Shown here: piece after piece, positions 1-64,000 of the stretch
Layout: every line of letters starts with the position of its first letter
How positions within the stretch are numbered: position 1 is the first letter of the stretch
Assembly: GCA_020536535.1 (NCBI GenBank)
Contig: JAHLWZ010000809.1
Span: 65,068 to 129,067, forward strand
Direction of reading: 5' to 3'
Source of the DNA: Pelomyxa schiedti
Lineage: Eukaryota > Protista > Evosea
Length of the DNA stretch: 64,000 nt
Translations under genes and position numbers: made by a program
Notes under the pieces: generated by a model
Told to the model about the DNA's origin: nothing
The model's input: the letters and a program-made list of their open reading frames with translations, nothing else
The model's database searches: none

Positions 1-1117
1 ATGTGGGTTACAGCCGAGCCTCTGTCGCTGGAATCTATGGCGGATGCCGCTTGCCTGGCATGCTTCTGTGCAGATTCCATCTCGTCCATGTTGGCTTTGT
101 GGCTGAACTGGTATACTGGTGGAGAATTGTTCTGGAGTGACTGTGACTGGGACTGGGACTGCGATTGTGATTGTTGTGTTGTTGCTGATAAAGGTGGAAT
201 CGAGGCTGCCGAGTTGAGTGGTGGTGTGCTTTGTTGTTGCTGATTCCGTTGGCTGGTGGTAGGTTGCGGTGGGGTGGGAAAGGGGTCAAAGGGAGGGGAT
301 GCATGTGTGTCTTTGGGTGATTTGTTGGTAATGCTTTTGGCATGCTCTTCGCATACCTTCTGTTTTTGTTTTACCTGTTGTGCCTTGGTTACTTTGATTA
401 GTGGATGATGCATACCGACTCAGACAGTTCCCCAAATATCAACAGGACCTGGAAGAAGTCCTTGGCAGCCAAAAAATTTTGTGCCGTTTTGCTTGTGGGC
501 AGTGAAAACACCATAAAAGAAAGGCGGCAAATGCGGTACCTATCTGCTGTATTTGAGGCAAAATCGCGCTCTGCAATGTCATAAATCCTCGTAGCAAAAA
601 TTTCCACGTAAGGGCTGCCCATCCCCTCTTGGTCCAATAACCCAGCCAGGTTCTTCTTTTGCTATTCCATACAAAGTCACCCCACCTACACACCCCAACC
701 ACCAATATAAATAGTAACACCAGCGTGTCAAAGTGATATCCACCGCCACAACATAACACAACATTGGTGTAAAAAAAAAAAAAAAAAAAAAAACCCAATT
801 TTGGGACACAAGTAACATGAAACTTAGCAAACAAAACAAAACAAAACAAAACAAACACAACACCACACCGTCTCGACGTCGTCCATCCAAGTCAATAGCA
901 GGGCCTTCACGGCCTGGGGGCGGCCCCCCGTGCACGCCTTGGTGATTTCGATGGCGCGCTGCAGCACGTACACCATGCAGTAGTAAGACATCACGCGGTC
1001 GACCGCCGCCACGTCCCGCGCTACGCCGTACACCCCCGACACCTCCTTGATTACTTCCGGCACCTCCTCCGCCCCCACATTGCCACGGCCGCTACTCCCG
1101 GTCCCCGGTCCTGGCAT
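1..1117 (-). CDS. VTA1: Vta1-like ESCRT/Vps4 cofactor; 3' end runs off the window
   Basis: Spliced exons give MPGPG...DRVMSYYCMVYVLQRAIE...KALLLTWMDDVET / QKKNLAGLLDQEGMGSPYVEIFATRIYDIAE / KTAQNFLAAKDFFQVLLIFGELSE, matching the tandem MIT domains of Vta1. A Q/S/P-rich linker follows at 1-370. Confidence 0.8.
770..860. repeat. Poly-A plus (AAAAC)n microsatellite inside the first Vta1 intron
   Basis: Long A run at ~771-793 and repeated acaaa units at ~825-860. Confidence 0.8.
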
Positions 1118-1396
1118 CGCTCCAGTGGCTGATACCGCCGGTTGGCAAAAATCCCCGTTTGCACCTCGAACACGAGGGGGAAACGAACTGGGAAGGTTAA
1201 GAAAGCTATCTGGTTCCCACACTGCTGCCCACTCTGTGTTATCAGATTAGGAGGCAATTGTGGGGTACTTACAGATGTCCAGACCTGGCCACAATTTTTT
1301 GTTCAATACCACGATGGGAGACCAGGCAAGTTTATGCCCTCACAATGTGCATATACTGTTCAAAAAAGGCGGAAAAAAAAATAAAATTGACTTGTA

Positions 1397-3014
1397 TCAG
1401 AGCATGGTAAACATAGATATTTCTGTGGATTGGTCTGCAACAAACAAGAGGTTGGTTGAATCAGTTTCTAGCCAGTTTACTTTCAACCCACGGTCTAATT
1501 GAATAACTGGATTAGGGTTTCCTAAGTTTGAAATGAGTGTAAAAGAAAGGTACAAGTGCACATACCTGCTGTTTCAAGAAGTACTACTTTCCCATCATTT
1601 CCACCAGAAAAAATGTGTCGCTGTGCTGAAAACCTGGGGAAAACACTAGAAAGTAAGGTCAGTTTCCAGTGACTACTTATAAAAGCTTACACTTGGGAGC
1701 AGCTTGTACAGTGTGGCTCAAGCATTGTTTTCACTCTAAGGGAGGAGGGAACCATAAGAGCAACTTGTCCAGACCCCAAGGCAACAGCCAGAGTGGAGCT
1801 ATCAGCTGATATATCAAGTGAATGCACATGCGGAGGGTTTGCAATCTGACCAGTCTGTAAAGAACCTGCTCTGCATTAGAAGGTGCAGAGGAGAGAAACA
1901 GATACCAAATGAAAACTGACTCAGCGGACGAGCACGTCCCTGATCCCAGTAGAACAGCTGGCAATCCAATCCTCCTGATATAACTATACAGATTTAATTT
2001 TTTTATCTCAGATTCCAACTTGGAGGGTTTTACATTGGGTGGCATGTCCTGGAAGAAATTTGGCACAGGAACATAACTGAAACAGTTGGTTCAACTCCAC
2101 ACTTACATTTTTGGGAGCATACACTCGTGTGCTTTGAGAAAGTCCGGGATCTAGTCATTGTAGGTGCAGCACCGACATCGATTACAGTAACATCTCCACT
2201 GTCGTCTGCCAGAAGCATTTTTTTACCTCCCCCAACAGGGGCAGATGAGTGGTTGATTTCTTGTTTGCAAAATTGCTGAGATGAGGAAGCATGACTTTGG
2301 AGTAAAACGATTTCTGGCCGCCTAAGGTCAAAGCATGAGACCTTCCTGGCCAGTGAAAAAACGAAAAAAAAAAGGGGTCAGCCAACTTTTGTTCCATGAG
2401 TTGCATAAAGGAAGTGCTCTTGACCTTCAACAAAACATGTGCTCATAACCTTTTAACACACAGTCCATAAGGAATCCTGAAAAGAAGGAAAGAAAGCACA
2501 CAGGCTCATTTAGATCAAAGTGTGCAATACACCGAGAAGCTTTCATAGTATTAAGGTCCCACAAGCGCACAGAGCCATCCTTCAATTTTTGTTTTAAAAA
2601 GTAAAAAAAACTGGTCTCGCCGAAAAGTTCACACAACAAACGAAGCAACGGCGCAACACCACCAGGCACCCAAGTTGGAACCAACGTAACTTCGCTAGAC
2701 GAGGCCAACGCCCTGGGGTTGTTCACATCCAAAGCCACGTGCAACACAGAGTCCTTGTGGCCGCAGAGGCTACCAGAAGCAACGACCCCCGAAACAGACT
2801 TGTGGGAATGAGCCCCTTGCCTTGGGGGCTGGGACCGCTTGGACTGCGGCTGAGACCGAGACTGGGATGCTGGGGAAAGAATCTGCTGCGGTTGGGGCTC
2901 GGGCTGGGCGGCCGCAACTTGGCGCGTGTCGGACAAGTGTGTTGCGCTCTCGGCAACTGTTGTATTAGAAGGTGGTGCCGCGCCGCTGCCTTTCTTCTTC
3001 CTTTTTTTCCCCAT
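1397..3014 (-). CDS. WD40-repeat protein, WDR53-like
   Basis: GHKDSVLHVA...ALASSSEDGSVRLWDL, LLADDSGDVTVID...SKHTSVCS, SGGNDGKVVLL, and C-terminal KVNWLETDSTNLLFVADQSTEISMFTML* (stop at 1397-1399). Confidence 0.7.
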
Positions 3015-3382
3015 TGTTATTTGATCAAATTCTCCGAAAATTGCAGATGAAACGAGTGCTGCCAACTGTAGAGACTTCCTGAACTTTTACTGGTGCTTTA
3101 TTCTCACGCCACCCACTTGTTCTGGGGCTCTGGAAACGTCTGTGTCCAATCATAACTCCATCTGAGACACTCCAGTTTGCGTATCTGGCCGCAGTTGCAA
3201 GACTTTAATTAAACCTCTAATCACAATACAAAAAAACACAGAACGAGGACCCCCTTGTGTGTCACCGTGGCCCTGCCCAGTCCCCTACAGCCCCACAACC
3301 AACAACACAACATCACGTTCCCACAATCCCAAACAAGCGCTTCCACAGCAGCTCCCCAGAGTGCACCACACCCATAACTGCG

Positions 3383-6300
3383 ATGCAGCCTCCCGAAGAT
3401 ATGCAGGTCCTCGTGCATAGGCTCATGGCGGACGACAACGCTGTGCGAAACGCAGCCGAGGACACGTTCACGCAGAACAAGCACACAGACCCCGACGGGA
3501 TCGTCGAGGCTCTGATTGGCACTTTCGACAGGGCACCAAGTTCGCCTCACGTATGGGTCTGTTAAGGGGCGCCTATCGGTTGCGTGTGTGCTGTAACTTT
3601 CTGATTATGGGGTTTTTTTTTCTTTTCGTTGGGGTTGAAGATTTCTTCACATGTGTCGGGTATAAATAGCCGGGGGACAATCTTTTTGAGTGTACTTTTG
3701 TAGATTAGACAATTCATCATGACACAACTTAGACGCCTACTCATATCAAAGGATCCTCCAAATTGGACCTCCTTGAAAGACGATTCCAAAAAACTTATTA
3801 AGGTACCTTCTTCCTTTGTTTTGGTTGGCATCCATCCTCATACCTCATGAAGGTTAAATTACTATCTTATGTTTCATTCGAGAAAGAACGACCAGTTCTA
3901 AGATTAATCTGTGAGGTCATTGTTAACATCAACTTCTGGAAAGGTGCTGGGTGGGGTAAAACCTCAAAGTGGCCACTCACTTACTTTCAGAGCCATGGCA
4001 GGAGGTACTGCCAACTCTGTTCAGTTGCGCTACCTCTGAAGTAAGTCTCGGAAATCCTCCATCCAAATCTCACCAGGCAATCCAGGACTCAATGTGTCGA
4101 TTTGCATCATTTGTACTCTTTGGGGATTTAGCAATGATACTGGAACCTGGTCAATTCCGACCCTATTTCGATTTGATTAGAGATATTCTCCAAAAAGGCC
4201 TTGGGGACCCTAACATTCAGGTTCGTGCCACATAACCCTGCCTTCTGACTCAAAATCAAAAAAGTGCAAAACGTCAGCACTAAACGCAACAGCGTCTTTT
4301 TTGCAAGTACTGAGAGAACCAAGAGAAACGGAAAATTTTCGAATGCTTTTGCCCTTGATGCTACAGGTAGTTAAGAAGCCGACAAGTTGGTCTTATTTTC
4401 AAAAAGTGCACTGCATTTGCCCTTCAAAGTAACATGGAAGATGAAGCTAAAAAATCACTGGAAGTGTTTGTGGAACTTGCGGGTCACGCACCATTCTTTT
4501 TTACTCCGAATATCTCTTCAGTGATTGAATCCATGCTGGCAATTGCAATCACTGACAGTTACCCTGACTGTGTGCATCTCTAATTCGAATTCTTATCCAA
4601 AACTCAAAAGCTCTTATTGTGTAGCATGCAGGCATACTGCAATGGAAGTTCTGATATCTTTAATAGAAGAAAAACCTGGACTGATGAGGTGACCCAAATT
4701 CTATTCTTCGAAGTCCAACCACCACTAGGAAGCAGCCAAATTTCATTACCTCGTTGCTCTCCTTATTGATGCGATGGTTAGTTTCAGTTGAAGATGACGC
4801 CGAGTGGTACCAATTTGACGATGACAACACTGGCACCTATAGTGAGGTTGCCGAACAAGCACTTGATAGGATTTCGTGTGCATTAGGTAGCAAGTCTCCC
4901 ATTCCCGATTTTTAACCGTGTATCAGGGGGAAAACATGTCGTTCCTATACTATTCCCAGAGATTCAGGCCTTTGTATCCAATAACACTGATTGGAAACAC
5001 CGTTTCGCGTCTGTTTTGGCATTATCTACTTGTGCTGAGGGGTGCCAATATGTTTTAAAAAATCACATCCCAGAAGTTCTTAAGTAAAATCGTTCATCTT
5101 CGATATCGCTAAACAGTTTCCTTAGGTTCATTCTTGGACTTTTACCGGATCCTCATCCCCGTGTCAGATGGATGTGTCTAAATTGTATAGGACAATTCTG
5201 TAGTGATCTTGGAGTGAGTATATCCAACTTTGAACTTGTTAAATAAAACCCTTTAGCCCGGATTTCAAAAACATCATTCTAGTGAGATTTTTACATCCAC
5301 GCTTCCAACAAGCTCAGATACTTGTACCCGGTATATCTTGATCTTGCTTCCTATATTTTAATTCTTGTGTAGGGTGCAAGCTGCACTGGCTGATATGATT
5401 GCTGGATATTGTGAAACGATTGAAAAACAAACACTGGTGCCGCACCTCTCCGCTGTACTGCATCATCTCTTAATTATGCTACAACCCCAGATGAAGTACT
5501 TTTTTATTTTCCATTAATCCTGACTGATGACACTTCTTTAGTAATGTGAAACTCCTTGAAAGTGTTATCGGTAGCATCTCTGCAATTGTTGAACTTGTTA
5601 TGAATGCCTTCGAACCTGTACTTCCTTTACTTGTTTTTGTCTTAATGCTAATACTCTCCAACAGTACTATGATACCTTTGCTCCTATTCTCAAAAAGTAA
5701 TCTGCTGCTTTGAAATTTGTATCCACTCATATTTTCCTCAGTTTGATGAAAAGTGCTAAAGCAAAAGAATACAGAACCATCCGTGGTCGGGCAATTGAGT
5801 GCTTGAGCCTCATGGGTGAGTTGTTATGCGATGGGCGTTTCCCCCACTTAAATTACAGCCTAGGTGTTGCTGTTGGAAAGGAGCGATTCTTTAAGGATGC
5901 CGGAGAAGTTATGCAGGAGATTCTCCACACTCCAGTTAGTTTTCTTCAATCTTGACTGCTGGCTTGACAATAAACAGGCGATTGAAGCTGACGACCCCCA
6001 AATGAACTACTTTGAAGCAGCTTTTGCCAGAATAGCCGAGTGCCTTCAACAAGAGTTCTCACAGTACTTGGATTTAGTAATGCCTTCCTCACTCAAGAGG
6101 GCATCTGTTACTGCTAATGTGCAAGTTTTCGATGGTAGGTTACGAAAACCCACTTCTCAACTTATCCACTCCTAGAAAAAAGATCAATGCAAGGTTGGGA
6201 AATGTACCGCGTTGGAGAAAAGTCCATTGGGATCCACACTTCAGTTTTGGAAGAAAAAGCGGAGGCCATACACATTCTCTTAGTGTACGCCACACAGCTC

Positions 6301-8015
6301 AGACACGCATTTTTGCCGTATGTTCAAGCAGTTACTGACATAGTTTTGACTGCCATGGATTTCATTTATCATGAAGGTAAGAAGTAATGTTTAAATGAAA
6401 TAACGAACAAGAAAAAGGTGTTCGCATTGAGGCATGCACTGCTGCTCCAGTCTTAATTGATTGTGTGCGTGCTTATTTAGAGCAACAAACAAACCCAGAT
6501 CCAACGCCGCTTAATGTACTATTTTCCGCCATGGTCAGTGCACTTATAAATGCATTGGCAAACGAACCAGATCGCGAGGTTATGCTGTGCCAACTTAAAT
6601 GCCTAGACCAGGTTTCGTGGTTGAATGGGCTCTCCCATAGATTGAAATATTCCAGGCTATTGGAGATATGAGACAACGCTGTTTAACAGCGGAGCAAGTA
6701 CAAAATATCCTTATTCTAGCAGCTGCTGTGCTCGATGATTGGAAAGAACGAAATGAAGATCGCCTAGGTAAGGTGAGATGATGACTTTTTGTCTTACTAA
6801 GAAGAAAAGCTACCAAGAAAGACGAAGGTCATACTGAGGAAGATGACGAGAAACTCACTGAGGAAGATGCACTAGATAGGAAAATTGCCAGGATGGTCTC
6901 TATTAACCATGAAATTTCTTTTCTCACAAGCTCAAGATGGTGGAAGTTATGAGGAAAGTCGTAGAGCATCACTCAGATGTTTACATGGCACCATTCAAAT
7001 CAGAACTTGTACCAATAGCAGTTCAACTTTTGGTATAGGACCTTCATATGTGCTCAGTCTTTCAGTAACCATAATAATTAAGGCAGATAATAGACAAGCG
7101 TTTGAATTGCAAAGAGCAATATGTATATTCGATGATGTGATTGAATTCTATTGGTGTGCAGTACTTTTCTTGGAGATACTTTCTCATGACGGATATAGCC
7201 CTGGAGCAATTGAATTCTTCCCCACAATTGTTCCGTTTCTTGTGAAATATTCCGGGCACAAAGATTACGCTCTCAGACAAGCATGCGTTTTTGGACTTGG
7301 TAAGATACATTGCTGTCACATTCACTCGATTTAACAGAAATGTCTTCCCAGGAGCTTGTGGTCTTTATGCAGGAGAGGCTTTTGCCCCCTACATTGCAGG
7401 TCTATTTATCTCGATTTTGGTTCCTTTATAATCACGTTCCCAGATTCCCTCCGGGTACTGGACTGGGTTATACAACAACCGGGTTCCCGTATTGGTGATG
7501 ATCTGTTACCAACGGAAAATGCAATTTCTGCGGTACTTAAAATAATAGTGGGGCAAGGTCAGATACAGTTTTTGTTTTTCGTTTTTGCTCACTATTTGGT
7601 GGTAGAAACGAGAATCAACGTGGCAGAAATGCTACCAAAGTGGCTGTCATACCTTCCCATTGTTGAGGACGACATTGAAGGCCCTTATTGCTATGACCAC
7701 CTATGTGGGTTCATTGAAAGGTAAAAGCTCCCTTTCTTTATCTCTGTTCCAAAACCCCACACACCACACAGGGGTAATACCTACATCCTTGGGAATCAGT
7801 ACCAGAACATCCCCCACATAATTAAAGTCTTTGCCCAAGCAGTCAACACAGAAGCCGTGACACCCATTATCACAGCCAGGATGTCATCCATAATCACCAA
7901 CCTACAATCACGGTTACCACCTGCTACTATCCAGTCTGTGTGGTTATCACTCACACCACAGGAACAGTCCAATCTGCAGTTCCTGCATTCACCACCTCCA
8001 CACCAATCCTCTTGA
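3383..8015 (+). CDS. IPO5: Importin-5 / karyopherin beta-3 family HEAT-repeat protein (many introns)
   Basis: N-terminal LMADDNAVRNAAEDTF; LPDPHPRVRWMCLNCIGQFCSD; YRTIRGRAIECLSLMG; EADDPQMNYFEAAFARIAECL; GIHTSVLEEKAEA; TENAISAVLKI; WLSYLPIVEDDIEG; stop TGA at 8013-8015. Confidence 0.92.
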
Positions 8016-8305
8016 TCATAAATAGGCCCAAATATAATAACTTTAACAGTTTTGCAAATTTTACCTTTTACGGGAAGAACGTATGCAAAGCGACAGCGGA
8101 CAGTAGACCCGGCATCAACCAGACGGCACAAGACAACAAACAAATGCGGCAAAGAAAAGAAAAAGCAACCGCAACATAGAGAGAACCCGTGGAAAGCAAA
8201 CCAGAAGCATCAGTGACAACAACACTGCCCACTTCGAGGAAGTTTGAGCGAAAGGGTGCCACTTCAACGACTACGATACTGGTGTCAGACTGTGACTGGG
8301 CACAC

Positions 8306-9481
8306 ATGCCAAAACATATTTTCGACGAGGTTTTTTACTTTCTTTCTTTCTTCTTCGGCGGAGCTTCTTCTGTTTATCATTGACATGCAAAAATTTGAAT
8401 AAAATGGCTCTTTCCTTGAGAATGTCTCTTGACGATATAATTCAGGGTAGGTAGGTGGGGGGGGGGATGGAGGGGATACCTCTCCTCCCCGAGCTCCTCC
8501 TCTCCCCAGACTCCTCCACTCCACACCTCTCCAGTGATAAGCTTGATCGAAAGTGGACTCCCGTTACAGCTTGGAGGATACAGTTCTTTCCTTCTTATCG
8601 TGAACTCTATTGATACTCGAAAAAGGCGGGAACCCACTGAAATGCAGGCAACCTGAGTATAAGTCCCAAATCTTGCAGGTAATCAATCAGTGAGCACGGT
8701 CCGGAAGATTCCATTTGACACATGCGGCTATTCTTGTTTTTAAGACCAATCATCCGGATTTTCTCCCTTTCCTTATTGAAGCAGACAGACCAATAGTCTG
8801 GATACCCCCGAAAGCTTTATTGTACCATTGTTCTTGCAGTGCTGGTGAGAGTGCATATCATCTTCTAACTGAAACTGCCTCAGTGGACTTGAGAAACTTG
8901 TGGAATAATTGTGGATCCACCGCAACACAGCGCATCTTTCAAAGCTTTTGCAACTGTAGGTTCTGATTGGGCATTACCATCTCCTCAGTGGTGACCAAGT
9001 GGTCCAGCAAAACCCCTTTAACAGTTTTTCCCACGGGAGAACAATTTTCGCTTTTCTGTTGGAGTACTGGGGCCGCCCGCCGGAAAGTTATGACCTCACT
9101 TTCAGTTCCATTGGTTGCACAATTCAAGTCTTGGGTTATGTTCAATGACAATGCATCTGGGCCTATTCACTCTTGGATAAGGTCGGCGCTCACATTTCAG
9201 ATTTACTCCGAGGAAGTTGGTGCCCAACAAAGAAATGTGATGCTATATTAGGGAGCAGGTTCGTTTACTGATAAACAGTGCCCAGCAGCTGTTAACACAT
9301 GTTCATGGTTCAAATCCTTCTTTCTCCGAATATTGAAATAGAAACTAGCTAGAACAAAACTACTCTTTCCTTTGAATCTCGGAGTCACTGGGTACTAGCA
9401 CATCATCAATCCACCAATACCTTTTTTCCAAATGTTCACCGCCTCACATTCCCTAAAACGGGGCACAAAAGCTATGAATAA
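8306..9481 (+). CDS. Hypothetical spliced protein, possible F-box-like N-terminus; model uncertain
   Basis: DWAHMPKHIFDEV resembles an F-box start. Phase-compatible exons include ...SGPIHSWIR|EQVRLLINSAQQLLTH and a last exon ending ...FPKTGHKSYE* at 9481, convergent with the RasGEF stop. Confidence 0.3.
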
Positions 9482-9583
9482 TTTGTTGTTCAGGAATATA
9501 TGTTTTAGCATTTTGTAGTCAAATAAAATCACAAATACAGTGGGGTGGAAGTTGCTGGTGATGCAGTGAAAATGATTGAGGAA

Positions 9584-12500
9584 TTAGGAGCCTCTGGGTT
9601 CAATTTTGAGTGAGGCTTGGTAGACGTCTGGTTGTGGCATTTGTGCTTCGGCGGAATTGATCAGATTCTACAAGTGGTTAGGTAGAAGCTATGTATATTG
9701 GGTGCAGTTACTTGAATGACTGGAACAGGGGTGAGATTGAATGGGACTTGTTGCCATCTTTTGAGCTGTTCAAGGATTCTGCCAATGATTTTCATTTTGG
9801 CCCAATTGATGAGTTGCGGGTTGTCTGGAATTCGATCGGGATTCCCATCTTCAGCAAAGGTGAGGTCCTGTTGTTGATTACTTGGGTTCTATGTAGAAAC
9901 GAATAAATGGGATAGTAGAAACGAACCGATAGAATCATTCCCATGAAAGGTACAAGTGGTGGAGTGGCTGCCGACAGCAATTCTCTGAGAATTTTAAAAT
10001 TGAACTCAAGGACAGCATCAAACGATCTGAGCTTTGTTTCAAGCTCTTCCTTTTATTGATTGTTGGAGTTAGAAGAGTGCTGGGAGTGTAAATGACCACA
10101 CCGTCCACGTTTTCCTTAGACGACTGCAGGGGGAGTCAAAGTAAGAAATTTATTTTACTGGGGAAGAATTTTACCGCACAGCGGAACTGTTCATTGCTGC
10201 AACGATTTGGCAAAAAGAACCAAAGTTATTTAACTCTTTACAGTACTGCCAGTCTTCAGAAAAGAAAAGAAGGGTGGGGAATGAACCTCAGCGACTTTAA
10301 GGAATTTTTTTAGTATTTTCTGTCTATCTTTAACCTTCTCTGATGCAACAATCAACCATGAAAGCCAGTTTGAAAACTTTGTCATCTCTTAGCCACGATT
10401 AGGGTGCGGGAAGAAGTGGACCTGATTAAAAAACTGGGTACTTCTGACCACATTGGGTGAAGTTTTACTAGCATCAGGCTTGCACCACCCTAGTCCAAGT
10501 AATCTATTGTAGTTATTGTCGCGCCACCTAATTGCAAGCATACTCTTCTGGTTTCAGATTTCGAAAATCTAAACTGTCTTTAGTTGAAGAAGGGGAGCTT
10601 CAGGAGTAATTATACTTGAGTATTCTAGGAGAGTTAATTGGCGTGCCAATTCAAGAGACCGCACTCCCATAAGGCTTGTTAACGCCTCACCTTGTTTGTG
10701 CAGGGGTTTTGGGGGTGTGGGTTGTGTCTGAGGAATTTCGTAGGAAAAAAGCTTCAGAAGGGAGTTAGAAATGTACAAAAAAAAAGGTGGGAGATACAGT
10801 AGTTGCCAGAGCACCTTTCAAACATTTCGCTGATTGAAGAACGTGGTCTGATTTGGTAGTGTACATGTGGGTTATGAAGTCATTGAGGCAGTCCAGGAGC
10901 TTTTTTTTTTGAGGGAAAAAGGGTGTCATTATATTGTTTGGTAAAAGGAAACCAACTAATGGATCAACATGGAAGGCATCGAAATGAAAGTCAACCCATT
11001 CTCGGACAATTCTAATCACTCTTCACAACAAAGTGAGACAAGAAAAAAAGGATTGAGGTGGTAGAACTCTATTTGTATGGCCTCGAAGACGGGAGCAGGA
11101 ATATTGTTGGATGCATCAAATCTTTTATGGAGTAGTTTGAGAAGTTCCATTGGGGTGGTGAATCCATTCATTGTTAGGAGCAATGAACGTATATCTATCA
11201 AATCTGGGAAGGAAGATGAAATAGGGAGGCCACTAGGTGAGAACCAACCGGAGTGAATTGCTGTCACTTTTTCTATCAATTTTACTATTGTGCAACCCCA
11301 GAGGATTGTTGACTTGGATGCATCTAAAGCATATCTCACATTATCCTCCCTATCAGGTTCACCAAAGAAGAAGTCGATAGTTTCACCAGTGCGCGCGGAA
11401 AGTGCTTTCTGGTCCATGGGCTCCCCTAATGTGATGGTTCTCCTACGGAAAAGGTGTTCCGCAGCACTGGATGTCCCTTCTGAGAACGATTGAGTGTGGC
11501 CATGTGGGACCACTTTGCCTGTGGATCTCTGAGAAGGAAGGAGAAGCGTATGTGGTGCTGTAGTCCCTTCAGATACGAGCTGCTTTGGAGGGGCAGCTGT
11601 GGGAGGTGGTGGTGAAGGTGATGCTGTTGTGTGAGAAATCAATTGGGGCATTGACACACCTCGTTGTGGAGCGGGTGGGGGCGGTGCAGTTGGAAGGGGT
11701 AATGGGGGAAGATTTGCAGGTAAGCTGCAAGGAGATGGAGCCAATATTATTGGAGTAATCGATGAAGAAAGTGGAGAGACAGTTGCGGGCATAGGTGGCG
11801 TTGCAGGATTATTTAGTGTTGGTGTAGTCTTCACAAATTGTGGCGGGAGGGGAGGAGCAGAGGAACTTGGTAGAGGTGGTGCGGTGGGAGGAAGCGGAAT
11901 GTTATGCGGAGTAGGCCCCTGTACCTGCTGAGTAGGCGGGGGTGGGGCCTGTTGAGTGGGCGGGGGTGGAGCTTGTGAGAGTGGTAGTGGTGGTGGGTGA
12001 GGTATAAGCAGGGTCTGTGAGACGGGTGGAGGTGGCGGAGCTTGCGTACTTGGGGCTGGCAGCGCATGAGGGGGAAGCTTCAATAAAGGATTCGGACATG
12101 ACCCAGTTGATTTTCCCAAAGGAGGGCCCAGTGGAGGTGAGGGTGTAAGTATTTTTGCAGTGGAGATGGTTGCTGCAGTCGAGGAAATAGTGGACCGATT
12201 GGATGCTGGAGATGTGCTTGTGGCATTACTGGAATCTGGTACGTGACTCCCTCCCAGTGGTGAAGTACTAGAACCATCTACGATTGTTGTGTAGTTAATA
12301 TTGAGTTAGTTGGAACTATTTTGTGTTGGTGCGATGAAAAGTTTTTCCTCTAACTGCTCTCTGCACACCACGTGGAACGCTCCGTGGGCAATCGTGTGTG
12401 AGTGCTTGTTCTTTGCATTTTTTGTGTGTTGTGTATAAGCAATGTGTACAACGCATGCCTTGGTTTACAATTCCCCATAAAAGTCCTCTGTTAGGTTGAC

Positions 12501-13595
12501 AAAGGTGTTAGTTGTCGAATTAAAGGCACTACACAAACCCGCATATTTTACAATAAGTGGGGGAATGGAAGGTGGCTGTCTCAAATTCATGTGTATGCTG
12601 ACATAGAGTCTTTTGATTTTTTTATTGTAAGAAATTATCCAAGAATGATAAGGTACAAACGGCAGGGGCAGCCTTTGACTGTGGTGGAATTGCTGTTCCA
12701 CCTGTAATGCATCAAGGAAGAACTTTCAATGTAGAAGGAAGTACATGGGTGGCACATTGCTAATGGTTTACATTTCTTGTGTGTGATAAGCTGGCATCCT
12801 TTTTAATGTGAATACCTGACTGTAAAAAAAGTTTTATACCATTGCATTTCAGTCCTTGGTTTGAAACCCCCCAAATCATGTTCCTTTTAGTGTTAAGGGG
12901 TATCAAGAAAAGAAAAAAAATTGTTCACATACTCACACATTTGGCAGAAAGTGGGGGAGTAAAAAGTTGTGATAGCAAAGTCATGCTGTTGTGCTTTGGG
13001 CACACTTGTTACGCACTCTACTTCCTGGAATCGTTTGGAAAAGGGTCGATTTACAGTGAAGCAGAAAATTTACAATATCGGCATCAGCATCGAGTGCATG
13101 TGAAGCCGTAGTTGGAGTGGAGACCCCACCTAGTTCAGAGGGTGTGGTTCTAGTGAATGATGAAGCTAAAGTGTGTTACAAAACCAATAATATGCCCTAA
13201 CAACATACTTGAGGATTTGTGTGCACAGACAATTTCGTTAGCCTTTTCTTGACATATTTTGTGAAGTGTAATATTGCACACTAGTTCCTATAAATTTGAA
13301 AGGAAGCAAACTCCATGGAATACCTGAGCACCGAAAACCCACTTCACAAACAGTACTTTTGCAAACACTGTCCAAGAAAAGAAATGAAAAAGAACAAAAA
13401 TGAAAAAAGAACGGTCAGAAAGAACTAAGAGCTTGGGGAAAAAGGAACGAGGTGAGGAAAAAAGTCAGAAAATGCAGACGAAACGAGAAAAGTGACAAGG
13501 AAACACAAAGCACGTTAAATGACACACTCGCAGGCGGCGTATTGGCCCGGCAACGGTCTAACTTCGAACAGTCGATGAGCCCCACCGTGGGACAT
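9584..13595 (-). CDS. RasGEF with three N-terminal C1 domains, Pro-rich linker, REM and CDC25 domains
   Basis: C1 motifs HRLFEV...ACE.CKSTVCEVGFRC..CNITLHKICQ; HDFAITTFYSPTFCQMC..MIWGVSNQGLKC..CQLITHKKC; HEFETATFHSPTYCKICGGLLWGIVNQGMRCTHCLYTTHKKC. REM: ILWGCTIVKLIEKVT, LLLTMNGFTTPMELLKLL. CDC25: ELARQLTLLEY, LVPFMGMIL, DLTFAEDGNPD, ending SLKIEPRGS*. Confidence 0.9.
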
Positions 13596-13872
13596 TTTTT
13601 TCGTTTTTGTTTTCGTTTTTGGCGAAAAGAATTCTCGGGACAAAGCCAGATGGGCAGTGGAGGAAACAGATGTCGAAAGGAATCTATCGAGAAATGAGGA
13701 GAGTCCAGACTACTTTCTCCCGTCCGACCCAGGCCCGCCTCCTGGGCTCTTTCTCCGAACTACCAAACAATTACAATTCAGGTAGCGTCAAGTTAATTGC
13801 AAATAATTTACAGAACGCGGTGTACAAACGTACCCTCTGCCCAGTGACACACCACCAATTCGTCATCCCATA

Positions 13873-15212
13873 ATGCAGTCAGCGGCAACCGAATCCACCG
13901 AATCAAGTGCAGCAACTGAAGCAGTGGCGACTGCGAGGACGGCCGTTGGCCCAACTCCCCTCGTTGGTGTTCTTGTTTCTCGTCCTCAGAGTGCCTGGAA
14001 AACATGGAAAATGCCAGGCAGGGAACTAACGTTTTCTGGATACACCAGGGCTGCAACTGCAAGTTCTTTTTGGGTTTGTTATCCACTTCTAATCTAAGTT
14101 CTAAGACCTCACGTGGCTATAGGTCAAAGAATGTGAGCACCATTTTTTTTCCCCCTCAACGTCATTAATTTCCTGTACTGTATAGTAAAGCTTTTCCTGG
14201 ACTGTGGAGCTTTAGAAGGAAATATGAATCCTAGACACGTCTTTATCACGCACACCCACTTAGACCACGTCAAGGTTCAGATTTACAGTAAACCTAATTT
14301 CCAGTTTTTGTTTAACGAATATTCTAATGACCACCAGGAAGCTCACATGCTTTTAACGCACCTGTTCCCAATTAACGTATGGCATTGATTCCACATAAGG
14401 GGTGGGAGAATGAAGATAAACTTCTTAACACTACCAGTACTATCTCCCTACACAAGCAACACCGTTCTTCGAGGCGTACCTCAAAACTGCTCACGAACTC
14501 AACACAGTAGCTACTGCCCCATCAACTTGCCCACTTGTTATACACGGGGTAGTTCCAGGCAGCACATTTGACTTGCCTGGTGGTTATAAAGTCAAGGTAG
14601 GTTCTTAACTTATAAAAAGCGGTACTTATAAAAAATTCAGGTTATTGCCACTGATCACGCTATACCATCAGTAGGCTATTGTTTCTACCTTGTGAAAACA
14701 AAACTGAAAGCAGAGTACACTGGCCAAGACATTGCCGCACTCCGTAGAAACGGTACTTGTACGCCCAAACACATTTTCTCACGCCACTTCAGGTGTCGAA
14801 GTTTTACAAGAAATTGTAGAACCTCTGTTTGTTTACCTTGGAGATACTACACACCAAGTGTTCGAGTCACACCCTGAGATTCTCGATTTTCCGTTTGTTT
14901 TTACAGGTACATGCTTGCTCCTCTCCCTTTGTTGTCAAGCTCACCGCAATTAGAGTGCACCTACTTGCATGCTGATGAGGATTTGGTAACCAATCACAAA
15001 CATAATTGGCAATAACTAACCGACACAAAAAAAAGCTTGCAAATGCATCCAACTATGGTCATGCCCACTTTGATGGGTTGAAGCCCTACATAGAGAGTGC
15101 AAAAGGGTGCACATTCATACTGACCCATTTTAGTATGAGATACTCTGAAGAGGAGGTCCGCGAATTCTTTGTGCAAAAAAGGCTCCCTAATGTTATTCCC
15201 TGGGTTTCATAA
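13873..15212 (+). CDS. Short-form tRNase Z (TM-type-like) metallo-beta-lactamase
   Basis: GYTRAATASSF; HVFITHTHLDH (HxHxDH); DHAIPSVGY; short arm KTKLKAEYTGQDIAALRRNG; YLGDT; FTECTYL; GHAH; FILTHFSMRY. Confidence 0.8.
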
Positions 15213-15493
15213 AACTGAGCTCAGCTTAGCACTTTTTAGTTTTTAGCTAAATAGAAACGGTTCTAAACCGCTCATCTGCAACTGCAACGAAAACCCTTAT
15301 TCAATGGATTGAACGCTTTCGCCCTGAAAAAAACTAACACCCCTCCATAAAAAGGAACGGAAAAAAAACGCCAAAAAAGAAAAAAACTTTCTCGCACAAC
15401 AAGCAACAAACGACCATCAAACACCCACACACATTTTTATAAAAAAAAAAACAATCAACACCCAGAGGTGTCTGTTGTTGGTGAGATCCACGA

Positions 15494-18400
15494 ATGTCGG
15501 CCGAGGACATTGCAGTTTTGAGGGTTACGATACCCACAAAGAGCCTCACACGCAAAATGAGACTCAACAGGGCTCTGTCTGTTGCTGACATTATTGCTGA
15601 CCTCACCGAGAGGGTGACCTGCCTACTCCCATGAAACATCAACTCGATACTATAGACACACGCATCGCTTTTTCGTTTTTTTTTTTTTTTTATTTAACCT
15701 GAGCAATAAAAAGACGGGCGAGGGCAGTCCGGATCATGGGCTGTTCCAGCCAGCACGTGAGGGCAAGTTTGCCTCACCCCCAAGGTGGCTGGCTCCTGAG
15801 AAAACTCTCAACAATTATGAGATACAAGAGGTGCATCCCCCCCCTTTTTTTTTTTTTTTGAATTTGCTGATGTTAAAAAGGATGACGAGATAGTGTACAG
15901 AGCAAAGAAAAGGCGGCAACAGATTAAAACTTTGGATGGCACTACGAGGACCATTATGGTTGATGACACTCAACCTGTGCTAGTATGCAATAAGACGCTC
16001 TCCATTTCATTCATTTTTCTTTGTAAAGGCTGTTATCACTCAAATGCTTGAGAGGATCAATATTACATTTAGTGAGGAGTACGGAATGCAAGCAGAGGGA
16101 AATGGTTAATGCCTTTTCCTTCACTTAGAAACATGCTACTAATTGCCCACAAAGAAACTTGGCTGGAACCCTCAAAAACTCTCCTGGAACAAAATGTTGA
16201 TGATCAAGCAATGCTTGTGCTGAAAAAGAAGCTGTTCATGTTTGACAAAGAAGTCGTTAAAGACGAGGAAATGCAAGTCCATGTTATCTACATCCAGGTA
16301 CTAAATGCTCTCATTCTAATAAAATATCTTATTTGTTAGTCGAGAGAACAAATTATGGATGGAAAATATCCAACCTCTGAGGAAGAAGCCCTTGACCTTG
16401 CCGTTCTTGATGCACAAATACAATTTGGAAGTTACGATCTTCAAAAAGAGCGTGAGGCTGGTCCCACAGCCCCAAAACCGGTCAAAGCCGAGTTTGCAGC
16501 TTATGTAACCAAAATAAAGAAGTAGCTGCCCCTTCACGGTGTAGTTGTCGAGTTTAACCTTCACTACAGAGATATTCGGGCAAAATGCCTGCCCCCAATC
16601 TTGGCCCTGCATCCCAAGGACAAGAACATTGAACATATTTTTGCTGAGTACAAAAAACTTTCTGGTGCCATTGATTTAAGGGGAGCAAAGTACAGATACG
16701 TTCAGAAAGCGCAGTCACTAAAAACGTTTGGAATTACAACATTTGCTGTAAAAGTGTGTCTATCCCCTTTCGATAGAAATTTACAGTTGGTATCAGTTGA
16801 AAGTTGGGAGGGCCCTTAAAGAAGAACTATTTGGAGTCACACGTGACGCTATTTTGAGAATGGACCCGATAACAATGGTACCATTGGAGGAAGGTACAGG
16901 AATGCATTTTAACACTTTGTAGGATGTAATAAAAAGATACCCTTTGATTCATATCAAACGTTGGGGTGGTGGTGTCGACTCATTTACCCTTGATTTTGGT
17001 GGTCATGATGATGACTACCTCAACATGGTTACGAAGCAAGGTGCTGAAATCAACAAGCTCATTTCTGGTTACGTTGACCTCATTGTCAAAATGAGAAATG
17101 GTTTTCTTGGTTTATGCGTCAATTTGCCTTAACATTTCTGAAAGAGGCAAACAAGCCCCCTGCTGACCCCGATGTCAAAGTTGCAGTGCCGGATGCTGTG
17201 GATTCCCCTGAGGGCACCGCGACATCGTTCCGCGCTGTTAAGGGGCAAGTTGCTCCAGGGCTTGCAACACCCACTCCTGCACCTCCACCAGCTAATCCCC
17301 AGTACAAGCTTTAGTTAAAATTCCAAAGTTTTATCTGACACATGACCTCCAGGCGTACGATACAGCGTATGCCAAAAGTTCCTGCTGCCCAAATTATTAT
17401 TGATGATGTCCCAACTGCCAAGCACGCGATGCTAATGTTAGGTGAAGAGCTTGGTGCCGCTAAACCTACTGCCATTGTGAGAGAAATGTGTGTGCCACCA
17501 CAAGATATTGAATTGACACTTTTACAGTGCTGGGAGTGCCGGCCAATTGAGGGAGCAGATGGTCCAATCATACAATGCCGTGAGGCTTGCTGCTATGGAT
17601 GTTTTCAAGGTACAATACCTTACAGTCACCACCCTAACACGACTTGCAGAACATGGAGGACGGAAAACAAACAATGTCGAAAGCTACCTTGATTGAAAAT
17701 GCAAAGATGGCAATGGCCCAAGCCCTGGAATTGGGTAACAAAGCAAAATTCGCCAGCTCCGAAGAAATTGGAGTTTCTATGCTGGAGGCCACTCGTTGCT
17801 TGGTTGGCTCACTGGCTGGGTTCTCTTCATCATTTCCCCATTAATCCTCATATTCTTTAGAATATATGGAATTTGTGAAGAAACTTCTGAAGGCGTTGTT
17901 CTAACTCCAGAGCAGCAAATTGCCCTCAAAGAGGCTCAACAGCGGTTCACTGCTGCCTCGGCTCTTATGGAGGCTGTTTTAACGTAAGAGAGGGTATTAC
18001 GAGTTTTTCTTATCCCTTGTAGTGGCAAGGGTATTGTTGATATCAACTCCAGTGCTATGATGATCGAGTGCTCCAAGGTGACCTTCGCTTTCGTGTACTT
18101 GCAACTTATCCCATACCCTTGCAGAACCTTGCGAGTACGGCACAAGACATGTTTGCAGGTTTAACTGCCCACAGCATTAGTGTGGCAGATCCAGCAAAGA
18201 AGAAAGCCTTCCTTGAAGCTGCACAAAAGGTTACTTTCCCCTCCTGAGAGTGGTGTTGAGTGCAAAAACCTAGGCAGTTGATTTAGTGTTTGTTGCGAAT
18301 AGCATTGCTGCTACAATGGCTCCGGCCTCCCTCATTCCTGCTTGCAAGGCTGAGGTATTCGATTTGTTACCTTTTTCTTTTTTTTGCTTTTTAAATGTGT

Positions 18401-21400
18401 GGAGTACATTTAATCTGTTTGCAGATTGTAAACGCAGTACAAGCAGTTAAGGATCAACTTGCTACTGTCCTTACACTTGCAAATGAATTAGGAATTGAAC
18501 CAAGCGAGATCAAAGCAATACACGCTAAAGTACAGGTAAAAAGTACAAGATTTTCCTGCCACTTGTGAAAATTATCTAGATGGTCAGTGATGGTATTGCT
18601 GCGATGTTGCAGTCTCTTGAAGTAGGCGAGCCTTTGAAGGGAGTACGTTCTGAACAAGTTGGAGAGTTTGTTGATTCCATCAAAGACTTTTCAGGAGCTT
18701 TTACAGAATTAAGGCAAAACTCCACTCTTCAAATTATGTTCACTAAGAAAACATTTCCAGAGAGTCAGTGGGGAATCGTGCTCGACTTGTTAATGCCACT
18801 AAACAAGTAGCAAGTGTTGTTTGCCAAGTTGTTGCTAAAGGAAAGGCACTGTCGATTGATGCTGACCCTGCAACCCGCATGAAACTACTGGATTCTGCTA
18901 AAGAAATCTCCGATCTAATAAACAGTTTGCCCCCTTACCACCCCTGTTTGTTTTCTTACTTTGTTAGAACTCTTTCAGGGGGCTAAAGCCAGTGCTGAGG
19001 ATGTTGATGACAAAAAGAAACAAGAAGCTTTGTTGTCCGTTGCTGAAATACTGCAGGAAGCAACTCAGGAGATGATTTTCATTTCCGGAAAGAACGCTGC
19101 AGCAGCTAGTTTACGTAGAGAAGCTAAGGTATCTCGTTGCCGTTATAATTATTCATTCACGTGTCTAGGGTCTGGTTGCTTCTTGCGTAACCAATGTTGC
19201 TTCTTGCAAAGAGAACGCATCCCTCATTCCTGAAGCCTACTCTGATGATATGCTTGCCGCTGCCAATAATCTTGGAGACCTTAATAAAGCTCTTGCCTCT
19301 CTTGTCAGGGTGTGTGAAAAAACCTTACTCCCCATGTCTTACTTGGTCTAGGTTGCATGCAAGGATCCTTCATCTTCCTCTGCCCAAGTGGAATTGCTTG
19401 ACCAAGCAGAACTGACATGTGCTGCAGCACTTCGCATGATCGTTGCCTCAAATAACCTGGTGGAAAATCTCAAAATGCCGGAGGCTGCTAAACTTTTTTC
19501 TGAGCCCGCAACCAAGTAGGTTCCCACTTTGAACAATTGACTTCTAAGTACAATAGAACCAAGACTGCAGTGGATCTTGTTGAGAAAGCTTGTCAGGCCT
19601 TCAGAGAAATAAATGGACAAACCTCCATTGCCGAAATCTGTGAAGAACTGAACGCGATGTTAGCTGAAGTTGAAATTACAGAAACTGCAATTGCAAGTAC
19701 GGTGTCAATTGTGGTGTATGACTTAACATTTCTGTAGCGGGCTACCTAGAAAGAACTAATGATCGTGTTGCTCATGCTGAAGCTGTGACACTTTTGAATG
19801 AGTCCGCAAAAACACTCACCAATGCATCCCAAGAACTTGTGACTGCAGCAAAAAGCAATCCCCGGAAGGTTCTGTTTTCGCATTTTTTTAAAAAGATCCT
19901 CACTTTCCAAAAAGTTACCCCAAAAAACGTCCCTGCTATCGGATGCCAACAGCCAAGTTGTTACAGCGGCCAAGGCAGTCGTGCAGACACTGCCCACTAA
20001 AGCACAACAATTTTCTATACTTAATCTTACTAAAGAGCTCACACACGCCGTGCAAGGTTGCTTATATCTTCTTTCTCAAGAGTTAATGCTTGTAGAATTG
20101 ATTGACACGGGAAAATTACTTAAAATGAAGCCCAATGACGAGCCAACAAGGGTGGCGTTGGAATTGAATCAACAGAAAGTCCTCACAGCCATTGCCAACC
20201 TACTCTCTTCTGATGTATGAGACTTTTCTCGTCCGTGGAGATTATAATGATGGTAGGTTGACTCTAAAGAAATCGACAGTGCCGTGGAGAGTCTGAAACA
20301 ACAAATTGAACTTCTTACTCCTGTTAAGAATGAGAAAATTGCACTTCGTAAAGCCACAGAGCATGTTGCCACTTGCAGCAAAGCGTTAAGTGCAGGTTTG
20401 TCACAGCTTGCAGTATGTGTTCAGACGAATCCAACGGGAGTTGCGTCTTCTGCTAAGGCTGTTTCTTCTTCAGTACCAGCGCTTATCTCAGCTGCAAACC
20501 TTGCTGGTACATTTTTTGTACCTTCTACAAAACACTAAAATTGAAAAGCTGGTGCGTCTCCCAATGAAGCCACCTCTGCTCAAGTTTTGGAAGCCACTAA
20601 AGCTTTAGTCGAGCAAGCAAGCTCTGTAATCCGACTTTCCAAGGCTGCCGTTCTTGATAAAAATGGGTCAAGCGGCATGAACAAGTACTGATGTTTCATT
20701 TCTACTTTTGGCATACCATTGTTTAGGACTCTTTTGGATGCTGTCAAGAATGTTTCTGGGTCCATTGGCCGTTTATTGCGAACATTGGGTGCCGTGTCAA
20801 ACAATGAATGTGAAGAAGCACTTGAGGTATTGTACTGGGTGGGAGTAGCAATCTTACATCTTTATAGTCCATATCTGGCATTGTAAAAGATTTAGATAAC
20901 GTCGAAGGAGTGCAACCTATCACCCCGGCTGTGGCCGTACGACAAATTGCAGAGATTTCTAAGATTCTACTGGAAGAATTTGATGGCATATTGTCTTGTG
21001 CTCAGACAGATCCAGGTTTCCTGTGTCACAAAAAGATTCTTTTTTTTTTTAACAAAACTTCTTTAGGGGCCCTTGGGAACCACGCACGTGCAACAGCTCA
21101 ACAGGTTAGATTGCTGATTGATACGACCCGGGCAATGACAGCCAAAGAGGTTTCCTTGATTTTTCTTTTGTCAACAGAGCAAGAACATCATCTCACTCTG
21201 AACCGTCAGGTTCCGTATGTTCCTGAGAAATTCCTTGGCCCGGCAGAGCAGTTATCTGCAGCCGTCGCTAATATTGGGGCTACTGACCAATTGGGCAATA
21301 TTGCTAAAGTGATTCAAACTTCAGTAACAAGCTTATTGACCGCGGCAGTGGATGAGGCTGGCAGACCGGAAACATCAAAAGAGCAATCTGGTAATCTACG

Positions 21401-24400
21401 GAAGAATGCCGCCGCCCTCAAAAACTTAGTTCCTCAATTTGCAGCTGCAGCCAAAGTATGTTTCTGCTTCCCGGAAGAATTAACCACTCAATTTCCACCA
21501 GTCCGTTGTTAGTGGGGATCCTGCAGGCAAAGCAGACCTCGCTACCGTACAGGGAAACTTCAAAGAGACAATTAAGAAGTTGCTCGAAGTAGTAACGGTT
21601 CATCCAACAGCCAAGTAAATTTCTACAGTAAGAACTATGTCTCAAAATAAAAGGGACGCCTTACCCGAGGAGAAGAAAGAGAAAGTGATAGCAGCGGCAC
21701 GTGAAGTGGGGACTAATGCTTCTCAACTCATTTATGGGGCCATGGCTGTTTCTGCTAAACCACAAGATACTGATTTGAGGTCTACCATGGCTGACAACTG
21801 CGCAACGGCCGTCGAGTCCGTCAAGACATTTGTCAAAATAGGTTTGTCTGTTCCGCAGTTTGGTTGAGAAACAAACAACCAAAAAACCAGGAAGTGGAGT
21901 TGTGCCCGGAGCAGATCAGGTCGAAACTAGTGTGGATTCCCTTCAAGGGATAGATAGCGAATTGGCTGCTGCTTCAATGGCTGTTGCTGTAGGCTCTATT
22001 GGTGGCAGTTCCTCTGGCACAATTCCTCATGCGAAGCTCCAGGAAATGCTGGTGTCTCAGTCAAAGGTGGTAGGAATAAAATTGGCTGCTGTGGAATCAG
22101 CTTCTCGTGTAAGCACAGCTGCTGTTGGAAAAGCTGCGGAAGAGTGCTCCGCGGCAGTAAAGGAAATTGGTACAACAGCCATCCAAGCTGCTGCAACAAC
22201 ATCAGATACCGATCTTCAAGCTGATCTTGTAAATAATGCAAAGTCTCTTTCTGATGCCTCGCTTAAACTTGTGCAATCAGCTTTCACTTGTGCATGCTCC
22301 GCCTCCCCCGACAGTATACAGGTTTCTATCCCTTCTGAGAGTACACGGTGAACATCTTATGTCATTACAGGAAGTTGGTGCTAACAGCCAAGCTGCCAGC
22401 CAGGCTCTGGGCCAACTTGTCTCCAAACTTGGTGCCAGTTCTACACTGCTGAATGATATGGATGAGGCTCTTGCTGTAATACACAAGTAACCTTAGTATA
22501 GCGGTTTTTGTTTTATTTTTTTAAATTTCTTCAAAAGGTCGTCTGCTCAACTTAGTACCCCACTTGCTCCTCCCCCTGCCACTGTTACCTATCAGCAATG
22601 CAAGGCTGAGATCACAAACGCATGCAAAGGTATTACAGCTGGAGTTCGCTCACTGAGTACAGCAGAGAAGGTCAATTTGGTTCAGGTACTATCATTCACC
22701 ATTAGTGGTTTTACCAATCAAGATTAGTTGGGAAACACAGCCAAAGGAGTTGCACAAGTCTGCACAACATTGCCTCAATCTCTTATGTATGCCAAAATCC
22801 TTGCACCTTCACCTGAAATTGGGAATGCCATTGTGGCTCAAGGAAACCAACTTCTAACTACTTCGCAAGCAGTGGTTCGTTGCGCTAAGGTCTTCCCCAT
22901 AAAATTCTCCTCATTCTCCTTATACCTGTGCAGGAATTAGCCCAAGACCCCAAGAACAAAGCTCTTGCTGCAGCACTCGCTTCTTCCTTCCAAGCATGCA
23001 CAAAGTCTGTAACTGAACTCCTCAACACCGCGAAGAAGGGGGCTGTTGGAGAACAAATGTGTAATGATGCTATGGAAGCCATCAAAAAAGTAGTTGCTGA
23101 AGCTGATGCTGCAATGATGTTCGCCTCCGCAGGACAATTGGAGACCTCTTCCAACAAGAAACCAGCACAACTGCACCAGGAGCTATCTGCTACAGTTCAA
23201 CAGATCAGTGACCAAATAGCCAGATTGCAAGAAGCAGCCAAAACTTCCTCAGAAATAGCCGTTGGAGAAGCGGTGAAAGGAATAGCAGAGAAAGTTGGAG
23301 CTCTTGCTCAACACTGTTCGGCTTCAGCGAGTGCTTTCAGGTATCTTTGTAAAAATTCCTTTTGTCTCTAAATCCCCATAGAAACAATGCCACACAGCAG
23401 GAACTACTAAGTGCAGGTAAGGCTTCTGCCCTTTCTACTCAGGCTCTTGTCTTCGCAAGTAAAAGTGCTCGTGGCAATAACCCAGCTGGTCTCAAATCTC
23501 TTGCAAAAGCCGCCGAGGGTGTCTCGGATTCTTTAGGTGAGGTGAACCTCCATCTTGTCGGATGACTTACACGTGAAGGTCAACTAATGAGAATGTCCCA
23601 ACGTGCTATTGATGACCTTGCAAGAGGCACCAAGGATGTGCAGGCTGCTAAGATTAAAGTCAATGAAGTCATTACAAAATATCCAGCAAAGACAGAACCC
23701 GTCAAGGATGCCACAGCTAAACGTGTTGTGGACACAGCAAAGAGTATTGTTGGTATGCCAATGACAGCTGCATTATTTTTTCTTATTCCTGCTAGCCAAT
23801 TCCGTCGGTTTAACTTCGGCTATTGTTTCCAACAACCAAGAAGAAATGAGCAGAATTGCTCAAGTATTAATCGACCAAACTTCGAGTATGCTGGCCGACA
23901 CAGCAGTAAGTAATTTCTTACAACAGACCCGTTTTCTTACGGTTTTCCATCACAGGGAATCAACTTGCAGTTGCCTCAAAAACCAGCGGTGCAAACTACA
24001 ATGAACCATGCTGTAGTCGCCACCGCAAAACACGTTGAGGAGCTGCTGGCTGCTGGAGCTGCCTTGGCCGTTGCTGATGATTCTGCAAAACCCACTCATA
24101 AAGCACAAGTTGTTATCTTTCTTTTTTCCTATGAGGTTCACACTGAAATATAGTTGGAAAAAGCTTCTGCGGCACTTGCGATGACTCTCAACAACATAGG
24201 TGACAACATCAAACACTATCCTGGTGGAGAGGATCTCGCAGTTGAAGAAACCCACAAAGAAGCGGAAGAATTGGAAATCCTTGCTGAAAAGTAACTTATC
24301 TGATAGAGAAGGTGAAGTAACATATTCTGTGTTTAGGGAAATCAAGAAGTGCATCCAAGCCATTGACGCTGGTGCTACGAAGCTTCTTGCCTCCAAGCCG

Positions 24401-25261
24401 GCTGTTAAACCAAAAGCAGTAATGAAATACTTGCTTTTATAAAGTACTCACTTTAGTCAAAGCCAGGAGCAAAGCTGGACCAAGCCGATATAAGTTCTAT
24501 CATCAAGGATGGTGCAGCTGCCATTGCGACGGCAAGCAGCAATCTCATGAAATATGCAGCTACCGCACAGGTTTCTTTTTTCTCCCGTCTTCGCTACTGA
24601 CCCAATCCAGGCCAGCAGACTAGCCTTATGCCAGGCAGGTAGTGTAAAGTACCGTTCAGATCCTCTCTGGGTGAACTCTCTTATTGCTGCTGCCCAGGTA
24701 TTTTGTGTGCTCCGACTCAACTGACAGGAGTTAGGCTGTGGCAGCCAAAGTCGCAGCTTTGGTGGGAGCAGCCAGCAAACCGAATCCCACTGAGGATGAG
24801 GTAGTTGCCACGGCAAGCAGTGTGAGTGTTGCAACTGCAGCCCTTGTTAATGCTACAAAGCAACGCACTGAAGAAGTCAACAGTGTGGTGAGTTTTTCTC
24901 CCCATCCAAGCATCACTCAAAAAACCAAAGGAACAACAAAACATGTCCAATGCCGCTAAAGCCGTTGCTGCCTCTACCGTTGCACTTGTTACAGCTGCTA
25001 AAAAGGCTCTGGAGCCCGTTGAAGCTGAAGAAGTGCGACACCATTTCCCCTTAAGTCTCTCTAACCCATTTAGACCGGAACGTCTACTGTCCTTACTGGG
25101 TCTGCTGGTGGGTTCGACTGGGAGCTTGAAAAGCAAATAGAAATCGAAAAAATTGAAGCTCAGCTTCGTAGGGCCAGAACTAACATGCAGAAGGTTACTA
25201 ATACCCAAACACAAACAAAAAACTAACCCGCACATAGTTGAGGCAACCCGGCAGGTCATAA
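15494..25261 (+). CDS. TLN: Talin (FERM head, Ala-rich helical-bundle rod, C-terminal I/LWEQ)
   Basis: F0-like MSAEDIAVLRVTIPTKSLTRKMRL. FERM: WLEPSKTLLEQNVDDQAMLVLKKKLF, AKYRYVQKAQSLKTFGITTF, WGGGVDSFTLDFG. Long Ala-rich rod exons. C-terminus DPLWVNSLIAAAQAVAAKVAALV...KQIEIEKIEAQLRRAR. Confidence 0.95.
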
Positions 25262-25535
25262 GAACCACCACATTGACCCAAGCCGCACAAATGTACATTT
25301 GTACCACTCGACGGAATCGCCCGTTTTTAAAACAACACAAAGTCATTTTTTTTGGGTTCACCGCTTTTACTACTTTTGCGTGTATAATGTACATACTTGG
25401 CACCCGACGAAATTTATGCCGAAAAGATAGAAGCGGATGGAAGCCTTCTGGAAGCAGATTACACTAACCACGAAAAGAACCAAGAACCAGTCAGAAAAAA
25501 AAACCTCCGTTTGCTCTTGGACAACAAAACATTTT

Positions 25536-26512
25536 ATGGAGGGCGAAGCAGAACAGCTTGTTCGTAGGAGTATCCGTTGCAACGAGGAAAGAATACAAGA
25601 CCTTGAGAGGGAGCTGATGGAGTTGAGGAGGAGTATTGCTGAGCGCGAGAAAGAACTGGCTTGTCATTCACTCCTTTCTAAACTCTTCACTTCTGCCATG
25701 GACGCTCCTATGCACCGTCAAGAGGTAGGAACTTTTTTTCCTCTCCTTGTTTCCCTCCTGCTGGTTAATGACGGAATGCCGACAATAGGAGAGCTCAGAA
25801 TCCAGTGACGAGGAAGCTTTGTTATTCTTGAAGCAGATTACTGATATTCTCCCTAGTTCATGGTGGGAATAGAGGCGGTTTTCTATACGCCACGCTAACA
25901 AATTGTAGGCAATATCCCGATATCTGTTGTGCTAAGTTGGAATGGGGAAAGCATGCAATAACAACCGAAAACTTCCAGGAGTCCAAGTGGCAACAGAGTG
26001 CAGACATATGGGTCACATCCCCTACCCATAATGGGGCACCAAAGCTCCGTGTAAAGAGGACCAAATGCGGAAGGATCCAAATATTTTACACCGAGGAAAG
26101 ACCTGCAGTATACCCACTGACTTCGAAACACACAATCACACAACTCCAAACACAACCAAATACACCCGAGGCAACCTCCACCCCCACAAACACACAGCCA
26201 GAAGAGAGTGAAACGGCTTTACATCCAGAACCAAGGGAAGACTCAAGTGTACATCTATCTCCTTTTATGCCAGAAGAGCAGAATCTTCTGAATATTGTTG
26301 CAGAGAGAGTAGGAAACTACCTCACACAACTTGCTAACCAACACCAGTCTGACTCCATTTCCAATTCCACAGAACCCAGTGTCACATCATCAACTGATTC
26401 AGAATCCAATTGTCTTCCATGCCCCTGCAACTTCTTTCAAAAACTAACGGCAGTTGCCTTACATCAGGCAAAGACCAACGCCAAGAAAGGAAGAGGGAGC
26501 AGGAATTTGTAA
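25536..26512 (+). CDS. Coiled-coil protein carrying a prokaryote-type GAF-like input domain; 3' end uncertain
   Basis: Spliced (introns 25725-25788 and 25863-25908): EREKELACHSLLSKL...LKQITDILPSSWQYPDICCAKLEW...TTENFQESKWQQSADIW...GRIQIFYTEERP...SPFMPEEQNLLNIVAERVG. Confidence 0.65.
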
Positions 26513-26850
26513 AAAAATACAATATACCATCGTCATCACTTCAGATTACTGCACCGATTCCCCCAAGTGCCAGATCAAACATCCAGTATTTGCCTTCAGC
26601 TAAGTCGAGGAACTCCATCTTTCGATGGAAGCGTCCATCGATGCTTCTCCGTTCTTTCCGCGTCATCTGTCGATGGAAGCTTCGATCCGCAGATGGTTTT
26701 TCCTGGAACCAAAAAAGAACAGCAACGAGTTCGGGAAAGAAAAAAAACAAAAACGAAAACAAACAACCACAAAGAACAAACACCCAACAACAACAGCACA
26801 ATAAACAACCCAATACAAAGCACCTACCAAAATAAAACAACAACACAGGA

Positions 26851-28709
26851 ATGAGCACTTCGTTTTCGTCATTCAACATGAGCAATGCCACCAACTCGTC
26901 GTCCTCGTCGCCAGCCGAGCTGGTCCTCACGCCCGGCGATACTGCCATCGTCCTTATTTCCGCTGCTTTGGTGTGTCTGATGACCCCCGGGCTGGCTTTC
27001 TTCTACGGAGGACTCGTTAGGAGAAAAAACGTGTTGAACATCATGTTGCAGAACTTTATTAGTATGGGCCTGGTGACAAGTACGGTTTTTTTCGGTTTCT
27101 TTCGTGTTTTGCTTATTTAAGATTCTAGCGATATGGTATTTGGGAGGATTCAGCTTGGCTTTCGGTGATAGTAAAGGAGGAATTATTGGCTCGCTGGAGT
27201 ACTTCGGACTCAGGAAGGTGGGAATGACACCAAATCCCGACTACGGTGCAACAATTCCTTTCCTGGCTTTTTTCGTGTTCCAGGTATATGAGTGAGCCTG
27301 AGTTTTTCTTCTTCCCTTGCACTCATACTCAATCCAGGAAATGTTCGCCATCATCACTCCTGCACTAATTACTGGTGCTATTGCTGAGCGTGTAACATTC
27401 TCTGCATGGACCATTTTCATGGCCCTATGGTCAATTTTGGTTTACATACCTGGTATGCCCTCTTGATTACTGTAATGCTCTCGAACTCATCAACTCCAGT
27501 GTGCCACTGGGTGTGGGGTTACGGCTTCATGTATGATTGGGGTGTCCACGATTTTGCTGGTGGATTGGTTGTACATTGCACAGCTGGGATGAGTGCTCTG
27601 GCTGGTGTACTCGTGATTGGACGGAGAAAGATAGTCGGTGAGAGTGGACCCCACAATGTAGCCTATGTGGCTCTGGGAACTGGACTTCTATGGTTCGGGT
27701 GGTTCGGTTTCAACGGTGGCTCTGCCCTGGCTGCAAACGGCGATGCTGCAATGGTTTGACCTTCGTATCTTTCTGGCCGCTAATATACTTTTAGGCATGG
27801 GTCACAACAGATGTAGCAGGTTCTTCTGCCATGATGGTCTGGGTAGTTTTGGATCTCATCAAAAGCAAGAAGCCTAGTATGGTGGGCATGCTCACTGGAG
27901 GTGTTGCTGGTCTGGCAACAGTTACCCCGTGTGCTGGATGTAAGTTCCGCTCAGTGAGTACCACTTTGTAATCAGTTACAGTTATAAGACCCTGGGCCGG
28001 TTTTGTGATTGGTTTGCTAGCCTCTCTCATATCATACGGTGCCGTCATTATCAAGACCAGAGTTGGATGGGATGATGCACTTGGTACGAGATATTCAGTT
28101 CTTTATCACAGCTCACCAACCACAGATGTCTGGGCTTGTCACGGAGTTGGTGGAATCATGGGAAGCATCCTTCTTGGAGTTTTTGCTCAAGAGGAGGTCA
28201 ATGGCGTGTCTGGCCTCATTGAAGGAAATGGATATCAATTTGGCATACAAATTGCGGCTGCCTGTATAATCGGCGCTTGGTCCGTCTTGGTCACAGTGGT
28301 TTTACTGCTGGTAATCAACATAGGAATAAAGATACGTGTATCAGAAGATGCCGAAATGGTGGGATTGGATATTCTTACAACTGCTGATCACGGAGCCTAC
28401 GATTATGACAGAGATGGAGGAGCACTGGCTGACATGGCCGGCACAGGCGGTGCACAAGATCCCCTTGGATCAGCTTCTGCAGTGGTAGGCACTTCCAATG
28501 AAGGTGCTATTTCAGACGCATCCAGTGGCACAGAGATGCTACCAGTTCACAGTGACAAGGAGCCCAGTGACGAAGAGAACCAAAAGGGAAAGAAAGACAA
28601 GGAAAAGGACAAAGATAAAGACAAGGACAGAAAAGGCAAATCAAGAAAGTCCAAAGATCAGTCCTCATCCAGTGAAAAAGAGAGACGGAGGGATAAGCAC
28701 GCCCACTGA
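26851..28709 (+). CDS. amt: Ammonium transporter (Amt2/AmtB/Mep type) with a charged C-terminal tail
   Basis: [32 protein letters not shown]; [20 protein letters not shown]; [13 protein letters not shown]; [17 protein letters not shown]; [11 protein letters not shown]; [17 protein letters not shown]; EMVGLD. Confidence 0.97.
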
Positions 28710-29042
28710 GCTTGTATAAAAAAAGAAATGCCTGTGGTTTTTTATTTGTTTTAGTGAAGAATATACAACCCCTTTTTTCCTTGCTTAGAGAAACAAATAT
28801 AATTACGTGCAAACAAAAGATGTAGCACGGTGCACCACCAAACGAGGGTGAATGGAAAAAATTGTGGAGCACTACTAAGAACAACGGTGTTCTCTTTGTT
28901 TTTTACGAAAAAATAAAAAAAAACAGAAAAAAAAAAACAAAAAAAAAACAAAAAAAACAAAAACAAACAAAAACAAACAAGAATAAAAAAACCACAAACA
29001 AGCAGAGCCACAGTAACTAAACAAGAAGAATAACCAAAAAAA

Positions 29043-29811
29043 ATGAGTACGATGACAAGAGAGTGGAGCGCAGACGTTCTGTCTCAAAACGACGCTTTCG
29101 ATATGTGGTCTTTCGAGGGTCTCATAGTCAACGTAGTCGGTTTTCCGATCTCCATCCTCTTCGCCTTTCACCTCGGTTTTGTGGGTACGTCTTTATTTTT
29201 CGCTCGTACGCGGATCTGAAAAAAAAAAAAAGAGACGTTGAGATGTTGCATGCCTACGAGAGAGGACAACTCCTGGCGAGTTTACGGACTCCACGTTCTC
29301 AGTCTCCCCATAAGGTTCGTTTTTTTTTTTTCTTGCCTTGTGACTAACCTTTATTCATTCACCTTTAGGTTGGCAGTGGCGATAGTGCTGATTGCGGCAG
29401 TGCTTCCATTCTCGATTGTGAATCTGTTACTCATTATGCCTCTCAAGTGCCTCCTCAATGCGTCAAAGTGCACGGCCAATCGCGACAATTCGTTTGGAAC
29501 TGAGGCTTCCCACAATGCCGCTAGTGAAAATCACGCGAGCCCCAGTTGCTACCCAAGCGCGTGCACCTGGAGCCCTCTGGTTTTCTCCAAAGAACAAGAA
29601 AACCGAGCCAAAATTCACGGGTACGCATTTCTATCTTCTATTTCCTCCTTCCCTATCACCAATTTTCTCATTTTATTTTTTTCCTAGGTGCAAACACCTC
29701 CTGCAATTGATTTGTTGCACTGTTGTGGTTGGAAATAGGCCGTACACGGCGTGTCCTGTTTGCTGTTCACCAAAGCGTACTTTCTCTCCAGCACTCATGT
29801 ACCACGTATAA
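29043..29811 (+). CDS. Hypothetical membrane protein with a Cys-rich C-terminus
   Basis: ATG after an A-rich leader; hydrophobic segments LIVNVVGFPISILFAFHLGFV and LAVAIVLIAAVLPFSIVNLLLIMPL; plausible short introns; no family recognised. Confidence 0.4.
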
Positions 29812-29916
29812 TCACCAACAAAAAGCACCCATTCCCTCTGGGTAGCATGTAGAAACCAACAAATTATAAAAAAAAAGACTTTTGTTTTATGACTGCTTTT
29901 CTTATTGTGTTGGTTT

Positions 29917-32053
29917 TTAGAGTATCATGTCAGCCAATAGGTAAGGCTGGTTTGAGTGCCACTCCTCAATCCACTGGTCAATGTTGTCCCGCATTGTGTC
30001 TCGAGCACTAACTACAGACGCGGGATCAAGGGGATTGGGTGTGCGGAGGTCCAAGTGGTGGGCCGCATCTGCTTCTACCAAACATACTTGGCTTGGCACT
30101 TGTGATGTCTGAACGCCTCCTGGTTTGAAGATAAGAGAACGAAGTGATGGAGAGTTAGTTACCCGAGCGCCAGGGGTCAAGTACACCATTGGTGAAAACA
30201 ATATTAGTCCCGGTTACTTTTCCACCAAAACCTGTGTAGTACAGAGGTACCCTTATTGGGGTAAGAAGAGGTTTCATTCTTTTTGATGCATTATTACCAC
30301 AGCGGTCGTGGGGTAATGCCAAATACGTTCTGGCAATAAGTGGTAAAACTGTCTAAGTTGAAGTAACCTGGCAGGAACATATCACTTGTCCCATTTGAAG
30401 ATATTGGCATTACCATTTCAGTGCATTCTGTGGATTAATAAACAACAACATTACTTTTATTACAGGAAACCTTGGAAATACCAGGGAAGGTAGGCCAATG
30501 ACGAGGTTCCATATGCCGATAGGTCATTGCATGCGATAGTGTTCTCCCAATTATAGTAAACAGAGAGAGCCGCAGCGACACCCTCTAAGAGACCTCCCGA
30601 CTTCTACACAATTAGCAAAGAAAAATGATAAATACCTACCTTGGCTGCAGCAAGCTCCTGGCAAGATACAGAAACAGGCCACGCAGGCAGTGGCATAAGG
30701 AAATTTGCTATGATTCGATGAACAAATAAGCAATAATGATAGTAAATACCATCATATGGATAGTCAACCATTGCCATGCTTATAAATCCCTGAAAACTGG
30801 TCAGATTAAACAGGTAGAAAAATAATACATTTGACATCCACGAATACAATGTTTCCACATCAGAACTGGTTTGAAGTGGATCACACGTGTTGAATGTTGT
30901 AGACAAATTAGCACGGCCTTCGGGAGTGTTTCCCAGGTCCATCACCAAATCAAAGGAAGTCCGTATATCCACTGGACATTGAGGATCTGCACTTCTAAAT
31001 GTCTCTGTTGTTATCTTTTGTTCTGTTTGAGGATGCTGAACGTCGACGAGTTTGGTACCTGGTAGTACGACCATTGGGAAACTCCTGTGCCCATGAATTC
31101 CAGAATAGGGCCAGATGACGAGATGGCACCGGCTACAATCTGCGGGTATTTCATTCTCATCCACGCTGAGAGCATTCCTCCGTATGAACCTAATAGAATA
31201 AATTATTGGGCAGGGAAGAATCCTACCTCCAAATGCAATAACTGGACATGACATAGCATTGAGGCTCTGCTTCAAATACGATATGAGTTCGGCATAATCA
31301 GCCAAAGCCTAATAAAGTAAGCAACATTGACCTGACCTGGGTCAACTTCAAACTACCTGCTCAGAGGTGAAATAACCAGTGTTCTCTCTAGTGAAACTCA
31401 TATTTCCGAAGGGTAAGGATTTCCCATAATAACGGTGCTCACCAAATACAACTAGTGCTTGGTACTCCTTTAAATGGTAGTTTACTGACTAGTGGGATTG
31501 GTCTATTGGATTCACTTGAGAAAGTGTCTCAGTCAAGAAACCAGTATTATTCCAAAACCACTCAATGTCACCCTCATTGCCTAGTTCAATTTTGGTTTAT
31601 TTATTGCAAATTGGAAAGTGACCTGTGTAAAAGAGGATGGGCCCTTTGCATACGTTCCCAACAGGTTTCAGCCAGAACTTATCTGGGGAGTACTAAGAGG
31701 AGAGTGGAGTAGAGCGCAAACAAACTTACCCATTATTAAGTATCGCAGTTCGAAAGTATCTGGAACAGTCCGCCAGTTGAAGTGATCCAACGTGCAGTCA
31801 TAATACTTTTCTTCATATTCCGACTGTACTTCTACAAAGAATGAACACCAGAGAAAGAATAGGGGAAAAAGAAAAAGGGGGGAAAAAAAAAAAGAAGAAA
31901 GAGGACAAGGCCAGGAAAATGACTTTGTTTGCTAGGTCCCGCATGTGGGGGACGCATCAAAACAGGTGGACGTGTGACGAACAGAGATTCAGCAGCACCC
32001 GCAAAACACGACACAACCGCACACGCCAACAAGATCTCCCTCACAACACCCAT
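29917..32053 (-). CDS. PRCP: Lysosomal Pro-Xaa carboxypeptidase (peptidase S28)
   Basis: Signal peptide; TLDHFNW...FELRYL; GPILFYTG; [12 protein letters not shown]; [13 protein letters not shown]; catalytic GGSYGG; AAHHLDLR. Confidence 0.93.
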
Positions 32054-32185
32054 CAACGTCCCCTGATTGTTTTTCTTTGTGTGAGTGAACAATCACGTTA
32101 ACGTAACATCGTTCCTCTAATCTACGGAAATTAGCACTTTTTTGATTGTGACGGGACGTTGATCAAAATCAAATAATAACAAAAG

Positions 32186-35100
32186 ATGTCCAACCATGAA
32201 GAAGAGCAAGCAGGTTGGTACTCTGTTGTAATTTATGCAATGGGCACATGTATTTTTGTAGTATATATAAAAATAAAATCAATAATAAATATTTCAATAC
32301 AGCCTCTGCTCATGAAGAACCGGAAGATTCGAACACGAAATTGAGAGGGATGGTTGTTGAAGAACTGGTAACTACAGAAAAAAAGGTACCAGTATTAATT
32401 TCAAAACCGTAACTCACACTTCAACCTTTGGTACTTCGTATTTCCACTGTTCCTCCTGTCAGTATTTGGAAGATTTGTACACACTGATAGTTTAGTATGG
32501 CCTTCCGTGTATTATAGTAAACTTAAAATTACTAGTTATGTCCGGCCAATAAGAACTCAATTTCCTGAGTTACTTCAGACTGCCCAAATGGTAACGGTGC
32601 CCACAAACTTTTTTTTTTTGATTGCAGTTCAATTTAAGGGATCTGTTCTTGCTGAGTTCTCGACTGCCCAGTTGATTTTTGACTTGAACACTGATTTGTA
32701 TTCAGAATTATCTAAAGCGTATTCCGAGAGTGATGATTCTACCATTGGACAGATTTTTCTAAAAATGGTCTGTGTAAGCACCCAAGGTAACACACTTATA
32801 ATAACATAGGCATCACAATGGGATTACTACGCTGTTTACTGCAACCACCAAGAAGATGCAGTTAGCAAGCTTGAAACACTGGAAAGCTCAAATGCTCAAT
32901 TCAGCACTTTTTTGCAGGTTAAAATAGGCTTTCCACAAATCAAAAGTCACGATGTTTCTTCCTACTATAGAAATGCCGTGCTGGAACTCATGAGAAACTT
33001 CGGCTGCAAGACTTTGTGGTGAAACCTTTTCAAAGATTGCTGAAATATCCACTGCTCTTACAAGTACTATCTTTTCTTCAACTTTGTTATTTATTTCATT
33101 TTCTCTCTAAACCAATATGTTCAGTCCTTGCTCAAGTATACATCACCCACACACAGTGACTATGATAACATTTCCAAAGCTTTGCAGTCCATGGAGGCCA
33201 CAATCAGCGCAATTAATACCAATAAAACCCATTCAGATAACCTTAAAAAACTTCTGTTAATAAACTCATTAGTGGTCTCTGGAAAGGTTTGTCATACCTA
33301 TAGAGTGCGCCTCTCTAATCAATCAAAAAAGCACTTCACTTTTGTGCAACCTGACAGAAAATATGTTATGGAAGGAAATCTGACAAAAATTTGCAACAAA
33401 CCACGGCAACGCAAATGCTTTCTTTTTTCTGATGCAGTACGAAAATAATCAACATTTGCATGTAACTTACAGAGCCTCTCACAATCACCTCTGTAGTTTG
33501 TTTACTGTAAGGAACTGATGTCCGGCAAACTTAAAGTTGGTGGCGTGATATTGATAGAGGATTTGGAGATTGAAGATATTCCCGACACAAAAAGTGAGTG
33601 AAAACTGCCCAGCTTGTAATGCAACTAAATTTCCTTCTTTTTTGCAGCTTATTCCAATGCGTTGAAGTTCATTCATGAAGACAAATGTGAGTCTTCAACC
33701 AAATCCAAACCGAGTACCCGCATTCACATCATATGCTGCTCTGACACCTTTGAAAAGGGAACATGGCTAAAAGCTTTATTGTATCTCACAATTGAATTCG
33801 ACATATTAACTGGAAAAACTGCAGGGATCTCAAGCAACCAAATCAATCCAAGCAACTTCGAAGGACGAGCTCTGAGGCCTGTCCTTCACACACCACAACA
33901 CCCCCGAAGCTCTCACCTACAATGTCATTGCCCTCTACCGATTTCCGGTGTGTAGCTACACTTTTCCTTCCTCCCTTATAGCATTTTATTCACTGGCCAC
34001 AAGAAATTTAAATGATCAAGTGAAATCTAGGGCTTACTCCACTCCCCCACCGGTTCAGGTAAAAATTTGACACCGTGCTATCTGTGTGTATTCATTATTC
34101 CAGATGAACCCTGTCAAGGCAGTTGAAATATCAACGGAAATCGATAATGTTGAGCCAATGCAATCTCGTGAAGGGGACCCCAGCAACATCGAGTGCTGTG
34201 AAGGCACCTGCACTCCATCCAAACCCCCGTCTAAACCTCCTCCTGAGCTCCCTTTCCATCGAATCACCAAGAGTAGTTCTCTGGGAGAACTAAAATCCAG
34301 AGGATTGCTGCCTGGACTCCCGCTAGAGGATGCTGCTCCACAGTCACCTTCAGGAGCCAGTCTGGTTACTCCACAGTTAGGTGACAAAATCTTGCCCTCC
34401 ACAGACAACACACAGGCACCACTAGCAGAAGGGGTTGTTGCTTCTACTACTGTGGCCAGGCTGCCCAGGAGGGGTCCACCAAACTTGCTCAGACCTGTTA
34501 ACCCCTCTCTGCAGCACATCTCAATGCAATTACAGCAATCACTTAAACTGCGTACAACTCCATTGCAGCGGGCACCATCACCCGATTCCTTGCAGGCGGC
34601 AACAATTGACCCTCCAAAGGCACCAACGACATTGAATGTGCCAACACCGCAGCTGACAGTCTCACCTGTGTCACCCCCCACTACCGAAGACGCACAGCAA
34701 CCGCCTGTAAATACACCAACGCCAGTGCGGTTCACACATAAATCACGTTCCTTTTCCTTTTCCACCTCCCTCCTGCGGCCACTTCCTGCTCCGCAGCTCA
34801 AGCAGCCACAAACCCCACACAGCGCAATCACCACAACACCCACCCCAACAGAACCGGCACAAGTTGCATTGCCGGTGCCCACCCCACAGCCCCAAACACA
34901 AACAACCCCCGCTCCAACAACAACAACAGCAACCACAACCACAACACCGGCAACAACAAACAACACGGAAGACACGGCAACCTCGCCCTGTGCCACCCCG
35001 CACACATCCCCGACACTCCTGTACACCCCATGCACACACAGACCCCAGCCTCCACCAGCAAACATTTCCTCACCCGAATCATCAACCACTGCATCCCATC

Positions 35101-35249
35101 CCAAGCCAACACCACCACCGAGACTCGGGGGCCTATCCTACCCACCACCACCAACAACAACCAACACAGCACCACCCACTCCTTCTGTGAATATCACCAC
35201 CACTGTACCAACTCCTCAGTCCCGCCCTCATGCCTCATCTGATATCTGA
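32186..35249 (+). CDS. RhoGEF (DH-PH) with a long Pro/Thr/Ser-rich C-terminal tail
   Basis: LRGMVVEELVTTEKKYLEDL; LLKYTSPTHSDYDNISKALQSMEATISAIN; PH-like RKYVMEGNLTK...RQRKCFLFSD; 387-aa low-complexity last exon at 34086-35249. Confidence 0.88.
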
Positions 35250-35351
35250 ATCTTTCCGTGCAACTCCATTTTACGACAATTTCCCACCACATCATTTTTT
35301 GACAGATTTGAGATTTGAAGTTTTCCTCCCCACAAACAAATAAAAAAAAAA

Positions 35352-35830
35352 CATGTTCGTGGGTGACGGTGTTACTGTCGTCTTGTCGGCGCGTAGATCT
35401 AGGCGGTTGTTTGGACATCATACGAACCTCTTGGACGGTACGGTGCTGCCGTTTGTTACTTGTTCTTATCGCTTTCTCTTTCTCCAGAATGCGCACTCGA
35501 TTCTGTCAGTAGTTTCATCTCGGCTCGCATCTTCTTGTGTCAACTGCCTCATTTTTCTTCCTCTTCGTTGGTCGTATTCATCTTCATCGCTCAACAGGAT
35601 TCTCACAGTGGCGGTGTTTTGGGGTGAGTGATGCGTGTTGTATAGAGCGCGATGGCAGGGGTCTTGCAGGAATGGGTGTTGGATAAGTCTCGTGTTTCAG
35701 ATCATCCACTGGGCAACCCCACCTGTCACTTTGGGGGTTGGGCCTCATGTGGGGGCGCTGGGGGGGTGGAGATACACGAGGTGTGGTCTACACCTTCCAC
35801 ACCCACAGCTTCGGGCGGCGTAATCACCCG
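35352..35830 (+). pseudogene. Possible gene start or degenerate gene leading into the repeat cluster
   Basis: ATG after aaaaaaaaaac; canonical intron gtacgg...ctccag near 35437-35487; the reading frame is not conserved across the downstream repeat copies. Confidence 0.2.
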
Positions 35831-36990
35831 CCTTCGGTTGATGGGCATGGGGTGTGCCCAACTGCTGTGCTCAGACGTATATTCTGGGCACCGTGGGGGG
35901 GTATAGACCGTGCACTGCGCCTTGTGGAGATACACCCTTCTTCTCCTCTTGCATGGGACCCAGCCTTTCGGGTTTCACTGTGGTTCCCTGGGTGGCGCCT
36001 GGCATGTTATTTTTCCAGCTACTTGTTCCTTCACTGATCCGTCTTGATATCGTTTTGGGTGGAGAGGTCATGAGTTGATTGTGGGGAAGAGTAAGGGGGG
36101 TCGTCTCCAGTAGACCTCTACGGCCCCAACTGTTGGTCTCTTCTGGGCTCCATGACATGCCGTGTGGGAGTAATTGCTGATAGGAGTAGGTGGGGGTTCA
36201 CGAGGATGTATGGCCTCACCCTCTGGGGTGGCCCAACTGTTGTGCTCAGATATATATTCTGGGCACCGTGGGGGGGTACAGGCCGTGCCCTTGTGGAGAT
36301 ATCTCTCCTTCCTCCTTTGCTCTCACACGTGGAGTTCAGTTGAAGAAGCTTCACTTTGGCCTCATGGGGATTGACAGGCCACTTTCCCTTCACTACTTCC
36401 CATCCCAATTCAACTCCTCTCGCCTCTTCACCCTCAGCGTGATCTTGATAGCAAGTGGTGGTGGCATTTGGTGGTGTTTGGTGGGTAATAGTTGTGGTTC
36501 GGGGAACCCCAACCGTTACTTGCGGGTTGGGCCTCGCGTGGGGGAAAAGAACAGGTGGAGATACACGAGGTGTGGTCTACACCTTTCACACCCACAGCTT
36601 CGGGCGGCGTAATCACCCGCCTTCGGTTGATGGGCATGGGGTGTGCCCAACTGCTGTGCTCAGACGTCTCTTCTGGGCACCGTGGGGGGGTATAGACCGT
36701 GCACTGCACCTTGTGGAGATACACCCTTCTTTACCAGTGGAGGTCGGATGGAGATAAACGAGGTGTGGCCTCACCTTCCACACCCACAGCTTCGGGCGGC
36801 GTAATCACCCGCCTTCGGTTGATGGGCATGGGGTGTGCCCAACTGTGGTGCTCAGACGTATATTCTGGGCACCATGGGGGGGTACAGGCCGTGCACTGCA
36901 CCTTGTTGAGATACACCCTTCTCTTTACACCTGCGTGCAACTCAGCTTGCGGGTTTCGCTGTGGTTTCCTTTTTCTGCAACTCGGTGGTG
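35710..36990. repeat. Cluster of four ~170-bp related repeats (35766-35940, degenerate 36199-36305, 36555-36729, 36749-36921)
   Basis: Near-identical core cacccacagcttcgggcggcgtaatcacccgccttcggttgatgggcatggggtgtgcccaactg in three copies. Copies 1 and 3 start and end with GTGGAGATACAC; copies 2 and 4 have variants. Flanks of copies 1/3 and 1/4 are also homologous. Confidence 0.9.
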
Positions 36991-37329
36991 CTGTGTTTGG
37001 GGTGGGGGGATTATCTGGTGGCGTCTTTGACTCTGAGTATTTGGCAAAGCAATTTCAGTATATCATGCATGACCTTTTGGTTTAGCTATTATTCTAAAAC
37101 ATATTGCACAAGTCACAGTTAGGTGTTATTGCTCGAATTAGGTTTCAATTATCCTGTACAGTTTGGAGTTCTCTACTGCAGGTTGTATAAATCACTTCCA
37201 CAATCAACTAATCGCTCTAAAATTTCTCAGGTTTACTATTATCAGATTGATGTTCTCAAGTTTTTCAGAATGCAAGTTCAATATGTAGGATCACAGGCTC
37301 ACAGCTGATTGGTTTCTTCTGTACGTTCC

Positions 37330-39476
37330 TACTCTGGTATTAGGAGGAGCCTTGACGGGAGTTGTTGAATCTTGGCCACATTCTCAAATTCCCCCATGGA
37401 ACCTCCGCTCCCAGAGTTACTTCACGATTCCCGGCGCGCACTGTCACCACGCGGTCATTCACTCTGTGTGCTCTCACTACAGCCAGCTGGTTGTTTTCTT
37501 TGCTACTTGAAAGAGGTTGCTGTCTACTCGACTGCCTGCCAGGTTGTTTTAATCACACTTACACAATTAATCAATTAATCGCTCTGATAGGGATCTCACA
37601 AGGCCTTACAACAACTGCCTCTGCAATGACATCCCAACTCAGCCCACCCAAAAGACTTTCCTACCGCACCACGGAAAAAACACAATTTCACAACACATTC
37701 TATTTGTGGCACAAGTTGCAACAATACTTTGTTTTTCTTGTCTCGACTATAGCAGAGGGCATTCAATACTGCAAAAAAGTTAATTTGGCATCCAGAAATT
37801 GTATGGTTTTGGGTACATGAGCGTTCGTAGTTTTGCAACCACATCCTCGATTACGGGTCTCTGCACATTTGTTATTGACAAACAGGCCGCAAGAGAAGAA
37901 AGAAACCTCAGATGCCGTTTGGGCCCAGCATTCGCTGATGAGCTGTTTCTGCCGAAAGAGTTAACTTTCAGGTAATGATGGGAAGAATACCAGGCCAGCG
38001 GGCACAGCAACAGGGGGATGTTGCCCATTTGAATGGGGGTAGGAGAGGAAATCTGGAATACCCGGGCGTAATGCACATGTGACATATAGAGGTACATCTT
38101 GGCTTGCAAATGGTATTTCTTCTGTCATTATTTCATAAATGGTTACCCCAAGAGCATAGCTACAGATATTTAATTAACTTGGGAAAAGATATATTATGGA
38201 TTCCTACATATCGGTCGTATATCCTGACCTTCTTCCGGGTCCTTCATTTTGAAGCTCAGGAGGGCGGTACGGAGCTGTACACAACAATTACTTTCATAAG
38301 GAAAATAGGGGGTTACCAGTTCCAGGTGTTATCTCTACTATAGCATCTTTTTGACCCAGCAATAATATAGCTTGACCGAAGTTGGCAATCTTTTTCAAGT
38401 TAGAATAAGAGTTAATGGGGTGAAAACGTTCCCACTTTAACATTGAAATCATAGTCCACAAATAAATTAGAAGGTCTCAAGTCCCTGGTGGGGAACTGTT
38501 AAGAGATCTCAACATAAAGAAAAAAAGGCTGAACTGATGACTAGCTTTTACAGTGCAATGCAAAAAGGCTAGACCTTGTGCCTATAGAGTATGTAAATTG
38601 TTTGCGTTGTGAAAGTTAATCATACAATGCCAAGAGATAACCGTAATTTATGTATCAGACCAATGCCCCCAAGGTGAAAGAAATTATGCACCAACCGACC
38701 AGGGAGTAGAGACACAGGGCAGTGGATCAATCTGAATAGGTCACATGGCAGGGTTTCCATCACAATCATGAAAGCTCCGTTGTTTATACAAGTACCTGCA
38801 GAGATATAAGTTGTGTTTGGTGGAAATACATTGTTACCAATCATCAACACCACATTAGGGTGGTAAGAACTGGCGGAACATTAATACAAGACAGAGAAAG
38901 CGACGTGGTACCTGAGCAGTGTCGCTTCCCTACGAAACTTGGCCAGTTCATTAAAAGTCTTTACTGAAACTGCAGTTCCATCCAATATTGCTTGGGAGAA
39001 ACAACGGTGTTAGAAATTATGGGAAATGTTGGTGTCACCAACATACCACTCTTCAGATAGATAGGCGTTTCTTTTGAATCTGAAGTAAAGTGCAGGGACT
39101 CAAAAGCAATGTCTCGAACAGTAAGAACCACCGGATACACATCGGGTGTGTGAACAGGCGCGGGAACGGTGCGCTTCAATCGCAACGTCGACGACCCTAT
39201 CAATGGGGGATGTGCAAGAGCAAGTTCCGCATGTTCAACAGTGTCGAACTCTATGATCGTCCAGTTTCCTTGGTGCGACGTGCGCACCCTGGGGGAGAGT
39301 AAAAAAAATGTTGGTAGGTACAACGGGAGTGGGAGGAGAGTAGAACCAACTCACTTGTGATCAGGGAAAAGCGCTTGCACATTCTCATAGTGACCGAGGT
39401 GTTTCTGCTTTGTTTTGAGAATCTCGGGTCCCTCCTTCCTGGATCGAACCTGTACACCAGGTACTGTGGTCGCCAT
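37330..39476 (-). CDS. RRM-like domain plus TKL-type pseudokinase; 3' end uncertain
   Basis: WTIIEFDTVEHAELAL...IGSSTLRLKR (RNP1-like). Kinase motifs GTAVSVK, FRREATLL..HPNVVLMIG, LAFLH, TRDLRPSNLFVD, IANFG, GTAPYRPPEL, DIYALGVTIYEIMTEEIPF, ISECWAQ, RPVIEDVV. Confidence 0.8.
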
Positions 39477-39748
39477 CGTAGGTGCTTTTCTTTTTCTTGT
39501 GCGGCATTGATTCCAGGTCGTGCTAAGAACACAGGAGGCGTGGTCTCATCACTGCAAAAATAGACACATCGCGTGAGTTAACTTTCAGATTTCCATGATC
39601 AAGACAAATCACTGAGCAAATCATCAGGGAATAGTTCAACCAACGGTCCCGGTGACAGATGCATTAGAATCTCAGGGGCTCTAATCCAAATTCCGTACGG
39701 CCGTGATCTGTGAATCTGTCGTTTGTTCAAAAGAAAACCGAAACAAAA

Positions 39749-40493
39749 ATGAGGTTTGCGTTTGTGCTGTTGGCCATTGTTGGTAGCGCCGTGGCGTGGA
39801 CGTGCACGTGCTCGTCTTCAAACAGACAGAATGGAGTTTGCACCAACATACCATCTGACAGTCTGTACTACCTGACTTCCGTATGTTACTTGTTTTTTTT
39901 TTTTTAATGGACGGTCCTTTTTAATTTCCTTAGTTCTGTGATCAAGAAACTGCATGTGGCGAGGTACGTAGCCCCGTTTTATTGAAGTTCAACGTGGAGT
40001 CACTTAATTATGATTACCCACGGATTTAAAAATCATCTATGGCTAGTCATGCGGCAACTGCAGCTGGGCGTATTCCACCTCTGCTAAGAGATTCGGGTGC
40101 AACGCTAGTCTCAAGTGCTGCAGTGCAACCAGCAGCACAATGTGCACAACTCTCAAGGTAATTGACAGCGGACCTGCTTGCTGGGTTGAAGACGACGGTA
40201 ATTCCCTCCTCCACCTTTCCAATTCACTTCTGGTTGCTTATTATCTTATAGCAAACATGCCAATCATCGATGCTTCTTACTCCACTTGTATGTATCTCAC
40301 TCCCCCTTTCTTGTAGACAAACCAATTGTTTCTAGGCAAGTACTTCACTGGCTCCACTAGCTGCGGCTACAGTGATGAAGTCAAGATAAAGTGCTCAACA
40401 GTCTCTGCCCCCTTGCCAGCCTCTTATATTCACGGACCTTGCTATGACGGTCCTGCTGAGAAGGCTCATGGCCTCCCCGTGTGCCCAAATTAA
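39749..40493 (+). CDS. aly: Aly-family amoeba lysozyme (secreted, Cys-rich)
   Basis: Signal peptide MRFAFVLLAIVGSAVA; YYLTSFCDQETACG; AKRFGC; KVIDSGPACWVEDDANMPIIDASYSTC...GSTSCGYSD. This closely follows Dictyostelium AlyA as recalled (YYLTDFC, QRFGCG, KVYDAGPAEWVEKDAGKMIIDAS, GGSSCGWSD). Confidence 0.8.
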
Positions 40494-40549
40494 ACCAAAA
40501 ACCGGGCCATTGTATTCAAGGATGAAATTATGAAGAACAGGTTATTTCT

Positions 40550-41438
40550 TTAATTGAAAAGCTTGAGTCCTTGTATGATATCGGGGTTCTTGAGGGCACC
40601 TTCTTTGTACTCCTCAAGGGAAATTTGTCCGTCATGGTTAGCATCCATTTGGTCGAAAAACTCCTGCACCAATTGAGCAGGGGAATCGTACCTATACTTC
40701 CATGAGAAAGGGGATTTATGGAATTGTGACCATACTTTCTTCCAGAGAAAGTCACTAAAGGTCCAACAAGTTTGTAGAATGATTGAAGAATTTTCGTCAT
40801 CTCATCCTGTGAGATAAAGCCATTACCGTCCAAGTCGTACCTGAGTGTGTTAAAAAAAAAAAAAAAGGTAACTCGGGCTTTCATAAGGAGGCATACATTT
40901 GGAAGGCAACTGCAGGGAAATTAGTAAAGAATGGTGCAAATTGTAGGAAAAATAGGAGAAAGTACATTCGAGTTTCTCATCTGGATTGCCTCGAGTCATA
41001 ACAGAAAGGGCACAAGCAAACTCTCGGAAGTTGATCATGCCATCCCTGTTTTCATCGAAAACTCTGAAGATAAGGTCTTGCAAAAACTCGTCCACAACTC
41101 CCATTTGCTTCATCACCTCCCTAAAAGCAGCCTTTCCAATCACTCCATGTGGTGTCTGGAGTTAAATATCCAATAAGAACGAAAAAAAAAGGAAAAGAAA
41201 CAGAAAAGCGGCAACTTACTTCTCTCTGGAATTGTTTGTACATTGACTTAATTTCGCTTGGTCCAACTACACCATGGATGTTAGGACAAAAAAAAAAAAG
41301 ACAAAGAACGAAAACAATGATACAAATATAAAAAAAAATAAAAAACGACCCACAATGAGTGTGCGCAAGCAACTCCTCAAGTTCTGCTTTATTTAAGGCA
41401 GCGGTAGCTGCAGCAGTCGGTCCTTGTGCGTTACCCAT
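40550..41438 (-). CDS. NCS1: Neuronal calcium sensor-1 / frequenin homolog
   Basis: Myristoylation-type MGNAQG; EF hands DENRDGMINFREF, DLDGNGFISQDEM, DANHDGQISLEEY; TRGNPDEKLE; NPDIIQGLKLFN*. Confidence 0.93.
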
Positions 41439-41586
41439 TACCACTAAACTAACGTACTTGTTTTATTTTTTTTTTTTGAATTAAATATTTTTTCCCAAGT
41501 CCGACTTTGTTTTTTCGTCGATTGTTGTTTTTCCCGTAATTTTATCTGCCGGTTGGGTGGGTTCCGCAACTTTCTGTTGTTGTGCA

Positions 41587-42991
41587 CTATAGTTTCGCGT
41601 GAGGCAGGCTCGTGGAGTTGGTTGCGGCGAGTACGCGGACTCGTTGGGCCACGTCGTCTCCGACCTGTGAGGTTGTTGCTTTGCCGCCTATGTCTGGTGT
41701 CTTGGGCCCATGAAGGAGGTTGTCGGCTATGGCGCGGTCCAGTAGTTGTGCAGACTGCGTTTCGCCGAGGAATTCGAGCATCATGACCAAGCATCTCAGA
41801 GCCCCTGAATTGTCGGTAAGTAAACGGGAAGAATGGTGGGCTGGGAATGAACCAATTGGGTTTGCCAAGCCCTTGCCTGCTATATCCAATGCTGAACCAT
41901 GAACTGGCTCGAACAAAGAGGGGAATGTGCGTTCGGGGTTGATGTTGGCACTAGGTGCCAGGCCAAGAGACCCAGATATAGCGCCACCTGTAGGTTGTAT
42001 TAGGGTGTGTAGGAGTTTGCTGGCTATTTGTTACCAAGATCGGAAAGTATGTCGCCAAATAGATTGGAGCCAACAACTACATCATAATCCTGAGGGCACC
42101 TAACAAAGTTCATTGAAAGTGCGTCGACGTGAAATTTATCTGATCGTACATCTTGATTTCGTTAGTGATTTCATATGCACATTAAGTTGAACCTGGGAAT
42201 TCCTGTGTATTCATTAAACAAACAGGCACCAATACAAAGAGAAACCTTGCAAATGCTATCGAAGATTTTATCCCACATCACCATTCCGTATTTTATGGCA
42301 TTTGACTTGGTAGCAAGTGTGACATGCCTGCTACGTTTTCTGGCAAGCTGAAAAGCATATCGTATTATACGCTCCACCCCTTTTCGAGTATGAATGGATG
42401 TTTCCAAAGCAATTTCATCAGGAGTCCCCATCTACAAGAAAAATGAGCAGCTCCTTTGGGTGCGAGTAGTTTACTTTGAAATGCCCTCCATTTGTAGCAT
42501 ATTCGCCCTCAGAGTTTTCGCGCACGATGGCAATATCAATTGGCCCTGGAAGGGGTCCTGGTACACCTGGTAGAAGTTTTGCTGGGCGGAGGCACACGTA
42601 CTGGTCGAACTTCTGTCTGCGAGAAAACTGAGTACAATGTACGCAATCCGTACTTGATTTTGTAATACGATCGAACGTTGCCTGTAAGTTACCTCATTTG
42701 TATCAATGGAGTGAGTGTAAGGTGATCCGGCAAAACACGTGGGTCGCCCAAAGCGCCAAACAGAATCGCGTCGAACTTTTTCAGCACCTCTAGAAAATCA
42801 GGAGGCGCCACTTCGCCAGTCGCACGCCACCTTGTCAATCCCCAGTCGAACCGCGTTGCCTCAATCACAAATGACCCCCGCGCCGCACGTTCCAGCTCAG
42901 CAAGCGACTTCAACGTTTCATCAATGACCTCTATCCCAATGCCGTCGCCAGGGTAGATCGCCACCTTGTGTTTCCTCGCCACAGCAGCCAT
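41587..42991 (-). CDS. ttuC: Tartrate / D-malate dehydrogenase (decarboxylating), IDH/IPMDH superfamily, with C-terminal AKL
   Basis: KVAIYPGDGIGIEV; FDAILFGALGDP; QKFDQYVCLRP; VRENSEGEY; TRKGVERIIRYAF; TLATKSNAIKYGMVMWD; SNLFGDILSDL; APSANINPER; FEPVHGSALDIAGKGLANPIG; ends PHAKL*. Confidence 0.85.
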
Positions 42992-43312
42992 ACAACCTCC
43001 CCTTGTTTGTTGTTTTGTTATTTCTTCTGTGTTTTTTAATTTTATTTCGTTTGATCTCGGGTTTTCTTCTTGGGCTCATGAGTTCCACTGTGTTGCACTT
43101 CGAAATCTCACGATGTCACAGCGTGGTATGGCACGTTGGCAGTGATTCCCCTCCTGAAATCTCTGAGAATTTCGTAAGGGTGTTGGAATGAAACGTGAAC
43201 ACCCCAAAAGACAAGAATCAATCCTCTAAGCCGAAACAAACAGAGAAAATAAAAGAAAAAAAAAACCCAAAGACCCGACAAGGGTTGGCTGTGATCTGGA
43301 TCTTGCAGTGGG

Positions 43313-44480
43313 ATGGGTACGGTGACGCTACCAAACACCGGGGAATGCTCCCCTGCTTATGAGACAAAGGACGTGGCCACGTTTGGGGTGGTGGCGGGAC
43401 TGTATGCGTTGGTGGGACTCGTTGCCGGCATACAGGCCATACGTGCTTTGAGAGCCCCTTTGGCGCCTCTGGATGTGAACAGGACGTTTTTTCCGCCGAT
43501 GTGGCTCGCTTTGTGGCGTGGGTTACCGTGACATTTGACATTCTTTAATTACTGAATGTATAGGGAGCAAGGAGGGAGGGGAGGGGAGTGCTGCTGAAAA
43601 TCCCATCAAATTCTGCTCACACGTTTCTAGTCAGGTCATTGTTTTTTTTCCTGATTGCCTTCTCGGAAGTGGGACACTGTTTCACTGTAAATTATGATGC
43701 TGAGTACCCAGGGCTAGTCATTTTGGCCTCACTAGGAGACATTATTTTTTGCGCCTCTTACTCTATTTTTATCATTTTTTGGTTCATTCCGATAACCGTT
43801 ATGTAGCCTCTAATTATGCGGCTAGGGTGGAGATTATTTTCGCTGCTACTAGGAGACAGGCGACTTTCCTTCGAGTTGTGAGGCCTGTGTACCTCACCAT
43901 AGTGCTTGTCACGTTCTTGATCGAAGGATGTCTGTGGGTTTTGCTGCTGTTACCCGTACGTTTTACCACTAGCCATTCATATTCACTGTTTGGATAGTCT
44001 TGCTATGAAATTACCAGTGTCGTGATAAATGCATTTGCAGCACTGATATACTTATCCACAGTGATTGGATTTGCTGTTGCTGGTGGGAAAATCTTCTGGA
44101 TGATAAGGCAAAGTCCACCCTCTAGGGGCAGAAATGCAAAGCTGAATGAGGTGGGGATTGCACCTCGACTTCATTCTAATATAGGATTAGATTCTCATTC
44201 TTACAAGTGTGTGCTGTATATTCTTACTGATGAGAGCCGGACTCAGCCTTGTTTTTGATACTCCTGCTGTTACCTATGTCACAGGACACATTGTAATTTC
44301 TCTTCTCCAAACCTCTCCTCTAAAAATCCCAAGCTTCTTCGTGCTCTGTTCTCGACAGTCACTGAACTCCTTCCGGCTATTGCAGTCCTTATCCTCCTCC
44401 GTAAATTACCAACCAAACCAGACACTGGGAATGTGCAAGCTGCAAGTAGCTCCTATCAGATACTTGGCTCATCACATTGA
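43313..44480 (+). CDS. TOM1/THH1 (GPR137-like) multi-pass membrane protein
   Basis: GLYALVGLVAGIQ; LASLGDIIFCASYSIFIIFW; ALIYLSTVIGFAVAGGKIFWMI; C-terminal TELLPAIAVLILLRKLP resembles the TOM1-type EILPS.LVL.ILRKLP. Confidence 0.7.
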
Positions 44481-44608
44481 TCTGTATTAACAAGTGGCCA
44501 TAACCACCCTGCACTTTGTCACATACAAAACACAACACACCAACGTGAACCACTGTGCCATTAATAAGTTTCACCAAAACAAAAGTTTATTCTCTTTACT
44601 TGGTAATC

Positions 44609-47154
44609 TCAATGGCGCATAATTTCTGCAGTTGCGTCCTCCTTAGAAGCACAGAGATTTGGTGGAATACTGTGCAGGGTCAGAGTGGGTGCAAGTTTCG
44701 ATTTCACAAAGGCTGTGGTTGCGTATCTGAGGAGGTTATTAGAAAAACTTTGTCGGAAGACTTATTTTTATTACGTTTTTATGATTTTGAGATGGGATAC
44801 CTTGTGACTTTGAGGTAATGCTTCTCACATAGAAGCTGAACAAAGGCCGTGTATTGGTCCTCCAACGTGGGAGAAATGAAGAAGTTATCATAGTTGACAA
44901 TGGCGAGGACCTTGTGATCAATTGGTGTCAGAACAGTCAGAATGGCCTTTTGGAAATTGGCAAAATCCTCTGCGGTACTTTTTGTGGTTCAGGGAGTTCA
45001 GTGTTATTCATGTTGGAGAAGATGGTACACACTTTAGTGCCAGTTCGGCGAGGTTTACAAAGAATAGATTTTGAACTGGGTTATACTCAAACCTTGAACC
45101 CAGGGGGGTGGAGAACATCTTCTGCTTCAGTCCCATTGGAGAAGGAACAAAAATCCTTGGGTCCATTAATGCTGGCCCGCCTTCAGGGATAATTGGCACA
45201 AAATTCATAAGGGAAAGAATATCCCTATTAACGTCTATTCCAGGAGCAACCTAAGAATATACGTATTACCAAAAGTGCCTTGGAAACGCGTATTACCTCC
45301 ATTAGCATAACTCCTTTTGGAGTTAATTTGAAAACACAACGTTCTGTTATATAGAGGATTGGGCGGGTCCCCGCATATGGACCACTGAAAGTGATGTGAT
45401 CAACTTGCTCTACAAATTTTTTCTCTGTTCCTTCCTGTAGAAGTTATTCTTGGAAGTGATCGCGAAGAATAACCTTGGTGATTGTAATCTGCCCATTATC
45501 AATGGCATAGGTTGCACCAGCAGTGAATGTGCCCATGAAAACTACTTTCTTTGCATTCTGGCTGATATTAATGAACCCTCCAGCACCGGCTATCCTGGTT
45601 CCAAACTTGCTAACATTGACATTGCCCTTAGCGTCAACCTGGGCCATTCCTAAGCAAGCCAAATCCAATCCTCCACCATCATAAAAATCAAATTGATATG
45701 GCTGATCGATTATGGCTTGACAGTTGATACCAGACCCAAAATTAAGTCCTCCCTGCAGAAAACCACCAATGGCTCCTGGTTCTGCTGTCAATGTCAAAAA
45801 TTCGAGAACTTTTTCTTCGTTGGCAACGGCAGATACTCCCTCTGGCATTCCAATTCCAAGGTTAACCTGACCAGCCGTTATGAAATAAACGAGAAGTCCA
45901 CATAGCTTACTATACTCTGAGCTGTCAGCTCAAAGGCAGCTCTTCGAGCTATAATCTTCCTTTCATTGAGTGCCATAGGAGCAACCGACTAGTGCAACGG
46001 TGACTTTTCACACAATATTAAAAGCCACTTTTAGGATAATACCTGAACTGGGACGCGCAACTCCCCACTCAAGGCGGGATTGTATTGTTCGGCAAATGTT
46101 TGCATGTGCAGCTCGGGTTTGGCGATAACCACACAGTCTACGAAGATTCCAGGGATTTTAACCTGCTTGGGAGACAGAGTATTTCGATCACATATCCGTT
46201 CAACTTGGGCAATGACAATTCCCCCAGAGTTCTTAGCGGCCATTGCCAGGGATAACATTTCAAGTGTCAGTGCCTACAATGGTTCCCAAAAAGGACGGGA
46301 TATGTTACGCGAGAAGAAAACATAAATAAATAGTACCTCTTTTTCCATTGTAACATTACCATCAAGATCGGCTGTTGTGCCTCTCACGATGGAAACATTG
46401 ATTGGGAAGGGCTTGTAAGCGAGGTATTCTTTACCATCAAAGTTGATCTATTGAAATTACACACAGAGAAATGAGACGTAGGAATTATGTACCAGCTCCA
46501 CGATGTCTTCTGTTGTCACAGAGTTCAGTTTTCCGCCACCATTCCTTGGGTCTACAAATGTGCCCAGACCAACACTGGTAATAGTTCTTGGTTTATGCGC
46601 AGCAATATCACGGTACCTTTTGCTTGTTTACGGAGTGCATATTATTCAATACTCCTTACAAATGGGAAATGACTCCTTGAGGAAGGTTGTATGCTTGAAC
46701 TTTATTTTCAATAGCCAGTTTCTGCAACTTTGGGACAAGACCCCAGTGGCCTCCAATTACACGGCGCACCAAACCTGGGTGTCCAAAGTGGTTAAGTCCC
46801 CTAACAGAACCATCACCCTAACATAACTTAGTCTACAGAGAAAATAACTTTTGTTTGTTGACAAATACCTGTCCAGCGGCATAAACAATGGTAATTCCCG
46901 CCGGGTGTTGTTCGGCCAAAAACTATGTATAAAAGCCGTTAATGCAAGAGAATAGGGGAGTGGTAGCTGGAAAAATTAGACAGAAAAATGGTGGTGAAGT
47001 CAAACATATTTTGTTCGCACACCCGCTCTTCGATGGCAACAGCCACATTCTCAGCAAACCCGATTCCAACAAATCCACCAGTGGCTATGGTGTCCCCGTC
47101 ATGAATAAGCCTCACTGCATCGGACACTGTCACTACCTTGGATGGCTTATCCAT
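44609..47154 (-). CDS. ydiF: Fused family I acyl-CoA:acetate/propionate CoA-transferase (YdiF/Pct type) with C-terminal extension
   Basis: [19 protein letters not shown]; IGGHWGLVP; [12 protein letters not shown]; [15 protein letters not shown]; [10 protein letters not shown]; [11 protein letters not shown]; catalytic LTAEPG; [11 protein letters not shown]; [17 protein letters not shown]; YITERCVF; tail [14 protein letters not shown]...AIVNYDNF...VTRY. Confidence 0.92.
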
Positions 47155-47380
47155 TTTGTTCTGGTCAACAACCCCTTTGTGGGTTCTTTTGTTGTTTTTT
47201 TGTTTTTTTTCAAAAAAGACGAAAGTGCATGTTTTTTGTTTTTGCGTTTCCTAATCTTAAAGATGTACAACACAGTTCGTGCGTCGGGGAGTACTTGATC
47301 AGATCTCAATCAAGATCCCATCATCACAATGTGGTGTCCTTTCTTTCTTGTGCCGGGCGGCGTGCGTGCACCCCGGAATC

Positions 47381-47683
47381 TCACAGTGCGCCAGAGACCC
47401 ACAATGCAATCAGCACGACCATTACGACGATGAAGAAGAACACGCCGGTGAATATCCAGCAGAGGGGGCTGGCGCAGTTGGGATTGAGGCCCATGCCACT
47501 GTGCTTGGGGATGCAGGGCTCCTTGGTGTGCGAGTCCCAGCACGGGCAGCCCGAGCTCGTGCGGTAGCCCGAGAGCGTCTGCCACGACTCCTCGTTGTTC
47601 CGCTCGGCGTCGCGCTCGCTGCGCTGCTGGTGGTACGCAGCCGTGGTCTCGCTCTGCGGCACCTTGTCGAACTGCGAGCTCAT
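47381..47683 (-). CDS. Small hypothetical tail-anchored membrane protein (100 aa)
   Basis: ATG in aaaaaaaaATG context; Cys-containing segment followed by a C-terminal hydrophobic helix WIFTGVFFFIVVMVVLIALWV. Confidence 0.5.
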   Translation of the reverse strand: MSSQFDKVPQSETTAAYHQQRSERDAERNNEESWQTLSGYRTSSGCPCWDSHTKEPCIPKHSGMGLNPNCASPLCWIFTGVFFFIVVMVVLIALWVSGAL

Positions 47684-47882
47684 TTTTTTTTGTTTGTTTG
47701 GTTGACTGGTGGGGTGGTTGGTGTATGAATATACAGAGATTCAGATAGCGTTGTGTGCACAGGTGTTGATTGGCTGGGCAATTCGGTGGCGCGTTTTATG
47801 GTTTGATCTGCGGGGGTTGTTTCGGTTCGGGGGTCGCGACGCCGAACAATTTTTTTTGATTCTTCGGATTTTGTGAAACTTG

Positions 47883-48502
47883 ATGATGGCGGGACAGAGG
47901 CCAAGGCGGATGGTTTGGATTGTGGGATTTGCATTGACATTGTTGTTGATATGTTGTGTGGTAGCGGAGAGGACCGACCCAAAATCGATCGAGGAATTCA
48001 GAGAGTATTTTCATTCGTTTGTTGTGGGTGCCAGTGGGAATTATTACTTTTTGGTTGAATTTCTTGTTGGTTTTCCTTTGCCTGTGTAACTGGTACTAAC
48101 TCGTTATTTATTCACTCTTCTAGGCAACTTGGAACAGGGCGTAACCTCAAAAACAGTGATGCTAGGTCGCTCTACAACTCACTGATAGCCAATTTGCCTT
48201 ATCTGATTGATTCTGGAGAATTGGTTGAGCAGTGCTTTGATTCCAAGGAGGACGAGGAATTCACCACAGCACAGGCTGCCCATGGATATAGACATCAGGT
48301 TAGAATGTATGTCCGCGAGAGGGGACCACTTTGGGCCGAGTGGATGCTCAAATTCCGGGACTGGTGGCTGTATGGACACTCCTCAGGCCCCACTTTTGAG
48401 GAGACTCTGGAGAAATATGGGAGCTGTGAAGCCATCATTGGTGCTGCTGAGAGGACCAATCCTTACTACAATAGCAAGGCCTCTGTTACTCATCCTATGT
48501 GA
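47883..48502 (+). CDS. Secreted ~190-aa protein with a bacterial polymorphic-toxin-like domain
   Basis: Signal peptide VWIVGFALTLLLICCVVA; 38-nt intron 48086-48123 (GTAAC...CTAAC...TAG) joins the exons in frame; LKNSDARSLYNSLIANLP...AQAAHGYRHQVRMYVR...LKFRDWWLYGHSSGPTFEETLEKYGSCEAIIGAAERTNPYYN. Confidence 0.7.
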
Positions 48503-48741
48503 TTGCTGATCACACAGGCTATGGGGAAAAACAATTACAGATTAAGATACTGGCACAGAGGCCACTACAATCAGGGTAGATTTATGTCATGGTGGCACAC
48601 TTTGTAACAAATCATGTTCCAGATAGAACTTCAGAAAGGGCTTTCTTTGTAAAGTTTTTTTCAATTGAAATCAAATCGCGTGAGAAAACTTTAAAAGTTT
48701 TCTCACTTCGCGTTCGATCACAATTAAAAAAACAACGGAAG

Positions 48742-50161
48742 ATGAAGGTGTATTTTTATTTATGTTGTCTTGTTGTTGGCCTCCATGCCTTACACTTCAG
48801 CAACTACACATTCAAAATTATGCAATTAACTGGTGCGTTTTTCCCGTATCTATCAACGATGGGATGAGAAACCTTAATCCGTGAAGACTTGCATTTCGCT
48901 CATGAAATTGATGACTTGTTGACTCTACCAATAATGGAGGCTGTGTTGGGTTTGTCCCTGCTCTTTCTTTTTCAATCCCTTTTTGTCCAAAATAAAATGA
49001 AGAATGCACTTTCAGTAAGCTAATGTAGTGTCAGATGCTGAAATGCAGGAATCCCCTGTTGGCGTTGTAATAATGACAGGAGATATAATTAGTGGAAGTG
49101 AAATGAACAACTCCACAGAGGGCAAAAGGCACGCCCAAGAAGAATGGGAAAAAATGGCACAGCCTCTCATAGACCGGGGACTTGTCTGGGCCATAACGTC
49201 GTTTAGAAGCTCAGCAAATAGGAGTCTAACCCCTCTTTGTTTTATCTCTTTTAGATTCGGAAATCATGACGATATGGGTCCCTGTACAAGAGAAGAACTT
49301 ATGACCATTGACCAATCACTTACTGGAAGTTTATCCCAGTTCGGTCCATCAGGTATTACCTTGATTGAGGTTAACCTTTCTGATAAAAGCAATGTAGACT
49401 TACCTGGAGTTAGCAATTACTGGCTCCCTATTTACTCTTCGGCGGAAGAGACAGAAATTGCAGCTATTCTTTATCTTATTGCTTCCTCTGATGGTGGCTG
49501 TGAAGATGTTCCCGATGGAGATGGCTGTGTTTCATACAATCAGGCAAGTCATATATAAGAGACAGACCAGAAGGAGTCCTTTTGTAACCGTTCTTGGCCA
49601 GGTTGATTGGTATAAATCTATCTCACGGGAACAAACCGGCGCCGGCAAACCCAAGTTCTCATTGATGTTCTCACACATCCCACTTCCAGAATATGTGGAT
49701 GTGTGGAACAACGAAACTTGCTATGGTACCAGATATGAGGATGCCTGTTGCCCACATGTAAGTAATTCCCTCCCTCATTTCCCATTACCCTAATATCACA
49801 ACTTACCTAATGTGAATACATTCCCCTCTTCCTTTTTCACACCACACAGCTCAACACTGGACTGTATGATGCAATGGTTGAAATGGGAGATGTCAGAGCC
49901 TTCTTGTGTGGTCATGATCACAGGAATGACTACTGTGGAGCCTTTGCAGCTCACCCAGAAGTATCCCTTTGTTATGGTAGGAAATCCGGCTGGGGCTACT
50001 ATGAGCCCTGGAGAATGTTGCATGGCTCCAGGGTGATTGAGCTCACCATGGACCCCCAGACACTGGATATCTCCTATTCTATGTGGATAAGAAACAAGGA
50101 CGGTGAGAAAGAGGTCCAGGAGCTGCACTTTCCAGAGGGCTCAGACCAGACAGAGTGTTAA
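48742..50161 (+). CDS. Secreted calcineurin-like metallophosphoesterase (Dcr2/PAP29-like)
   Basis: Signal peptide; FKIMQLTDLHF; IMTGDIISG; FGNHDD; FSHIPLPEY; FLCGHDHRNDYCG; LCYGRKSGWGYY; GSRVIEL. Confidence 0.9.
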
Positions 50162-50440
50162 AAAAATGAGATAGCATTTTAAAAATACAGACCCGAGGTG
50201 CCTCCAATCAGCTTCATTCAATCTATTCGAAACGGTGTTTATAAGATTCTTCAGGCGCGAACTGGGCTGCAACCATCGAAGCAAGGCACTTTTTTGCCAC
50301 AACACCGTGCCCTGCTTCTACCGAGGAGGGGGGCTATTTGTCAAATTTTGTGGAAATTGTGCATAATTATAAAAGGAAGATTTCCTCTTTGTGCTTACAA
50401 CATCCTTTTATTAGTTGAATAACTATTAAAACAAGTGGGG

Positions 50441-53161
50441 TCAGTTAATGTTGGTTCTATGTGAGGGTTCTAGGTCGATGGTGGCACCCAGTGCTGAGCT
50501 AAGGCTACGGAGGCTTGTGGTGCTCATCTTGGCCGCGTTGAGACTGTTGCCAATCCCACTGCTGGAGAAGAGTGGGTTGGGATTGGATGACGCGCTAGTG
50601 GCTGTGGTTGTTGTGGTTGTGGTTGTTGAAGATGGTGAAAGCCCAACGGGGGATGGGACTTCACTCGGGGAAAAGGGGGAAGCTTCAAGTTCGGCCATAA
50701 TATCAGGAATACTTGGCCGGTCTTCTGCACTTGGAGACAAGCACTTCATAATAAGGCTTGCTCTTGGAAGTGTTGGTGCAACTGGGAGCATTGCGCCCCT
50801 GTGTCCGACATTGGTTATCACTTGCATGAGCCCCAGATCCCCAAAAGGTGTTTCTCCGGTAAAGGTCTCCCACATAATTACCCCAAAGCCTGGTTTGGAG
50901 GTGAGCATAGCTAAGGAGGTTTGTTCTGCGTACTGTAAATATCTGCTTTCTCTGAGTACAACTCACCACGTAACACTTCAGGAGCTGCGCAACGTCAGAT
51001 GCAATACATGAAGAAAAAAAGGTACCAGCCCACTGTGGTGTCCCAACCATAGTCATTAGAGAGCTACTTGGCCTTATTTCCCGTGATACACCAAAGTCAG
51101 CTAACAGACCATTAACAAAGAATTACAAAATAAAAAAGGAAACCAATTTTTGCTTGGAGAGTAGACGTTACGAGAACCTTAAGGTTACTTAGAAAAAGAA
51201 TGAAAAGGTGGGTATCACATTTGGGCTCTTTAGATCTATTGTGAGTGAAAAACAGGAAGAAGAAAAGTAGAGCAAACCTCTGTGCATGACAGGGGGCGAA
51301 AGGCCGTGAAGGTATGATATTCCCCTGGCTTAGAAAGTGTCACTATTTACAAGCAATTTTGTTTAAAAGTGGGGTGACCTGTATCAGTAAGTAACATATC
51401 CCGTTGAATAACAGTAAGTTCAACTTTAGTATTTTCGTGGATAAGTGAGAATAGACTTCCTAGATCAATAAACTGGAGAGGTCACTATAAAAAAGGGTGA
51501 ATATCGGACTACCTCTGTAATAATACAGTACTTGGAAGAATCATCAACGCTCACTCCCATAAGCAATACACTGAAAGAGGAATGAGAAAAAAGTTTATGG
51601 AGAAAAAAGTGTTACATATTTGGGTGTCGAAGTTGGCACAAAATTGATAATTCGTGCAATAAATCTTCATTTACTGCGTCTTGCCCAAACAAGCGTTTCA
51701 CAGCAATAGCTGTGCCATTCCACTTGGCGTGGTACACCTCTCAAAGGGAGAAGTTGGATATTGCTTGTATTTCAATTATAAATATACCTCCAAAAGATCC
51801 TGTGCCAACTTTGCTAATAAACCTAATCTGATCTATGTAAGTTTAAGTTCAACTCCTGTGACAACCTTGGCATAGTTTATAGCTGGCACATTATGTTGTT
51901 TGAGAAGTACTTCCAGAGCGTCTCGAGCATTTGTTGCCTCAGCAAGGAGAGGTTCGGAGGATTCTGCAGCTAATCCTTTTCCGAGGCAATATCTCGTATC
52001 ACGTATGAAGGTTAGGTACATAATAGGTGAGAAGCCAAATATGTAGAGCCCCACCTGTGGTGAGGAGATGAGCTCTATTAGTGAAGTGTTGCAACACACT
52101 GCAATAATTCCAACACACGAGCCACAGCTTTGATTTCCAAGCACAATTGCAGCGGCTATCAGGTTCAAAGTGTATGTTATAATCAAAAAAGTTCCCCAAA
52201 TCTAGGTTCTGTAAAAAGACTTCACCTAGGAAAGTGAAATCACCTTTGTGGCTGGGCGGAATGAGTATGAAAGTTTAAGTCTCCTCAAAATGAGCCATTG
52301 TGCATCAACAACAGCAAAAATGAAAAACGGAATGAAAATAAGCAACAGCCACTCAGCTCCACCACTGAAAAACAACATGCAGAAACTGCAGGGATTAACT
52401 CTCCAAGAGTCAGAATCGAGACTGGAAACGTCTGGCTGAGTTCCCAACATTGTGGTGTTGCATATCAAACGGACACTAAACGTCACTGCGGTACATGTCA
52501 AAGTCACTATCTTGCACTTTACACTTGTTGTACTGGGTTGCATAAGCCAAAATAAAATCCTGCTCTTTGTTCACGAAATTTTTCTACAAGGGGAGAGTTA
52601 CCATACATCCACAACACCTGTCTGACCAGCAGATAACACAGCAATTATCCAAGATTTGGCATTGTCTTGTATTGGTATTGAAATTAGGAGAGCCTGGGAC
52701 AAATCACTAATGAATGGCGGGAGAAGTCCATACCTCAACAAAAAAATAGACACAACAACCAAATATCGCATAGTAATACACTGGGAGTAAAATAGTTCTA
52801 GGATAGGTTAAAAAAAAGTACAATGTGGGCCCCCGACTGTACCTTCGAGACACAATCGAGGAGTCTAGTTGTTTGCGGTAATGACAGATGGCAAGTGCGA
52901 GTGCAACGCACATTGATAAGAACAACTACACTTCATTAATAACCAAAAGTTAGTTGAAAGAGAAACTGCGTCAAGAGGCAAGGGCACAACCCCGCAAGTG
53001 ATAAGAATTGCAGAAAGGTACAGCTTCCCACCGCTCCGTACGGTCACACTGCTGTAGATCAGATTATGGCATATTGCGCACGCGTAGTCCGTCTCGTTGT
53101 TTCCCTCAGACACCACCGGTGTTGATTCGTACACCACTCCAAACCCCTCTTGCTGCAACAT
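50441..53161 (-). CDS. Multi-pass (about 7TM) membrane protein fused to a TKL protein kinase
   Basis: About seven hydrophobic segments in 51970-53050. Intact kinase: GTGSFGEVYHAKWNGTAIAVK, LRHPNI, MHRDLKSPN, ADFGVSR, MVGTPQWA, FGVIMWETFTGETPF, RPSIPDI. Confidence 0.85.
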
Positions 53162-53325
53162 CGGCAGTTCCAGATGGCGTTTATTTGTCAAGAATAAACG
53201 AAAATCACCGTTTTTTCACTGCATCTATGAGCAGGCAAAATACTCATGTCACACAAAGATCTAAAAACAAGTATGTACTTTTATTTATGGTACTGTTCTG
53301 TTTTTGTTGTTTTCCACATGATACT

Positions 53326-55260
53326 CTACTGGAGAAGAATCTGTAGTATGACCAGTTTGTGCAAAGATTTATTAGAAAAGAATAGGTTGTTGTGAGCACT
53401 ACCAAAAATTCCTTTATGTCCAGTTTTCCATCCCCGTTTTTATCGGCAATGGATATAAGTGATTCTGCTTCTTCAGGAGTAAGGGGTTCTCCTTGGCTGT
53501 TTGTTTTTGTTGTTGGTAATATGAAATAACACAGTGAGGCATATGACCTTATTAAAGCTTGGCGGAGTTCATTTGCGGAAATGACCCCATCGCCACTAGT
53601 ATCAAATAGCCTAAAGGCCTCGAGGAGAGTGGTGGCAGGATCACTGGCAGGCTTAAGAGCCAGTGCTAGGGCAAAGAATTCATCAAATGAGAGCTTACCG
53701 TTTTTGTCTGTATCCAAATCTGGGTTTTGTAAACAAAAACGCAAGAATTCAAAGCGTGGTTACCTCCCACAGCTTCTTTTATCTCCCGCATGGATGGGTT
53801 CAAGCCATAGCGACGAAGTAGCACGGCGACTTCGTTGGCTTCAATAGTGCCATTATGATTTAAATCACATTCTGTGAATAATGCATGTGCACGGAAAAGC
53901 TGGTCTGTGGTTATTGCAGCTGCTCTTCCGCACTTTGTACAGTTATTGCTTCCCCCTGTTTTTTATTTTACAACGTGAGTTCAACTAAAAGCGTAGGTAA
54001 TAAGTAATACAACCTTCAAAATGACAGGAAGCCCCAGAGGCGCACTTGAGGAGTGCTTTCCTCTTTGCGGAAAGAAAGACAGATGCAGCTGGTTTTTGGG
54101 ATGAATTTTTTCTGCCACTGGTTTCTGCTGCAGCACTTGCTTTTGCTGAGGTTTTTTTGGCAGAAGATTTATTTGCAGTACCAGTAGGGCTAGCACCTGC
54201 AGCAGAATGTAGCTGTGCTGAGTAGGAATGAGGGAGTGTGATCGGTGGGACAACTGGTGCTGTATGGGATTTGGCATCCCCGTCAGCTTTTGTGTCAGAG
54301 GCCGCTTCTGATTTCTTTGATGCAGAATCAGTGGTTGTCTCCACAGCTAGTTTCGATTCCTTTGGTTTCGGTGATGCAGGGTGTGTGGCACTGGCAGTAT
54401 CCGGTTTGCTTGCAGTGTCAGTTGAATTAATGCTACTTGACAAAGGCTTAGGAGAGCCCGCTTTGGATGGAGTTTGTGGCTTTCTATTCGGTGAAGATGG
54501 AGTGCCTGGTTTGGAATTGCTTCCCTTTTTTTGCGAAGCGCGAGAACCAGGGCGAGTGGGACTATCTACAAAATGGTACTCATCAACCTTAGCAGCAGTC
54601 ATTGTACTAGTAGTTGTTGTGGAAGTTGTGGTAGTTGTTGTAGTTGTAGTGTTACTATTATTAGCATTAGGCGTGGCTGGCTTTGTGGGCTTTCCGCCGT
54701 CACCCATAAGTTCCTCGACGCTGGCGTCGATCTTGATTCCTTTATTTGGCGACGTGCTGCTGGACAGGGGCGGCGGCGTGGATGACGCCGAGGGAGCCGG
54801 GGAAGTAGCGGTCGAAGCCGGATTATGGGACGACGCGGACGTGGGCTTGGTGCTCGACGACGGGGTGTCTGGTTTGTTACTGGTTTTTGGCGTGCCTGGC
54901 TTGTTGTTGTTGTTGGACTTGGGTGTGGATACCTTGTTCCCAGGAGTTGATGGTTTGTTAGGTGGCTGTTGTTGTTGAGGTGGTGCAGTTGTGGATGTTG
55001 GCGTAGATGTGGTTGTGGATGGGGATGGGGCTGGGGCTGGGGCAGCAGAATCTGCTGCTTTGGGTTTGTTGTTTGCTGGTTCAGCTTGTGGTTTAGAGGA
55101 CTTCAGGTTGGTTGGAGCCTCAGTTTTGTTCGTGATGTCCTATTCATGTTCAAAAAAAATACCAAACCAAAAAAAGTTGGTTGGTTTGGTTGCTACGAGT
55201 GCTTGTTGTTTCAGCTATTGTTTTTTTTTTTTTTTTGGTTTATACTTTTGTTGTGTCCAT
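53326..55260 (-). CDS. Calmodulin-like four-EF-hand protein with a long disordered N-terminus
   Basis: MDTTK|DITNK... then ~400 aa rich in P/T/S/K/A; KCASGASCHFEG|GSNNCTKCG; EF hands DLNHNGTIEANE, DTDKNGKLSFDEF, DTSGDGVISANEL, DKNGDGKLDIKEF; stop at 53326-53328. Confidence 0.8.
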
Positions 55261-55375
55261 CCCGACGTTGGGCAGCACTGAGGAGGGGTGTCGAAAAAAT
55301 AATTTTCGATGAGATTCAAAGTTAGGCGAAAAACTACTGGTACTTTTCTCCTTGTACAAACAAAGTAATAAGGAA

Positions 55376-56891
55376 TCATTGGAAGGCCATTATGACGAGG
55401 AGGAAATACAATAGCACCATGCTCTGGTGCTGTTGTCCAGGGCAACCGTTTGCACTGACATAGGCGGAACCGGGCAGAATAGGTAGGTTGCATATCACAT
55501 CGTCGCGGGCCATTGGGCCCCAACCAACCTGAAGCGCTGTCCAAGGACAAACGCACGGGTGTGTCCAGTCGACTCCCATAACACACTTGTGTGCGGGCAT
55601 ACAGCGGTGACAGTTCAAATTGTTTGTGCAGTAATACGGAGGCTCGTCAATGCACCAGCTTCGCTTGCATTCGCATTCACAATCACCGTATTCATCACAG
55701 GCCTGTGCTAGGAATGAATCTCTACTTGTGAAGGTAAAGTTGGTACCTGAAAAACGTGCAACGTTTCATGCATCACGAGAGTATAACCCTCCCAGTGGGA
55801 ACAATCACTTGTCTGAATCCGTACAATAAACGCGTTTACACCACCGGTGCTGATTCCACAAGGATTAAGGTATGACGACTTCAAGCGTGTCAGAATGGCA
55901 AAGGAGATGAAAGAGTCGTCTATTGCAACGCCAGCCCTTTTCCAGCTTGCTGAAACCTGTTCTTGATACTCACGTAGTGCAGATATCCCCATATTGGCAA
56001 AAATTTCCTGGAAGTAGGGAATAAGGGGGAAAGAACTTAGGAGGGTTTCTACCGTGGAATAGTTACGTAGTAGGGCTGTACCCACAGATGGCAGAGAAAC
56101 CCTCGCACGCTTATCCCAATGGGGAACCAGATCAATAACGAAAGACACATTTGCGCAATAGGCCGCGTTTGCCATATACGATAAAGAGATCAAGCCAAGC
56201 AACCAAGAATTTCGGCTCTGTATTTCATCTTCCTCATTCCAGTCGCTGGGGTAAGTATCCACTTCGACCAAAGTGGACGAGACAACGCCACGAAGAGGCC
56301 GGGTTGTGTAGCTGTCAGTGATATTGGGATATTTGGAGTCTCCCTCAGTACCGCTCTTAGATAAATAAGGGATGTACATAGAGCTGTTAAATGCAATTGA
56401 ACTTTGGACATCATCGGTCTTAATAAAGTGAGTGGTAGACTTCAAGGAGCGGCTCACCTTTATGAAGTTGAAGAATTTGATAATTTCCAAACTTGTGAGG
56501 TCCCCTTGCACCCAGTCTCCCGTTTCCACTTCCCCATCACAAAATATCTGTGTCCTTCAGTGTTAAGCAGGTCAAAGAAGAAAAAAAAAAAAAGAAAGAA
56601 AAAGTTTTGGTTGATTTCTGCAATAACCTGAAAATCATATGCAGGCAAGTGGGGCGCAGACAGCCACCCAAGAGCGGCAAATCTCCCAGAGACTGCCAGA
56701 GTCACTCCGTCAATCCCCCAGAAAGGCGTTTTGCTCGTCGAAACGCCGTCTGCTACCGACGTAGAGGAATCAAGAAACAAACACAGGGATCTTATCACCG
56801 CGTACTTGTTCACGCAGGCCGCAACAACGCCCTCGTTGCACAACAACAAAGCAAAGATGGCTACCCACAAACTACGACCAGTGCTACACAT
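55376..56891 (-). CDS. Secreted, probably GPI-anchored metzincin zinc metalloprotease
   Basis: Signal peptide MCSTGRSLWVAIFALLLCNEGVVAA; spliced HETLHVFQ|ACDEY; Met-turn-like KCVMG; CPWTALQVGW; hydrophobic C-terminus SMVLLYFLLVIMAFQ*. Confidence 0.75.
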
Positions 56892-57064
56892 CTATGTAGA
56901 TCTCAACAATCTCCATTTCGCTTGGTTTGTTGGTTGGCCCACAACACCCCGTTCCCAGACCAATTTGTTTTCATTTTTTAAAAAAGAAAAAATTGACAGT
57001 TCAATCTGCAATCACCGTCTTCAGTATCCTCAGGGTTGTGAGAGGAATGGGATCCATTCCACCT

Positions 57065-58097
57065 CCTCAAATGTAAGCCAATGCTTGAGCAAGAGGAAGC
57101 CCAAAATCATGCAGAATGGGCCCATCTGGGCATTTAATAAAATTTTCTTTGAGGAGGTTGCGTTTCAAGTGGTATCTGCTAGGGTAATTGCTGTTGCATG
57201 GTGTATTTGTGTGAATACTGGATTAATGGTTGGTTATAACCAGTGTCTAATTGTAGTAATCTTTGATTCTCGTGCCGGAATTGTTCAGTTCGGTGGAACA
57301 TACTAGTATCTTGGTGGGACAATGGCCTTTTTGTATTTTGGCCTGAGTTAATAAGCCTGTTGGTTCCAGGTCCAAGAAGCTGCTTGTAAGCAAGAGCTTT
57401 TATGCATGTGTTTTGATTCTTGCAGTTTCTTGCACAGGATATGCTGGAACCCCTGCAGCACTCCACTGCATGTTGCCATGCAGGGAAACATACTTCACAA
57501 TAGAACTGGTTCACAGTGCAACTTTACTTTTCTCATGGTCATGTAAAGTATCTTGTTGATTTCCTGGATAGAGTCACATAGTTAAATTACATTTCACAAA
57601 ACCAAACAGTGTCAAGTGTGCTAGGTAGAAAAGAAGATTGACTATCCAAGTATAAAGCACCTGAAAAGTTATGACCTTCTTTATAAAAGATGTCCCTAAC
57701 ACATTTGTTTACAGATATCTGTTTCATGTGAAGAAAGCTCTTTCTTGGTTGTACAATCATCAAGGAAGTCAGTGGTGCTAGTACCACCGAAACCGGAGAA
57801 TGTGGTGGTAGCTTGACGTCGAAGGAGGGTGATAAAGCTTTATACCCCTCCTTAGACAGCGAGCCATGACCACGTACTCCAGCATCAGTGGTACTAGTAC
57901 CGAGGAAGTACCGATGCTCGATGATTGTGCATACTCTGGCGTCATGTGGACTGTCTTGAACTTCAGCACTGAATCTGTTACCCCACCATCTCACTCTTCC
58001 TGTGATGAGCGTTAGTCAGGATAAGTAAGTGTTACTCGGCACCGGTGGTCCTGAATCTTGGCGTGCCGGGTTGTAAAAAAAAATTGAAAAGAGGCAT
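57065..58097 (-). CDS. Hypothetical protein, Cys-rich segment; model uncertain
   Basis: Open frames 57587-57994 and 57179-57514 (CEVCFPAWQHAVECC...CARNC) with plausible splice sites; no family recognised. Confidence 0.3.
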
Positions 58098-58234
58098 CTT
58101 TGGTTGTTGTGACGCACCGTCGTGCGGATTTGCGAGCGGCAGTACGGTGATTAGTTGGGGGTTGTCGTTTGAATGCAACACGCTGTTGTGACGACGTAGT
58201 GCGGATTTGCGAGTTGTAGTACGGTGGTGTCTAC

Positions 58235-59434
58235 TTGTTGGTGGTTGCTCGTATTTGCCAGCACATTGTCAGATCCCTCGTATCGTGCAGTGCCGGGTTT
58301 GTTGGTTGCGGTTGTGGTTGCCTTGGTGAGAGAATCCGAATAAATGCATATGCATTTGTACCGTTACACTCTCTGGTAAAGAACAGTTTTTGTGTCTGCC
58401 TCATCTTTTTATGCTATGATGGGCAAGAGTTGGGAAGGGTCTCCAATTTTTACTCAGTTTCACATCCGCTACTCACACTATGCCAGAGACCTGGATCAAG
58501 CCAAAGCCACTCCCATTCCAACCCTTCAACTCACAGGTATTACTTTTTAAATACTAAGTAACAACTGAGGAAATTACTCCCGCGTATGGAACAAGACAGG
58601 GCTATGTCACAGTAGTTGCTGTTATAAAGGAAAACTCCCTGCTGTTTCGAAGGTGCTGGAAACTGTAATACGTTCCTCTAGCCCTAGATTTTAATTGAGA
58701 GTTTCTGAACATGTCACATTGGGCTTTACGTGCGGCATTGCCACAAGTACTTGCAGCATTACTTTCATTCCGTTATCAATTTAGGCAACAACACATTTTC
58801 TATGACGGGTGGGGAACAAAGCGTGTAGAAATACCCTTTAGAATCGGAAAGGACTATGGGACAACTCCCGCAATTCACCTTGTTGCCGCTATTACGAACG
58901 GCAAGCTGAGCTTGACTCTTCAAAAGTCTGTCACTGTTATGATTGGAAAAAATAGTACTAATTACGGTTGGCACTATTTTGACACCAACTTCACACTCTA
59001 ATTCTTCCCAGAGGTCATCGCTTCACCTCCAATGGTCATATCAAGGGGTAGGTACCTTTTGTTACACTTGGCCACTTTCCAATTTGTGCTTTTACAAATA
59101 TTGTTCAGTTTTCTCTGCATTTTGGTATCCTGGGAGCACTGCTCACTTACGTTTTTTACTCTCTAACTTAGGCACCTGTGAACTAAGACGTGCGGAATTC
59201 AAAACCACATCACCGGCTGTTTTCTCACTCTGGGAGTGGTATCTAATTTGTATTATACTATGCAGACCCGGGCTACTTGCGGAATCTGTGAATAGATCCA
59301 TTGTCACAAACAATTTACAAACCTCAGCCAAGGTGATGTTGCATTCGCATATCAACCACTCGGCACTCAATTGGCCTCACAATCCACCCAAAGGATGCAC
59401 CCACTCCGACTGTGCTGACACGTTGGTGACCTGA
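58235..59434 (+). CDS. Hypothetical protein; model uncertain
   Basis: Protein-like exon fragments FYAMMGKSWEGSPIFTQFHIRYSHY, EITPAYGTRQGYVTVVAVIK, IFYDGWGTKRVEIPFRIG separated by GT-AG segments. Confidence 0.3.
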
Positions 59435-59587
59435 ATGCAGAGACTCCTCTTGTGAAACTCCTCATTGGATATTACCACACAAGATACCACATCAGTTTGG
59501 TTTCGGCACATCACTCGATCGTTTGCTTAGCTTAACTGTGAAATTGGGGCACCTACGTTGTTCGTATTTGCCCGCTTGGGTTGATTG

Positions 59588-61192
59588 ATGGCGAGTGGTG
59601 GTGGTGGTGTACCATGCGCGGGGGACAGCGACAATAGCAGTAGCAGTAGCAGCAGCAGCGGGGGATTGTATCGGGAAGTGGTGCCCGTGATGATCACGTC
59701 CATCGGGTCGCTGCTGGGCGTTTTGTTTGTTATGGTGTGGTTGTGCGTCACGAGGAGGATGATGTTGTTGCACTGGAGGCTGGTCTTTTTTTCGTCCCTC
59801 TGTCAGCTAATTGGTGCTGCCTGCCTTCTTCTTGTGCTTATGAGAGATAATGAATTGCTGTTCTATTTTTCCCCAACGACGAGTTTGTCCGTTACCTAAC
59901 AAGGCTTTCTTTTACTGCTATGGCCACTCTTTTTCAATTGTACAGTTTCTGTTGTTCTTTTGGCAGAATGGCCATTTGTCACATCTAAAGATAATGCTCA
60001 TGCCTCTGTGTGGTGTAACTTCCAAGGTTACTTACCCGTTATGAAATAGTGAATTAATGTTCTTGAATTTACCTCACTGTAAAAAAGTGCAGGGTTCGTA
60101 CTGTCTATGTTCCAGATTGCTGGGGAGTTATGGGTTTTAGCCATTGCCTTTAGGCTTCACAGGTTAAACTTGTAGTTCCCTTCCCTCTTAATAATTTTTT
60201 CCCCAAGACTTGTAAGTTCCAAGCCGAACCTTCATCTGCGCAGTGAACTCATTTTTCATGCTATTGTTTGGCCAGTCAGTGCTTTCCCTGCCTCTATTCC
60301 GTTTTTCAACGACGACGACGACTTTTTGTACGCCCCACTGGCGAGTGGATACTGCTGGCTGGCACCTAGTGATGGCATGGCAAGATTGCTGCTCTTTTAC
60401 TTGCCTCAGTTTTTTGTAATCACCGTGATGGTGGCTCTGTATATAAGAGTGGTATGGGTACTGAGGAATCCAATCAAACAGTACGCAGAGGCATTTTCCC
60501 AGTCAATGCGTCACAAACCCATTGTGGATGAAGGAACTCGACACAAGAAAAAGAAGAATCACAAGGCAAACACTACTGAACCAACAACCCCTTCCTCTCC
60601 AATACCTGTTGTAACATCCCCAATTTCAGTCCCGATATCAGGAAGTTTTCAATCTGATGGATTGCCACCGCTATCTTTACCCCCCCTTGAACCATTTGAC
60701 AGCTTGAACGCTTCAGCACAACACCCACCAGTGGAATACACTCAGCCGCACCCAGATGTTCCTCACACTCCGCCGGACCATTCCAGTTCCGGCTCCAGTG
60801 ATGCCGAAACCCCGCAACAGCCTTCCCTCCTCCCACCGGAAAGTCCTCGCCTGATGTGCCCCACTGCACAAGACCGCGCCCGCTTGAAACGCACACTGAG
60901 GGCTGTGAAGCAGCTGGCCCTGTACCCCGTTGCACTCCTTCTATCATGGACTCCCTGCATGGTGTGCCGCATCATAGAAGTAATCAGTGGTGCGGAGGAT
61001 GGCGTCACATCACTCGTTGTGGCCTGGACAAACAACATCGCTGGGATATTCTTCTTCCTGGCTTGTATATTTACTGGAGGGGTTATTGAGGACATCAGGC
61101 TTGCTTGGAGAGGCCATGGCATTATGTGCTTTTGTTGGTGTATTTGTGGAAGGTCATCAACCGAGACACTGGCTTTATTGTCTACCAATTAA
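59588..61192 (+). CDS. cAMP-receptor-like (Crl/Git3-like) 7TM GPCR with a long Pro-rich third intracellular loop
   Basis: TM1 SIGSLLGVLFVM; RLVFFSSLCQLIGA; FQIAGELWVLAIAF; GYCWL; LFYLPQFFVITVMVALYIRV; KQLALYPVALLLSWTP; GIFFFLACIF. Confidence 0.85.
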
Positions 61193-61274
61193 AGCAACTG
61201 CACACAAAGAGACTATCAACAAAACTTGTTTTTTTACGGTTTTTGGTAGTATTTTTGTATAGCTGGTTTGTATG

Positions 61275-63880
61275 TCACATGAATGTAAATACCTCTGCAG
61301 CAGTGCACTCGAACTCATATTCCTCCATCCTTCTTCTATCGCCAGTGGTGGTTGACAGAGCCCTGGATGCATACGTTGGAGTACCGGTCCCAGTGGTTGT
61401 TATACAAAGGGGTGGGTTGTTGTATGTGGGACTTGACTGTGACCCTCCTGACAGTTCATTCTCAAGCCACAGGCCAGTTGCATTCCTGGTTTTGGGTTAG
61501 CATAGATAATATATGTTTTGAGAGATTTGTTACCCATGGATGCCAAAAGACAGTGTTTTGTTGTCATAGAATACAAAAAGTTCATCTGCCCGTGTCCATT
61601 CATACTTCCCAGGGGTGGGTGTGAGTGACCACAAGAATGTCTCGCTGAAAAATATTAATAATGGGAATCAAAGCAAGAGGAAATACCCATCACCACTTAT
61701 CTGGTTCTTCTTCAGATTTGAAAAGGAACGAGACATATATACACCAAAAACCTTGGATAAAGGTTATCAAATACCTGGGAGGGAGGAAAGTGACAGACCT
61801 GTCCTTTAGCTTTCAACGCTAAAAGAAGAGGCTCCGACTTCATACTCCGATGTATCAATGTCGGCAGACTAAATCCGTCAGCATCGGCACAAAATAATCT
61901 AACAGGGTCCATTATAGCAAATCTTTGTGGTAAAAACGACCAAAGCCTCTCGAACTGTGGGAGAAGTGAGACAGTGAACAGGAAGACGCTCTTAAGAGGC
62001 TGTACCATTTCAGAGGAAACAACTGTTGATACAAAATCAATCCTGGGCATATAGTACACAAAAGAAGCTGGTGTTTTTGATGTGGATGCTGGCGGCCCCC
62101 CCCCAAGTTTTGCCATGGCGTCAATGGAGCTGCTGATGTAACTTCCTCTAGATAGCTTGAACTTGAAGGCGGTTTTCATTAGAACATCCGCATCAACCTG
62201 TGAAATTGCCACAGTTGCAAGCCTCTGAATTCATTTACCCAAAAGTTTGCTTCAAGAAAAAAGAAGGAAACCTGTATGAATTCTGCTTGATCAACAATAT
62301 TCTCCAAGTAAGGTTGGCTTAGGGATAGAACACCAAGACCAACCCTGAGAAGTATTTTGCTTCCTTCATTTAAGAAAACGTCGAACATTCTTAAAAAAAT
62401 GAAAAAAAAAAGGAGTTTGAGTCAGGAGGATCAGTTGGTTATCCTACCTTAGAACTGTGTGAAAAGGGAGGTGTCCAACAAAGAGTGAATTGAACCAAGT
62501 CATAGCCACAAAATCAAGGTCAACCCCAGCAAGGAGCATCACTACCAAGCATGTTAATGTCTTTTTTACAAAAGCCTTGGATAAAGGAGCACACTTTTTG
62601 TTACTTTGGGAAGCTTTTTCCTCACTAGTGAACCGAATGCTGACAAAAACGATGATGAATGTTGCGCCACGACATTGAAGTACAGCCGTGACTTGACGGA
62701 TACAGCTATCATGTATCGCATTGCAAGATACACCTGTTCTAGTGAGCATAACACGAAAATGATATAAAATAAAATACCTCATGTTCAGTGAGAAACGTTA
62801 AGAGAAGTAGAACTATGGGATTGAAAGTTCAAATGAAAAGTAAACCCTGAAGGAAAGCAAAATACCACAATCAGGAATTGCAGGACAACATTGAATATCA
62901 GGATGATCCATAGCAATCAGTACCAGAATACGTTTTGCAGCCTCAATACCATCATCAGTTACGTAGTGGCATTTGGGGTCAAGGTTACCACAAAACTGCG
63001 TTTTTAGTGTAATATTAGACTGGAAAGACTAGAGGAGAAAGGATACTGTGGGAGGGTCACTAATTTTTGGGGGTGCTGTGATGGCACTCCCAAAAACACT
63101 TGCTAGTTTCTCCCGATATGGTCTACAGGAAGAAGATGCTAGTGCTTCTGTGCACTGTGTAATTGCTGTCCATACCTGAGCGAGTAATTAAGAGTTCTTG
63201 AATACTTGTTAAAATTAGGGTTGGTTTGTCATGCCTCTCTCCGGTAAGTATCAGGTACTCCCTTTCTTATAACAACTTTCAACCTATAATATAATTACCA
63301 TGTATAATCGGTTGGAATCCAAATCACCTTGATTTCGCCCCTGCACAGTCACCAGGAATTGGAATATTCTTCCACAAAACGTTCATGTGAGGGTCAACCA
63401 CTCCATCATACATGGGGCTACGAAGCAATACACTGTGGCTTTGTTAGATACTTCCATTGCAACACCAATGTGAGTGCCCACTCGTTTTCTTTCTTTACAT
63501 CAGGGAGCAGTTCAAACGAATCCATGATGTTGTCTGCAGAGCCAGATAAAGTCTCATGATGGAATTTCGCGGGGGTAGGGCCCGTTAAAGAGTAGCCCTT
63601 CGCAGAAGCCGCGGAATCGATCTTCTTTAGGATTTTCGACGCGATTGGGTATCCAGAGAGTGAGAACTTCGAAGTTGGACTTGTGGATAGAGCAGGGCCC
63701 ACAGTAGGACTCAGATCAAAGCCCAGGAATGTCCCACCGGTGGCACTTGGTATGGTAGCAGGACCCTCTCCAGTAGGTGCAGATCTCGACGGCGTGGCAT
63801 CAATAGAAATAGAAATGGCAGGGGGTGGTGTTACAGCCCCAGTTGTTTGTGTTTGACTTGTTGTGGTCGATACTGCAACA
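61275..63880 (-). CDS. TBC1D24: TBC (Rab-GAP-like) plus TLDc protein, TBC1D24-like; 5' end missing
   Basis: GVPDTYRREVW; FCG...HYVTDDGIEAAKRILVLIAMDHPDIQCCPAIPD; MFDVFLNEGSKILLRVGLGVL; TLDc LWSFLPQRF...LFCADADGFSLPTL, FSETFLWSL, YNNPPL, FECTAAEVFTFM*. Confidence 0.85.
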
Positions 63881-63938
63881 AAACGTTAGTTTGAATGCGC
63901 GAAGTGAGTATTTAGAACCATAACAAAACACCTTGAAT

Positions 63939-64000
63939 TTTTTTTTTTCATTTTTTTAAGAATGTTCGACGTTTTCTTAAATGAAGGAAGCAAAATACTT
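63939..64000 (+). repeat. Inverted copy of 62350-62411, running off the window end
   Basis: The last 62 nt are the exact reverse complement of aagtattttgcttccttcatttaagaaaacgtcgaacattcttaaaaaaatgaaaaaaaaaa. Confidence 0.95.

Follow-up and report, generated by a model that had tools for sequence, protein, structure and literature searches.

The gene Pelo_11136 of Pelomyxa schiedti, annotated at NCBI as a hypothetical protein of 166 aa (P0001 is the NCBI protein model), occupies positions 47883-48502 of the window, i.e., the whole stretch of 64,000 nt analysed in this study. Its product has a signal peptide or signal anchor at the N-terminus and, after it, a single domain of about 125 aa that is helical throughout, and nothing else. 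Sequence and profile comparisons show a clear relationship of this domain to the tips of Rhs, CDI and prophage toxins in bacteria. The best explanation of the results as a whole, which we regard as probable, is that a secreted or lumenal effector originating from a toxin-tip module is encoded here by a genuine two-exon gene. The features referred to below are as follows (all on the forward strand).

47883..48004, +, exon 1 of Pelo_11136: ATG at 47883; 40 codons plus 2 nt, ending in phase 2; joined to exon 2 it gives exactly P0001
47883..47966, +, putative signal peptide or anchor, aa 1-28: the n-region is basic and is followed by a stretch of 18-19 hydrophobic residues; V-V-A precedes E29
48005..48123, +, intron of the annotated model, favoured here: 119 nt; GTATTT donor (boundary 48004/48005), TACTAAC at 48094-48100, CTAG acceptor
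48086..48123, +, alternative intron, given in the preliminary description: 38 nt; GTAACT donor, same acceptor; in frame, GT..AG ends
48124..48502, +, exon 2 of Pelo_11136, from the sequence: 125 codons; stop TGA at 48500-48502
48124..48481, +, helical domain core (about aa 41-160 of P0001), delimited by phmmer, conservation, AlphaFold2 and hhalign; conservation starts with SIEEFRE, encoded at the end of exon 1
48324..48474, +, RNA-library contig on Pelo_11136: run X3, record 11, 151 nt, depth 2.3, no differences

N-terminus and helical domain

The N-terminus of P0001 is compatible with either a cleavable signal peptide or a signal anchor, to judge from its residue pattern and by a hydropathy that peaks at 3.02 over residues 13-27 (Kyte-Doolittle, 15-aa window). 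The preliminary description, made from the letters of the sequence, had read a signal peptide here and had quoted a helical domain of about 120 aa; both readings agree with the present results, the quoted domain being found in the sequence and modelled as all-helical. With an alignment of 55 sequences, AlphaFold2 gave this all-helical model a pLDDT of 92.9 and a pTM of 0.86; the model from the single sequence had a pLDDT of 46 and was unusable.

The relatives have a common set of motifs, namely R..Y, a helix with R-x3-R-x3-R, R-D/N...Y-G...G-P, and R-T-N, which correspond in P0001 to R55, Y58, R97, R101, R105, R119, D120, Y124-G125, G129-P130 and R151-T152-N153. According to the column statistics of the 55 sequences, all residues conserved family-wide (with D or N at 120) are kept in Pelomyxa. 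The conserved set comprises five arginines (three of them at i, i+4 and i+8 on one helix), two tyrosines and one asparagine. None of the invariant positions of the 55-sequence alignment holds an acidic residue, His, Ser or Cys, and the domain therefore gives no hint of a standard hydrolase.

Searches of Pfam, NCBIfam and the PDB sequences with the domain returned nothing above threshold. Several candidates were rejected: LPD3 (PF18798) scored 13 bits against a cut-off of 27, Pre-PUA (PF17832) scored 19.7 bits against a gathering cut-off of 23.5, and HNH_repeat (PF18780) matched 5 of the 55 members, at E 0.019 at best, below its gathering threshold. In the C-terminal third of the domain, models of helix-turn-helix, helix-hairpin-helix and homing-endonuclease repeats matched weakly and below threshold, and profile matches in the PDB to designed helical bundles (E 3e-4) reflected helical composition only. 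Structure comparisons remained at background level with Foldseek against the PDB (best E 1.8), inside the helical noise with VIA-align against 48,161 PDB representatives (best Z 5.7), and without a match above background in BFVD (best E 1.8). The known solved toxin folds (HEPN, colicin-type, BECR and others) were likewise rejected, as none gave a structural match clearly over background. Structure matches in the ESM Atlas were bacterial clusters, one of them with a PT-TG pre-toxin domain (TM 0.64); querying the ESM Atlas by sequence features yielded no usable match.

Relationship to bacterial toxin tips

A phmmer search of 1.84 billion representative proteins returned 37 other proteins, of which about 30 are true relatives (E down to 2e-19); bacterial members were matched at E 2e-7 to 4e-4 in this library. 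Seven long multi-stretch matches (P0002, P0009, P0013 and P0023-P0026) were discarded, being FG-GAP, RTX and beta-helix repeat proteins in which weak matches to residues 84-124 had been summed. About 80 further relatives were added by profile search, and a word-index protein search found the Pelo_11136 protein itself only. When the Pelomyxa subclade alone (A3) was aligned by hhalign against the Rhs/eCIS tips alone (A4), a probability of 98.75% and an E of 1.4e-16 over 103 columns were obtained, which makes the homology of the Pelomyxa domain to the toxin tips secure. The likeness to polymorphic-toxin tips put forward in the preliminary description is borne out by this alignment and by the Rhs, CdiA, prophage and eCIS members described below, in which the domain lies at or near toxin C-termini beside conserved small partner genes.

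Four bacterial delivery contexts were recognised. In the metagenomic Rhs proteins P0041-P0046, the end of the Rhs core (DPxGL-type) is followed by a low-complexity linker and by the domain as the last ~110 residues; P0043 and P0046 pass the model TIGR03696 (Rhs-associated core) directly upstream of the tip, and one Rhs-tip locus sits among YD-shell fragments. The CDI context is represented by a 3,374-aa hemagglutinin-repeat CdiA on the megaplasmid of Ralstonia solanacearum MAFF 301560, where the domain forms the last ~100 residues (BLASTP against Pelomyxa, E 1e-5; hhalign against the Pelomyxa subclade, 85%, E 6e-6). The locus includes BCM05349.1, BCM05350.1 and BCM05352.1; an 81-aa ORF overlaps CdiA by 4 nt and precedes a gene for a ShlB/POTRA transporter, which is the Burkholderia-type cdiA-I-B order. 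In the Mycobacterium abscessus prophage prophiGD43A-1, gp117, annotated as 'polymorphic toxin protein', carries the domain internally (27% identity to the P0033 domain at 96% coverage, E 2e-8), with about 75 residues after it, and is flanked by the ESX protein gp118 and two DUF7161 genes, gp116 and gp115. Finally, the domain occurs in P0031 together with an N-terminal eCIS_core (DUF4157).

Two families of small partner genes are conserved downstream. The first consists of 149- and 157-aa genes after two of the Rhs tips (39% identical, E 2e-30), and the second of related genes that follow P0033 (83 aa), P0035 (74 aa) and the Ralstonia CdiA (81 aa), with E 1e-16 and 5e-15. Neither a signal peptide nor a Pfam family was found in any member examined. 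From their position, conservation and sequence, both families look like immunity proteins; conserved partners without signal peptide are what one would expect of toxin-immunity pairs whose target lies in the bacterial cytoplasm. A complex prediction for an Rhs tip with its downstream partner scored 0.00, which is evidence neither way. Searches of the Pelomyxa genome with the queries used gave no homologue of either partner family, in line with the earlier remark that no immunity gene is apparent near Pelo_11136.

Some bacterial members stand outside such cassettes. A 186-aa protein of Streptomyces microflavus (WP_176145625.1) is a stand-alone member with a signal peptide, and a large clade of ~261-aa proteins, from metagenome and NCBI contigs, has a signal peptide, the domain and LysM. 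Since some of these members are plainly secreted and have no obvious immunity gene, toxicity may not be an intrinsic property of the domain. The LysM-fused members are Firmicutes-like by phage LysM matches only. A locus search made with P0016 alone found nothing.

Distribution and history of the subclade

In the maximum-likelihood tree, from which the Ralstonia CdiA tip was left out, the Rhs/eCIS tips together with the Streptomyces/LysM clade are split from a second group (98/98). Within the second group, the bacterial P0033-P0035, which have immunity-like partners, are sister to the subclade that includes Pelomyxa (95/95); the Streptomyces/LysM members form a separate clade (99/98) far from it. 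The Pelomyxa subclade is distinguished by an R-D motif that is invariant, the corresponding residues being R-N in most Rhs-type tips, by a Cys pair in 82-91% of its members and by longer loops.

The eukaryotic members of this subclade are Pelomyxa, an intron-bearing gene on L002, P0008, which adjoins a Hyccin-domain gene, and RFI_08587 of Reticulomyxa filosa. L002 is a 627-kb eukaryotic metagenome contig carrying P0003, the closest relative (46% identity by phmmer), with an F-box neighbour and a signal-peptide exon upstream of the called ORF. Other members are bacterial by context: P0016 lies in an exosortase operon, P0019 beside BrnQ, GT4 and CorA genes, and P0037 in a Pseudanabaena MAG. Most of the remaining subclade members are on short metagenome contigs. 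A hydrophobic N-terminal segment is present in 11 subclade proteins, that of Pelomyxa included, and in the spliced L002 homologue; in four subclade proteins the domain is preceded by an internal membrane segment, and two have an added C-terminal anchor. These signal-like and membrane segments indicate that the domain is consistently extracytoplasmic in nearly all members. P0133 contains a CBM56 module (Pfam match), and a similar C-terminal tail occurs in P0030.

The best tree placed Pelomyxa beside bacterial members with weak support. In AU tests, neither a single clade of all signal-peptide-type sequences/one eukaryotic clade (p 0.33) nor a sister relationship of Pelomyxa and L002 (p 0.45) was rejected. 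No synteny was seen between the Pelomyxa locus and L002 beyond the gene itself, and the proteins flanking the L002 gene gave no indication of how close the two organisms are. The Pelo_11136 intron has a counterpart in the L002 homologue, a 43-nt GT..AG phase-2 intron at the identical alignment position and phase, and an intron common to two copies that are only 46% identical indicates a long history of the gene in this lineage. Judging from these sequences, a lateral origin is likely, and likely old, in either direction between bacteria and eukaryotes, and the subclade is an older one that is shared with other protists and some bacteria. The preliminary description had suggested a laterally acquired module that was given a eukaryotic signal peptide. 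Lateral origin is indeed likely and the signal is present, but a domestication specific to Pelomyxa is not supported, because the subclade is shared with protists and bacteria.

Comparison with known systems

The CdiA/CdiI system of Ralstonia carries the same domain family as Pelomyxa at the C-terminus of CdiA. However, Pelo_11136 has no carrier, no two-partner secretion and no 81-aa partner, having a eukaryotic signal peptide and an intron instead, and the RD..YG..GP motif present in Pelomyxa is missing from the Ralstonia tip. A similar comparison holds for the Rhs/YD-repeat toxins, which have a TIGR03696 core, a variable tip and an immunity gene: P0041-P0046 end in the domain family of Pelomyxa and are followed by a 149-157-aa gene, but their tips belong to a different subclade, with R-N rather than R-D and with Trp/Glu instead of the Cys pair. 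Their contact-dependent delivery and cytoplasmic immunity partner are both lacking in Pelomyxa. The M. abscessus cassette has the same domain in gp117 and differs from Pelomyxa in its ESX/WXG100 export, in the residues after the domain and in its partner family, DUF7161. The Streptomyces and LysM-fused members resemble Pelomyxa in layout, with signal peptide and domain but no carrier, although they belong to a separate clade. The large secreted carrier and the cognate immunity gene immediately downstream, both traits of toxin tips, are absent in Pelo_11136.

The domesticated amidase effectors (Dae) are peptidoglycan amidases with an externally accessible target and a shown antibacterial function. 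They occur in ticks and other eukaryotes and were derived from type VI Tae toxins (bioRxiv 10.1101/2020.04.10.036376). Pelo_11136 and Dae are alike in that an interbacterial toxin domain is found in a eukaryotic genome with a secretion signal, introns and no immunity gene. Pelo_11136 in particular has a eukaryotic gene structure in a nuclear context and a putative secretion signal in place of a bacterial delivery domain. The two differ in that Dae are known enzymes with an accessible target, whereas for the domain of Pelo_11136 the bacterial partners suggest a cytoplasmic target. The concept is therefore already known from Dae; the domain family itself is new, having neither a database name nor a solved fold.

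Possible role

Under the explanation that we favour, a toxin module would have passed between bacteria and eukaryotes long ago, before the gain of the intron shared with L002, and would have been retained as a secreted or lumenal effector. If, as we infer, the protein is exported as it is made, an immunity protein would not be needed by the producer. The likely site of action would be the phagosome, lysosome, symbiosome or cell exterior, and the likely target a phosphate-rich microbial polymer (nucleic acid, or an envelope precursor or glycan), which the conserved arginine ladder together with the Tyr and Asn would engage. Recognition or cleavage of a phosphate-rich polymer, e.g., nucleic acid, is our best guess from the conserved residues, and a tentative one that may well prove wrong. 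It would fit the cytoplasmic immunity-like partners in bacteria and, for the secreted forms, a barnase/barstar-like logic. The fusions with LysM and CBM56 may leave room for a cell-wall or glycan-directed role.

An antibacterial role of Pelo_11136 is something that we only infer, and it meets a real difficulty as a weapon: partners without signal peptide point to a cytoplasmic target in bacteria, and a protein secreted by the amoeba without an entry route cannot reach it. A more far-reaching version, which we consider doubtful, would be that of a new toxin fold with an unconventional Arg/Tyr/Asn mechanism (e.g., a nuclease working without metal ions, or an enzyme whose substrates are phosphate-linked envelope precursors), moved repeatedly between bacterial polymorphic toxins and protists and serving in Pelomyxa as a secreted phagosome weapon or in symbiont policing.

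The alternative that survives best is that the Pelomyxa subclade has left toxin duty and shares only ancestry with the tips, the protein being a non-toxic extracytoplasmic one, e.g., for binding or remodelling of glycans or surface polymers of the cell coat, cyst wall or prey. We consider this possibility rather unlikely. It would agree with the features confined to the subclade (R-D against R-N, the Cys pair and the longer loops), with the fusion of P0133 to CBM56, a beta-1,3-glucan-binding module, with the LysM fusions in the Firmicutes-like branch, with membrane-anchored bacterial members that have no adjacent small partner, with the stand-alone Streptomyces member and with the want of a conserved catalytic acid or His. 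However, Pelomyxa retains all of the residues that are conserved in the toxin tips, and the sister group of the subclade consists of bacterial proteins with conserved immunity-like partners of the same family as that following the Ralstonia CdiA tip. Carbohydrate-binding modules, moreover, are also frequent on secreted antimicrobial enzymes. The reading as a secreted or lumenal effector is retained here as the preferred one.

Based on these results, a domain family without a name in current databases is defined, with a confident predicted fold and no solved relative. It extends over the four bacterial delivery contexts (Rhs, CDI, ESX-prophage and eCIS), at least two immunity-like partner families and several protist lineages, and several distant protists, including Pelomyxa, carry versions with predicted secretion. 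Pelomyxa is an amoeba full of cytoplasmic prokaryotic symbionts. If the eukaryotic proteins act against microbes, they would be a second, mechanistically different case beside Dae of borrowed interbacterial weapons, and would provide a handle on how anaerobic amoebae deal with prey and symbionts. If they are not active in this way, a toxin scaffold would have been re-used extracellularly, perhaps in association with glycans.

The intron and the genomic context

The intron of Pelo_11136 is probably 119 nt long and not 38 nt, as had been proposed in the preliminary description. Against an HMM built from 19 relatives with Pelomyxa left out, the protein of the 119-nt model scored 138.5 bits and that of the 38-nt model 128.5 bits. 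Only the 119-nt model aligns across the junction, where SIEEFRE/QLGTGRNL (exon boundary at the slash) fits the family motif s.eeLR..LG.GR.L, and only this model has its donor at the position and phase of the L002 intron. The disputed 81 nt (48005-48085) are 52% T and 37% GC, like the local introns; both exons of Pelo_11136 are about 49% GC and 25% T. The acceptor AG, common to both models, is at 48122-48123 in the sequence.

If the 38-nt intron were right, the protein would have 193 aa, with an extra hydrophobic segment of 27 residues between signal peptide and domain; alternatively, both donors could be used. The shorter intron has GT..AG ends, keeps the frame and includes the TACTAAC, and introns nearly as short are known nearby (45 nt in the neighbour gene) and in a relative (43 nt in L002). 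We nevertheless consider it improbable, as the extra segment is without counterpart in any homologue, breaks the conserved motif, has the T-rich composition noted above and costs 10 bits, while the donor would be separated from the branch A by just 13 nt. The NCBI models of P. schiedti, which were built with transcript-aware tools (PMC8887013), also take the 119-nt intron; the supplementary files of that paper contain nothing on intron lengths or on Pelo_11136. The three single-cell RNA libraries gave on Pelo_11136 a single low-depth contig at 48324-48474 (depth 2.3). This contig is the evidence of expression; no contig in the three libraries crosses the junction, and the donor of the 119-nt intron is deduced rather than observed.

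Pelo_11136 is a genuine single-copy two-exon nuclear gene (47883-48004 and 48124-48502), situated in the middle of an intron-rich nuclear contig of 129 kb, and no second copy or paralog was found in a search of the 52-Mb assembly. That it is non-functional, whether through contamination from a bacterium, through an assembly error or as the decaying remnant of a lateral transfer, is very unlikely: the RNA support is very weak, there are no paralogs, and no named homologue in other Archamoebae was found with the queries used, but the gene lies mid-contig next to RNA-verified spliceosomal introns, its composition matches the host (49% GC in the CDS against 45% for the window), its reading frame is intact with all conserved residues present, and its intron position is common to another eukaryote's copy. 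It is flanked by a 100-aa tail-anchored ORF, which is unrelated, and downstream by a spliced gene, both covered by RNA in the three single-cell libraries. Comparison of the exon pieces of the downstream gene with Pfam was uninformative, and its RNA-verified introns of 45, 58 (GC-AG) and 92 nt indicate that the locus is a normal nuclear region.

Other members of the tip domain family

The domain family to which Pelo_11136 belongs was also found in the following bacterial and phage settings.

Orphan Rhs locus (L007), 1928-3716: orphan Rhs C-terminal cassette
Ralstonia solanacearum MAFF 301560 megaplasmid (L022), AP024104.1 1578939-1591864: complete cdiA-I-B-type locus
Mycobacterium phage prophiGD43A-1 (L021), MW584179.1 60206-62193: cassette encoding an ESX protein and a polymorphic toxin, with DUF7161 genes as a tandem pair

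In the orphan Rhs cassette, a frameshift lies between the tip domain and the YD-shell/core part, and the cassette is followed by the small immunity-like 149-aa partner; close by are a gene weakly resembling WapI and an AbiEi/AbiEii pair. The CdiA of the Ralstonia locus (3,374 aa) carries no annotation beyond "hypothetical protein", and its tip belongs to the domain family of Pelo_11136 while lacking the RD..YG..GP motif. In the branch of the toxin domain represented by prophiGD43A-1, DUF7161 may be the immunity family.

Among the metagenome proteins, P0133 carries a C-terminal CBM56 module fused to the tip domain, and the C-terminal tail of P0030 is similar to that of P0133; CBM56 is family 56 of the carbohydrate-binding modules, which binds beta-1,3-glucan. 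Both proteins are probably of eukaryotic origin. The contigs encoding another member, P0004 (L004/L005), have 57-59% GC and densely packed long ORFs, one of them of 1,460 aa; almost none of these ORFs had a Pfam match, and one neighbour resembles Ntn hydrolases of the AAT/ceramidase type.

Genes flanking Pelo_11136

47381-47683, - strand: 100-aa ORF, divergent from Pelo_11136; RNA contigs 47297-47642
49034-50205, + strand: downstream gene, with RNA contigs and verified introns
49353-49397, + strand: its first listed intron, 45 nt, GT-AG, RNA-verified
49544-49601, + strand: its second listed intron, 58 nt, GC-AG, RNA-verified
49758-49849, + strand: its third listed intron, 92 nt, GT-AG, RNA-verified

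The preliminary description had placed a membrane ORF of 100 aa divergently upstream of Pelo_11136. This ORF is transcribed, with RNA contigs in two runs, and seems to encode a tail-anchored membrane protein rich in Cys. It is unlikely to be an immunity gene, because it matched no Pfam family and nothing similar was present among the genes adjoining the closest homolog, which lies on a 627-kb eukaryotic metagenome contig (L002).

The downstream gene has its poly(A) end near 50205, and the metallophosphoesterase motifs GNHD and GHDH were recognized in it by eye; Pfam searches with its single exons as queries were uninformative. A 41-nt stretch of its last exon (49853-49893) also matched other contigs with 4 differences in all four runs, and probably represents a motif conserved in a paralog.
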